NCBI RefSeq assembly: GCF_036971445.1 | Contig: NC_091477.1 | Span: 110,856,001-110,920,000, forward strand | Length of the DNA: 64,000 nucleotides | From: Narcine bancroftii | Lineage: Eukaryota | Reading direction: 5' to 3' | In this document: positions 1 through 64,000 of the stretch, in pieces | Layout of the letters: every line of letters starts with the position of its first letter | How positions within the stretch are numbered: position 1 is the first letter of the stretch | Notes under the pieces: generated by a model | Told to the model about the DNA's origin: nothing | The model's input: the letters and a program-made list of their open reading frames with translations, nothing else | The model's database searches: none | Position numbers and translations under genes: made by a program

Positions 1-48
1 GTACATTTTGAAGGGTGGGAGAAAACTGGAGCGTCTAGAGCACACATA

Positions 49-1225
49 TCAAACTCTGGCCCGCGGGCCAAATTTGGCTCGCGATATAATTATATTTGGC
101 CCGCAAGATCATTTCAAAAATGTATTAGAGGTGGCCCGCCCTGCAGCGAGAGCCGATGCTGTTTTTTGGTAATGTCACCCCCACCATCCTCCCACTTCAT
201 TGCACATCCTTCCCCATTGTAACACGAGAAATTGTAACACGAGAAGTCTGTCCATGTCATCAGCCGGCAAGCCAGTTGGAAGGCTCCCCGCACAACCAGT
301 CACTTCTCCCACCTGTCGAGCGGTGCAGCGGATGGGCGAGCGCCTGTCATTTCCTGTCGGCGCGACGGGCATGGCAGGCTGCGCATGGCCCCCGGCCAGC
401 GCGAGCCCCGCACGACTAGCACCGGACAGCCCTTCCACAGCACGAGCGCACTTCTCCCAGTCGCCACGGCCTTCAGCGCTTGCACCCGTGCGGACCCCAG
501 GGATGGCTGGTTCGGCCCTGCACGTAAAGAAAGAGATGGTGGCTGTCCACAAAGGCTGATCGGCAGCGCGCTGGGCCTGAGTGGGTGGGTAAGCAGGGGT
601 GGGTAGAGGGTGTAGGTGAGGAGTAATGGGCAGGGGAAGTTATGGTGGTGCGAGGGGCAGTTAGAGGGAGGGATGAGTAGAAGGAGGGGTGGATAGGGAA
701 GAGGTAAAAGGGGAGGGGCAGGGCAAGTGGGGAGGAGTGATTAGAGGGTGAGAGACGGGTAGAGGGAGGAACAGGTTGAGGGGAGAGGCAGTAGAGGGGC
801 GTGTATAGGATGGGGTGGGTAGAGGCAGAGCGAGTGGAGTGAGGGGTGAGTTGAGGTTGGGTAAAGGACTGGTCAGGTAGAGGGATGGTGGGTCGAGGGT
901 GAATAGAGGCCTAGAGCCTGAGGAGTGAGCAGGAAATGCTGAGTCCTGATGCAGGCCAAAATGGACACAGCCTGTGAATGCTGACGACATCTCCACAGGG
1001 ACCAAATAGGTTACCCTCAGGTCAAGCAAAGGGTGAACTTGAGCTACCTACTCCTGACCTGTAACATTATCCTCCTAAAGTTATATCCTAAAGTTTAACA
1101 TTACATATGTTGAAAGAAGAGAAAACATGCAGATGTTGTTGAAAATTTTCAATAAATATTTAGTTCGGCCCTCGACTTAGTCCAAGTTTTTAATTTTGGC
1201 CCTCGTGAATTTGAGTTTGACACCC
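49..1225. mobile_element. Non-autonomous hAT (Charlie-like) DNA transposon inserted into a SINE fragment
   Basis: Ends TCAAACTC-TGGCCCGCGGGCC and GGCCCTCG...GAGTTTGACACCC are inverted and hAT-like. SINE-like sequence at 1-45 resumes at about 1226-1260. Confidence 0.65.
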
Positions 1226-2189
1226 ACGTAGACACAGAGAAGACATACAAACTCTTTATCTCTGTAACAGTGTCGTGTAACCACCTCCCTAAATGTGCTG
1301 CTGATGCCTGGAGGAAAAAAAAAATCAATATTTCCATTGCTGATCCCTTAACGTGACCAAAACTAAAAATATGTATATTAAAGCGTGGAGTGAGGAAAGG
1401 ATTAGGTTCCGAATGGTTGACACTTGTATTCTATTTTCCCAATAGTAACCTAAAAATTCATGAAGGAGAGATTAACACTGCCAGAAAAGATGGTGGAATC
1501 CAATACAATTTAGAGTCCGAATTTATTGTCATGAAATTCAGTGTTTTGCGACAGCGTCACAGTACCAAATATTCATACTATAACCATCTTACAACATTAA
1601 TATAAATATTTTAAAAATAAAAATAGCAGTGCATGAAAAGTAAGGCAGTATCTTTAGTTCGTTGATTATTCAGGAATCTGATGGCAGTGGGGAAGAAGCT
1701 GTCCCTGTGCCTTCGAGTGCTTGTCTTTAAGCTCCTGTACCTCCTTCCCGATGGTAGCAGAGTGAAGAGGGCATGGCCTGGGTGGTGGGGGTCTTTGAGG
1801 ATAGAGGCTGATTTACTACAATTACAGAAGCATTTGGATAGAAACTTAAATAGGCAAGGCTTAAAAGGAGATGGTCTGAATGTTGAGATTAGTATAGATG
1901 GGCAAAATTGTTAGCAATGCTATGGTGAGGTTGAAGAGCCTGTTTCTGCTGGTACAACTATTATGACTTAATATAAGAGGACCTGATTTAAAAATGAATG
2001 TTTGCTGCTCTCACAGAATTGAATTTTCACTCATTGATATGAAATTAGTACTCATAATTCCACCATGTTTATACACCAAAAAGGTACAAAATAATTTGAA
2101 CTAATTTTACAATTTGGGTTAAGAAACTCTGTCTCAAAGGAAGTGCACTATGTCTAAAGCTTTTGCTAATAATGTGTCTCATTGTACAG

Positions 2190-2304
2190 GTGTGTTGTTT
2201 GTGAAAGTTCAGCAATGGTCATAGCTGTGCACAGTCAAACTGTTCAGATCCCACCTTGCCCAAGAGGCTGGAGATCCTTGTGGATTGGCTATTCATTTGT
2301 AATG
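2190..2304 (+). CDS. COL4A3: Collagen IV alpha-3 NC1 domain, third-last exon (115 nt)
   Basis: ag|G...ATG|gt boundaries. Translates (R)[38 protein letters not shown], a typical alpha1-like NC1 sequence. Confidence 0.9.
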
Positions 2305-2914
2305 GTATGTACATAAAGGACTGCCACAGCAACAATGGAATCCATACTCTGGAAGAAACAAAGAAAAGTGTTGGGTCCCCCTATTGCTTACAATTTACCA
2401 TCACAACTTGAATATGATTGTCATTTAAATTGTAATATGGCATGCTCATGAGGGAGAGCAATGAAATAAATCTGACATTTTAAGCTCTGGAACAATTTTT
2501 CTATTCACCTGTATTGATTGGTCTCTGAAGTTTCTTATTTGATCTCTCTCTGTGCTTTTATGGAATCTTGCTCCCTGCTACTTGCCTTATAACACCCACT
2601 GTTACACCAAACCATGCACAAGAACAGGAAAAGTTCCTTAACAAGTTTGGTTTTTTTTTTCTGAAAGCCTGGAAATGCTTCTCTCTTCCCTTACAATCTC
2701 ACTGGGTTTTACTTCCCCGTGGTTATTAGACTGCAAGATATTGTGGAACGTTAACCCTTTTCCCTTCTGCGGGTATCTGAAGAACATTAGACAAGCAAAC
2801 CCTCCTTCCCTCTTCCAGCTTAATCTGCTTCTTGATCCTGAAACTATTTTCTCTGATCTGTACTTTTGTGAATATTTTTTATTTGAAATGTGTTTTGCTC
2901 CCTTCTTCCTCTAG

Positions 2915-3087
2915 CACAGAGGCTCAGGTGCCGAGGGATCAGGTCAAGCTTTGGCTTCACCAGGATCGTGTTTGGAAGAATTTCGTGCTGCACCTTTTAT
3001 TGAATGTCATGGGAGAGGGATGTGCAACTATTATGCAAATGCCTACAGTTTTTGGCTGGCAACACTGGATCCTTCACAGATGTTCAG
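2915..3087 (+). CDS. COL4A3: Collagen IV alpha-3 NC1 domain, penultimate exon (173 nt)
   Basis: ctag|CAC...TTCAG|gt. Translates [58 protein letters not shown]; phase is compatible with both neighbouring exons. Confidence 0.92.
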
Positions 3088-4830
3088 GTATAAGCTTTGC
3101 ACTTCAGAAAGGTTCAGTATGATTGCTAGATTTGAATTGAACTTATTCCCTGCAGCTTCCATGCTTGAAATTGCAAATCTAAACTCTTCCTGTGATGCTA
3201 TCGCTATATTTGATTCATAATTTTTTGAGAACCAGATATTAATTTCAATGTATGTGTGAAGTTGATTTAGCACCCATTTATATATTTTTTGGCTAAAAAA
3301 AACAGATTGGTTGGATTATATACTTCCTCAGTCAACATTGCAAGGCATCTGCCAAGCACTGACCAAACCCAAGTCTTCACAGCAGTGCACTCAGTACTGA
3401 TCCATTGTTCTCCAGCAACCTTCAGATTGGAAAGCATTAGTATATTACCCTTGATCAGTAGGCGGCAAACTGTTGAACATACCTTTCGCTTGAAAGTGAC
3501 AGACATAGAGAAGTTCATTGCCATAATCAGGGAGATACTATTCCTTGTCCTGATCTGTTTGCAGCCAGTGAAAAATTTCAATGAGGAGATTCATATTAAT
3601 GTTCAGACATTGTTTTCAATGATCTCTCTAATGTTTGGAACAAAGAATTGCTCTATGAACTTCTGAGTGGGTACGGCCTCCTACTGAGCTCTGTTAATCA
3701 GTATTTGGTCCTGTTCTGCTCATTCTTTCAGAAATGCTGGGCTCTAAGGTGGGATGCTTTCTAGTGTCTGAAAACAACATTTATACGGAAGCTGCAAAGT
3801 TAGGATGCTCCTTCAGTAACTACTCCCCAACTCCCTGCGTTCCAGAAAAAAGCCAAACACTTGTACAATTGTAACAATTATAGTCAATCAGGGGCTTGTC
3901 TTCAAGAAGTGATCAAATTTAGTTGGGATAATGAAGTAAACACAGTGATTATGTGGTCAATAGTGTAAGGTTTAAACGACAGAGAGATGCTTCATCAAGT
4001 TTAAGTTCATTGTCACATATACCGAGATGCAGTGATAAAAGTTTGTTTTGAAAGCAGACCAGCTAGACTTCTCAAACATCGTAATAGCAAGTGAGACCAT
4101 TACAGAAGTGCAGGGAGGGAGAGGGTTAGAGAGGGAGGGAGATCAGATGGTACAGAGAAAGGATAACACAATTTTATTATTGTTAGATTCATTCAGGAGC
4201 CTGACAATAGCAGAAAAGAAACTGCCCTTGAACCTGGAGGTTGCATGATCTCATGAATGTTTTTTTCTCAATGGAAGAGGGTGAAGAGAGTGTAGCTGGG
4301 ATGGAATGAGTCTTAATATGATGGCTGCTTTTCTAAGACAACTTAGAGGAGAGAGGGGAGTTATGTGTGACTGCCTGAGCTGTGTTCATGACCTCTAGTG
4401 ATACTGGTGTCCAATCATGTTCATTGATGTCACAATGTCCCTATTCTGCATTTTTCTGGCAGGCTTCCACTGTATATACACTAAAGATGTTTGGTGTAGC
4501 TTTTCAATTCAAGTGACCCTTCAAATGTGTGTACTCTTTTGAAGTTTTAAGTAAAACTCATAGCATCCAAAGAACTTGGATTATTGAGCTAATTTCTGGT
4601 CATTAATCACTACCTGCATTAACTCAAAATTCTACGTATAAATTATAACGATCTATTTATGAACAGAGAACAAAAGAGAGAAATTTGGTTAGGGTAGAAT
4701 TAATGTACAAATGGGTACTTGCTGGTTGGAAGAGACTGAAGAGCCTCTCTGCATGCTGTATCTCTTTGTGACTCTGTTAATAACAACTTAAGTACCCACT
4801 AAAAGAGATTCCTTATGCTTCTATTTTCAG

Positions 4831-4906
4831 GAAACCCAAGCCACAAACATTAAAAGCAGGAGAATTAAAATCGATAATAAGCCGGTGTCAAGTTTGTACC
4901 AAGTGA
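4831..4906 (+). CDS. COL4A3: Collagen IV alpha-3 last coding exon
   Basis: ttttcag|G then [24 protein letters not shown]. The IISRCQVC ending and the position upstream of MFF point to the alpha-3 paralogue. Confidence 0.88.
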
Positions 4907-6770
4907 ACATGGACGCAAAAGGATGTAATGTGCTCTTCCTAATAATTTCTGAATTGTGTTGGAAGAACAATGAAGATAATTTAACAATGGTGCTAAAATT
5001 GATCATAACAACTTGCCACTTTGGAGATATTGGTAACATTTACAAAAACATTTGCGTCAATAATGAGTAACCATCCATAGCACTGAATCTGCAACTAAAC
5101 TCTGCAAAACCACTGCTTTAGTTTATTGCATTGATACGTATTTTAACCTTGTAATGACACTGGTGCAGACACCATAATTCTCCATGTTAAAGGAAAAAAA
5201 AACTGGTAGAGGATTTTGATGGAGTTTCTCATGCTAAACCTTTTGGGTAAATTCCTGAACACAACATACCTTTGAATTTGTATGCGTTCACATTTAATTA
5301 TGGACATCTAGACATCGAATTCGACCCCTAAAGAATGAAATGAGAGCACTGAACTTTAGAACAGAGAAATCTGTATTAATCTGCATGTGCATTTTGACAA
5401 AGCATCAACTGTCCACAGTGATGATCCATATTGAGGATGCATTCAGAAAAAAGGTCTATTTTCTAAGAAACTGATTTTAAGGGTAGTTTTAATTTTTTTT
5501 TTATCTGGGTGATGAATTGGCTGAAATGTTATCCATTGACTCAAATTGAATGTGTTGCAACCATTCAGTATCACAATATTTTTATATGGCCAAAAAAAAA
5601 GCTTAAGCTGTGCCTTTTGAAGCTTCTGTCATCAACGATGAAATACAGTGAAACTTTTGGTATCTGGCACCTATGGGGATTAGTAGATGCCGGAGAAGTG
5701 TATTTTCCAGTCGCTTAAGACTTAGTCTTACAATGAACCTGCATTGAAATAGACAGATTAAAAGACAAAAATACTACAATGTACTTTGCTGAACAAACTT
5801 TACTTGGATGAATATATACTCTAAACTTTAAAGCATTTAACTTAATTTTCAATCCCATTCTTTAAAGACATTTAACTGTCGCTCCATCTGCAGGTTCCTC
5901 CCCCTCCATGGAGCCGCCTGAAAGACAAACAATAACATTATAGATAATTAACCCCCCCCCCCCCAAAGTTTACAGATAAAGCCTCTGACCAGGGCAACTC
6001 TTACTAAGCAGGAATAAGGAGACGTGTTAAGAGAGTCACCTCAACTTTGAGTGGTATCAACCAGCTCTTCATCCAGGGTGATGTCATTGCTGTTTCACAC
6101 AACTTTATTCAAACAGCTGCTTTGAGCAAAACACAACCCAGACACTCCGCTGGGTGAATATTTGCACCCATCTTCACCAAAGAACATTTACTTTTACAAT
6201 TTTAAATTTGCTTATTTTGCCTTTTATTTTATTCTTATTTATTTTTTAATTTTTTTTGCTGGTTGCTTGAATTCTGGATACCAAGGGTTTTACTGTAAAT
6301 GCTTTTAAATTTCAAAGCTGTTCTTCATACTACTGCCAGCAATCTAATTACAGATGGTTGAAAGACGTACAACTACAGAACAGAGGCCATTCAGCCTAAT
6401 GAGTCACTGCTAGTTCAATGTGCTTCAAGTTTAATGAAGACTTTTTCCTACATGGGAACTACTAGGTAAATGACTCATACATATGCACCAAAGTTTTACA
6501 TTCATTATCAGTTTAAAGTGGGCTCCTATAAGATTTATGATTAGAAAACTGATCACTTTTTGTTGAATTGTAAAAATTATATTTAAAAGATGGAAAATAA
6601 CTATAATAAAATCAGTCTGCACTTTAATATATGGACGGTTGAAATGTTATGAATAGCATACTGAAACACACCAGGTGGTTATTTTGTACAAATGCACATG
6701 TCATCTTGGATCTAGGTAATAGCTAACGATTACTGCTGCCAGTTGGTATTTAACACTTGAATTATTACAT

Positions 6771-8466
6771 TGTGGCGGTACGCCATTAGGCAGGCAAACC
6801 GGCCCCGCTTGTCACGCATGCAGCGGGGCAGCCAGCCAAAATGGCGCCTTCGGGGGTTTCCTCCCGACCTCGGCACTGGGCTCAGAAGCCCGAGCTTGTG
6901 GACCCATGTGACACCCTGGTGATATCGGGGCCACCAGTGCGGTCCAGGCAGGCAGCCTGCAATAAATCAGTTTTTGCTCACTGAACTCAACCCGTCTGGT
7001 TGTGCGATCCTTCAGTTAGCAGTGTAGTTGTCGCTACAATTGGTGACCCCGACAGTTCAAACGTCTTTGAACCCAACATGATCGACCCTTCGATCAACTC
7101 TATAGCCATCAAGCTTCCTGATTTCTAGGTTCAGGAGACGGAAACCTGGTTCAGCCACACAGAGGCTCAGTTTTACCTCTGCCAGATTTCATCGGATTCG
7201 ACCAAGTTTTACCATGTGGTCACCACCCTGGACCAGGCCACTGCCAAATGAGTGCTGCACTTCGTTCAGCACCCACCCACGGAAGATAAGTACGGGAACA
7301 TCAAGTGGGTGCTCACTGGCTCCCTCGGCCTCTCCAGGCACCAGTGTGCCGCTCGGATGCTGCGCCTCGACACCTTGGGGGGCAGAACTCCAATCGAGTT
7401 GATGGATGAGATGCTCGCGCTCATGGGCGATCACACCAACTGCCCACTCTTCGAGCGCACCTTCCTTGACCATCTGCCTGAAGACATCCAGCCGTTACTG
7501 TCCCAGGAGAGCTTCGTCATCCCTAGGAAGGTCGGTCAAAAGGCTCAGGAGCTATGTCTCGAATGATTCCCAGAGGGTTCAGCAGTCCACCAGGTTACGA
7601 GTCACGGGCATGACCACGCCAAGCCTTGCACTAGCGCTGCGGTGGAAAACCTGACCCCTGCAGGGGCCTCAAAGAGCATAGCCAGAAGCAAGATCCACTT
7701 CAGGTCCCTGCTTCTTCCACCAGCTCTGGGGAGCCAAGGCTTGGAAGCGTCGTCAGCTCTGTTCATTCCAGGGAAACGAGCAGGCTGGTCACTGTTAATG
7801 ACTGTGGCGGCTGGCCAAGAACACAGTATTCTCTGTGGGATTCGGTCAGCGGCCGACGCTTCCTCATCGCCAACGGGGCCCAGATCAGTGTCATCCCGGC
7901 CACACCCATCGAGTCCCAGAACCAGCCTCGAGGACCTCCCCTCCGTGCAGCCAATTCGATGGAGATCCAAACATATGGAGACAAGACTGTCCACTTCCAG
8001 ATCGGCCAGCGGAAGTTCTCATGGAGCTTCACAGTTTCATCCCTTCCAACTGCCATCCTGGGTGTCGACTTCCTCCTCACCATGGACTCCTGGTCAACAT
8101 TTGAGGTAGGCGACTGGTAGATGCCCGTACATTCCAATCCATTCGCCTCAATGCCTCCTGCACAGAGCAGCCGCAGATGGCCATGGTCAGCACGCCCAAG
8201 GACGAGTTTCAGCGTATCCTGGACAAGTTTCCATCCCTCCTCAAGCCGCAGTTCTCCGCCACCTCACCACACCATGGGGTGTTTCATTACATCCCCACTC
8301 AAGGCCCGCCGGTCCATGCCAAGCTCCAGATAGCAAAGGAAGAGTTCTCGCAACTGCAGAAGCTGGGGATCATTTGATGCTCTGACAGTCCTTGGAGCTC
8401 ACCACTCCACTTGGTCCCGAAAGCCTTCGGCGGCTGGTGCCCCTGCGGAGATTATCGACGGCTTAA
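6771..8466 (+). mobile_element. Truncated, decayed Ty3/Gypsy LTR retrotransposon (5' LTR, PBS, gag, protease, start of RT)
   Basis: LTR TGTGGCG...CGCTACA at 6771-7038 with AATAAA, and PBS TGGTGACCCCGAC at 7041. Gag-like IKLPDF*...WF from 7078, a degenerate protease motif FLIANGAQISV, and RT start SPWSSPLHLVPK...CGDYRRL. Many stops and frameshifts. Confidence 0.88.
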
Positions 8467-8789
8467 AGTTAAAAATATATTAACAATGCATGTATAATAT
8501 TGGAATACAGAATACAATGGGCCTTACAAGCATTACAGTTTGTTATTAGCTTTATATTCTCTCTGGCAAAATTCTGCCTTAAGTAACAAACCTTTGCTTT
8601 ATCTGACTTAGAGAAGACAAAGATATATTGCCAACATTTCAGGCCTGAGCCATTCTACAAGAAAGAATTAGAAAGGATATATCAGAAAGCCTCAGAATTC
8701 AAACAATGGGGGAGGAATCCAAATCAACAAAAGGTGTTAATTGTGATAAGGGACTAGGTGGAATTTAAGTGGAGTATCTCCTATGATCA

Positions 8790-9475
8790 CGGGTAGGTCA
8801 CAAGGGGACGATTGGTGGGGAGGGAAGAGAGACAAGGGAGTCACGGAGGGAGTGGTCCCTGCAGAAGTCGGAGAGGGGAATATGTGGAATCACGTAGTAG
8901 CTGGCAAAATTGGTGGAGGAGAATATTTTGGATGTGGAGGCTGGTGGGGTGGTAGGTGAGGACAAGAGGAATCCTGTCCTCCTTGCACGTGGGGATGGAG
9001 GGAACCAGGGCAGTGCGTAGGTAATGAAGGATAAGCGGGTGAGTACCAAGTTAATGATGCTAGAGGGAAAGCCATGTTGTTTGAAGATGGAGGACATCTC
9101 TGATGATGTAGCATGGAAGTCCTCATCCTGGCTGCAGATGCAACGGAAACTGAGGAATTGAGAGAATGGAATGGAATCCTTAAAGGGGACAGGGTAGGAA
9201 GAGGTGCAGTTGAGGTAGCAGTGGGAGTTGGTGGGTTTATAGATGTCTGTCAAGAGTTTGTCTTCAGAGATTAAGACAGAGATCGAGGAAAAGGAGAGTG
9301 TTGCTAAAGTTGGACCAAGTGAATTTGAGGTCGGGGTTGAAGTTGGCAGTAAAGTAGATGATGTCAACTAATTCATTATAGGTACATGAGGCAGCACCAA
9401 AGTTGTCATTGATATAACAGAGAAAGAGTTGAGGGGCCTTGCCTGTGTAGGCTTCAGCATGGATTGCTCCATGTA
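8790..9475 (-). mobile_element. Penelope-like retroelement fragment (RT C-terminal region)
   Basis: ORF 8798-9367 contains TDIYKPTNSHCYLNCTSSYPVPFKDSIPFSQFLSFRCICSQDEDF, matching the PLE pattern YRKPT...SSHP...IPFSQFLRLRRICS. Confidence 0.8.
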
Positions 9476-10329
9476 TTGTTATTTGCTAATAAGGTATAGG
9501 CTATCTAAGAGTTTCCAGTGTAATTCAACATACACTACTGTTTATTTTTGGATTCAATGTTGATATTATGCAATCAATCATATATATCAGGATATACAAA
9601 CCTAACTTTAATGGAAGATCTACTAAAAACAAGAGGGTTTTACTTTGAATTTGCATTCTGTGGACTACTATAAGAATGTCTGTGGAAATCAACTACTGTG
9701 AGACTCAGATTTCAAGCATCAACAAGACAAATGTCCACCCAGATTTAATAAACACTGAAGTATGGACTCCTCCCTCCCCCTTCATTGACAGTGATTGATA
9801 CCAGGCCCTCCGTTTATAGGGATTCCTGGCACTGATGGAGCATCTTGAAGAATTTTCTCAGACAGCAAACTAGAAAGTAACAAGCAGAATTTTTAACATT
9901 TCAAGTAACGACAAATATTATTTGGAACATGTTTGATGATTAAGATCAAATTTGATAGAGGCATCTTTTAAAATTAAATAAAATAGTGTTGCTGAGTGTA
10001 ACATTGAAAAAATACTTGAACCTTGGAACGAAGTGTCATATTTTCTGGGTATTTTGCATTGTTTGCAGATATTTGAAGACTTCATCAGGACACTGATTTC
10101 TGGATATGTTAAAGGGAATAATGCAAAACATTGATTTTGAACCTCATGTGAACACTGAACATTGAGTGGATTTATCAATATGCTGACTGCCAATCATAAC
10201 GTCAGTATCAGCACATTGTGAAGGGATGAGAAGATAATTTACTCATGTTGAGGATATTACTGCAGAACAACAGCAGAATGAATGAATTTCTATAAAGCAA
10301 CTACTTGCAGTCAAACATTTAGTGGTGCT

Positions 10330-10561
10330 TTAAATTTAGACATACTGCACAGTAACAGGCCATTTTGACCCACAGGTCCATGCCACCCAATTAACTTTCA
10401 ACCCCTAGTACATTTCAAACGGTGGGAGGAAACCGGAGCCCCAGGAAAGCCCACACAGACACGGGGAAAACATACAAACTCCTTACAGTGTGGGATTCGA
10501 GCCCCCTGTCCCGATTGCTGGCACTATGAAGGCATTGTGCCACCTGCCAACCATGCTGCCC
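10330..10561 (-). mobile_element. tRNA-derived SINE (V-SINE/HE1-like)
   Basis: Reverse complement has a GGGCAGCATGGTTGGC head, a B-box-like TTCGAATCC, a GGAGTTTGTATGTTTTCCCC core and a TCTAAATTTAAA tail. Same family as 32491-32746. Confidence 0.75.
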
Positions 10562-11250
10562 AAAGATTACTCAAACTTTTCTGCAAAGTTATGCCAAGAT
10601 AAAGTTTTAAGGGAAATGATCAATAAATATATATAAATGTAATTTGCTATGGAAAGACTGGATACATGTGTTTTATGCACATTACATGAGGATGATAAGG
10701 GAGGTGTGGGATATGTGAGACAATAGGAGATGGTAAAATAAAGGTTAAAAACTTTGACATTGTACTCTAGAATGAAAATAGAAAATATAATTACATTTCA
10801 GAAAACTATGAATGAAAAGAAGTCAAACTCTCTCCGGAGACTTGAACACAAAAATATAGATTAGCATTCCTTCCCAGTGCTAAATGAGTGTTTTGATTTC
10901 TGGTGATGTTATATTCCAGGTCATTAGTTAAAGCATGGCTCAACCCTTCCTCCAAAGTAGACATGAATATCCCATGACACCACTTAAAGAGGAACAGGAA
11001 GCTATCCTCCCTGTCCAGACTAATATTTGTCCTTCAAAGTGAATAGTTTAAATTAATTATCTGATCATTAACGCTTTTGTTGGATTTTGCTGTGTCCAAA
11101 TTGCCTGCTGTCTTTCTTAATGATAATGATGACACATTTCAGAAGTATTTAATTACCTATGAAGTATTTTATGGCATACTAAAGTTGAGTAAGGGTTTGT
11201 TATTGTTTCATTCTCAATGGCACTGACCTTGGAGGTTGTTAAAAATGATG

Positions 11251-12400
11251 TGTAGTGTGAATAAAAGCTCTCTCGACTGGAGGGAGAACAAACGCTTTTA
11301 TTAGCTTATAACTATGGGTAGGGTTTCCCAGTAGTCTTCAGAAGGGTTCTGGATTTAGGGCGGGAAACCAAGGTTATATGTGAGCAGATGGGGCGGAGCC
11401 AGGAGGCGGGTCCAGCCATCACCACAACCCATTACCAGTGAATCCCAGTTCACTGCATTCACCCCTTTCTGTAAAATTTAGGGTCTGTGAATGAAAATAG
11501 AGAATATGGGTTCAGAAAAAAAGGTTGAAAAATATACAGTTATTTACAAATTTAAGTGGTCTGGGGGTCTGGAGATCCTGGTGGAGCGCCTTGGACTCCT
11601 TGGGACTCCTGGTCCCTTGAAAGAGAGGAGAGGCAGGCTGGGTCTGCGGCTCAAAGGTGAAGGGGGATGCACTTTCTTCCTGAACCGGATCTCCTGAGGC
11701 CCTGACTGAGGGCGGCAAGAATTAGCTCTGTGGCTCACAGGGCACGAGGCAACAAATCCTCTGTTCCGGTGGGTGCCAGGTCCCTGATGGAGACGGTGTC
11801 CTTTCTGCCATCCAGGAACTCCACAAAGGTGTATATGGGATTGGCATGGAGCAGTTTCACCCTTTCCACCAGGAAGTCGGTCTTGCTTCTCCTCACGTGG
11901 TTCCTGAGAAGGACTGGACCAGGAGTGGTGAGCCAAATTGGGAATTAGTTCCCGATGCTGACCTTTCGAAAGTGAATATGAGTAGCGTTGGTCGCAGAAC
12001 ATAGTAGCGACTGGATGGAATGGAGCGCCATAGGGAGGACTTCCTTCCGGCATGAGTCTGGAAGGCCTTTTGACTTCAGGGCCAATTTGACAGCCTTCCA
12101 GTCTGTGGCATTCTCCTTTTCAACCTGCCCATTCCCCGAGGGTTGCAGCTAGTAGTCCTGCTGATGCGATCTCCTCCACTAGCAGGTACTAACGTAGCTC
12201 GTCACTCATAAAGGATGAGCCCCAGTTGTTATGAATATAGCTGGGATACCCAAACAGGGCAAAAATGGAGTCTAGGGCCTTTATGTTTGACTAATGAAGT
12301 GGACGTGTCTGGACATGGGATGGTGAATGGAAGCGGGAGTACTCATCAATGATAAAGAGGAAGAAGGTGTTCCCGTTTGTGGAGGGGAGAGGTCCCTTAG
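11251..12400 (-). mobile_element. 3' part of a Gypsy LTR retrotransposon (integrase, PPT, 3' LTR)
   Basis: On the minus strand: decayed integrase (GPLPSTNGN..FL.IIDEYSRF...FALFGYPSYIH..WGSSFMS...GNGQVEKEN), then PPT AGAAAGGGGTGAA, then LTR TGCAGTG...CACTACA at 11457-11251. Confidence 0.85.
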
Positions 12401-12624
12401 AACGGAATTCTGGAAGTCAGGTCTGCCATTGCTTTATCCCCATGGTCTTTATAAATTGTGTGCTACAGCGCTACCAATTTTCCAATGCTGTTTAAAACTT
12501 GTCCACTATTGCTATTTATTTCCTCTCTCTCTCCCCCACTGCGATTTTCCCATGGTAAAGTTTTATGCCTTCATTTTAATCTTTTCTCACATGAAAACTT
12601 GGGTCATTTGAATCCCACAATGCA

Positions 12625-12812
12625 ATTACCCATTTCACACTTGCCTGATTGCAGATGCCATGGATAGTACTAGGGGCCGATGCCGGCAATCCCTGGCGTG
12701 AGATGACATCATCTGATGACGGCGTTGAGCTGAATTTGCTTTCACACTTGCCACTTTGAAGGTCGATTGACGTTTGATTGCTGGGATCACTTGCAAGTGT
12801 GAAAGGGGCTTA
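12625..12812. mobile_element. MITE-like element with TTTCACACTTGC / GCAAGTGTGAAA inverted ends (Harbinger-like)
   Basis: Inverted CCCATTTCACACTTGC ... GCAAGTGTGAAAGGGG, with an internal copy of the same motif. Confidence 0.5.
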
Positions 12813-14603
12813 AGGTAGAGTTACACAAACAACTAAAACCTGCTAACAATGTCACATATAAGCTTGTTCATTTTTACCAAGGTAGAACTGAAACGTGAAG
12901 TTGTGTTAAGTTTGCATCAAGGCTGGGTATCTTACAATTGGAAAAATCATGAGGACCATAGTAGAAAAGTAGAGTCTTTGGAAGATACAAGATTAATGGT
13001 AGAAATTAGGGGTTAATTTGTGCATAAAAGCCGTATTATTGCCTGCTCACTTTTTTTAAACAAAAGTGAATTTACCTTTTATGCAGGGGGTGGAAAAGGC
13101 AGATCACATGGTCCTTTTACCCAGGGAGATTCGTGAGCCGGCTTTGAAGTGAAGGAGGCGGAGCAGGTAGTGCAGTAGCACTGGCCGCCACTGTGATGTG
13201 GAACATACACACAGGGGAGTGAAACCGCCCTACTACAATGGGGACTGAGGAGCAGGTTGGAGCGCTAGTGGAGATCTGTTTGAGCAGTCTTAGAACTCAG
13301 GCATATCTTCTGTGCATCATAATCTCCTTTTCTTTAAAATTTGTGCTCTTGGTCGCTGGCTGACGACGACAGCGTAATGTCATCAGCCCCCACCCCCTTG
13401 GAGCGCTTTCAGCATCAATCCTTTACGCAGGAGATGGAGTGACCTTGCTCAATTTCTGACACCACTACCTCGGCAGAGGGAACCCAGATTTTGTTGGATC
13501 AGCCAATCGATCTTCCAACCTTTTATGCAGCTAAATGGAGAGTCTTAAAGGCAGAGGAAACCTGTCTTTACAATTCACTAAATTTTACTATAAAAGGGCC
13601 TTGTGTGTCAAAGTAAGTTATAGAATGAATTCTTCAAGACATTAATTGTTTGAAACCCTTTCACGTGGCAGAGTTCAAAAATAGAGTTGCAAATAAATCT
13701 GAATTATTAAAAAATAATGAATATTAATGGGACCAGGCAGAAAAATAGTTTGACAGCGATGATGGGCAGAAGGACCTGTTTCTATGCTGTATCATTCTAT
13801 GGTTCTTTTAGCACGGGATATTTGTGGAGCGACAACAGTTTACATATCTTGTCCATGTCTTCCTTTCATTGGAGAGGAAAAATAAATTCTCTTTTTCACA
13901 GTTTCTTCGTAAGTGTGTCTGACTTATTAAGCAGTTTTATGATTTTTTTAATATAATCAAGGCATCATCATACACCTTCCTTGCTGACAAATGCAGCCAG
14001 CTGACTGCTGTTTACTGTGGAGTTAAATCAATGTGGGAAAGGCAGGAATGTCAGTCTCCACCTGCAACAAACACAGACTGCAACGCTGGATTAAGATAAA
14101 TAGATGAGAACTCTATCAAGTTCCTGCTCTTTGTTCTCTCATAGGCACAATCTTCCCAAACCCATCCCATTACAACAACCCTCTCTCAAGCACATTAAAG
14201 ATGATCACTGTGTATTGACCAGTGCTCAAAATACAGTGACATGAGTCCTGGATTTTCAGAGGTTTAAAGTAGGAACAGAATTTTTGGATCAGTGCAGCAT
14301 GCTTAAAATATAGTGAGTAGATATTTTTTAAAAATAAATTGCTGGAGTAGCTTCACCTGCCTCTACAGATGTTGCCTGACCTGCTGTATAACTCCAGCCA
14401 ATACTGTGAAGGGCCTATTGTACCCCATGCACACTCTCTTCTCCCTTGTCGCACCCGGAAGAAGGCTCAAAAGAGTGAAAATGGCACGAACAGGTTTAAA
14501 GTTCAGTCTCTTCCCCATATCTGGAATGAACCCACAACAATCCCTTCACTGGGTACTAAACGGTCATTGTAACTGTATATTCTGTCATTGTTCTCTTGCT
14601 CCT

Positions 14604-14826
14604 TGTGGTGGTGTGCACTGGCTGGCTCGCCCTCCTGGTGGCTTCCTGACCTCGACTCCTCCCTGGTCTTCCCCCCATGTGACCCAGGCCATAAAGGTCG
14701 AGTCCCTCTTCCTCTCCTCATTTTCCCTCGCCTGATCGCGGGCCAGTCGTCTCTTGTATAATAAAGCCTATCGTTCCCCTCGGTCTTTGTCTCTGTAATT
14801 ATTGGGGCAACTGGTAGCGCCCAACA
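14604..14826 (+). mobile_element. Solo LTR with 5-bp target-site duplication
   Basis: TG...CA ends, TATA-like and AATAAA motifs inside. CTCCT on both sides (14599-14603 and 14827-14831). Interrupts an older LINE 3' tail. Confidence 0.75.
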
Positions 14827-15069
14827 CTCCTTTATTGTATTCCGGTGTGTGAATGTTGAAGTTGACATGTTAGACTGCTCACAGAAGAACCCCTGTACCA
14901 GGTCTATCAAGTGACAATAAATTTAAACTGCTGTAAATGATCTGCAATCTTTTGTGTCTCAAGTATTGGCATCAATTTTTGTAAGAGTATTATCCAGTAA
15001 CACTATGAGAATACGCTTTAACTTCTATTGAATGCTATTTATTCTGCACTGGATGGAGTGTCAACACTG

Positions 15070-15318
15070 ACTCCAATCAGCGGGCCAGACAGCCGCGCAT
15101 GCGCAAGAGTCAGCGCGGCCGCCTCCCAGAGCCGGAGAAGCTGATGAGCATGCGCAGTGTTTGGTACGGGGGCCTGTTTGGACCGTGTCGGGTCAGTCGC
15201 CCGGATTTCGGACCCAAACGTCCCGTAATGGCTTCAGCTGTGTGAATTGCGGCGGTGCTTCCTGCGGGAAGGGTTCGGACACAACGGAACTCCGGTCAGC
15301 AGTTAGCCATCGAGGGAG
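15070..15318 (+). promoter_or_regulatory. MFF: MFF CpG-island promoter and probable non-coding exon 1
   Basis: CpG-rich. CCAAT at 15073, NRF1 consensus CGCGCATGCGCA at 15094-15105, second site TGAGCATGCGCA at 15145-15156, and donor-like GAG|GTAACG after 15318. Confidence 0.7.
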
Positions 15319-15326
15319 GTAACGAA

Positions 15327-15526
15327 NNNNNNNNNNNNNNNNNNNNNNNNNNNNNNNNNNNNNNNNNNNNNNNNNNNNNNNNNNNNNNNNNNNNNNNNNN
15401 NNNNNNNNNNNNNNNNNNNNNNNNNNNNNNNNNNNNNNNNNNNNNNNNNNNNNNNNNNNNNNNNNNNNNNNNNNNNNNNNNNNNNNNNNNNNNNNNNNNN
15501 NNNNNNNNNNNNNNNNNNNNNNNNNN
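15327..15526. other. Assembly gap (200 N)
   Basis: Run of N inside the GC-rich MFF promoter/intron 1. Confidence 1.
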
Positions 15527-15707
15527 TGCCAAACCTCGGCCCGTTCCCCATTTTCAAGTGGACCATTAGAAAAAAAAAATTGGCAGTGCTGCTGGTGCGG
15601 ACCGACGGAGAGCAAAGTCTCAGCTCTCCCCCACAGCGTCCATCCACCCAGTCTGGCAGCCGTTGTGCAGGCTTTGAGTCAAGTTTATTGTCATCTGATT
15701 GTACATG

Positions 15708-16075
15708 TCTTCTTCTTTCTTTTCTTCTTCTTTGACTTGGCTTCGCGGACGAAGATTTATGGAGGGGTAAATATCCACGTCAGCTGCAGGCTCATTTGTG
15801 GCTGACAAGTCCGATGCGGGACAGGCAGACACGGTTGCAGGGGAAAATTGGTGGGTTGGGGTTGGATGTTGGGATTTTCCTCCCTTGTCTTTTGTCAGTG
15901 AGGTGGGCTCTGCGGTCTTCTTCAAAGGAGGTTGCTGCCCGCCGAACTGTGAGGCGCCAAGATGCACGGTTTGAGGCGATATCAGCCCACTGGCGGTGGT
16001 CAATGTGACAGGCACCAAGAGCTTTCTTTAGGCAGTCCTTGTACCTCTTCTTTGGTGCACCTCTGTCACGGTGGC
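15708..16075 (-). mobile_element. RTE-clade LINE 3' end
   Basis: GHRDRGAPKKRYKDCLKKAL...DRRAHLTDKRQ...CLSRIGLVSHK followed by a short UTR and a (AAG)n-like tail. Confidence 0.85.
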
Positions 16076-16489
16076 CATATATACCCTGAAGAAACAGCAT
16101 TCTCTGCAAAACATGCAGACACGCAACCAATCATAATACACACGCACACACAAACAATACATATGCAGGAAGTATTTCATCAATACAAATAAATATTGCA
16201 TACATACGAGAGTTTTGGATGGTTAATGTGTGCAGTTCCCTTGATCATTCAGCATTCTCTCTGCCCGTGGGACGAAACTGTCCTCAGCCTGGTGGTGTTG
16301 CCTCAGATACTCCTGTATCTCTTCCCCAATGGAACAGCCTATTAAAGGTGGTTGAAAACTGCCTGGCTTAATATTGTTTGGCCCGTGACTCCTTATATTT
16401 TTCTGTATGTCGCCCACAATCAAAAATGTTTGGCCAACCCTGGTGTAAATATAGTACGTTGAGATTTCACAAAAAAAAATTTGAAAAGA

Positions 16490-17560
16490 TGTCACATAAG
16501 AGATAGGGGAATAAATGCAAATCCAAGGTATTAGAGAAACTGTTAGCAGAGTGGACTGAAACCTGAAATCAGATTGGAAGGATGTAACTAGTGGGGTACC
16601 CTAGGGATAGTTTCTTGGCCCTCTTTACAATAATGACTTGGGAGAGAACAAAGTGAAAGATTTCCAAGTTTTCAGATTATACAAAAAAAGGTGGAAAGAC
16701 ATGATGAAGATCCTGTGATTCTGCGATGGGATCAAAATAGATTGAGTGACTGAGCAAAAACCTGACAAATGGAATTTAATGTGGGGAACTGATAGGTTGT
16801 GCAGTTTTGTGAAGGAATCAATAAATATATTGTTATCTAAAATGAAAGAGTCTGCAAATGAATGAAATTCAGAGGAATCGAGATGTTTGTATGAGACACA
16901 AAGATTGCCGACAGGTCCAATAAGAAGGCAAATGACATGTTTCTACATATAAGGTGTTAGAGAAACTCATTGGGTCAGGCAATGAGTATGGAAAGCAATG
17001 GTCAGTTAATATTTCAGGTGGAATACCATTTATCATGCCTTTTGTGGAAAATGGAGTTTATGAAGTTTTGTTACAGTTGTACTGCGGTTTAGTGAGGTCA
17101 CATTTGGAAACATGGCACAATTGTGGTCTTCTTTTCTAAGAAATGGATATAGGCCCACTCCAAAGATATTCACCAAACTAATTCCTGGTATGGGAGGATT
17201 ATCCTGTTGACAGAGGCTGAACAGTTTGGATCTGAATGCTTTGGAGTTTATAAGAATGAGGGGTGATCTTACTCTAACATACAAGATCTTTCGGGGCTTG
17301 ACGGAGTAGATGTTGAGACACTTTAATTCACGGGAGAATCGCAAACCAGAGGACAACAAGGGGCCAGTCATTTAAAACAGGAATGGAAAATTTTCTTCTC
17401 TTGATATATTTAAGATGGAGATAAATGTTTGTAAGGTTGAAGAATTGAGTGGTTTTGGAGAACGGCGCAGAAGAGGAGGTGAGACCAGCATAGATGAGCA
17501 ATGATCATATTGAATAGTGAGGCAGGCATGAGGGGCCTGGTGGCCTAATCCCACATCTGT
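16490..17560 (+). mobile_element. Decayed CR1 LINE 3' part
   Basis: Remnants of RT motifs SGVP.G..LGP, SKF.D.TK, WQMEFN and LVRSHLE, plus RMRGDL. Confidence 0.8.
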
Positions 17561-17564
17561 TATC

Positions 17565-18255
17565 AAGATTCAGAATTCCTCTATTGTAATAGTACAAGAC
17601 ATGTAATGTCACACTAAATTGCCTTCTGTCTGCTGTAAGGCAAAGAGTCACCATTAGTGTCTCCCGACACTCTTTACAATATGAGATTTGCCTCCAGCAC
17701 TGCCGTAGCCCACAGATTCCTTTTTGATCAATCGGCAGCCTGAGCTCCAGATGCAAATCTCTGATACAATCAGGAACCCTTCAGTGCCCTTGCCCTCAAC
17801 ACCCTTGCAAATCCCAGTTCTTATACCTTGTTCCCATGAGCCAGTCTCCAGTAGCCTGTAACCCATGTGGGTCCCCCGAATGCAAGTCGACCGCAGCCTG
17901 TGTGGGTCCTTCAGCCGTTCAGCCCCTCACAGGTCTGCTGCCGTGTTCACCATGATACAAGGCTTCATCTCCTCTGCTTCTCCTTCTCAATGGGGGGGTG
18001 CTCTCCCCGTCCCCATTGCTCCCCCGGAGTCTGAAACCCTTTGTGACCACTGGTGAGCAAAGATGTCACCATCTTGGGCACAGACACTGCAGTTGCAACA
18101 TTTTAGTTGAAAACTACTGTTGGCTCCTTTAACAGGCTGTTTTAACACCTGTGTGGAACTGTCTGTATTAGGACCGGGCAGTTGAACCCTTCGGAGCAGT
18201 GATTTGTCTCCACTCTCTTTGGGTTCCTACCTGTGGCAGCACCACCATTTTTCTT
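17565..18255 (-). repeat. Interspersed non-coding repeat related to 47240-47920
   Basis: Shares collinear blocks with the second copy (TAATAGTACA, GCAGCCTGTGTG, CACCATCTTGGGCA, GTTGAACCCTT, TTTGTCTCCACTCT). Confidence 0.65.
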
Positions 18256-18900
18256 GTACTCTTGTGTCGAAGTTTTGGTTTATTTTCTTCTGACAAAGTT
18301 ATTCATTTACTGATATTTTTGCAAATGTAAACTAATTGAAGTGAATCCACCCAGAACTTGGTCTCTGTTATGTGAAATACTTTTCTTCATGGATGGAGGT
18401 GCCTACGCAAGTGTACTAGGAGGGGAGTAGTTTCAAACATAAAACATGACTCCATTGTTCACAGACCAGGATGAATTACTTGAACTTTGTGATGGAAGTT
18501 GTTAACCTCTCTATTACTTGGGATTTCAACTTGTGAACTGGTAATCTCGGAACAGTTAATTTGTTTTAAGGCTTATGCACATGTTTAGTATTCTAATTTT
18601 AAGGGGAAACCTATTTCATATTCAACATTTCTCACTTGCATATTATTCTGGATGGGATGATGAGGGAAACTGCATTTTATTTTGCAGGGACGTTGTATTT
18701 TGGAAATCTAATTTGGGTATCAGTAAATTATGCTTCACTCTTGATTAAAGAGGAGAGATAGAATCATGAAAGTTTGCAACATAAAACCATGGGGTCTAAT
18801 CTGGAAACTTTTTAATAGTGGTCATGTTTCCACATTCTTTTCCCAATAGTTTTTAAAATGTTAATTTTCATTTCTTTACCTTTCTAAATTGCATGAATTC

Positions 18901-19094
18901 TGTTGTGTGTGCACTCACACAATTAAGAGTCGGAGACGTGATGCTTTCTCATCCTTTACTTCTATTAGACTAACATGGCTACTGACACACATAGTTTATG
19001 TATATATATATATATATACATATAATGTTTATGGAAGGGTGACATCATGATGTGGGTGTCATGCTGTCCAGCAGAGGGCGGGTTATACCCAACA
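18901..19094 (-). mobile_element. Probable solo LTR in MFF intron 1
   Basis: TGTTG...CAACA inverted termini, near-TSD AATTC/GATTC (1 mismatch), internal (TA)n. Confidence 0.55.
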
Positions 19095-19825
19095 GATTCT
19101 TCTTTCACCAGTTCCAAGCTGAGGTTTTACTAAATCTTAGCAATGGTCTGCATAAACCGATTAGTTACTTTTTAGGTGATGGGTTTATGATGTAATGATT
19201 AATAATATTCAGGACATAAATTATTCTGACTCCAGATTATAAATATACAATTTACCATATGGAGTAGACGGGAAGAATTAGAAAGTCATTATATCACTAG
19301 GATTATTGCGTTATGTAAGACTAATAATCTTGAGGAAGAAATAGCAATTGTTATATTTAAATCTTCAAATGATGATCTTTGCTACTGTAGATGGCTGGCA
19401 TTGGTATTTCATCCCAGCCTGCTGCTTAAATCTCCTGCCACTTCAAATAACTCCTTAAAAACTAAAACCTTTTGTTCACCAGCTTTTGAGCACACTTCAT
19501 AATTTATCCTTCTTGACTTATTTTTATTTTTGAAAATCGCTTTGCAATGAAGATTTTTCTATATTAGAGACACATAAGCTTGCCATAATGATGTGTTGGT
19601 CAAATTATTCCCTGAGGTACACCTATTTTCAATGGCAAAGTCCAGTTGTATCCATTGCAAGTACACTGGACATTTGAAAAGTTCACTCATCTAACATTAC
19701 GCCTTGCCAACGAGTGACTTGTAACACTGTGGTATTATGTGCGAGATTTAAAGAGGAAGGCTATAATTATTATGTCATCCAAATAGCTAATCCGCTGAGA
19801 TTTTTCAACAAGGTAAGGTAATTAT

Positions 19826-20098
19826 GACCACCGCCAGTGGGCTGATCTCGCCTCCAACCGCGCATCTTGGCGCCTCACAGTTCGGTGGGCAGCAACCTCC
19901 TTTGAAGAAGACCACAGAGCCCACCTCACTGACAAAAGACAAAGGAGGAAAAACCCAACACCCAACCACAACCCACCAATTTTCCCTTGCAACCGTGCCT
20001 GCCTGTCCCACATCGGACTTGTCAGTCACCAATGAGCCTGCAGCAGACGTGGACATACCCCTCCATAAATCTTCGTTCGCGAAGCCAAGCCAAAGAAA
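19826..20098 (+). mobile_element. RTE-clade LINE 3' end (same family as 15708-16075)
   Basis: Very similar to the reverse complement of 15730-16010; ends GAAGCCAAGCCAAAGAA. Confidence 0.85.
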
Positions 20099-20310
20099 GG
20101 TAATTAGAGAGCATAGAACAGCGAGTACAAGCAGTATAGCGGTATGGCCACTTCTGATGCGATGTGGTTTTTGATCTAAGTTGTCCTACAGTTTTACTGC
20201 AGTTTTGATATTGCTTGTGGAGGCACAATCTCCAGTGGAGATTCTGTGCCTTAATTAAATTTTAAATTCCTTTTTGGGTGAAATAATGGGTGTTATTCTT
20301 TTACAGTATC

Positions 20311-20521
20311 ATGAACGTAGCAGCATTTCCTTCTCCCACCAGCGACATGGCTGAAATTAATCGCATCCAGTATGAGATGGAATACACAGAGGGCATCAGC
20401 CAGCAAATGAGAGTTCCTGAGAAGCTCCAGGTTGCACCAGAGACTTCTGAGGACAGGTGGAAAGGAGATTTTCAGAACACCACAACTGTGATGGAGGTGC
20501 CAGAAAGGATTTTCATAGCAG
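20311..20521 (+). CDS. MFF: Mitochondrial fission factor, coding exon 1
   Basis: Acceptor before 20307. MNVAAFPSPTSDMAEINRIQYEMEYTEGISQQMRVPEKLQVAP...MEVPERIFIA contains both Drp1-binding repeats; G|gt donor. Confidence 0.96.
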
Positions 20522-22264
20522 GTAACTATATTCTGGGTTCAAACGGAAAGTTTCTAATTATCAAGTCACTTCTCATGGCATTTAATTTAACCATTTAATT
20601 TATAAAGCTCTTTTCACAACTTCAGGACGCAATCCAAAAATGCATTCCAGGCATTTAGAAGCACATTCACTGTTGTCTAGAGGACGAGAGGAGATTGTTC
20701 AACGCTGTCAGTGTAATTCAGATACGATCCTCTCGCCACTCTTTTCTGACCTGAGAGTTGAAAACTGCCCTAGTCAGGAAAGAAGATTCTTATATTCAAC
20801 ATTAAGACAAAATGGATCATTTAAAACATTAACATATTACAGTTTTATTGTTGGTGTGGCTGCAAAAAAAAAAAAGCACTGGCTATTTCTATTGATACTT
20901 TTTGATTGGGAGCCACTAATGCATGCATAGATACCAGGTTCTATACATTTAATTTATATTTAATTACATCTATACATGTTAATTTAATACATTTAAGCAC
21001 AGTGCAGCTTTGATATGAAACTACCTGTGCTATCATCCTTTGAATATTACAGTATCTCCATGAAAGGAATTAGGGAAATGTTAATTTCACAGATAAAGGA
21101 GTATTAAGACTGTTGTCTGACAACCAGTTTATTATTGAGCAAAAATAAACCACTGAAATCTTTTGCCGCCAGATGTTGTTTGGCTCACAGAATTCTCTCA
21201 ATGTTTCATTCCTATTGCAGGGCAATTACTCAATCACACCCATCCCCCCCTTTCCCCCAAGATACTACATGAGCTACTGCTTTCTTTCAATAGTCTTTTT
21301 TTATACCATATTCCAGCATCTGCTGTCCTTTGTGTCTTGGACTATGTTGAGGTTGTGTTATAGTTATGAATTGGGATTAGTACGTAGCATGAAGCAAGTG
21401 TGTCTTTAATGAAAAGAAAAAATTTATTTATTCCCTTTCCAATATGTTGCTCTCAGGAAAATCCTTTTAGATGTGATCTTGATTTTTATTAAAGTATTAA
21501 CTTAAATTATACACTTCCCTTTACATGGAAGGGATGGAAGTGTTAGTATGATAAAATATAACCAAGTTATCAATGGCATTCTCCACCTCATTTGATCATG
21601 GATGATCAGGGAATACTTTTCATGTGAAGTGCATGGACAGTCCTGAATTCTTAAAGGCTTTAATATGTACTTGTGGTTTATCTTCAAGATGTGGTCATGA
21701 ACAGAGACTTCGGTGGACCTTAAAATATTTTGGAATCAAAAGAAAAACAGTTTTAATCGTATCCCTCCTTCGGAAATGTAGCTAGTACAGCCTCTGCCTC
21801 CCATTTCCACCAATCCTGACCACTCATTCATGATGTGTATGAAGTTTGGATTTTCTCCCTGTGGTTGTAAAGATTTTTTTTCTAGGTGATACAGTTTCCA
21901 CAAATATCCCAAAGGAATGAAGCTGTAAATTGCCCCTATTTGGGTGAGTTGTGGAATCTGGTGGAGATGGGATTTGATGGGACATTGGGAGAATAAAATG
22001 GAATTACTATGGTATTAGTAAAACTAGCTTGATGGCTCAATATACCTTTTCCATACAATGTGACTGTACAACTCCCCATCATTTTCATTATCTCTCCCTA
22101 TTCCTGCCAGTGCATTTGCTGTGGATTTTTTTAAACAATTTTTGATTTGCAAGGACTTTCTCTAATTTGTGTCAAGCCTTGAAATTATTCTATCACTTTT
22201 CATGTATTCTTTCCAATGTACTAATAGTACACATTTAAAAAGTGACAGACTGTTGTTGCACTAG

Positions 22265-22428
22265 GTGACCATAACAATTCCAGGCCACGGGATCTGGATC
22301 TAATGACATCAACTCCTACAGAACCTTTGGCTTTGAAAACACCTCCACGTGTACTGACCCTTACTGAGCATCCTTTAGATTTCTTGGACCTAGAGCGATC
22401 TGTTGCCCCAACTCCACAGAGTGAGGAA
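22265..22428 (+). CDS. MFF: MFF coding exon 2
   Basis: ctag|GT...GAA|gtaagt. SRPRDLDLMTSTPTEPLALKTPPRVLTLTEHPLDFLDLERS. Confidence 0.95.
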
Positions 22429-23492
22429 GTAAGTGATACAAGGTTGTATTTTGCAAAAGTAATTAAATTAACTATGTATCAACAAGATATTGATTACTGT
22501 GTCATATCAGTTTTCAGTTGTAGGCCTATCTGACCTCTGAAGCTCAGATTTTCATTCTGATAGTGCAGCTAACCATGTGGTGGGAGCAATTATTTTTTGG
22601 GTTGATTTTGTATCCTTTAGTATTTCTTATTAGAAATCTCCAACGATTAATTAACTTTTGCACATTTCAGCAGAAATCTGAATGACTTTAGTGAGTTAAT
22701 ATGCAGGTAAATATGTGATTGGTTAAGTTAGGTTTCTGGCTAAGTGAAGCCCTCTCTTCCACTAGCCATGCCCTTCTCAACCAGAAAAATATTGTATCTT
22801 TGCGAAGGGCTCAGGCCCGAAACATTGATTGCATTATCTTGGCTACATAAAGAATACAACATGACCTGCTTTGTATTGATAAAAGTGGTTATGAGATCTA
22901 TTCTAGACCCTTACATTTTGAAATACTTGAGTGTCCCAAGATAATAATGAAATTTGACAATACCTTTCTGTCATTGGTGCTCTTCACAGACAGCATGTGA
23001 AATGTGTTCTTTTGGAAAAGCCATTACTTGATCTCCCTATTTTGCCTTGGTCTAATGACCATATTTCTGACTCCTGTTTTTTAAAATTTGTTTAATATGC
23101 TTCCACTTGCTATAATAGCACTGAACAAAGATCAGTGCTATTGTTAATTTGGCGGAGAATGTTTCATTAGTATATGGAAACTTTAGTGGTTGTGGTTTCT
23201 TCACTCCAGATGCAATTATCCAAAATGGGTTCTGGAACTCTAAGGAGAGCAAGATTTAAAAAAAAATTTAAAAAGATAGCAGGTGGCTAAAAAAAAGTGG
23301 ATGATTGTAGCTCGAGTGATGACTCAGAAGCTTGCTTACTTGGCTTTTTAGCTTTTGGTAAGGAAATGCTTTGGGAATTGAAATGTTCCTGAGAAAACGT
23401 GAGGTGGGGAAATTATTTGCTTGCAACCTTAATTACAAAGTAATTAAACGAATGTATCCAGAAATGCTGCTAACTGAATATCTTTTCTTCAG

Positions 23493-23581
23493 GGTCGCTC
23501 ACATACTCGTTTACGGAGGGAGCGTTCATTGAGTGAAAATGCTGTCCGACCAAATGGCCAGATTGTTCGAACAGACTCTAT
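23493..23581 (+). CDS. MFF: MFF coding exon 3 (AMPK phosphosite region)
   Basis: ttcag|GGT...AT|gtgagt. GRSHTRLRRERSLSENAVRPNGQIVRTDS. Confidence 0.95.
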
Positions 23582-24061
23582 GTGAGTAGGTCTCCTGTGA
23601 CATACAAGTTCTAGTTCAATGTTCCCTTGGGTGTTCCTTTGTTATTTGGTGTGTTGTTCTCAGTCCACCTGGTAACTTGAGTCTTAAACAGCATTTGGAA
23701 TGACTGATGCTTCAAAGTAATAATTTATATGTAAAAGTCTAGAACATGGAATTTTTAAAAATCTGTTTCAAAATAAGAGCAAAACATTTCAAAATAGGTG
23801 CTGGCATTTTCTGATAATTGTTCTGAATTGCAATTAGTTGTTGTAATGTACATTTCATTGACTGTGAACAAAGTTCATGTAGATGCCTCATCTCCCTGTA
23901 TAACTGTTTCCTTTCTTCCATATCTGGAAGTTGAAGTGTGGTTAAACTGTTTATGATAACCAATTGTCTGCTTGCTTTATACTTTAAGCAAGTGACATAG
24001 GTAGCTTTCACATTTCCTCCTCTCTGTTGTCATCTGTTGCTATTTTGAGTTTGACTTTTAG

Positions 24062-24127
24062 ATCAAAACATCGAGCAGCAGCAGAAACGATCCACAATAA
24101 TAATAAAAAAAATACTCTAATGCTACG
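24062..24127 (+). CDS. MFF: Candidate MFF cassette exon (66 nt)
   Basis: Pyrimidine tract plus ttttag, open phase-2/phase-2 frame (I)SKHRAAAETIHNNNKKNTLML(R), weak donor CG|gtttaa. No homology recognised. Confidence 0.35.
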
Positions 24128-26567
24128 GTTTAAGATTAAAGATGACAAATTATGGAAGGATTGAAATTATTGGATTTGTAGCTGAAAGGATTATTGGTTT
24201 AAATGAACAACATATTATCCTTTGATCAAATGAAATTGTGAAATTTGAGGATATGATCTGTTTCCTGCATCTATGGTGTTAGATATTTTAAAACTAGTTT
24301 AAGGAAGAGGTGGACCTGATTCTAACATGAGTAGTAGAAAATATATTAATGGGAAACCTAATAGTATTGACAGGCAAGCTTAACTTTGGAATTACTGAGT
24401 TTAGTTTACCTGTTGAGAAAGTATGTATGAGGTGGGGAGAAGTTGTTCCCCAGTTGTAGTAAAATCTTAACTGCATTTAGGATTTTGCTACAAATATCAA
24501 ACCAACCAGCTGTTTCAAGTTTGGGTTTGTTGTAATTTATCACATTTGAAGAGGAGGATGGGAAAATGTTCATCTAAATTGCATAATTCGGGTGTGTTGA
24601 ATTTAATCATAAATTTGACACAATGTAACAGGCTGCACTTTTTTCGTGGGCTTCTCCAATTGTACATATCAACATTGCCACATTGATTTTTTTTAAATTT
24701 GTATTGGTTAATTGTAGAAAAGTACCAGTAAGTTAACTCAACCAACATTTTATTTATCTTCAGTAGCTCTGAAACAAACTTGTTCTGGCTTACACTGATT
24801 TTCATGGAAACTCATCAGAAAAACAGCCTGATATTCCAAAAGTCTGATCCTTCATCATAATTCCCAAGAATTTTCTATTTTGTTAAGTTCAATTGAGTAG
24901 ACCAGGAATGGGATGTAGCATTGATAATTTAAAATTTAGGATTTGAAAATAAATTTTCACCTTTTTTAATTAAAAGCTTTCCAGAAATCAAAAATTAGAA
25001 CTTATTTAAGAAGACCTCTATCACATATTTCACAATGAACTTCATGCTTTTAGTATTTAGAAAACTTGAGTATAATTATATATAATGGCCTGTGCAGAAA
25101 CCGAGCCTTCTCCAACAGGGTGGCATTAACATCAACTTTTCTGGTTTCTGTTAGGCCACTCCCCTGTCTCCTCTCTTCCCCATCCCTCTGTCTCTTTTCC
25201 TACTGCTCTCCAATCCCTCATTCTCCATTCAGAGAGCTATCCCCTGCTCTTATTGCTTCTCAGCTTTTTTTCTCTTGTGCCTGCCCACCCTGTGGGCCGA
25301 TGCTCCTCCCCACTCCGTTTTATTCAGGCCCCTGCGTGTATTTCGCTGAAACGTTGGTTATTTATCTTTGCTATAGAAAGAATGCTGAGTGGCTTGCTGA
25401 GTTTCTTCAGCAATTCTGTATAATCTTCCAATAAAACACTTGACTGAACTACATTTTTTTGGCTGGATGGAAAGGGTAGAAATCAGTGATCATGTCAAAG
25501 TACCATCCTCACCTGATGATCACTGGGCCAGAAAGAACTAGTGGTGGATACACAAGCTGCCCTTTCTATTTTACTTTTTGCCTCTTTGCTATTCTTTCAT
25601 TTGGTTTTATCCTGTCCAGTGACTAATGGCCTCCAGGATTCTGTGCCCATTATGTGATGTCTCTGTTTAATTTTGGCCATACCTTGTGTTCTGGTATATT
25701 TTGTCCATGTTTCCGCTTCTGTACATACCAACTTTCAATTCTACATTTGACGATTATGATATTGTCAGTTGCCAGTCTTCAATCCAGTACCAGCTTTTGC
25801 TGACAGTAACTGGTTGTGACGAATTCTTCATCTCTTAAGCTGTTGTATTTCTGCAAAGATTTATTTTTTTCAATGGTGCATCCCAACTGAATATTTACTG
25901 TGTCTAAAATCCAAAGGATAATTATTTTAAAGATTTTTTTTTAACTTTAGTTTTGCTGACATTTTGCTATCAATGTAATGGCATTTTCATCATTCATTGA
26001 CACTAAATGACACTTAAGGAGAGATAATTAGCTTAAGTAACACGTGCAGATTTAACTTGTAAAGTTGTTTTGAATATGGCTATTTATAAACAGTTAAGCA
26101 CTATGTATTATTATAAATAATGGCAGTAAAGCCAAGAGAATCTCTGATGTGTCTGATTCAGAGTCGATTGAAATGTGTCCATAGATTAACTGTAAATGAT
26201 TTTGATTTGTGATTAGTTGCTTAAAAATAACCTACTAAAGTAGTGGATTGAACTCGTGAGAGAAAAGGATAGATAATTTTTATACAGTATTATTATTGCT
26301 ACTAGGGATGAAATGTACTCTGTTGGGATTCTCTTGGCATTCATTGCCCACGTTTTTCTGAAGAAAATAGTGATCCATGCGTTGTTGATATTTTGAAAAT
26401 TAAAACTAGGCAGATTTAAAAAGTGCAACTACAAATCAAGCTTAATGCATGCTATTATTAAGAACTAGGAAATACGTACTCTTCAAAATAACTCATGAAA
26501 CTTGTCTAGTTCTGTCTGAATCTGATTTCCATGTTTTTCTCTTGCTCTGTTCTGTACACATGAACAG

Positions 26568-26732
26568 CGTGACACCAGCCCCACAACCTCAGCCTCGTCT
26601 TTATCCTCCACTCATCTCCTCTGAAGATGGACCAAACGCATACTCTCCTCATGGCATTTTGTCAGTAATCCACTCTACCACCCGTAGGGCCTACCAGCAA
26701 GTCATGGACATGCTAGATGAAAATCGCAGAAG
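26568..26732 (+). CDS. MFF: MFF exon (alternatively spliced in mammals)
   Basis: aacag|C...AG|gtgatt. VTPAPQPQPRLYPPLISSEDGPNAYSPHGILSVIHSTTRRAYQQVMDMLDENRR. Confidence 0.93.
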
Positions 26733-29700
26733 GTGATTGGCTGTTGGACTTGTTTTTTGCTGTAATACAGTTGAGGTTGCTAATTGTTTTCCACAGGCTT
26801 TCCCTCATGTATGCATTTACAAACAGTTACTGGTGTCTCGAATTATGTAGATACTTGTAAGGTGGGTCCAAAATTTACCTTTAACTAATTAGTAGCAAGT
26901 GTATACCTGTACTTGTTTCAGAAACTTCCCTCCACTGAGTTCATTATCAATTAGTGGAATGACATAGAATTTAGGGGCAAATTACATGCTGCCTTGAATG
27001 AAAGAAGCAGATTCTCAAAAGAGAAACCAAAGTGGATTCCATCTTTTTTTAAAAAAAAAACATCCCTTCTATTTAGTGAAGCAGAGGGCTTTATGACCTT
27101 CCTGATGTGGGATAGAGGTTATCCCAGTTTTTGCCATCATCAAAACAATTAGGCATGTTTTAGAAAGATCCATCGATGCTTCACACTTTCCCCATCCTAA
27201 ATGTTACAGATTGTGTCTACTAATAAACCTTCTGACTCCTCACCTCAGAGCTGGAGAAATCCATATCTAGGAGAGGGCTTTGAGAACTTCCTCACTCTTC
27301 CAGACAATTAAGGATACCACGGTAGTTGAAAGCCCTCTTAGTTAACCTTCAGGTTTATTACTACAAATATTGTCTTTCACAGTAATTTATCCAAGATTGA
27401 TTATTATTGTTCAGGCCCTCACAACCAGATTGTGAAAAAAATTTTTCCCCCCTCCCAAGCCATGAGGCTTCTGAACCCTGGGGACACAGGGCTAGCATAT
27501 GTAACATTATATTTATAAGTGAAATGTTATTTATATTTTTTTTTTAAAGTTTCTGATTTAAATTACCAGCTCCAAGGTCTGGAGAAATGCTATCTCATTT
27601 TCACTGTATACTGTAATGATCATGGTATGAACGATAAATAAACGTGACTTGACTAATTTACTTGGGCACCCCTAAACTAAGTTTAAAAAAAAGTTAGGCA
27701 AGGTTATTGCTTTTTAATTCTGCAATAAAGCTGAGTACGTAAAGTGTGAGATGTTGTTACAGATTATATGTTATGTATTTCAAGTCAGAATGGTGAGTGA
27801 AAGTGAGGGTCTCACATCAACTCTGCTTTTTTATGGCAGAAATTGCGTGTAAGGCAGCTGCTATGGTAGTAGCCTAAATTATTTCTATATACCTCTATCC
27901 CACATCAGGAAGGTCATTAAGCCCTCTGCTTCTTCCCAGAACAACGATCCAACCACCTTTCCCTCCTCCCTACACTCATCTGCCGAGCAGAACTCATTTT
28001 CACGCTGAATAACTTTTTTTTAATACTTCCATTTCATACAAATGATAGGTGCAGACATGGGCACTCACACTGGTCCAAGGGATGCCTGCCCTTTTGTTGG
28101 CGACGTGGAATAGTCCTTGTCCAAAACCTACCCCGTCACTACCCACAACTCTTTTTCAGTTGCATCTTAATTTTCATCCTATTCTTATTTTGTTGCAATG
28201 GTGCTTGAATGAAAAAGGTTATCCAATCACTAGACCCCAATGATTCATTACATTTGTATATTAGATCATTATAGGGATGTTTATTTACATTCCCTGAAAC
28301 AAAGTATAAATAATGAAATAATTTTTTTTGTGAAATGTATATTTTCTCACGACACAAAAGGCAGCCATCAAGTCCAGTGAGGCTGTGCTCGCTCTCAGAA
28401 ATGCCATCAATCACATTCCCCCTCTAATCTTCTATCTTGTTCGCATGCCAGTCTTCTATTGTTGCTGAGTTTAAATCATGGATCTTGTCCCCAAGCAGCA
28501 TTTTAGCAGTTCAAACAGGTTTGTCTTCAATGCTCTTTGAGGATGAACTGTGGGTGAGCAATAAATGCTAGTCTTGACATCAATGACCATATACTGAAAA
28601 ATGAATTGTTTTTTTTTAAAAAAACACCTGTTTTCTTTAGTAGGGCATGATGTGAAAGTATGACTGGATGGCCTGATGTGTGTGGCAGAAATCCTCATTT
28701 TATGTAGCAGCTGGATAACCACTTGAAGCTTTGTAATATGTAGTACCACCCAAATCCAGAATGTGAGCTGTGATTATCATAATAGATTGTTGTAACGTGT
28801 GCCATAAATTTCTTTGTCTGTAACCATTGGTTTTATTAAGTTAGATTAAGATATATATTTCTCAGGTGCAATTTAAATCAATTTCCTGAGGCCAATGTAC
28901 AATTCTAAGGTACAAGAACTAAACTTTTGAGCATTAACACTTTTTAAATAGCTCTCACCACTACCAGGAAACTTCCTGAATCATCATTATTTACAAGCCA
29001 TACCTAACCTGTTGTGGCCATTTTGAAAGGCACAATGGTCCACACATGATGCTTTCATTTATTGAAAATTGTTTTTCTTAGTGGTTATCTACAGTTACTG
29101 GATGCTGTTTAGCAATACCTTATGCCCTTCAGCAGTTTTGGAATAAATAGTATTTGGGTACTCTTTTCAACTTGTATGGGTGGAGGGAAACAAACAGGAA
29201 CAGACGATACAGCCCCTTGCACTTCGTTCTATGTTCAGTGAATTCAGTTGATCATGCATTCCCTACTAGATTTCTCCTACTGATCCATAAAAAAGCCTGT
29301 TTGAAAACTCCATGATATCATTAGCTTCAAAGTTATTTTAAACTCAGTCAGCAAGATTACTGTTCAGATCAACCCAGCAAAAAAGAGTAGGGTGCTCATT
29401 TTTGAGGATGAATAGAATAATTGTGCTTTGACGCCAACTTCATATCAGTTTATCAAATATTCAACTCTGGTAAGAAAAACCAAGCTGGTGTGGTTTTAGG
29501 GTGTGTTTCAAGCATGGTGTTGCAGGAATAGCATGTACCTATTTTGTACAAATTTAACGCTCCAGAGTTTATTTATAAATCCATTACCTATATTATTTAA
29601 GGGGATTCATGAAGATGTGTTTAGTACATAAAGGTGAATTTTGGACCTGTCTGTCCTGCCCATGATATTGTGTTACCTCATTCACCTTATTTAATTAATA

Positions 29701-30877
29701 TTTAAATATTTGGTTTCTAAACATTTGTAGGAGGGAATATTCTGATAGTGTTCACTGGCAAAGATGTAACTTTTATTCAAGCTGGAAGCTTTACTCATTA
29801 ATCATAAAATACATTGCTGGCCATTTGTTTGCTGCTGCTAAATGATGTCCTGTCTTGAGAAGGATTGACCAACATGCAACTCGTATGGGGCAGTCCACAA
29901 CAGAATTCTTGTTCTCAAAAATCATGTAACAGATTTTCCTTTAGTTATTATGATCCCAAGTCGAACAGAATTTGGCATTTTAAACATAGGAATGAAACTT
30001 AGTCCAAAGCCTTTTCTCTACCCATCCTTGCTAGTGAGCCAAATCATAAAATTTGCTTAGAACATGGCAAAACAAAGCAGCATATTATTGTAATTCACAA
30101 ATCCAGTTTTCTTTCTGTGAGCCAGAGAGATGTGCCCGGTTTGTAAAACTTGTGAGAGAGTGGTTGCACACTTGCCTTCAACATAGTATAAAAAATTGAA
30201 TGAAATCACAGACTGAGTGATGAAGGTAAAGTTGTTTTTGGAACATTTCAACAGTTTGTTTCATATGCTGTATGTCTTTTTCTTGTAGCTTATTGAATAT
30301 GCACTCTTCAGGCCCTCTGCCACCTCTTGAGTGCTTTTTGAACACCCGGAGGAAACCTTGTTCATTATAAAGCATTTGATAATAGCATTAATTTGACTGC
30401 ACATTATTTTATGAGAACATTGTATGCTATAGAGACTCCAATCCTGTCATGAAGCTTTGCTGTATGTAACTGAATGTCATTGTCAGGTGGTGGAGAATAA
30501 TCATATGGCCTATGGAAACTGATAATTTGGTTCAGAATCTGTGGATGCAACTGGTAATTTTGTTAGTTATTCCAATAGTAGTGATAGCATATAGAATAGC
30601 TTGAAAGGCTGCATTGTGGAAGATTCATGGAGCTAGTGTTAAGATTGTATTTTTTTTTTAATTCACCGAGGAACAACTTTGTTTTCATAAAATAAAGTGC
30701 ATTCACATTTCTATGTTCTATATAAATGCAGCATTTATTTGTGTTATGCAGACATCATTATCTTTTGATAATCTGCAACCTATCCAAGTCTATGTGTACT
30801 TATTCTGGTCTTTTAGTCATTCTGCACCCTGAATACTCTCATCTGTCCTATTATCTTTTTTACCCCCTGGAAACTAG

Positions 30878-30940
30878 AACAGTACTTCGTGGAGGGTCAA
30901 CTTGTGCTACTTCATCTAACCCTTTGCTTGACAGTTCCAG
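30878..30940 (+). CDS. MFF: MFF exon (alternatively spliced in mammals)
   Basis: ctag|A...AG|gtaaat. TVLRGGSTCATSSNPLLDSSR. Confidence 0.9.
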
Positions 30941-32490
30941 GTAAATATGGCCATTTGTAGCCTTTATTGTAGCCCTATGTCCTATTCTCTTTTCAGTTTT
31001 GGAAATTATTTCTCACAAAAAAAAAGTTGAAGTCTAAGTTTACAAACCCAAGGGGAATTATTGGGAAAAACTCAGCAGGTCAAGCAGCATCTGTGAAGGT
31101 AGGAGCATATGACAGGTAGTGTCAGTGACTTCCATAAGAACAAGGAAAAGTTAGAAAACTAGCTTGTTTTAAATTGCAGAGAAGACCGAGGTGACAATGG
31201 AATAAAAGGGATGTCCATAATTGGGTTGATGGTGTTGAGTGTTGACCAAGAGGGGAGACAGACTGTTTGTTAATTGCAACTGGGATATCTGAAGGGGATC
31301 AACATATAGTGGAAGATGGATAGCCAGGATAGTTAATGTTTTGGGTTGAGACCCAGCATCAGGGCTGAGAGTGTAAAGGGGGGATAACCAGTATAAAGAT
31401 GAGAAAGGGAGGGGTGAAACGGGGGCTGGTAGGCAGTAGGTGAGACCAGGTGAGGAAGGAGATGGGCAGATGGAACCAGTGGGGTAGGAGGAGAGGAAGG
31501 GTGAGGGGTTGAGTTGCCTGTGATAGGTAGAGAACCTAAAAGAGGGAAAACAGGGCAGATGGAGTAAAGATGGTTGGAAGATGATGTATTGAAATGCATG
31601 AGGCTGGAGATACTGAGTTAGCATTACTAGTTGATAACTTTGGATGTGAACTGGCCAAGCTGGATAGCTAAAATGAGTGGCATGGTTGCGCAACACCGTT
31701 GAGGCACCAGCAACTAAGATTTGAATCTGGAGCTGTCTGTAGGTGTTTGTTTATTCCCACTGTGACTGTGTGTATTTCCTCTAGATACTCTGGTTTCCTC
31801 CCACTCTTCAAAATGTACAGGGGTTATAGGTGAATTGGGGTATTTGGGTGGCATGGGGTCGTGGGCAGGATTGGGCTGCACGGTTGTTTGTCTAAACTAG
31901 TCAAATTCAGAGCTGAGTCCCAAGGACAGTAAACATGATTACACTGATAATGAGTTATTATTTGAGATTGTGTTGGCCTTGGTTGGTTCAGTGCAAGAGG
32001 CCAAAGAGAGATAGATCAGAGGATGGTGAGCAACCTAACGCTCACAATTTCCCTTGTTGACTGAAGTGAAGTGTTTGGCAGTGTCACCAAATCTGTGCTT
32101 GACTTCTCTGTTGTGTAGAAAACTACATCATAAGGAGTGAATTAAAACTAAATTGAAAGAAATAAAATTGAATTATAGCTTTGTGATTAATATTTGGGAG
32201 CCTGGATGGTGGGAAGGGAAGAGGTAAAAGGGCAGGCATGCATTTGAGAGGTGCAGATGTAGATCAAAGTGAAGGGGTGAACCAGGGAGATGTGGAGTGT
32301 TGCAGATTTAGAATAGTGGAAGATGAGGGGAAATTTGCCTGTTGGTGATTTCTCTCATTTGAAGTTGTGAGAAATTATGGAGAATGATCCATTGAATGAG
32401 GAACTTTGGGCTGAAAGGTTAGAACAAGAGGGATCTTATGGTTGCTGTGGGTGGAAGGAGAAGAAATGAGACCATAAGTGTGAGATAGAA

Positions 32491-32746
32491 GGGCGGCACG
32501 GTTGGCGGAGCAGTTAGTGCAACGTCTTTACAGTACCAGCAATCAGGACAGGGGTTCAAATCCAGTGCTGTCTATAAGGATTTGGTACATTGTCCCCATG
32601 TCTGCCTGAAATTTCTCCGGGGGCTCCAGTTTTCTCCCACCATTCAAAACTTACTGGGGATGTAGGTTAATGGGGTGTAAATTGGGCAGCGTGGACTCTT
32701 GGGGTGAAATGGCCTGTTACCGTGCTGTATGTCTAAATTGAAATTT
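32491..32746 (+). mobile_element. tRNA-derived SINE (V-SINE/HE1-like), full length
   Basis: GGGCGGCACGGTTGGC head, GGTTCAAATCC B-box, conserved core, TCTAAATTGAAATTT tail, ATAGAA on both flanks. Other copies near 31675-31895 and 35480-35660. Confidence 0.8.
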
Positions 32747-33913
32747 ATATAGAACAGATAAAGTTAAGAGCTCCGCTAGCCGTTGTGGGGGAAAAGCCAT
32801 GATTGAGGAAGAAAGAAGGTGTCTCGAGAACATGGAAAGTGGCAGAACAAATCAGATAGAGCCAGAGACACTTGAAGGAACAGCGGATGGTCAGCAAAGG
32901 CATGGGAATCCTTGAGTATCTGATGAAAATTGGTTGGAAACCAATAACCTAAAATTAAGATAGTGAACTCTAGAAAGGAAAGGGAGAAGCCAGGAGTGGA
33001 AAGCAGAGGGAAAATTACAGATTGTTTTTGTTCACTGCATCTGTGATTTCAATTTTATTTAGAAGTCATAGTGAAGGTAGTTTCTTCCAGCAAATGACTT
33101 ACAAATAATAATTTGGTGATTAAAATTAATCGAACAGCATCTTTAAATTAAGCAATACAAGTAGCAAAGTGTGATATGGCAGTTTAGAGATTAAGAATTT
33201 GAATAATAATACGTTAATAATAGATTGCAATGTCTTGCATGTTGTGTGTATGCTGGAGCTGAAATCTGGTCTGACAGCAATGTATGAAAGTGCATGACGT
33301 GAAATTGTCTGCTTTTATTTTTCGTAAAGTGCAAGATGCAAACACATTATTTAACCATATTCTCGTTTATCTGCTTGAGAGTCTTGAATAATTGTGTTTG
33401 TTTTTAGTGTTGCAAGTAGAAGCAAGAATTAAGTATTAAAATTTATTCCAGAACATTTCTAGATAGAATAGAAAGTATTTTGAAATTTATTTTCATGAAA
33501 GTTTACTGTAGAGGTGGCACGCAAAATTTGCTGAGGTCAAATGGATGGCTGCAAATTTCTGTTTGGTGAAAACTAGGTGGCTTCTAGCCTATGTCCACTG
33601 ACTGGAACTGTATGTCTTGTACAGAATATAAACACTTTATTCACTTTTTTAACATTAGTCGGTGATCATGTTCTTGATAAATAATGAGTGTCTCATTGCC
33701 TCGCTAAAGAGAACTAATTCCTCCAGTCATACATTTTATTCCATTTCTGGCAATAATTATACTGTTCCCTTGCTATGGAAGTGAATACAGACGGATGATG
33801 AATATAAAACAATCTTAAATGATTTCACCTGCAGATTATTTCTGCTTCGATAAAGCTAAATAAAAGGAATTGTGCTCACATTCAAATTAGCAATAATCTA
33901 ATTTTGTCTGTAG

Positions 33914-33998
33914 ATACAGCCTTTCCAACTGTGAACCTACATTGGAAGGAACACAAGATGATGTGGCTCTTGTGGATTCTGTTTCCTTACGAAGACAG
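33914..33998 (+). CDS. MFF: MFF penultimate exon
   Basis: tgtag|A...CAG|gtacag. YSLSNCEPTLEGTQDDVALVDSVSLRRQ. Confidence 0.93.
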
Positions 33999-34619
33999 GT
34001 ACAGAACTATATTAATTAACAAACTCTGTCTTGCCAATAATGAGTAGATTAATATGGTAATTGTGTGGGATACTAGCAAGTTATTGGAGGAGCGTCATTG
34101 ACAGTTGCTTGGTTGGTCCCAGAAATTCCGTTCCCTCCCCATACACAAATGCCTATCTGAAAATAAAGATTCTTTACAACTTGCATCATATTAGACTTCA
34201 AGTTAAGCCTTTACTCATTATGCCCATTCTTAAGACAGAAACGTAAGGGAGTACAGATACTGGAATCAGTTTTTCTATACAGGATCTCAGCACAAAGCAT
34301 CAGCTATCCTCTCACTTTTGTGAACGTTGTTTGACCTGCTGTGTTCCTCCAATTATCAAGACCACCAACTTCCACCCTCAAAACACCCCAGAACAATTCT
34401 TCCCATTTGTTACATGCAGGCCTGATTGCTCCAACATACTCCTATCCACCTTCTATCATCCTTCAAAAGCTTCAGGCTGCCATATAATATCTCTGCTGAG
34501 ACCCATTCACTTATCAGCTGACTTACACTGGTTCTCTATTAAATAATCTTTTAACTTTAAAAAAAAAAAAAAAATTCTGGTCCTTGTTTTCAATTTCCTC
34601 TTTGACTCGCTTGTCTTAG

Positions 34620-35213
34620 GAGTTGGGAGGTGATGTTGAGATTGTATAAGACGTTGGTGCGGCCTAATTTGGAGTTCTGCGTGCAGTTCTGGTCGCCTAA
34701 TTATAGGAAGGATATAAACAGAGTGGAGAGAGTGCAGAGAAGGTTTACCAGAATGTTACCTGGGTTTAAGCATCTAGAGTATAGGGAGAGATTGGACAGA
34801 TTAGGTCTTTATTCTTTGGAGCATAGAAGGTTGAGAGGGGATTTGATAGAAGTATTTAAGATTATGAAAGGGATAGACAGAGTGGATGTGGATAAACTAT
34901 TTCCGTTAAGAGGAGGAAAGATTAAAACAAGAGGACATGAGTTAAGAATTAAGGGGCAGAGGTTTAGAGGTAACATGAGGGGGAACTTCTTTACTCAGAG
35001 AGTGGTAGCCGTGTGGAATGAGCTTCCGGGAGAAAGAGTGGCGGCGGAGTCAATTGTATTATTTAAGAAAAGGTTGGATAGGTATATGGATGAGAAGAAG
35101 ATGGAGGGTTATGGGCATTGTGCAGAGAGGTGGGACTAGAGAGGGGTGTTTGGTTCGGTGCGGACTAGAAGGGCCTAATGGCCTGTTTCCGTCCTGTAAA
35201 TTGTTATGTTTAT
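34620..35213 (+). mobile_element. Young 5'-truncated CR1 (HER1-like) LINE
   Basis: Uninterrupted ORF2 C-terminus LYKTLVRPNLEFCVQFWSP...RRLRGDLIEVFKI...TRGH...FFTQRVV..WNELP, then 3' UTR and microsatellite-like tail. Confidence 0.93.
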
Positions 35214-35938
35214 GCTATCTCAAGCCACAAAACTCTGATAATATATACATTTTTGAATTTGTATCGCTTGATCATTTCCAAATTCACCTACTGTTGCCGT
35301 AATTTCTGGCTTTTCCGCAACAAATTCTTTATTTGCTTTTTTTTCTCATCAAGAATATTTTTATTGAATTTTACATAAATATTGGTTTAAAACTTTCCTT
35401 AGACTAAGTTCTTGATTAAGCTTTTGGTCAGTTGGTTTAATACCAGTGATGCATTATGGGTTAATTAATCAGCACATCTTCCAACGACTGGGAACTTGAA
35501 TCCCATGCTGTCTGTAAGGAGCTTGTATGTCCTCCCCATATCTCCGTGGGTTTCCTCCCACCATTCAAAACGTACCAGGGTTACATGTAAATTGGATGTA
35601 ATTGGGTGGCATGGGCTCGTGGGGCAAAAGGGCGTTACCATACTGTATGTCTAAATTTAAAATGTAATAAATTTAATTTGGATTTTATTTGATAGAATAT
35701 CTATGAAGTCTTTTGATGTTTTTCTCTATTAGGGAAGAATGAACAAATAAGCTTTTTTTGTGGGTCTTTTTAGAATTTTCCAAGAAAGGAAAGAAGATAA
35801 TGCTTTTGCTATCATCTCTTTTGCTCCCAGTTAACTAGAACAATCTTCTAAGTAAAATACTGTGTAAATTCTTGTTTTCTTTAAACTATATCAAACAGGA
35901 ATTGTATCAAATTTCTCTCAACTTCATATTTCTTTCAG

Positions 35939-36070
35939 ATAATTAAGCTGAATCGTCGCCTTCAGCTTCTAGAGGAAGAAAGCCGAGAACGTACTCGACG
36001 GGAAATCATTGTGTACTCTATCACCGTGGGGTTCTGGTTGATCAATAGTTGGCTCTGGTTCCGACGCTGA
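35939..36070 (+). CDS. MFF: MFF last exon (coiled coil and tail-anchor TM)
   Basis: tttcag|ATA. IIKLNRRLQLLEEESRERTRREIIVYSITVGFWLINSWLWFRR*. Candidate polyA signal ATTAAA near 37023. Confidence 0.97.
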   Translation: MIKLNRRLQLLEEESRERTRREIIVYSITVGFWLINSWLWFRR

Positions 36071-38076
36071 ATGAGCACTGCATCAACCATATCTTCTGCT
36101 GAATATTTTTCTCAAAAACAGTTGGTGATACAAAGGGTCAAAGATTGTTTTTGCCTCTTCTGTACCATGTAGGCTTTCTCCAGGCACTGATTGCTCCCGC
36201 CATATAACACTGGGAAAGGAATCATGTGGACAAAAGAATATATTGTTGCCTCAGATTTAAATATTTATTCCCTTACTTTATTGAAACTCATTTTGCATGT
36301 CTGTAATTAGGGAATGTGTAGCTTTCAGGATTTTTTTTAAAAACATGTATAAATGACTACATGTCCAGGAGAGCATCACAAAACATGACAGGGAATGAAG
36401 TGCAAGGTGGTCTTTTTAAATTTTACTTTCTGTTGAGAAAAGTTAAATTTAAAGAAGTTGCAAGAGCTGTATATTGACATAATTCCCAAGAATTATATTT
36501 TTGTTCTATTTCATTGTGATATGAAATTGACTTTCTGGTTATGGGTCCTTCATATTTTTGTTTTGCATTGATTTTGAAAGGAATAATATCGGTCAAGGCA
36601 ATACAACTATCAACTGCAACAAAAATAGATCCCACTTTCATTGATTTTTAATACCACCATGTTCTGTGATCATTTTAAAATATGTGACTAATTGGGAAGT
36701 TTCCCCCAAAATTGTTCTGAGTATGCTTTCTTTAAATGCTGAAAGAGAACAGTCATTGCGTAGCCTTGACTTATAGTGTTCTGTTGAATCAAACAAGTGT
36801 TTACAGTGTATCTTTTTTGATCTTAACCTGCTGATGTACAAATTTAGTTTTGACATTGTATTAAAGATATTGAAGGAAAAGTGAATGCAAATATATTTAA
36901 AAATGTATTTCTGGATTAATGTTGTGTAAATCTTGGATGTGGTAAACTTTTTTCCTATTGTATCTTTTTATGTGAGCAAGCTTGCTGGGGGTTATCAGTA
37001 CAAACATTTATGTACATAATAGATTAAATACAATTTTGCTGTAAAGAAAATGAAATTTGAATACTGGGGTTTTTTTTCCTCCCTAGATCATGTGACAATT
37101 GTATTTTCTTTCGTTTATCAAAACCTGTCATATTTCCTGACCTCTCCAACATGTGTCATAACTGGCCAGTTTGAAGTGAAGGAAAACATGATAACCTTAT
37201 CTCCAACAATGCACCCTGGCCTCTTTCTCTTTCTGGCAATTGTTATGCTCTGCAATTCACAATCGCAGCAATTTATTTTTCTTATTTATCACCCTCTATT
37301 TAGGCTTTCATCAACCCCGCCAAGAGCATTTGCTCTGTAAAAGCACAATGCTGGACAAGCCCAGCAGGTCAAATAGTGCCCTTTATATAACAAAGATTTT
37401 TAAAAATTACCTTCATCAAGGTAAGGAAAACTGTAGGCCGGCATCTGAATAAAAAGGTAAAGAGTTGGGCATGGGGGAAGGAACATGGACATAAAGGGAG
37501 GAGGTAAAAGATGGAGAAGGGAATAAACAGGATGAGGAGGGGCAGATCAGAGACGATCCCGATCCTTTTGTTTACTCCTGCAAACCACCCTTTTTGTGCC
37601 ATTTTAAAAAAATGTTTTCTCACTTTCCCCAGTCTGGATGATGGGTCTCATTGACCTGTCATGACATTACCCAACTTGTCGGGTAATCTTAGGTATTCAA
37701 AGGAAAAACTTGTCCGATACACAATCCTTTATTCCCCTGCCCCCCCCCCCCCCCCCCCATTAGCAGCTATGTTCTCGGTGGTTCAGCCTTCTCCATCGAC
37801 CTTGCCTGTCTTCAAGGGCCATGTGAAACCCCACCCCAGCCGGACCAAAATGATAACCTTGATGAAGGGCTCAAGCACGAAATGCATGTTTATGTCATTG
37901 TTTGACCGGCTAAGTTTCTTCTCTGCCTATTCTATGTAGGACAGCACTTCAATTTCTCCATGCTTTTGTTTTTGCTTTGAATCCGTCCTTTTCAAATAAA
38001 CTCCAAACTAGTTAACCAGAGATTCGTGCAGCATCGACAGGCGAAGAAGCGTCCGATCCGCCGCAGATTTTCAAGC

Positions 38077-38844
38077 GCGCAGGCGCAAAGTTAGTGGGCG
38101 CCTGTGAGTCCGAGACGCGCAGGCGCGATTTAGGAGGTCGCTGGAGACTTTCGGTGCGCAGGCGCAATGTCAGGAGGTCGCTGGAGGCTTTCGGGGCGCA
38201 GGCGCTATATCCCGAGGTCGCTGGAGGCTTTCGGGGCGCAGGCGCAATGTCAGGAGGTCTCTGGAGGCTTTCGGGGCGCAGGCGCAATGCCAAGAGGTCG
38301 CTGGAGGCTTTCGGTGCGCAGGCGCAATGTCAGGAGGTCGCTGGAGGCTTTCGGTGCGCAGGCGCAATGTCAGGAGGTCTCTGGAGGCTTTCGGGGCGCA
38401 GGCGCAATGCCAAGAGGTCGCTGGAGGCTTTCGGTGCGCAGGCGCAATGTCAGGAGGTCTCTGGAGGCTTTCGGGGCGCAGGCGCAATGCCAAGAGGTCG
38501 CTGGAGGCTTTCGGTGCGCAGGCGCAATGTCAGGAGGTCGCTGGAGGCTTTCGGGGCGCAGGCGCACTGCCAAGAGGTCGCTGGAGGCTTTCGGTGCGCA
38601 GGCGCAATGTCAGGAGGTCGCTGGAGGCTTTCGGTGCGCAGGCGCAATGTCAGGAGGTCGCTGGAGGCTTTCGGTGCGCAGGCGCAATGTCAGGAGGTCG
38701 CTGGAGGCTTTCGGTGCGCAGGCGCAATGTCGAGGTCGCTAGAGGCTTTCGGTGCGCAGGCGCAATGTCAGGAGGTCGCTGGAGGCTTTCGGTGCGCAGG
38801 CGCAATGCCAGGAGGTCGCTGGAGGCTTTCGGGGCGCAGGCGCA
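38077..38844 (+). repeat. 40-bp GC-rich minisatellite in the MRPL44 promoter/5' UTR, one NRF1-type motif per unit
   Basis: Unit GCGCAGGCGCAATGTCAGGAGGTCGCTGGAGGCTTTCGGK. GCGCAGGCGC occurs 20 times at 38-40 bp spacing; the array ends 6 nt before the ATG. Confidence 0.95.
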
Positions 38845-38850
38845 AGTGTC

Positions 38851-39023
38851 ATGGCGTCGCTGGTAGGGTGCCGCAACGTTTTCCATGGGTTCCGGCAAGC
38901 ATGTTCCGTGAGGCAGACCATCCTGTTCACTCAAACGAGGGAGAAGAAACGGTGGATGAGGTCCTACGAGCTGCTGATGGAAAGGAAAAGGAAGATAGAA
39001 GGTCCTCCTCCGCCCAAACCCCG
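38851..39023 (+). CDS. MRPL44: Mitochondrial ribosomal protein mL44, exon 1
   Basis: MASLVGCRNVFHGFRQACSVRQTILFTQTREKKRWMRSYELLMERKRKIEGPPPPKP(R): presequence-like N-terminus, donor CG|gtgtgt. Confidence 0.92.
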
Positions 39024-39515
39024 GTGTGTTTGAGGGAGAACGTTTGGCCTTGGTTCCTTCCCCAGGTGAACCGATCAGGAGGCCCTGGGATGGGAAAGCG
39101 CTTTTAATCCGTCCCGCTGTGACGGGATCTGTCTTGGCAGGTCATGATGTAGAAATAAAATCCGTTTAAGTGAAACTAAGAAACTGCAGAGTGCAAAAAA
39201 AAACCCGAGGGAAGTTATTTATTGTAGTAGTATTGGGCATGGTGTAAATCCCTAAATGATCATGAGAAATTATCATTAGACAGTAAGCCTCGCAGGCAAG
39301 CTTGCTGGACGTGAAAGTTACCACCCTGTTAGGGAGCTGAATAGGAAATGAGCTGGGATATTATCTTACAGCTGTACAAGATGTTGATGAGACGACACTT
39401 GTGGACAGTTTTGGTTACAAATCTGTAAGAAGGGTTGATTAAACTCGGGAAGGTGCAGAAAAGATTCAAAGGGCGAATGCTGAGATTGGAGGGCTTTGAG
39501 ATAAGATAGCCTGTT

Positions 39516-39683
39516 GGGAAGGAAATTCTTAACCTCAGGTGAGGGGAAGGAAATTCTTATCCTCAGGTGAGGGGAAGGAAATTCTTATCCTCAGGTGAGG
39601 GGAAGGAAATTCTTATCCTCAGGTGAGGGGAAGGAAATTCTTATCCTCAGGTGAGGGGAAGGAAATTCTTATCCTCAGGTGAG
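39516..39683 (+). repeat. 6 x 28-bp tandem repeat within a decayed CR1 fragment in MRPL44 intron 1
   Basis: Unit GGGAAGGAAATTCTTATCCTCAGGTGAG; AAATTCTT recurs at 39523, 39551, 39579, 39607, 39635 and 39663. Confidence 0.95.
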
Positions 39684-41508
39684 AAGGGGTCTAAGATTTT
39701 CATATAGGGTCATGGGTATGTGGAACAGGAAGTGGTAATGGGGATTACATTTGAAATGTTTGGATAGAGAAAGTTTTGTGGGGATATTAGCCAAAGGCAG
39801 ATGAATGAGACTTGGCAACTTGACCTGCATGGACGAGTTTGGATGATGGGTGTTCTGGGTTTGAAAGTGATGTCACAAAACCAAATTAGTGAATCAGATC
39901 AAAGATATGAGGGGTGAGGTTTAAAAAATGGAAGTGTAGACAAAGTGTTGAGAAGGGAACTGCCTCTGTAAAACACTGAAAGGGTAGGAGGTGTGTCTGA
40001 TGGTCAAATCTCATGAAGATGGCAGAAATTGCAAATAATCAACTGTTGAATGGTGAGATACCAGGGTATCTCCAACTTTGGTTTGTCCCAGAGGAAAGAT
40101 GTGGCAAATAGAGGTGTGGAACATGGATGAGATGCAATCAAGGACTTTATTAACAATGGTAAAAGGGGAGCCATAGTTGAGGAAGAAGGAAGTCATTTCA
40201 GAAGCCCCTGTAACATTGGTATGAGGAGTGAGTTAAGAATGAGAGGGGATCTCTCATTTTCACTATAATGGAGTGTCCCTTGTCCAACCATCATTGATGT
40301 GGATGGCCTGTTCTTCAGTTAAGGTTCAGAATATTCTTAATGCTTCTGCTTCTTTTCTGGTATTTTAAGCTTTTAGTTATTTGCAGTGTGGTTTGTCATC
40401 TACTTTTGGAAACAACTCTTTGAAATATTTTAGGTATCTGTTATATATTCTGAATGGAAGTGATTGAAATTGTGACTCATTCAAGGTAAGGTATCAGACA
40501 AGTAATGAGACATATTAAACAATAAATGAGTGTCGAGGTATAGTTGTTTGCAATCAGTAGACCCAAGTTCCTGTCCATGATTCTTATCATCAAATAAAAT
40601 AAAGATTAAATGCTTGTGTTTAGATTCTTCAAGACCTCCCATTGTGAATTAAGGGTTCAGGCTCGAAATGTCGACCACTCCTGAAGAAATTCTCAGTTCC
40701 GAAACTTTAATTGTCTTTCACTTCCTGTAGATATGGCCATGTCCTGCTGAGTTTCTCCAGCACTTTTGTATACTGCACTCAACCAAGCAAATTGTATATT
40801 TCGTTGCTGACTTCTTGAATGTTTGTAATTGTTTAGAATGATTCAGCAGTTGGGGTCATAAAATGTAATGTAAATGTATACAATTGCTAGAAAATTATTG
40901 TGTACCCAATAATTTTGTAATCGTCCTATTAAGGTGTTAAAACCACCGAGTCAGAGAACATCAGTTGTACTTCAAAGATTTGGATGTTCATATCACTTTT
41001 TAAAAAAATATTTATATATTTTTAAAATTTTAATAATGTTTTTTCAGTGTATAATTATATTTATTATTATTTCTGTGAATAATAATGATCCATTAATGCA
41101 GCCAATTGATGTATTGAACCATGGAGTGGTGAGGTGTGATTCCCGTGTCTCGTTCTCAGTTTGCTTGAGTGAATGTAAATATCAAATAAGGGTAAAGGAT
41201 AACACAGTGAAGTTGTCAGAAACTTGGCTACATGCACAGTATCCTGTGCCATAGAAAGCTTTACAAAATGTACCCTTTGCAGTTGATGGAGTTGTGATTG
41301 AACAAAAGCACCAGAAGAGACATTAGGGTGTTGTTTGAATTGAAAACTGGACAGTGATAATGCTAGAAAGTTTGAGATGGAATTCGAGATAGGTTATTCA
41401 AATACAATAACATAAATATATTTTCAATATATGTTATCAAATAAAGATGATTTTGTAACAGGAAAAATGATCCAATGAATGGAATCTAAAAATGTTTTGT
41501 TGAATTAG

Positions 41509-41977
41509 ATCGCAGCAGCCAAACTGGGACTATCATGCTGAAGTAGAGGCCTTTGGTCATCGTCTTCTTGAGAACTTCAACCTGGATCTTCTCAAAACAG
41601 CCTTCATTAATCCCTGTTACATTACTTTTGAGGAAGCACGGCGGCACGATCTTCAACTTGACAAGGAGAACATCAAATTGAATCTTAAAGACAATCAGGA
41701 TTTATCCAAGACAGGCCTGATGTTTGTCACCACTTATCTCCAGGACTGTTTGAGTCATGCCTATTCAAATTTGCCTGATGACGGTATTAAGGCACTTATT
41801 AGTCATGTCACAGGGTCACAAGTTGTGTGCCATGTTGCCAGAAACTTGGCTGTGGAAGACTTGATACTAAGTGCAGAATTTCCTATACCACAAGAGGTTT
41901 TACAAAATACATTTTTTGCTGTTGTTGGAGCTTTGATTGAAAGCAGTGGAACTGAAAAAGCCAACTTATTTATCCGG
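41509..41977 (+). CDS. MRPL44: MRPL44 exon 2 (RNase III-like domain)
   Basis: ttag|A...CGG|gtaagc. [37 protein letters not shown]...[13 protein letters not shown]...TFFAVVGAL. Confidence 0.96.
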
Positions 41978-42609
41978 GTAAGCAATTGGGTTGGTTTGGG
42001 GAATGAATGTGTCATGGCTTGGCTTCACGAACAAAGATTTGGGAAGGATCATAGACTTGGGCATGTCATTTGAGCCTGAACAATGGATTTTAGGTGTGCA
42101 GTAGCAGTACTGGCCTCACCCTTTACACCTGGGGTTTATATGCCATGGCCTAGCAAGCTGGGATGATGACATCCATGTCCCCAGGTTGTAGGTGTTACGT
42201 CAGAGTGACCTAGATGGATGGCCTGATGAGGATAACAAGCTCTGTCTGCCGGGATTGATATCAGAGTTTTACTTCCCTTAGGCTGGCTGTCAACCAAGGC
42301 TAACAACCCCAGTGTACCCATCCAGTTATACTGCCAGACACTCAGTTGCGTTATGACATAGCAAACTCTGGACACCAATGAGAAGGTGTTGCTACGGTTG
42401 CAGTAATATAGAGAGGCCATTTTCAGTGACCTCTTGCCTGGCAAGCCAGCAGCCATGTGGCTGTCACTACACCAAGAAAGGTGAATTACACATCTGCTTT
42501 CCCTGGGTGATTTAACCCGTCCCCCCCAGGGAAGGTACATGGTGTAGTGATCCAATGAATGTGTAGAAAGTAATAAAAAAGACTAATGCAGAAATAAAAC
42601 TAACAAGAC

Positions 42610-42940
42610 AAGACAATGGGAGGCATTGATAGGCTGTATAGCTAGCTCCTTTTTCCCAGGGCAGGAATAGCAAACACCAGGGGCATCTCTACAAAGTGAA
42701 GGTTTAGGGGAGACATCAGGGGTAAGTTTTTTTTTTACACAAAGAGTTGTGGGTGCCTGGAATGCTTTGCCAGGGATGGTGGTGGAGACTGAAACATTAG
42801 GGGCGTTTAACAGACTTCGAGATAGGCACATGGATGAAAGAAAAATAAAGGGTTGCAAGGTGGGAAGGGTTTAATACTTTTTCTTTGGTAGGAATATATA
42901 GGTCAGCATAACATTGATGGCCTAACGGCCTGTACTGAAA
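42610..42940 (+). mobile_element. CR1 LINE 3' fragment
   Basis: FFTQRVVGAWNALPG...FNRLRDRHMD, followed by 3' UTR. Confidence 0.8.
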
Positions 42941-43502
42941 TGATTTTTGTTCTAATAACTTATTTCCAAAACTATATCAGGTAAGCCCGCAAATATATGA
43001 TGTTGGTGTTTCTTTTGTGTTCAGCTGATGTACTCTAATCAGATACTGAAGTGGTTGCTGTTTATAAGTATGTACACAATACTCACAATACTACTACTGG
43101 AACCATCCAGTGCACTTACAGAAGGAAGCCATTCATGCTATTAGCTCCATACCTGCTCCCTGTTTCTCCCCCCCCCCCCCACCATCCCTGCTTGATTCTT
43201 CTGCAGCTGTGCAATTTATTTGCTGTCACAAGCCCATCAACATTTTTTTTTGCCATTGACTCACACTATGAGGTAATTTACAGTAGCCATTTAACTTACC
43301 AGAGCATCTATGGGATCAGGGAGAAAACTAGACACTCGCATGCTGCAATAAATCACTTTAACCTGAATCTGTGAAGCAGTGAGACAGTAACACTAACCAC
43401 TACACTGCCATGTTACCCTTTTAAAATCTGTTGGACCTTCTGATCTGCTTGAACTTTTGATGCTAAACAAAATGTACTTTCTGATTTATTGGCCTCTTCT
43501 AG

Positions 43503-43681
43503 GACTTCCTAATTACTCAACTTATTGGCAAAGATCTGTTTGAAATATGGAGTGTCATTAATCCCATGGGACTTTTGGTGGAAGAATTGAAGAAGAGAAA
43601 GGTGTCCCCTCCTGAGCCCAGACTGACCAGACAATCTGGATCTGGCACTGTACTTCCAGTATATTTTGTTGGACTATACAG
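43503..43681 (+). CDS. MRPL44: MRPL44 exon 3
   Basis: ctag|GAC...AG|gtagga. [59 protein letters not shown]. Confidence 0.96.
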
Positions 43682-45010
43682 GTAGGAGCAGAGCAGTTCT
43701 GGACTTGAAAACCTAAATATTAAGAACATAAATGCTTGGTATTTTTATTTTTATTATTTAATTTTATGTTCATACTCTTTACCGCCAACAGTGTGCATGT
43801 ACTGAAAACTAAGTCATTGACTATTACAAACTGAAGAGTTATGAAAGTTTGGTCACTGTTGACCAGTATACAATGGATGAGCCTTGACTTCAACGAAGTG
43901 GAACAGTGAGGGAGTGGAAAAGGGTGATGTGTGTTGTCAGGTCAAGATCTCACTGAATGGTGGAATATGCTTTAGTGTGGTTACTCCTGTTCCTAACCTC
44001 CTAATCTTGATCAATTGGAAGGAAGAAGGGAAGTTGGTTGTGAAAGAACCTGTTTAATGGTGAGCCTACCTTCTGGCCAAGGGGTTCTAAGATTTTGGAT
44101 TGCATCACACTAATATATTGCACAGAAACAGACTATTCTTCTTGGAATCTGAGCCATACACAATATAATTATGATGATGTGACCAGTTCAAGTTAACATT
44201 AGTTATGGCAGTCGTTCGGTGGTGATACAATTGATGAAAGCCTGATGATTTCTTGTAATTTGTTCTTTAAATGCCAAATACAGTGGCTATAAGTGCACTG
44301 TTGATGGATATTGATTTGATTGTTGGTTATTTTGAGGGTCTGGTGAGCTTGATTGTTGTGCAGGTACTTGCACTTCAAGCCAGTGCAAGTACAGTCTTTT
44401 CCAGAGGAATTTCTGAAAGAGTTGCTGCATTGAAACCAGAGAACATGATATATCAACTCCCAAATCTTTTATAGAGAGAAGTAACAAAAGTGATAGTTGA
44501 ACAGTTAAATGAGCAGTTAAATTTAGTTTGGTGCAATTAATTTTGAAATAAAAGCAGCTGACTCATGAAGAATGAGGAAAGTGTACAAAATGGATAAAGA
44601 CCATGGGAGACAAAGCTACTGCTGAATTATAATAGAGTTGGAAGAGGAGATTGACTCCTTGAAAACACATGAAAATTATTTTTTAAAAGAGTACATATTT
44701 GCTGCTTTTTGGCTGATTCAAAAAAAAATCCAAATTCTAAAATTGTCCTTAATTTCCTATAGAGATTCTGTCCAAAACTGACATATTCTTTGGACTTTCC
44801 GTGGATACATTTTAATTCTCCTGTTTTATTCAACTTGCCTGAGTAATCAGCTTTTTGCTTTCATCTGATTGAACTTGATGAATTGAATGTTTTTGAAACT
44901 GATTCCAGTTTGATAACTATTTCTCATTTGAAAGGATATGTTGTCCATTTGCCGTATTATAATGTGAACATCCTGGTGAATTGTTTTAAGTATTTGATAT
45001 CTCATTGCAG

Positions 45011-45179
45011 TGATAAGCAGCTCATTGCAGAAGGACCTGGTGAAACAGTGTTGGCTGCTGAAGAAGAGGCAGCACGAGTAGCACTGCGTAAAATTTATGG
45101 ATATACCGAAAACAGGCGGCCTTGGGATTACTTGAGCACCTCAAAGGAACCTCGTGCAGTCAAAGCTTTGAGCAGTTAA
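45011..45179 (+). CDS. MRPL44: MRPL44 exon 4 (dsRBD-like end)
   Basis: tgcag|T. DKQLIAEGPGETVLAAEEEAARVALRKIYGYTENRRPWDY...SS*. AATAAA at 45270. Confidence 0.96.
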
Positions 45180-47239
45180 ACCTCAAATTGTGTGATTCGT
45201 ATTGTTGAGTATTATTTATCTTTTTGGGACTTTAACCATGATGGAAAAACTGCAGAGTTTTGTAACTATAATAAAGTGATTCAGTTCAATTTTCAGTGTT
45301 TATTGTAAATGAATTTGTTGGAAGGCTAAAACTGTGGAGACACATAAGAGACTGTAGATGCTGGAACCTGAAGCTGAACATAATCTGTTGGAGCAACTGA
45401 ACACCAGTGGGAGGAAAAGAATATCAACCTATGATTGTGTAAAATTGTGGAGTTCTGGTAACGATTTGTTTATTGCGCACGAGCTACTACACACTGGCTT
45501 GACAGACTGAAGTCTTGGTACAATGAAAAGGAGTAACAGGATAACGGAACACCAGTCTCTGCTGTCGGATTGTGAATCTTTGGAATTTTCTACTCCAGAG
45601 AATCAAAATTTGTTGTCATGAACGAGCCATGAAATTTGATTTTTTGCGACAGCATTATAGTGCAAACATTCATATTATAACCACATTACATCATTACTAT
45701 ATATATGTGAAAAAAATAATAGTAAGGCAGTGTCTTTGGTTCATTGATTATTCAGGAATCTGATGGCACCGGGCAAGAAGCTTGTCTTTAGGCTCCTGTA
45801 CCTTTTTTCCAACGGTAACAGAGTGAAGAGGGCATGGCTGGGTGGTGAGGATCTTTGAGGATAGAGGCTGCTTTTTTAAGAGACCGCCTCATGTAGATGT
45901 CCTTGATGAAGTGAAGTCCTGGTACCTGTGATGTCGCCTTGTAGGGAGTTTGTGACTCCATTGTCACAGAGAGTTGTGACAATGGAGTCATCAATGTTTT
46001 TTCACACAGACATTGCATTCCAGGAAATTATTCCCATTTTTCCAGAATGCACGCTGTGAAAACAGGTGCCATTCCGGTTTTGATATTTTACCTCCGAAAC
46101 AACGTCAATTTCCCGGAATGCCTGCAGTCTAAAGTGAATTGCAGGCATTCAGGGACCAACTCGGGTCAGAGTGTATTGTGTACCTTAATTTTCTTGGTAT
46201 GGTCACAATATTTTTATTGCTGCCTGCTCTCTCCTGTGGTCCGCTGCCTGCTTTCCTCCAGTATACTCTGTCCCTGCGATCCACTGCCTGCTCTCTCCCA
46301 CACCCCACTGTCCTGTTCTGCCCCAACAATCCGCTGCCTGGTCTCTGTTGTTTAGCCTAATCAGAACCCCCAACCATAGCCCTAACCCTATCCCAAATCC
46401 AACATCTAACCCTAAGGTGTGAATATAAAGTCACGCACTCTGTAGACTTACCCCAGGGCACAGGGTAATGAAAGCAAAACGTGGCAGTCTATAATGGCAC
46501 AGAACCTCAGCGAGACCATTGAATACAAGAGGGATGATTATCCTACTGCCCATATGACAAACCAACCCTAGATTTGACATTGGATCTGCCAAATTGTGAG
46601 GGCAATCACAAAGCATTATTCCCATGCTCCTTTATGAATTGTGTGTGTATGTCTATTTTTTGCCGCGCTTTCTCATTTTGTGAGCTTTGTTCCCACGCTT
46701 TTTATTGTCTTTTAATTAAGGTAACATTTGATAGTAACCAGTGTGGGGACTGACAGCATTTCTGTTGGCGTTACTCACCATTATCACCCTAATTTCATCC
46801 TGGCATATAAAATGTGGGGGGGGGGGGATATTTTTGAGCCATTTTTTGGGAAAAACATGGGTCTCTAAAACGCTGTCAAATACAGTATGCTATACTGACA
46901 TTAGAGGTAGACGCCGATGCTGTTGAGTTACAAGTCCCACCTTTTTTGTTCGCAGAATGTGGTATGCTGTCTAAAATTGCAGACAAATGGAGATTTGCAG
47001 TTTTGGTCATTCCTGTGTGAACAACCAATGCCGAGATGTTGGACACTCTTCAGAATGGTAAAATCATGCAAAGTCTAAGTAAAAAACATAATTAAATATA
47101 GTAAGGTGGAAATTGTCAGACCTAACTACAAGGAAGTGAAAAAAGTGTGAGGAAGTAGTGTTGAGGCTAAAATAGGATCAGTATGATTTTATTAAATGAT
47201 TTATGGATCTAGTTGGCTAACTCATACTTTGGTTTCTGT

Positions 47240-47920
47240 AAGATTCCTTTATTGTCATGTAATAGTACAGAACATGTACTATTACATGAAATTCCCTTCT
47301 GCCTCGAGTCACCATGAGTAGCCCGGTGCCCGTTACAGTAAGAGAGAAAGAGAAGTACAAGAGATTCCCTTCAGAGTGTCTGTGAATTCGCCTCTAGTGC
47401 TCCTGCAGCTGTACAGACTTCTGTTCGATACATCAGCAACCCGACCACCGGATCCAAACCTCCGACATGATCGGTAAGCCCTTAGCACCAATTCCTAGTT
47501 CCCATCAGCCAGCCCATGATGCGAGTTCTTCGACTACGTCGCCTGCAGCCTGTGTGAGTCCCTCAGTCGCTGATCTGCTGATGTATTCACCAATCTTGTT
47601 GGGTTTTCTCCTCTGTTTCATCTCAAGAGAGGGGTGGTTCTCCCCATTTTTGGTGCCCTGCTCCAGTCTGCTTCTCGCCTGGAGTATGCAACCTTTCACA
47701 GCTGCTGCTGAGCATAGGTGCCACCATCTTGGGCATAGATCTCACAGTTGTAGGATTTCACTTACAAACACTGGCTACTTTAATGGGCCACTTAAAGCAT
47801 GTATGGAGACACTGGCATTAGGACTAGGTGGTTGAACCCTTTGGAGTAATGCTTTGTCTCCACTCTTCTGGGTCTACTCCAGTGACAGTGCTACGGCTTC
47901 AGCAGGCTCTGCCAGCACCA
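47240..47920 (-). repeat. Interspersed repeat related to 17565-18255
   Basis: Collinear shared blocks; TTTATTGTCAT end like a LINE 3' tail. Confidence 0.65.
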
Positions 47921-48269
47921 CCATTGAAACCATGCATACATCTAAACACATAGAAATGTGACTTTTTTTGTGAAACATTTCTAGGTGCATGGAGAATTCC
48001 TCCGCAATCAGTGTTTGAAGCCAGCGCAATGATTGTGAGATAATCTATTGTAATTGATGTTAGATTACTACTCATTTGGAATTTGAAGGACCAATACTTG
48101 AGCATCAAACCTAAATCCTAAAATGTAGCTCCATTCTGTCGACTTTGCAACTAGGGGAGAGGGTACCTTGGATCTGGTCTATGCAGATGTCCCTGAGTGT
48201 AAAAGGCTCCCCATCCTGGATACTCAGAACTGCTAATCCTTGTATACTGACCACTGGTAAACAAGTCAA

Positions 48270-49175
48270 ACCAATTCATAAGAGAGATTAAGTCCTAAAG
48301 CCACTGCAGAATTGCTTTGAATCCGGGGACTGGAGTGCATTCATATCTACAATGAACCCTAGAATGACTACATCAACATTGACAATATACAGCCACAGTG
48401 ATGATTCACCATCAAATGTATTGAGGATGTCTTGGTGGTCAAGCACCACACAGCCAAGGCAAATCAAAATCCATGGCTAGACACAGAGGTTCATGCAACA
48501 CTCTGAGCTCATGGCTGCTTTTGGGTCTGGAGACAAGATTGCATTAAGATCAGCAAGGGCTGAACCGTCCTGTGCAATCAGGAAGGCAAACACACAGAGA
48601 ATCCACAGATACCCATCTAACACCAGCAACATGAGACACAAGTGGCAGGATATTCAATCAATCACTGACTAAGTCGCCTTGTAGGTCAGTGACAATGATG
48701 CCTCCCTTCCTGACAGGTTGAGCACCTTTACAGATGGTTTGATGAGAAAAACAAGATGGTATCAAATAAAGCCTCATGTTCTCCCTGAAGAACAGACACC
48801 CTGCATAGCCACTGCTGAGGTAAAGAGGATCCTGTCCAGGGTGAACCCACAAAAAAGCAGCAGGACTAGATAATATACTTAGGTGCTGAAGGTCAGTGCA
48901 GCCCAGCTGACTGAGGCCATAACAGACATTGACAACAAACTGCAGCAGTCCACTGTCCCCACAGGTTTCAAGGCAGCCAGAATGATCTTGGTGTCCAAAA
49001 GGGACAGTAACTGGAGAATGACTACCGCTCAGTGGCACTGACGTTTACGATCATGAAGTGCTTTGACCAGCTGGTGATGGACTGTATCAAAGCTCACCTC
49101 GCAGTGACAATGGACCCATTCCAGTTTGCCAACCTTCTAGACCGGTCCACAGATGATTCAATAGCCTTGACCCTC
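48270..49175 (+). mobile_element. Decayed Rex1/Babar-clade LINE (RT N-terminal part)
   Basis: CFESGDWSAF, RVNPQK.AG.D, VPTGFKAARMILVSK, DYRSVALTFTIMKCFDQLV, DPFQFA and RSTDDSI motifs. 3' fragments of similar elements near 1500-1810, 45600-45940, 56035-56610, 59420-59900 and 62820-63320. Confidence 0.85.
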
Positions 49176-51299
49176 AGAAGACCATCGGTCATTCATTAGG
49201 ATTCTAAATTATTCCCTTAAAAGCCCTTCCCATGGCTTGTAAATTTCCACCCATCTACGATTTTTCTAGTAAATTGGGTCCCTATTTTTTGACATTGAGC
49301 TACTACTTAATTAAGGTAAATCCACTTATAGATAATATGCCGCTTCAAATAACAGGAGGGCTAAAAATGAATGTCTTGATCTTTGTTCAAAGATAACAGG
49401 GAAACTGTCTAGAAAGTTTATTATCCTTTCACCCAGTATGCTTTGAAAAACGGGATAAGAATTAATAAGGCATTTAATAATATTCAGCACCATGAATGCC
49501 AATAGAATGCAGCCTGAGACAATCTGAATGTACAAGTCTCCAAAACTATATGTTTGTATTCCTGGTTTCTGACAATTGGAAATCAGATGTGTTTATGCAC
49601 ATCCAATGAAGGGATGCCTTAAAATGATAACTACACATTTTCCCCACAAAATAATTTTATTTTGAAAAGATTACTCGAATAGTTAAAATACAGCTCTGCT
49701 GGCCAGGAAATTCACATGATGTCATTAAACTAAAAAGGATCCAAAGATTCACGTGAATGTTACAGGAACTGGAGGGCTTGAGTTAGGAGGAGGGCTGGAT
49801 AGGCTAGGACTTTTTTTTTTAACCTTGGCATACAGGAAGTTGAGGGGCGACCTTGTAGAGATGTACAAAATCATAAGGAGCATTGAAGTTTGCAGCATGG
49901 AAACATGCCCTTCACCCTATCTTGTTCATTCCAACCAAGTTATCAACATTAAATGTGATTTTTTAAACCATTTGCCTGTGTTTGGCCAATATCCCTCGAA
50001 ACCTTTCCTCTCCATGCACCTGTCTAAATCTCTTCTAAGCATTCTTGTTGAATAGCTGTAGTCTTTTACCCAGTGTAGGAGAATCTTAAAACTATAGGTT
50101 TATGGGGGGGTTGTGGGGGTGATTTGAAAGGGACCTGAAGGGTGTTTGACCAGGGTGTTCAGAAATTATCTACCAGTGGAGATGTTTACAATAAATGACA
50201 TTTAAAAGACTTCTGGACAGTTCATGAATGGGAAAGGTTGAGAACTGCGAGTGTCCGATTAGCTCAGATGTGCAACTTATTAACTTGTTAAATATGGGTT
50301 TAGTTATGATTATGAAAGATCATATCATTAAATTAGACAGAATTTACCCTTTGGTTAGATCAAGGGATGGTCTAATGTATTTTCTAGCCAGAATTATTTT
50401 AAAGAAATATTGTTAAATAAACAAATATGGATGTTTTCAATTTATATTAATTTGCGATATGTATGTGACATGACCTGTTATTTGTTTTATTAGTTCACTT
50501 TGTATGTAGGATTTATATGTTAAACTCAATAAAAATATTTTAAAAAGAAAGATGTGCAACTTAAGTTGGAGTGGAGCATCTGGGTCAAAGAGCTTGTTTC
50601 AAAGCTCTAACTAATTCACCCATGACAAAATTAGAAGGAACACTCTGTGGAATAATTTTTGTTTCATTCTGCTATTCTCTGAAGCTTCAACGGGTGGCAG
50701 AATGATAATCATCCCAATATCGAAGCATTGCTGTCCCATAAAAACCTCTCATCATCCTGTTTTTTTTTAGCAGACCTTTAAAATATGTTCCTTGAATGTA
50801 TTTTGCCATGACAATGTTTAACTACAAGTAGTAAACCTTTGATTTCAGCATGAAATATAGTGGCAGCAAAGGTCATTTTCAAGCTGCAACCATGCCAAAT
50901 TTTGGACAATGTTACCTTGAAAATGTTTTTGCTCATAATAACCTAAACTTTTAACTGATTAATGGAACCCACCAGCTTAAATAAAAGAGCATTTTCTGTC
51001 ATATTGATGTCCAATCTGCCACCATCTTTGCAGAGATCCTGACCATGAGGAAGTATTTGAAGTTAGTGAATAATATATCGAGCTTGATTTTCTTCTACCA
51101 AACTTGAATGTTGTTATTGATATTTATTTATATCAGAGGCCATTAGTCTTTTTACCCCCTCCATAAATCTTCGTCCGCGAAGCCAAGCCAAAGAAGAAGT
51201 CTTGCAAGTACAGCCTTGACGCTTTGAACTATCAGTTCAGCTTGCCTGCAGAGGTGTTATTGTGTTCATTCTCATCAGAATCACCATAATCTCCACTGT

Positions 51300-51570
51300 A
51301 AAGGTATGACATTCCACCCTAATTCATTCTCCATCTGCTACATGATGTGTATGCCTATCATAGACCCAATCCCAGTGGAGACTAGAAACGAGCAAGGCTG
51401 CATCAGTGCTCCAACCTTCTTCTCAATCTTTCTTGCCATAATGTTAGACTTGCTTCACATGTGCTTCCCATTATATTAAACTATGGAATAAATTTCAATC
51501 TGTTCACCTTTTCCAGCCTTCATTTCAGAACCAAGGTCACTCCAAGCTCAGTCATTAAGCTTCAGTGGGT
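51300..51570 (+). mobile_element. Old RTE LINE RT fragment
   Basis: DPIPVETRNEQGCISAPTFFSIFLA resembles the RTE motif GVKQGCVLAPTLFSIF. Confidence 0.6.
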
Positions 51571-52399
51571 AGAGAACCACAATGGAATTTAAGAAATTGC
51601 GGTTATAAATGTTAAATCTGATACTTTATTCTGCTTCAGTAAGATGGCATGTGGAAAAGGAACCAATCATATTTCAGTACTAGATTACAGCCAAAAGCAG
51701 TTAGATTTTCCATGATAAGTTTCAATCAAAGAAACAATAAAGGTGTAGAAGACATTCAGTTGTCAACATTAGATATGTAAGAATTATGTAAATTTGCACA
51801 AGAATAATTAAGGAGAGCAATGATATTCATTATACATACTAGAGATTTGAAGTACAGATGTCAAATGAAGTACAGATTGTTTTTGGGGGGAGGGTAGCAG
51901 AGGTTTCTGAACAATTTAGTTTTCACAAACATTGATACATTCAGATATGACGGCCATTTTTCTTCACAGAAGCCTTATCACTTTGGACTGATTTACTACG
52001 TGGGTCCATTGTCATTTCTTCTGGGCATTTTGCAGAAACAGAAGCAAACTCCAACGATTATTTGCATTATGCTGACAATCACTTCCATTATCCCAACCAA
52101 AAAGAGTCCAAGGAAAGTCATCATGTGAATTGTCTTTTGCACCTCTGCATGTACCTCTGAAGTTTGAGCCCTTGGTTCAGCTTTCGTACTGAAAACTAGT
52201 GAGTTATTGATAGACACACTGCTAAAATTGCTATTTGGTAGATGAGTGGATTCTGTTTGAAAGCCAGTTTGACTAATTCCTGTTATCTTCCAGAAACCAG
52301 TTTAAATCAAGCTTGAGGTTTGAAAGAGAGCTATAAAGAGAAATGATAACTGGTACAATTTACAGAGCCCAAGCTTTGTTCAGTGTGAAAACAGGGCCT

Positions 52400-53800
52400 T
52401 CAGCTCACTGTCAATGCCAATCTTTTTTGCCCATCTACCTCATCTCAATACTCACGTTAGGTCCATATCCTTGCCAATATATGTGCTAGTCTAAATGTGT
52501 CCTAAATCAGTGATTATATTTTCTCCCTTCTCTGGGAGCGAGCTCCAGATATCATGCACCCTCTGCGGGAGGTAAAAAAAATTCCCCTCATATCCCCATT
52601 AGAATTCCTTCCTCTCCCGTTTCTAGATACTCTTGCCACAGGGAAAAAAAATGACTATCTCCCCATCTACAACTCTTATAATTGTATGTCTTTCAAGTCA
52701 GCCTCTTTTATTCCAGATGGCCAGGCTCGATTTGTTTTCTCATCTCTCCCCAGAACTAAAGTCCTCCAATCACAGAGCATAGAATGGCACAGCAGTCCGC
52801 AAAATTGCACTGACCTTTACAAACCTACTCCACATCAATCTAACCCTTCCCTCCCTCGCAGCCCATAACTCTCCATTTCTCTTACTTCCACATACCTGAG
52901 TCCACCACCACCATCCAGAATGCAATCAAGGCATCCACCACTCCCTGTGTGTTTTTTTTTAAAAAACACCTCTGATGTCTCCCCTAAACCTTCCTCTACT
53001 CATCTTACACAGATGTTCTCTGGTATTGGCCATTGCCGCCCTGGGAAAAAGGTACTGGCCATCACCCTATCTATGCCTCTCATAATTATACAGTTCTATT
53101 AAGTTCTCCAACCCAGGTAGCATCCTGGTAAATCTCTGCACACTCTCTAAAGCTTCCACATTCCTTCAACAATGAGGTGACCAGAACTGAACACAATAGT
53201 CAAGTATGATCTAACCCAGTGATTCTTAACCTTTTTTTTTCCATTCACATATCATCTTAAGTAATCCCTTATTGGCTCTGTGGTTAGCAAGGGATTACTT
53301 AAGGTGGTTTGTGAATGGGAAAAAATGGTTGAGAACCATTGATCTAACCCAGAGTTTTATAGAGCTACAACATTATCGTGCGGCTCTTAAACTCAATCCC
53401 CCCAAACAATGAAACCCAGTACTGCATATGCCTTAACCTTAATGCACATCAACTTTGAGGGATCTATAGAATTGGACCCCAAGGTCCCGCTGTTCCTACA
53501 CACTCCTAAGAAAGATGCTATTGCCATTTACTCTGCCTTCAAGTTTAATATTCCAAAGTGTATCACTTTACACATTTCCAGATTGAACTCCATCTGCCAC
53601 TTCTCTGCATCCCGTCTGTATTCTGCTTCAAATTGGCACCATATTGGTGAATTTCCTCTGCCCTCTCTCCAGCATAACCACATCCTTCCCATGGTGCAGT
53701 GATCAGAAATGTGCACAATACTCCCAAGTGCAGTTTAATGATTTGTGAAGTTGTAACATCCTAATCTTTATATTGTATATCCTAACCAGAGGGCCTAGGG
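52400..53800 (-). mobile_element. Nested CR1 fragments inside TM4SF20 intron
   Basis: AEKWQMEFNLEMCKVIHFG and other CR1 ORF2/3' UTR remnants; another piece lies at 54170-54470 (+). Confidence 0.75.
53217..53341. mobile_element. 125-bp hAT-Charlie-type MITE with perfect 8-bp TSD
   Basis: TIRs CAGTGATTCTTAACC / GGTTGAGAACCATTG; ATCTAACC duplicated at 53209-53216 and 53342-53349. Confidence 0.88.
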
Positions 53801-56800
53801 CATTCTTCTCCACTCTATCTAGCTGTGTTGCCACTTTCACAGAACTATGAACTTAATCCCAAGAGGGGGATCAGAGGGGAAAAGATGAGCAAATTTAAGT
53901 TCTTTGGGAGTCACTGTCTCGGAGGATTTTTCCTGGACTCAACAGACTAATGGCATCATGAAGAAAGCACGTCAGCGCCTCTATTTTCTCAGAAGTTTGG
54001 TATCATTACAGACAAGACCCTCCCCACCATCGAGAACATCTACTGTAAATTATCCTTAGCAATAGCTGGTGTTGTCAATAGATATTCATGAGAAAATATT
54101 GTAACAGGGAAATGGATTTGCTTTGAAAGCCAGTGTGGACTTGGTGAGCTTGATGGCCTCCCGATCATGTCAGTTGAGTAGATATAAACTCTGGTTAGAT
54201 CATACTTAGAGCATGTGTTCAGTTCTGGCACCTCATTGTTGAAAGAATTTGGAAGCTTTAGAGAGTGTGCAGAGATTTATCAGGATGCTACCTGGATTGG
54301 AGAACATGTCTTATGAAGAAAGGTTCAGAGGCAACTTAATAGAGGTGTATAAGATTATGATAGCCATAGGTAGGGTGACAGCCAGTACCTTCTTCTGAGA
54401 GTGCCAATGGCCAATACCATAGAGTATCCATTTAAGATAAGTGGTGGAAAGTTTAGGGGAGATGACAGATGTTGAATAATTTAAAACTCTGCTCTCCCTA
54501 AATAACATTCTTCTCTCAGACAAAAACTGAGCTTCTTTTGTGCTGTTGGAATATACTAAAAGGTGTCAGTCAGTCCTTGTTATCCTTTTGATTACCAGTC
54601 TGATGATGGGGGCCAAGACAACATCAAGAAATTACACATCTTCCAGTCTTTGAAATCTTGTTTGTTTCTTAGCAACCAGAACCAGAATCTTTTGATACTC
54701 CCTATTCTTATTTTAAATGTTGAGAGAATTTTCTTTGGTTTAAACTATCTATGCTGAAACTATAATAAATAATAATGGCCAATAAGCTATGAATTCTAAG
54801 TCTGTAGTTTATGATGTTAAATACATTGGTTTAAGAACTGTTAACCAAACATGAGTGTTTATATAGATATACCTGTATGTAATCTGGTGTACCACATGCG
54901 CTTGTACAATTTTGGTTGATCAGTTGTCATTAATAGACAATAAAAATGTACTTGCCTGACCTCTTCTATTGAAAAGTTGCAGTCAATTACACTGAGTTAC
55001 TGAGTTGCAGATCAACAGCCCCCTCATCAGGGAATATTAAAAAATGTGGAAGATGCATTTTTTAAAGGATAGAGAAGCAGAAAAGTTAGACGAAAGAAAT
55101 TTCAAATTTTTGATTCAGGCAACAACTACTAATAATGGGGGAGAATTAAAATTGAGGATGCTCCAAGGACCAGGATTGAAGAAACTTCAATCCTAAAAAT
55201 ACAGGGCTAGAACAGATTGTATAGATAGGTGGGAAAGTTACATAATTGAGGGACTGAAAGCAAGGATGAGATATTAAAAATGTTATCTTGTTTAACTGGG
55301 AATCAAATGGAATATTCAAATATATAATTGAACATAACTAATTAGTTTCTGCCTGGGGCTGAGCAGAAATAAGCTGAGCAGAAATAAACCTACAATAATC
55401 TGAATAGATATTGAGATGAATAATTTTGCACTTGATTTTACCTCCTAATCTTAATTTTAGCTGCACAGCAAATATCTCTTGTTCGATCTCTTACCACAAT
55501 GTTATGCAAGTTTGATCTGTCCAGTAGCAATTTTCTCTCTTTTTAAATAGGTGTTGTTTCTCGTCACTTTCCTTTGCCACAATTACAATATTTCTAACTT
55601 AATCAGTTAATGGGAGAAGACATAAAGCTACTAAAGTCTATAAGACATTCCGTATCTCGTTCTATTGTACAATCTCTTAGCAAGATCCCACCTCCAAAAA
55701 CACCAGGCAGCCACCACTTGTAACATGATATGGAGTTCCAAAATAACTGGCCATCATGATAGTTGACGATCAAAGGTATTATATTCAGGGTAATAGCTAA
55801 AATAGTTAAAGCTAGGAGGCAAGAGCCATTAAATAAGGCGAAGCAAGGCATTTCTGGCAAACACAGCAGTAACACTAGCAGGGTTCTGGGACCCATGAGT
55901 TTCACAATGAATGAATTTTGGAACATTTTAGTTATATATTACGTCAAAGATTAAACTCAGGCACTTTTTTAAGTAACATAATGCAGTAGTCATGTTTATT
56001 ATAAAGTTTCTTAGTTTTAACTCAGTAGATCATGTCATTTGGGGAGGGAGACTCCAGTGATCCTCTCTGCCACTTTAATGATCCTGTGGATTGATCTCCA
56101 ATCCATTTCTCTACAGCAACCGTAACACATAGTGATGCAGCCAGCCAGGACACTCTCGATAGAGCTCCTGCAGAAGGTTGACATGACAGTGGCTGGTTGC
56201 TTTGCCCGCTTCAGTATTCTCAGGAAGTGCAGTCTTGTGCCCTCTTGACAAGTGAGATTTGTATGTCCACAATAAGTCACTAGTTAACTTGATTCTCTCC
56301 ACTACAGTTATTCACTCCATTGAGGTTATCTACGAGACAGTGCCATAAAAAATCAGCCTCTATCCTCAAAGACCCACACCACCCAAGCCATGCCCTCTTC
56401 ACTCTGCTACCATTGGGAAAAAGTACAGGAGCCTAAAGACGAGCACTCAGCAGCACAAGGACAGCTTCCTTCCTGCTGCCATCAGATTCCTGAATAATCA
56501 ATGAACCAAAGACACTGCCTTCTTTTCCTGCACTGTTATTATTTGTGTAGTCGTAAGATTGTTATACAATATGTATGTTTGCGCTATGATGCTGCCACAA
56601 AATACCGAATCTCATTGTTTCTTACTGTCTCCGACACTTGTAGAGTACAAAGGTCTCACTTGTTGACCTTCAAGTATCCCGAGGCCACATTCAGGTGCAC
56701 TATAAAAACAATCTTTGCTGGTATGTGAACTGCTCTACTTAAGATTGAAAAAAGCGGCTGAAGGTTGTGAATGTAACTCAGAAAATCATGCAACATTGTT

Positions 56801-57133
56801 TTATTTGTTTTCCCCTAAAATCGGTCAGTAGATTTCTCCCTCAAAAAGAAAACAGGTTCTGAAAAATGAAATTAAAACACAATGCTCGAGAAACCCAGCA
56901 GGTCCAGTGGGAAAAAAATGAAATTCTATTTTGCAGATGTGCAGGGAAGGGGGTTTAAACCCACAAAGATATGTTTGAACCTGTTGGTGGATAAGCAAAT
57001 ACAAAAAAAATGATTTCAAAAAGATCAGGATGAAGTGAGATACACATTTGGCAAAAGTGAAATGTGTCAGGAGTAGGATGGCCATTTCTAAAAAGGAGGA
57101 CATGGCCATAGGTTACCAGATATATATATATAA

Positions 57134-57485
57134 GGTGCTTTCAGGTGCTCGGACCCAGATAACGCGCCGGGAGAAGCGGCTGGGGGAGTGCAGCTGGGAT
57201 GTTCAGGTGGCCGCGGAGAAGACGCCTTTATATCACCTGAACGTGTCAGCTGAAGGAGAGGCGCGTCCGAGCGAACGCCAGCACATGCGGACTGTGGCCG
57301 TAGGCCCACTGCTGCTTTCAGGTGCAATGGGGGGGGATTCTCAGAGCCGGAGATCATACCTCAGGGGGAGGGTTAGTTAAGTGCTCCTCTTGGCCGGCTT
57401 CTCCACTTTCAGGTGGCACCCGACAGCCAGATAGGGGGAGAATATGCGGCTTTACATTGGGGTATTTTGGCCACCTGAAAGTGCC
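57134..57485. mobile_element. MITE (Harbinger-like)
   Basis: Imperfect TIRs GGTGCTTTCAGGTG / CACCTGAAAGTGCC, flanked by TAA/TTA, with internal TTTCAGGTG repeats. Confidence 0.65.
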
Positions 57486-57718
57486 TTATAGATAGCATGT
57501 TTCCAAAAAAAATTATGTTTTTAAAATTTAAACCGTAGTGCAAAAAACACACTGTATAATATATAATATACATATACTATATGTATATATATATGCAACC
57601 TATGACCATGTCCTCCTTTTGGAATGGGCAGGAGGGAGAGAAAACATTTATAATTGAGACATTTCAAGAGATCGAATGTCAAGGAAGAAAATAACCCTGA
57701 TGAACATGCAGAAAGCAA

Positions 57719-58489
57719 GGGGTGGGAGTGGGAGTGGGGGTGGGGGGGGAGTGGGGTGGGGGAGGAGTGGGGGTGGGGGAGGAGTGGGAGTGGGGGGGAG
57801 TGGGAGTGGGGGGGAGTGGGAGTGGGGGTGGGGGTGGGGGGGAGTGGGGGTGGGGGGAAGTGGGGGTGGGGGGGGAGTGGGAGTGGGGGGGGAGTGGGAG
57901 TGGGGGTGTGGGGGGAGTGGGAGTGGGGGGGGGAGTGGGAGTGGGAGTGGGGGGGAGTGGGAGTGGGAGTGGGGGGGGAGTGGGAGTGGGAGTGGGGGGG
58001 GAGTGGGAGTGGGAGTGGGGGGGGAGTGGGAGTGGGAGTGGGGGGGGAGTGGGAGTGGGAGTGGGGGGGAGTGGGAGTGGGGGGGGAGTGGGAGTGGGGG
58101 GGTGGGAGTGGGGGGGAGTGGGGGTGGGGGAGGAGTGGGGGTGGGGGAGGAGTGGGGGTGGGGGAGGAGTGGGGGTGGGGGAGGAGTGGGGGTGGGAGTG
58201 GGGGTGGGGGTGGGGGGGAGTGGGGGTGGGGGAGTGGGGGTGGGGGGGGAGTGGGAGTGGGAGTGGGGGGGGAGTGGGAGTGGGGGGGGAGTGGGAGTGG
58301 GGGGGGAGTGGGAGTGGGGGGGTGGGAGTGGGGGGGAGTGGGGGTGGGGGAGGAGTGGGGGTGGGAGTGGGGGTGGGGGTGGGGGTGGGGGGGAGTGGGG
58401 GTGGGGGAGTGGGAGTGGGGGGGGGAGTGGGAGTGGGGGGGGAGTGGGAGTGGGAGGGGTGGGAGTGGGGGGGAGTGGGGGTGGGTGGG
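57719..58489 (+). repeat. G-rich (GGGAGT/GGGGGT)n low-complexity repeat with G-quadruplex potential
   Basis: About 770 bp with no C on the + strand; G-runs of 3 or more separated by 1-3 nt loops. Confidence 0.97.
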
Positions 58490-58734
58490 CAGACCCTAAG
58501 GATCAGCAGCCGCAGCTGGGGGGGACTGAGAGCTGATGAGCTCAGTCTCCCTGTGGAGGTGCTGGCTGGAAGTCGGTGTGACCTGCTGAGTTTCTCCAAT
58601 CCCTCCCCACGGACCCTGCAGACTTTCCTGCTTCCCATCTGGGGTGGGGGGGTGTGATCCGTCCTGCTGCTCCCCCCTCCGTCTCCACGGAAGCTGCTCC
58701 ATCTGCTCTGCTTCTTCATTTCGGAAATACAGCA

Positions 58735-58908
58735 GCCGATGCGCCCCGCTTCAAAGGGGCGACGTGCCTCGTCCTCCCGCCGGGCGTCCGCCGGAAGTGA
58801 CGCGCGCTTCCGGCGGGCGCCCACCTCTCGCCCCGCCCCCTCCCTCCCGCCCGCCTGCGCTGCGGCGTTGTGCCTTTCTCTCCGCTCCCCTCCCGATCGT
58901 CCGTCCGG
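58735..58908 (+). promoter_or_regulatory. AGFG1: AGFG1 CpG-island promoter/5' UTR
   Basis: Inverted ETS pair CCGGAAGT...CTTCCGG at 58791-58813 overlapping a TGACG half-CRE; GC box CCCCGCCCC near 58831. Confidence 0.7.
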
Positions 58909-59069
58909 ATGGCAGCCAAGCGAAAGCAGGAGGAGAGGCACCTGAAGCTGCTGCGGGAGATGACCACGCTGCTGCACAACCGGAAATGTTTCGACTGCGA
59001 CCAGAGGGGCCCGACCTACGCCAACATGACCATCGGCTCCTTCGTCTGCACATCGTGCAGCGGCATCCT
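58909..59069 (+). CDS. AGFG1: ArfGAP with FG repeats 1, exon 1 (gene continues beyond the window)
   Basis: MAAKRKQEERHLKLLREMTTLLHNRKCFDCDQRGPTYANMTIGSFVCTSCSGI(L): ArfGAP C4 zinc finger, donor CT|gtgagt. Confidence 0.96.
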
Positions 59070-59329
59070 GTGAGTAAGAGGAGCCGGGAGCCGCCGGGCC
59101 TCTCCCCATCTCTCCCTCCACGCTCTCGGGCAGCTGCATCGCTCGATGCCTCGTCGCAGGGAGGGAGAGGGGAGTTACGCCCACCTTGGGCCACAGGGCA
59201 CGGGCAAAGGAAGGAAGACCCCAGTGAAAGCCGCGGGGGGAAGCAGAGAAGGGAAGTGCCAGACTTTGCACTGAATCATTGCATATTCCTGGTAGATAAG
59301 GGTTGGGATCAATCCCAGTGTTGAGTCGA

Positions 59330-61090
59330 GGAGTTGGGGTGTTGTGGTAAAGTTGCAAAAGACGCTGGCGAGGCAAAATTTGGAGCATTATGTGCTCTTT
59401 TGGTCACCTATCCCAATCTGAATTAATTGTCATAAACAAGTCACGAAATTTGTTGCTTTGCGGCACCATCACGGTGCAACTATTTCTAAACACCACCTTA
59501 ACAAAGCGAAATAAAAATAGTGCACGAAAAATCAGGACAAGGCAGGATCATTCGGGAATCTGAGAGCAGCTGGGTGCTTGTCTTCAGGCTCCTGTGCCTA
59601 TTTCCCGATGGTAGCAGGCATGGCCTGGGTGGTGGGGGTCCATGAGGATAGAGGCTGCTTCCTGAAGACACCAGGTGTCCTTGATGGAGTGAAGACCGAT
59701 GCCCCTGATGTCACAGGGCCAAGTTAACAAACCTCAGGAGTTTTTTTTATTTCCTTACCCTGAGCATTGGCACCTCCCTACCAGACAGCAACGCAGCCAG
59801 GCAGAATGCTCTCCATGGTACAGTTGTTGAAGTTTTCGAGAGTCTTCAGTGACATACCGAATCTCCTCTAATACCTCGCAAAGTGTAGCTGCTGGCGAGC
59901 CTTTTTCAATTGAAAGAGCACAGGCAAGATTTACTAGGATGTTGCCTGGACTTCAGGAACTGAGTTACAGGCATAGGCTAAACAGGTTAAGACTTTTTTT
60001 TTAACCTGGAGTGTAAAAGAATGCGGGGAGATTGATTGGAGGAATTTTAAATTATCAGGGGTATAGACAGAGTCAATGAAGGTTGGCTTTTTCCACTGAG
60101 GGTAGGTGAGATAGGAACAAGGGGAAAAGGGTGAAAGGGGAAAAGTTTAGGGGAAACATGGGATCGATGGGAGGGCTGTGGACAGTACAGGTCAGTACGT
60201 GGCAGAAAAATAGTTTGGCACGGACTAGAAGGGCCAAAGTGTCTGTTTCTGTGCTGTAATGTTCCATGGGTCTAATTGAAACTAGAGAATTCCACGCTGG
60301 GGAAGAGTGATTCAGTGAGAACAAGAGAAATCATTTCGGAGAGAGCTGAGAATCCAGCCCTCCTCGCACCTGTTACATCACACAAAGTGTGGAGGGATAG
60401 AAGGTATCTTGCAGCTAAGCAAATGAAAGGTAGAATTAGTAAGTAAAAACACAACGCTGAAGAAACTCAGCAGGTTAAACAGTGTCCTTTATATAGCAAA
60501 TGTAAAAATACATAACTGACGTTTTGGGCTTGAGCCCTTCATCAAGTTAGAATCACCCCATCAAGAAGTCAACAGATACAAGAAACCTGAGCAAACAATG
60601 AGAAGCAGGGAGTCCCTTCAGCTCTTGGTTGTTTATATGGAAGCTCGTGTCCTTAACTGTAGAAGTCTGTCATCCTAAGACCATAAGGCATTGGAACAGA
60701 AATAGGCTATTCAGCCCATCGAGCCTGCCCCGCTCACCGTTGATCCATTTCCCCATAACCTTTGATGCCCTGGCTAATCAAGAACCTATCAATCTCTGCC
60801 TTAACTACACCCAATGACCTGGCCTCAACTGCCTGTGGCAATACATTCCAAAAATTTACCACCCTCTCTTGCTTAAGAAATTCCCAGGCATTTCTGTTAT
60901 AAGCAGACCTCTTGTCCTCGACTCTCCCACCATGGGAAACAACCTTTCTACATTCGCTCTGTATATGCCTTTCAACATTTGAAATGTTTCAATGAGATTC
61001 CCCCCTCTTTCTCCTAAATTCCCAAGAATATAGGCCGAGCCGCAAACATTTCTGTATGATAACCCTTTCATTCCTAGAAACATCCCAGTG
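59330..61090. mobile_element. Cluster of CR1 and Rex/Babar fragments in AGFG1 intron 1
   Basis: A CR1 at 59330-59410 resumes at about 59920-60270 around a minus-strand insert. A minus-strand CR1 3' end lies at 60680-61090 (NLIETFQMLKG...ESRTRG). Confidence 0.7.
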
Positions 61091-63631
61091 AACTAGTAGA
61101 TAAGGATAGAACTTAGCCATGAGATCTGGGTACTTTGGATTGCCAGAGGAAATGCTTGATCACTGACAGTCTAAATGGCTGAATTTGGTAGCTTGATTTT
61201 TATCATTAACATGAAATGCACATTCCACATGAAAGGAAGTAACGACCGTGTTGACTCGCCTCTTGTATCTTAAGTAGGCCAACTGCATGTCTGACAGATA
61301 GGGCTGCTGGGGAAAATTTTCCCGTATGAAATTTTGGGTGGACTAAATTTTATCTTCGGGCACTGTCTAAAGCTCTAATCCTTCGACATTGATTTCATCT
61401 CTTACCCATCAACTGTCAGCAATTGAACAAGATGCTTTGCAATCTTGAATCAGTAGATTAGTTTTGCATGATGCCGCCACATGGACTGTTCCCATCTTGT
61501 AACATCACTTGACTGCAGCTTCATCTCAGCTAATCTCTTCACTTTCTCCTTGATGATTTCAATTCATATATTTTCTATGCACTCCTGGGCAACCTTTTCT
61601 GTTTGGCTTTCATTACAATTGAAACCATTCAAAGTCTGGCTGTCCATATGTTAACCAGGATCATGCCCTGTTCATCTGAATTGCTCATGCTTGCAGACCT
61701 ATATGCACCAGTGCCTCGGTTTTAAATTTCTTGCCCTTGTTAAATTCTTCCTTTGCCTTATCCCTATCTATCTTGGTAACTTCAGTTTATTAAAACTGTA
61801 GAGGTGTGGCATTTTGATTATGACTGAATTTATTAATTGCACAGGATTACCTTTAGTCACCTAGTCTCTAAACTATGGATGTCTGCTTAATCCCATCTGC
61901 CTCTTTGTTTCTTTTCATCCTTTTAAGATACATTTTCTGACTAATCATTTGGTCCTCTACCCTGGTATCCCACATGATGTGGTGCCAAATTTGATTTGAT
62001 GCATCTCCTGTTTCCATGTTCAAGAAGCAAAATAAATGTCATTGCGTTAGGGCTCCATAGGGACTGATATTGCAGGTGGGAGGCGCTCTGCAGGAATTGA
62101 TGGAATGAGCAATAAGTTGAAGGATTAATTACGCACACAGGTCGGGGTTTGAAATTCCCTGCCTGAAAGGGTCATGGAAACTGAACACTCACCACATTTT
62201 TTAAATATCTGGATAAATTCGTGAAAAAAAGGCTGAGATGTAGCTGTTGGATGGCTTGGACACAAGTGTGCCTGTTTCCTAAGTTTTAATATTTTACAAT
62301 ATTGGGGTTTCTCAATGACCTTGATATTCCAATATACTTCACAATAAAATACCATGAACAGGTAGTCACAATTATAGGCACACATGTTGACCAGCAAGCA
62401 CCCATTTACACATTACCATCAAGTCCCCCAAGCTTTCACCATCCACCTAAACCCTAGGTGAAATTTACAGGAGCCAATTAACCAACCAAATCTCATGTCT
62501 TTGGGATGTGGAAAGATTGGAGCAACCATCAAAAATTCAATTGGTCACAGGGAGAATGTGTAAAATGAACACGGATAATACTGAAAAACAGATTGAACCA
62601 GGGTCATTGGATTTATAAGGGCAGCTGTGTGAGCTTTACTGCCCCAAAATGTTCTTGAAAGTAAAAAGCCAGTAAACAGCTAAATAATGTACAAAAAGGT
62701 GTCATTCAGTTGAGAAAGAAAACCAAATATATTAAATGTAACTGCAGGTGATACGAGATAGAGCAATGGAATTTGAATAGGGAATTTTATTATTGCCCTC
62801 AGGTCATACCAGAGGATCCATAATGAGTTTATTGACATACACATTGTACAATGTACATATGCACCAAAATTCTTATTTATTGCACCTGAACAGGTACTTT
62901 TAAAGAAAAACTATAATAGTAAATTAATTAAATTAAAAGAGACAATAGAACCTGATAGAATATAAATATTCCACAGCAAAAAAGTAACTTGCAATATTGC
63001 AGACAACCCTTTTGTGTTGTTGAGCAGTCTGTGATTAGTATACCTCGGGGAGGTTCCAGATTCTGATTGCTGTTGGAAAGAAATTGCTTTTGATGTCTTG
63101 GTTTTCAGGCTTCTATATCTTCTACTTGAAGGAGGGAGCAAGAAGAGGTTATGACCAGGATGATGGTCCTTTATGATGTGGCTGCCTTCACATCAATGTC
63201 TGCAATGCCTGTGATGGACCTGGCAATGTTTGCCATCTTCTATAGCCTGCTGTGTTCCTGGGCACTTGAGTTGCTAAACCAGGTTATGATGCAACCAGTC
63301 AGTATATTTTACACAGTGGACCTTGTTGACGCTTGCTTTGACAAAGGATCACTGGAAGAGCTCAGCAGATTAGACAGCTTCCATGGGTAGATATAGTCAG
63401 ACAATGTTTCAGCTTTTAATAAATAAAAGATTCTTGTGCAGCAACGTGTTTACCAGAGACAGTAGCTTTGTGCTAATTGCCATTTTTAGATGTAAAATGT
63501 TTTGCTTTGCATAGAGCAACTTTTCTGTTTTCTATTAGTTCTATTTCCAGTTTCAAATCTGAACAGGAAAACTAAAATCAATAAAACACATTAACCTGAG
63601 TTTTCATTGGTGCATAATTTGCAGTGTTATC

Positions 63632-63697
63632 ATTTGGAATGGTACCCTAAGTCATTGTATTTGTATTTGGAATGGTACCCTAAGTCATTGTATTTGT
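63632..63697. repeat. Two-copy 33-bp tandem duplication
   Basis: ATTTGGAATGGTACCCTAAGTCATTGTATTTGT repeated twice. Confidence 0.85.
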
Positions 63698-64000
63698 CTG
63701 TCGTGTTCTTCATAACAGTCACTTATTTTTAAAAAAAAAGAGTTTGTTTCTGGAGAACGCTCCTGCATTGATTATAAATATACCGAATAAAATACTACGT
63801 CCTAGAATTCATAAAAAATAGAAAGCAAACCTTCCAGAAATGTTCTTTGCAATGGCAGATCTGGGGCAGGAAAAGTATCTCGATATGCCTAAAGGCTTAC
63901 AAAAATTAACTGTGAAAAAATGTGCCAATTTTCAGATGAGGTGATGTTATATTAAGCTATCACTCAATTCCAAACTATGGGACATTTGTAGAAACTCTTG

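Follow-up and report, generated by a model that had tools for sequence, protein, structure and literature searches.

In the electric ray Narcine bancroftii, the conserved start codon of MRPL44 (ATG at 38851), the gene for the housekeeping mitoribosome subunit mL44, is directly preceded by an array of about 775 bp of head-to-tail units, each of which carries an NRF1-type motif. Judged from the sequence of its units, this array is likely the product of a tandem duplication in which the NRF1-type site, leader and first codons of MRPL44 itself were copied. With somewhat better than even confidence, we regard it as an NRF1-motif minisatellite which derives from the gene's own start region and probably acts as a CpG-island promoter, and in which additional units would be expected to raise protein output only slightly.

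A sequence-only reading had placed 20 such sites at 40-bp spacing before the start codon, and a motif count over the window, i.e. the whole stretch of 64,000 nucleotides that was analysed, agrees with it to the base: GCGCAGGCGC is present at 20 of 20 positions from 38077 to 38834. Matches to GCGCANGCGC in the 64 kb number 22: besides the 20 of the array, a palindrome at 15095 contributes one match per strand; shuffled sequence contains a mean of 0.01 such matches, and none of 100 shuffles gets to 22. TRF reports a period of 40 with 18.7 copies and 91% matches (38117-38863). With a GC content of 0.66, 79 CpGs and a CpG observed/expected ratio of 1.03 (vs 0.35 for the window), the array not only adjoins the MRPL44 ATG but also makes up the CpG island. 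Its units all lie on the plus strand. Unit 1 (38077-38116) is strongly diverged, with 17 ungapped differences from the consensus and its NRF1-type 10-mer intact, and by unit alignment unit 2 (38117-38155, 39 bp) is moderately diverged and has no ATG. Units 3-19 (38156-38833) are near-homogeneous 40-bp units in a variant-repeat pattern, with the 10-mer in each and 15 upstream ATGs among them; unit 17 (38716-38753) is shortened to 38 bp by a 2-bp deletion and contains a TAG at 38740 that closes the MRPL44 frame. The terminal unit (38834-38875), which is homologous to the repeat unit and is its putative template, comprises site 20, a 7-nt leader, the ATG and the first codons. Divergence had been thought to be confined to the first two units; these are indeed diverged, but so is unit 4 (five substitutions), and unit 17 has its deletion. 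Similarly, the 6 nt given for the distance from the last site to the ATG are correct if the A that follows the site is counted with it, whereas the ATG lies 7 nt past the 10-mer itself. ‘Phasing’ at 40 bp was rejected as a special feature, since this spacing (3.8 turns at 10.5 bp per turn) is a simple consequence of the period. Nine unit types can be told apart among units 2-19; their order is patterned and includes repeated pairs, which is what a real minisatellite should show. TATA, CCAAT, GC-box and GGAAG motifs are absent from 37800-38900, and an Rfam search of 37000-39600 gave no matches at E 0.1.

On the minus strand, all 20 sites read GCGCCTGCGC, a site that, according to the available text of PMC10810270, is functional in the human TFAM promoter and needed there for activation by NRF1; in the same text, binding to this AT-centred site is about threefold tighter than to a CG-centred site. 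The same NRF1-site 12-mer is also used in an Nrf1 probe for Sdha (available part of PMC11415578). With all 20 sites reading the human TFAM site, the motif can be taken as a genuine NRF1-type site, as had been claimed, whereas the flanked consensus ascribed to it, i.e. a pyrimidine before and a purine after the core, applies to 13 of the 20 sites; the other seven, including the ATG-proximal one, have a G before the core. In units 2-19, 15 distinct variant events can be counted, and all of them fall outside the core (P = 0.013 with a preset window and 0.024 by positions). Since an event-free run of 10 bases would be found somewhere in the unit by chance with P = 0.21, and since the finding was chosen for its motif, this invariance is a weak hint at selection on the NRF1-type core.

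That the downstream gene is MRPL44 is borne out by coding exon 1 (38851-39023, with the donor GT at 39024), which is 100% identical to residues 1-58 of P0001, the mL44 protein of N. bancroftii, and by exon 2 (41509-41977), which is also 100% identical and has readable splice sites. Exon 3 (43503-43681) and the coding part of exon 4 up to the stop (45011-45179) follow, likewise on the plus strand, from their matches to P0001 and their splice sites, and the encoded protein is identical to P0001. At the end of exon 1, the donor region (39024-39029) contains a possible later site that would add Cys-Val, and the Mobula protein P0003 has both extra residues at this junction; intron 1 contains a near-perfect 28-bp array of six copies (39516-39683). 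MFF-like exons lie upstream of MRPL44, and the array precedes a protein-coding gene between other genes. Met1 of mL44 is invariant in 14 of 14 aligned fish proteins (picked from 120 listed matches), and the first 10 residues are common to Pristis and the protein encoded here, i.e. at the protein level other fishes have this start region too. When searched with the translated last units plus exon 1, one protein (P0121) of two candidates was recovered, without a repeat-like extension; in a metagenome scan with exon 1, none of 386 pattern matches was confirmed.

The repeat unit itself resembles this coding start. Beyond its 10-mer, it aligns with site 20, the leader, the ATG and about seven codons of MRPL44, with a score reached by 10 of 20000 shuffles; the duplicated segment holds the motif and copies the adjacent sequence. 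The true start ATG corresponds to AGG in the copies, and ATGGCG is found once in 37800-38900, at the true start. Because the copies read AGG for ATG, the YY1-like core noted in the sequence-only reading was not amplified and is present in the terminal unit only. Readings of ATGGCG at the MRPL44 start as a YY1 or TISU element, based on a comparison with what we take to be their consensus sequences, were rejected, as it is equally plain Met-Ala and is missing from the copies. The proposal that the core promoter itself was amplified therefore has to be narrowed: gene-start sequence was tandemly amplified, but not the whole core promoter, since the copies lost ATGGCG. With Met1 invariant and the same first 10 residues in Pristis, the coding start likely predates the copies, and it probably was the template of the units and not their product. 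As to its history, the array may go back to an old, diverged cluster of four sites (units 1, 2 and 3 and the terminal unit), from which the unit-3 type would then have expanded by slippage or unequal exchange, perhaps triggered by a mutational bias at germline-bound NRF1 sites.

A one-base gap beside the core creates a new ATG in 15 units, five of them in the MRPL44 frame and ten out of frame. All five in-frame upstream ATGs end at TAG 38740 in unit 17, which therefore precludes an N-terminal extension in this allele. Coding use of the array was rejected, since none of the 15 upstream ATGs opens into MRPL44 and Met1 is conserved. Units 2-19 contain two plus-strand stops, both in the MRPL44 frame. 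The whale shark protein P0012 has an annotated 7-residue N-terminal extension (residues 1-8) which ends in Ser-Val, and Ser-Val is also the in-frame reading of the leader in our window; speculatively, this extension could reflect an AT-centred NRF1 site that creates an upstream ATG.

Eight sequencing runs from one organism contain the stretch, and four of these (X1, X5, X6 and X7) were compared on 38780-39500, i.e. over about one and a half units; X1 is one of four DNA runs, and X5-X8 are RNA runs by our guess, their records having no RNA label. Contigs of X5, X6 and X7 (three of the three RNA-type runs compared) leave the genome at 39023 and continue with exon-2 letters, so that these runs hold spliced RNA and MRPL44 is spliced and expressed in those samples; such contigs map neither transcript starts nor strand. 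In X1, a joint leads 40 bases back and the summed depth is 114-184 on the unit vs 5.7 on the flank (which is not a copy number); this run also has a 61-letter contig whose mismatch pattern appears to fit only the private variant of unit 13 among 14 candidate places. X7 contains a 70-letter contig which is one perfect cycle of consensus units and needs adjacent consensus units; the contig ends of this run coincide with branch points of the long array's graph, and the depth of its array contig, a poor measure, is 6.5 vs 186 for the mRNA contig (3.5%). The start of an X7 contig at 38809 was rejected as a transcript start, being a graph branch point, and this run has no cover on the intron bins at 39030-39329. 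X6 starts at 38839 at an adapter, has intron cover with a depth of 4.9 and shows no array contig in 38780-39500, an absence which proves nothing alone. In X5, whose record orientation was verified with the help of two further records, one spliced contig extends 338 letters upstream of 38780 with two other letters, and further array contigs are absent on the unit compared, which again proves nothing by itself. Among three simple graph paths, only the one through units 1, 2, 3 and the terminal unit, i.e. with four sites, gives two mismatches for this contig, and it predicts a word share of 0.664 vs 0.65 observed (0.38, 0.59 and 0.85 for alternatives). In this graph-based reconstruction, the unique upstream flank (37804-38076) would belong to the X5 contig, in which spliced MRPL44 would be linked to an array with four sites. 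The contig is with nearly even chances a short allele or an assembler collapse of the long array, and copy-number variation between alleles is hinted at. X5's 338 upstream letters and X7's consensus cycle also suggest that some RNA may begin well upstream. Further downstream, a G>T change at 39164 occurs in one low-depth X5 contig and is absent in X1 and X6 (an allele or an error), and many unrelated contigs pile up on a dispersed-repeat fragment at 39350-39400.

How, then, might this promoter operate? In human cells, according to the available text of PMC11269187, activator sites such as those of NRF1 are enriched upstream of the core region from -40 to +40, and NRF1 helps starts downstream of it but represses a start when bound downstream of that start. 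For MRPL44, we propose that NRF1 dimers bind the units and that sites 18 and 19, 97 and 57 bases before the ATG, would be well placed for transcription that begins in the last unit. For a start deep in the array, many NRF1 sites would lie downstream and the leader would contain out-of-frame ATGs; a leader free of ATGs would result only if transcription began within about 45 bases of the end, past the ATG at 38805. Owing to both NRF1 blocking and out-of-frame ATGs for starts up the array, output would saturate after the last few units, while the array as a whole would keep the promoter open and unmethylated.

This saturating arrangement has to be weighed against a copy-number rheostat of the TRIB3 type, in which segregating alleles would range from about 4 to 20 NRF1 sites and MRPL44 mRNA would increase with their number. 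We consider this rather unlikely, but it would account for the X5 contig, which fits the 4-site path both by mismatches and by word share and comes without more array contigs on that unit, and it is in line with a core that stays invariant across the variant events. It also agrees with human VNTRs less than 100 bp from a start being twice as likely to affect expression, with 65% of effects positive (available text of PMC8024321), and with TRIB3 promoter activity, which can rise stepwise with copies in the part of PMC7425993 available and which also counts against saturation. The 4-site path is, however, the shortest one through the k=31 graph of the long array, so that assembler collapse or library slippage would give the same contig, and NRF1 downstream of a start represses it (PMC11269187, as far as available). 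A more elaborate version, which seems unlikely to us, is a segregating battery of about 4 vs 20 NRF1 sites that tunes the supply of a mitoribosome subunit, with the core under selection and the unit-17 stop guarding the targeting peptide; here, NRF1 blocking, together with the 15 upstream ATGs, would concentrate productive initiation in the last unit. Alternatively, the array could be a transcribed leader, with its 15 upstream ATGs and GC-rich structure damping MRPL44 translation and the TAG in unit 17 kept to avoid a masked targeting peptide. Consistent with this, the spliced X5 contig extends upstream, the consensus cycle in X7 appears without intron cover, both plus-strand stops in units 2-19 share the frame of MRPL44 and folding of the strand is strong (z -4.4, 20 shuffles). 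Yet X6 has intron cover but no array contig, the array contig in X7 has 3.5% of the mRNA depth and might come from traces of DNA whose signal the copy number multiplies, chance alone would put both stops into one frame in 1 of 9 cases, with only one of them downstream of an ATG, and self-complementary GC repeats fold well anyway, all of which makes us regard a damping leader as quite improbable.

Even less probable is a methylation switch of the TERRA type, in which methylation of the 79 CpGs would displace NRF1 and lower MRPL44 expression in some tissues. Such a precedent exists in the tandem 29-bp units with NRF1 sites under methylation-dependent control at TERRA promoters (available text of PMC6600276), and CpGs are plentiful in the array. 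The array is not depleted of CpGs, however, and none of the 15 variant events in units 2-19 is of the CpG deamination type, which speaks against germline methylation and weakens such a switch, although a young array would look alike; moreover, spliced MRPL44 contigs were present in all three RNA-type runs compared, and mL44 is a housekeeping protein. That the array is an assembly artefact and the true locus has only a few units is highly improbable in our assessment. While the fit of X5 to a 4-site version and the DNA runs having 0.88 of the sampled words, not all of them, could be taken that way (0.874 would be expected if single-copy array words were dropped, and X1 seems to keep one), the nine unit types in patterned order, the 40-base back-joint, unit depth and apparent unit-13 private variant in X1 and the perfect cycle in X7 argue for a genuine array. 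As X1 may be the assembled animal, it supports the assembly rather than representing a second individual.

Elsewhere in the window, a CpG island at about 15000-16000, some 5 kb before the first MFF-like coding match, contains one perfect NRF1 palindrome (15094-15105) and a partial NRF1-type site near 15150; the region 15060-15160 is likely the MFF promoter with ordinary single-site control. A G-rich array of 770 bp (57719-58489), possibly a G-quadruplex or Sp/KLF array, ends 420 bp before an ATG at 58909, the start of a product which we take to be AGFG1. Large arrays near gene starts are thus not unique in this window. A 177-aa frame at 34606-35139 belongs to a dispersed-repeat fragment, presumably the end of a LINE.

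The sequence-only reading had seen in the array a candidate for an undescribed regulatory system, a view that finds no support, since TRIB3 and TERRA already exemplify copy-number and NRF1/methylation control by tandem promoter repeats. The human TRIB3 promoter contains a 33-bp VNTR that carries a factor site and is present in 1-5 copies, and for which polymorphism and dosage have been proven (PMC7425993, available part), and both cases can be seen as lineage-specific tandem amplification of a short promoter segment with one factor site. The site in TRIB3 is of the C/EBP-ATF type, however, whereas the ray locus has an NRF1-type motif, 19-20 units and what appears to be a decayed start codon plus first codons in the unit. 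TERRA promoters of the 61-29-37 type have NRF1 sites in each 29-bp repeat and give methylation- and NRF1-dependent output (PMC6600276, available part); common to both systems are NRF1-type sites in each CpG-rich tandem unit within a CpG island, with the units acting as promoter in TERRA. These repeats are subtelomeric, drive a non-coding RNA and are methylated in telomerase-positive lines, in contrast to the array described here, which lies before a single protein-coding housekeeping gene and bears no sequence sign of methylation. In human spermatogonia, NRF1 sites are hotspots of motif-duplicating insertions of 5-20 bp, as stated in the available text of PMC8559717, and homotypic clusters can arise in this way by tandem duplication without any need for selection. 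In the ray, the unit was expanded about 17-fold and, at 40 bp, is longer than such insertions, so that the array works like this class but is not filed there. Among human VNTRs, 13,081 lie in coding, untranslated or promoter regions and 57% of the promoter ones are polymorphic, and most of those affecting expression (e.g. at AS3MT and CSTB) are under 140 bp (PMC8024321, available part), compared with about 775 bp for this array. In the literature searched, which covered few subscription papers, we found neither this locus nor a repeat at the MRPL44 promoter described. Taken together, this is likely a known kind of promoter repeat that also occurs in humans; particular to it are its size, its contact with the start codon and a unit derived from the coding start.

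Thus, the locus defines no new kind of regulation, but represents a clear and unusually long example of a promoter minisatellite in an electric ray, in which a factor site together with the start codon region was amplified at an essential gene with the protein remaining unchanged. If a 4-site allele does segregate beside the 20-site one, a comparison of the two MRPL44 alleles would show under natural conditions whether homotypic NRF1 sites are additive, saturate or block one another, and if the sites indeed form a battery that tunes mitoribosome subunit supply, its alleles would be a natural ladder for studying how the number and position of NRF1 sites set the output of a gene.
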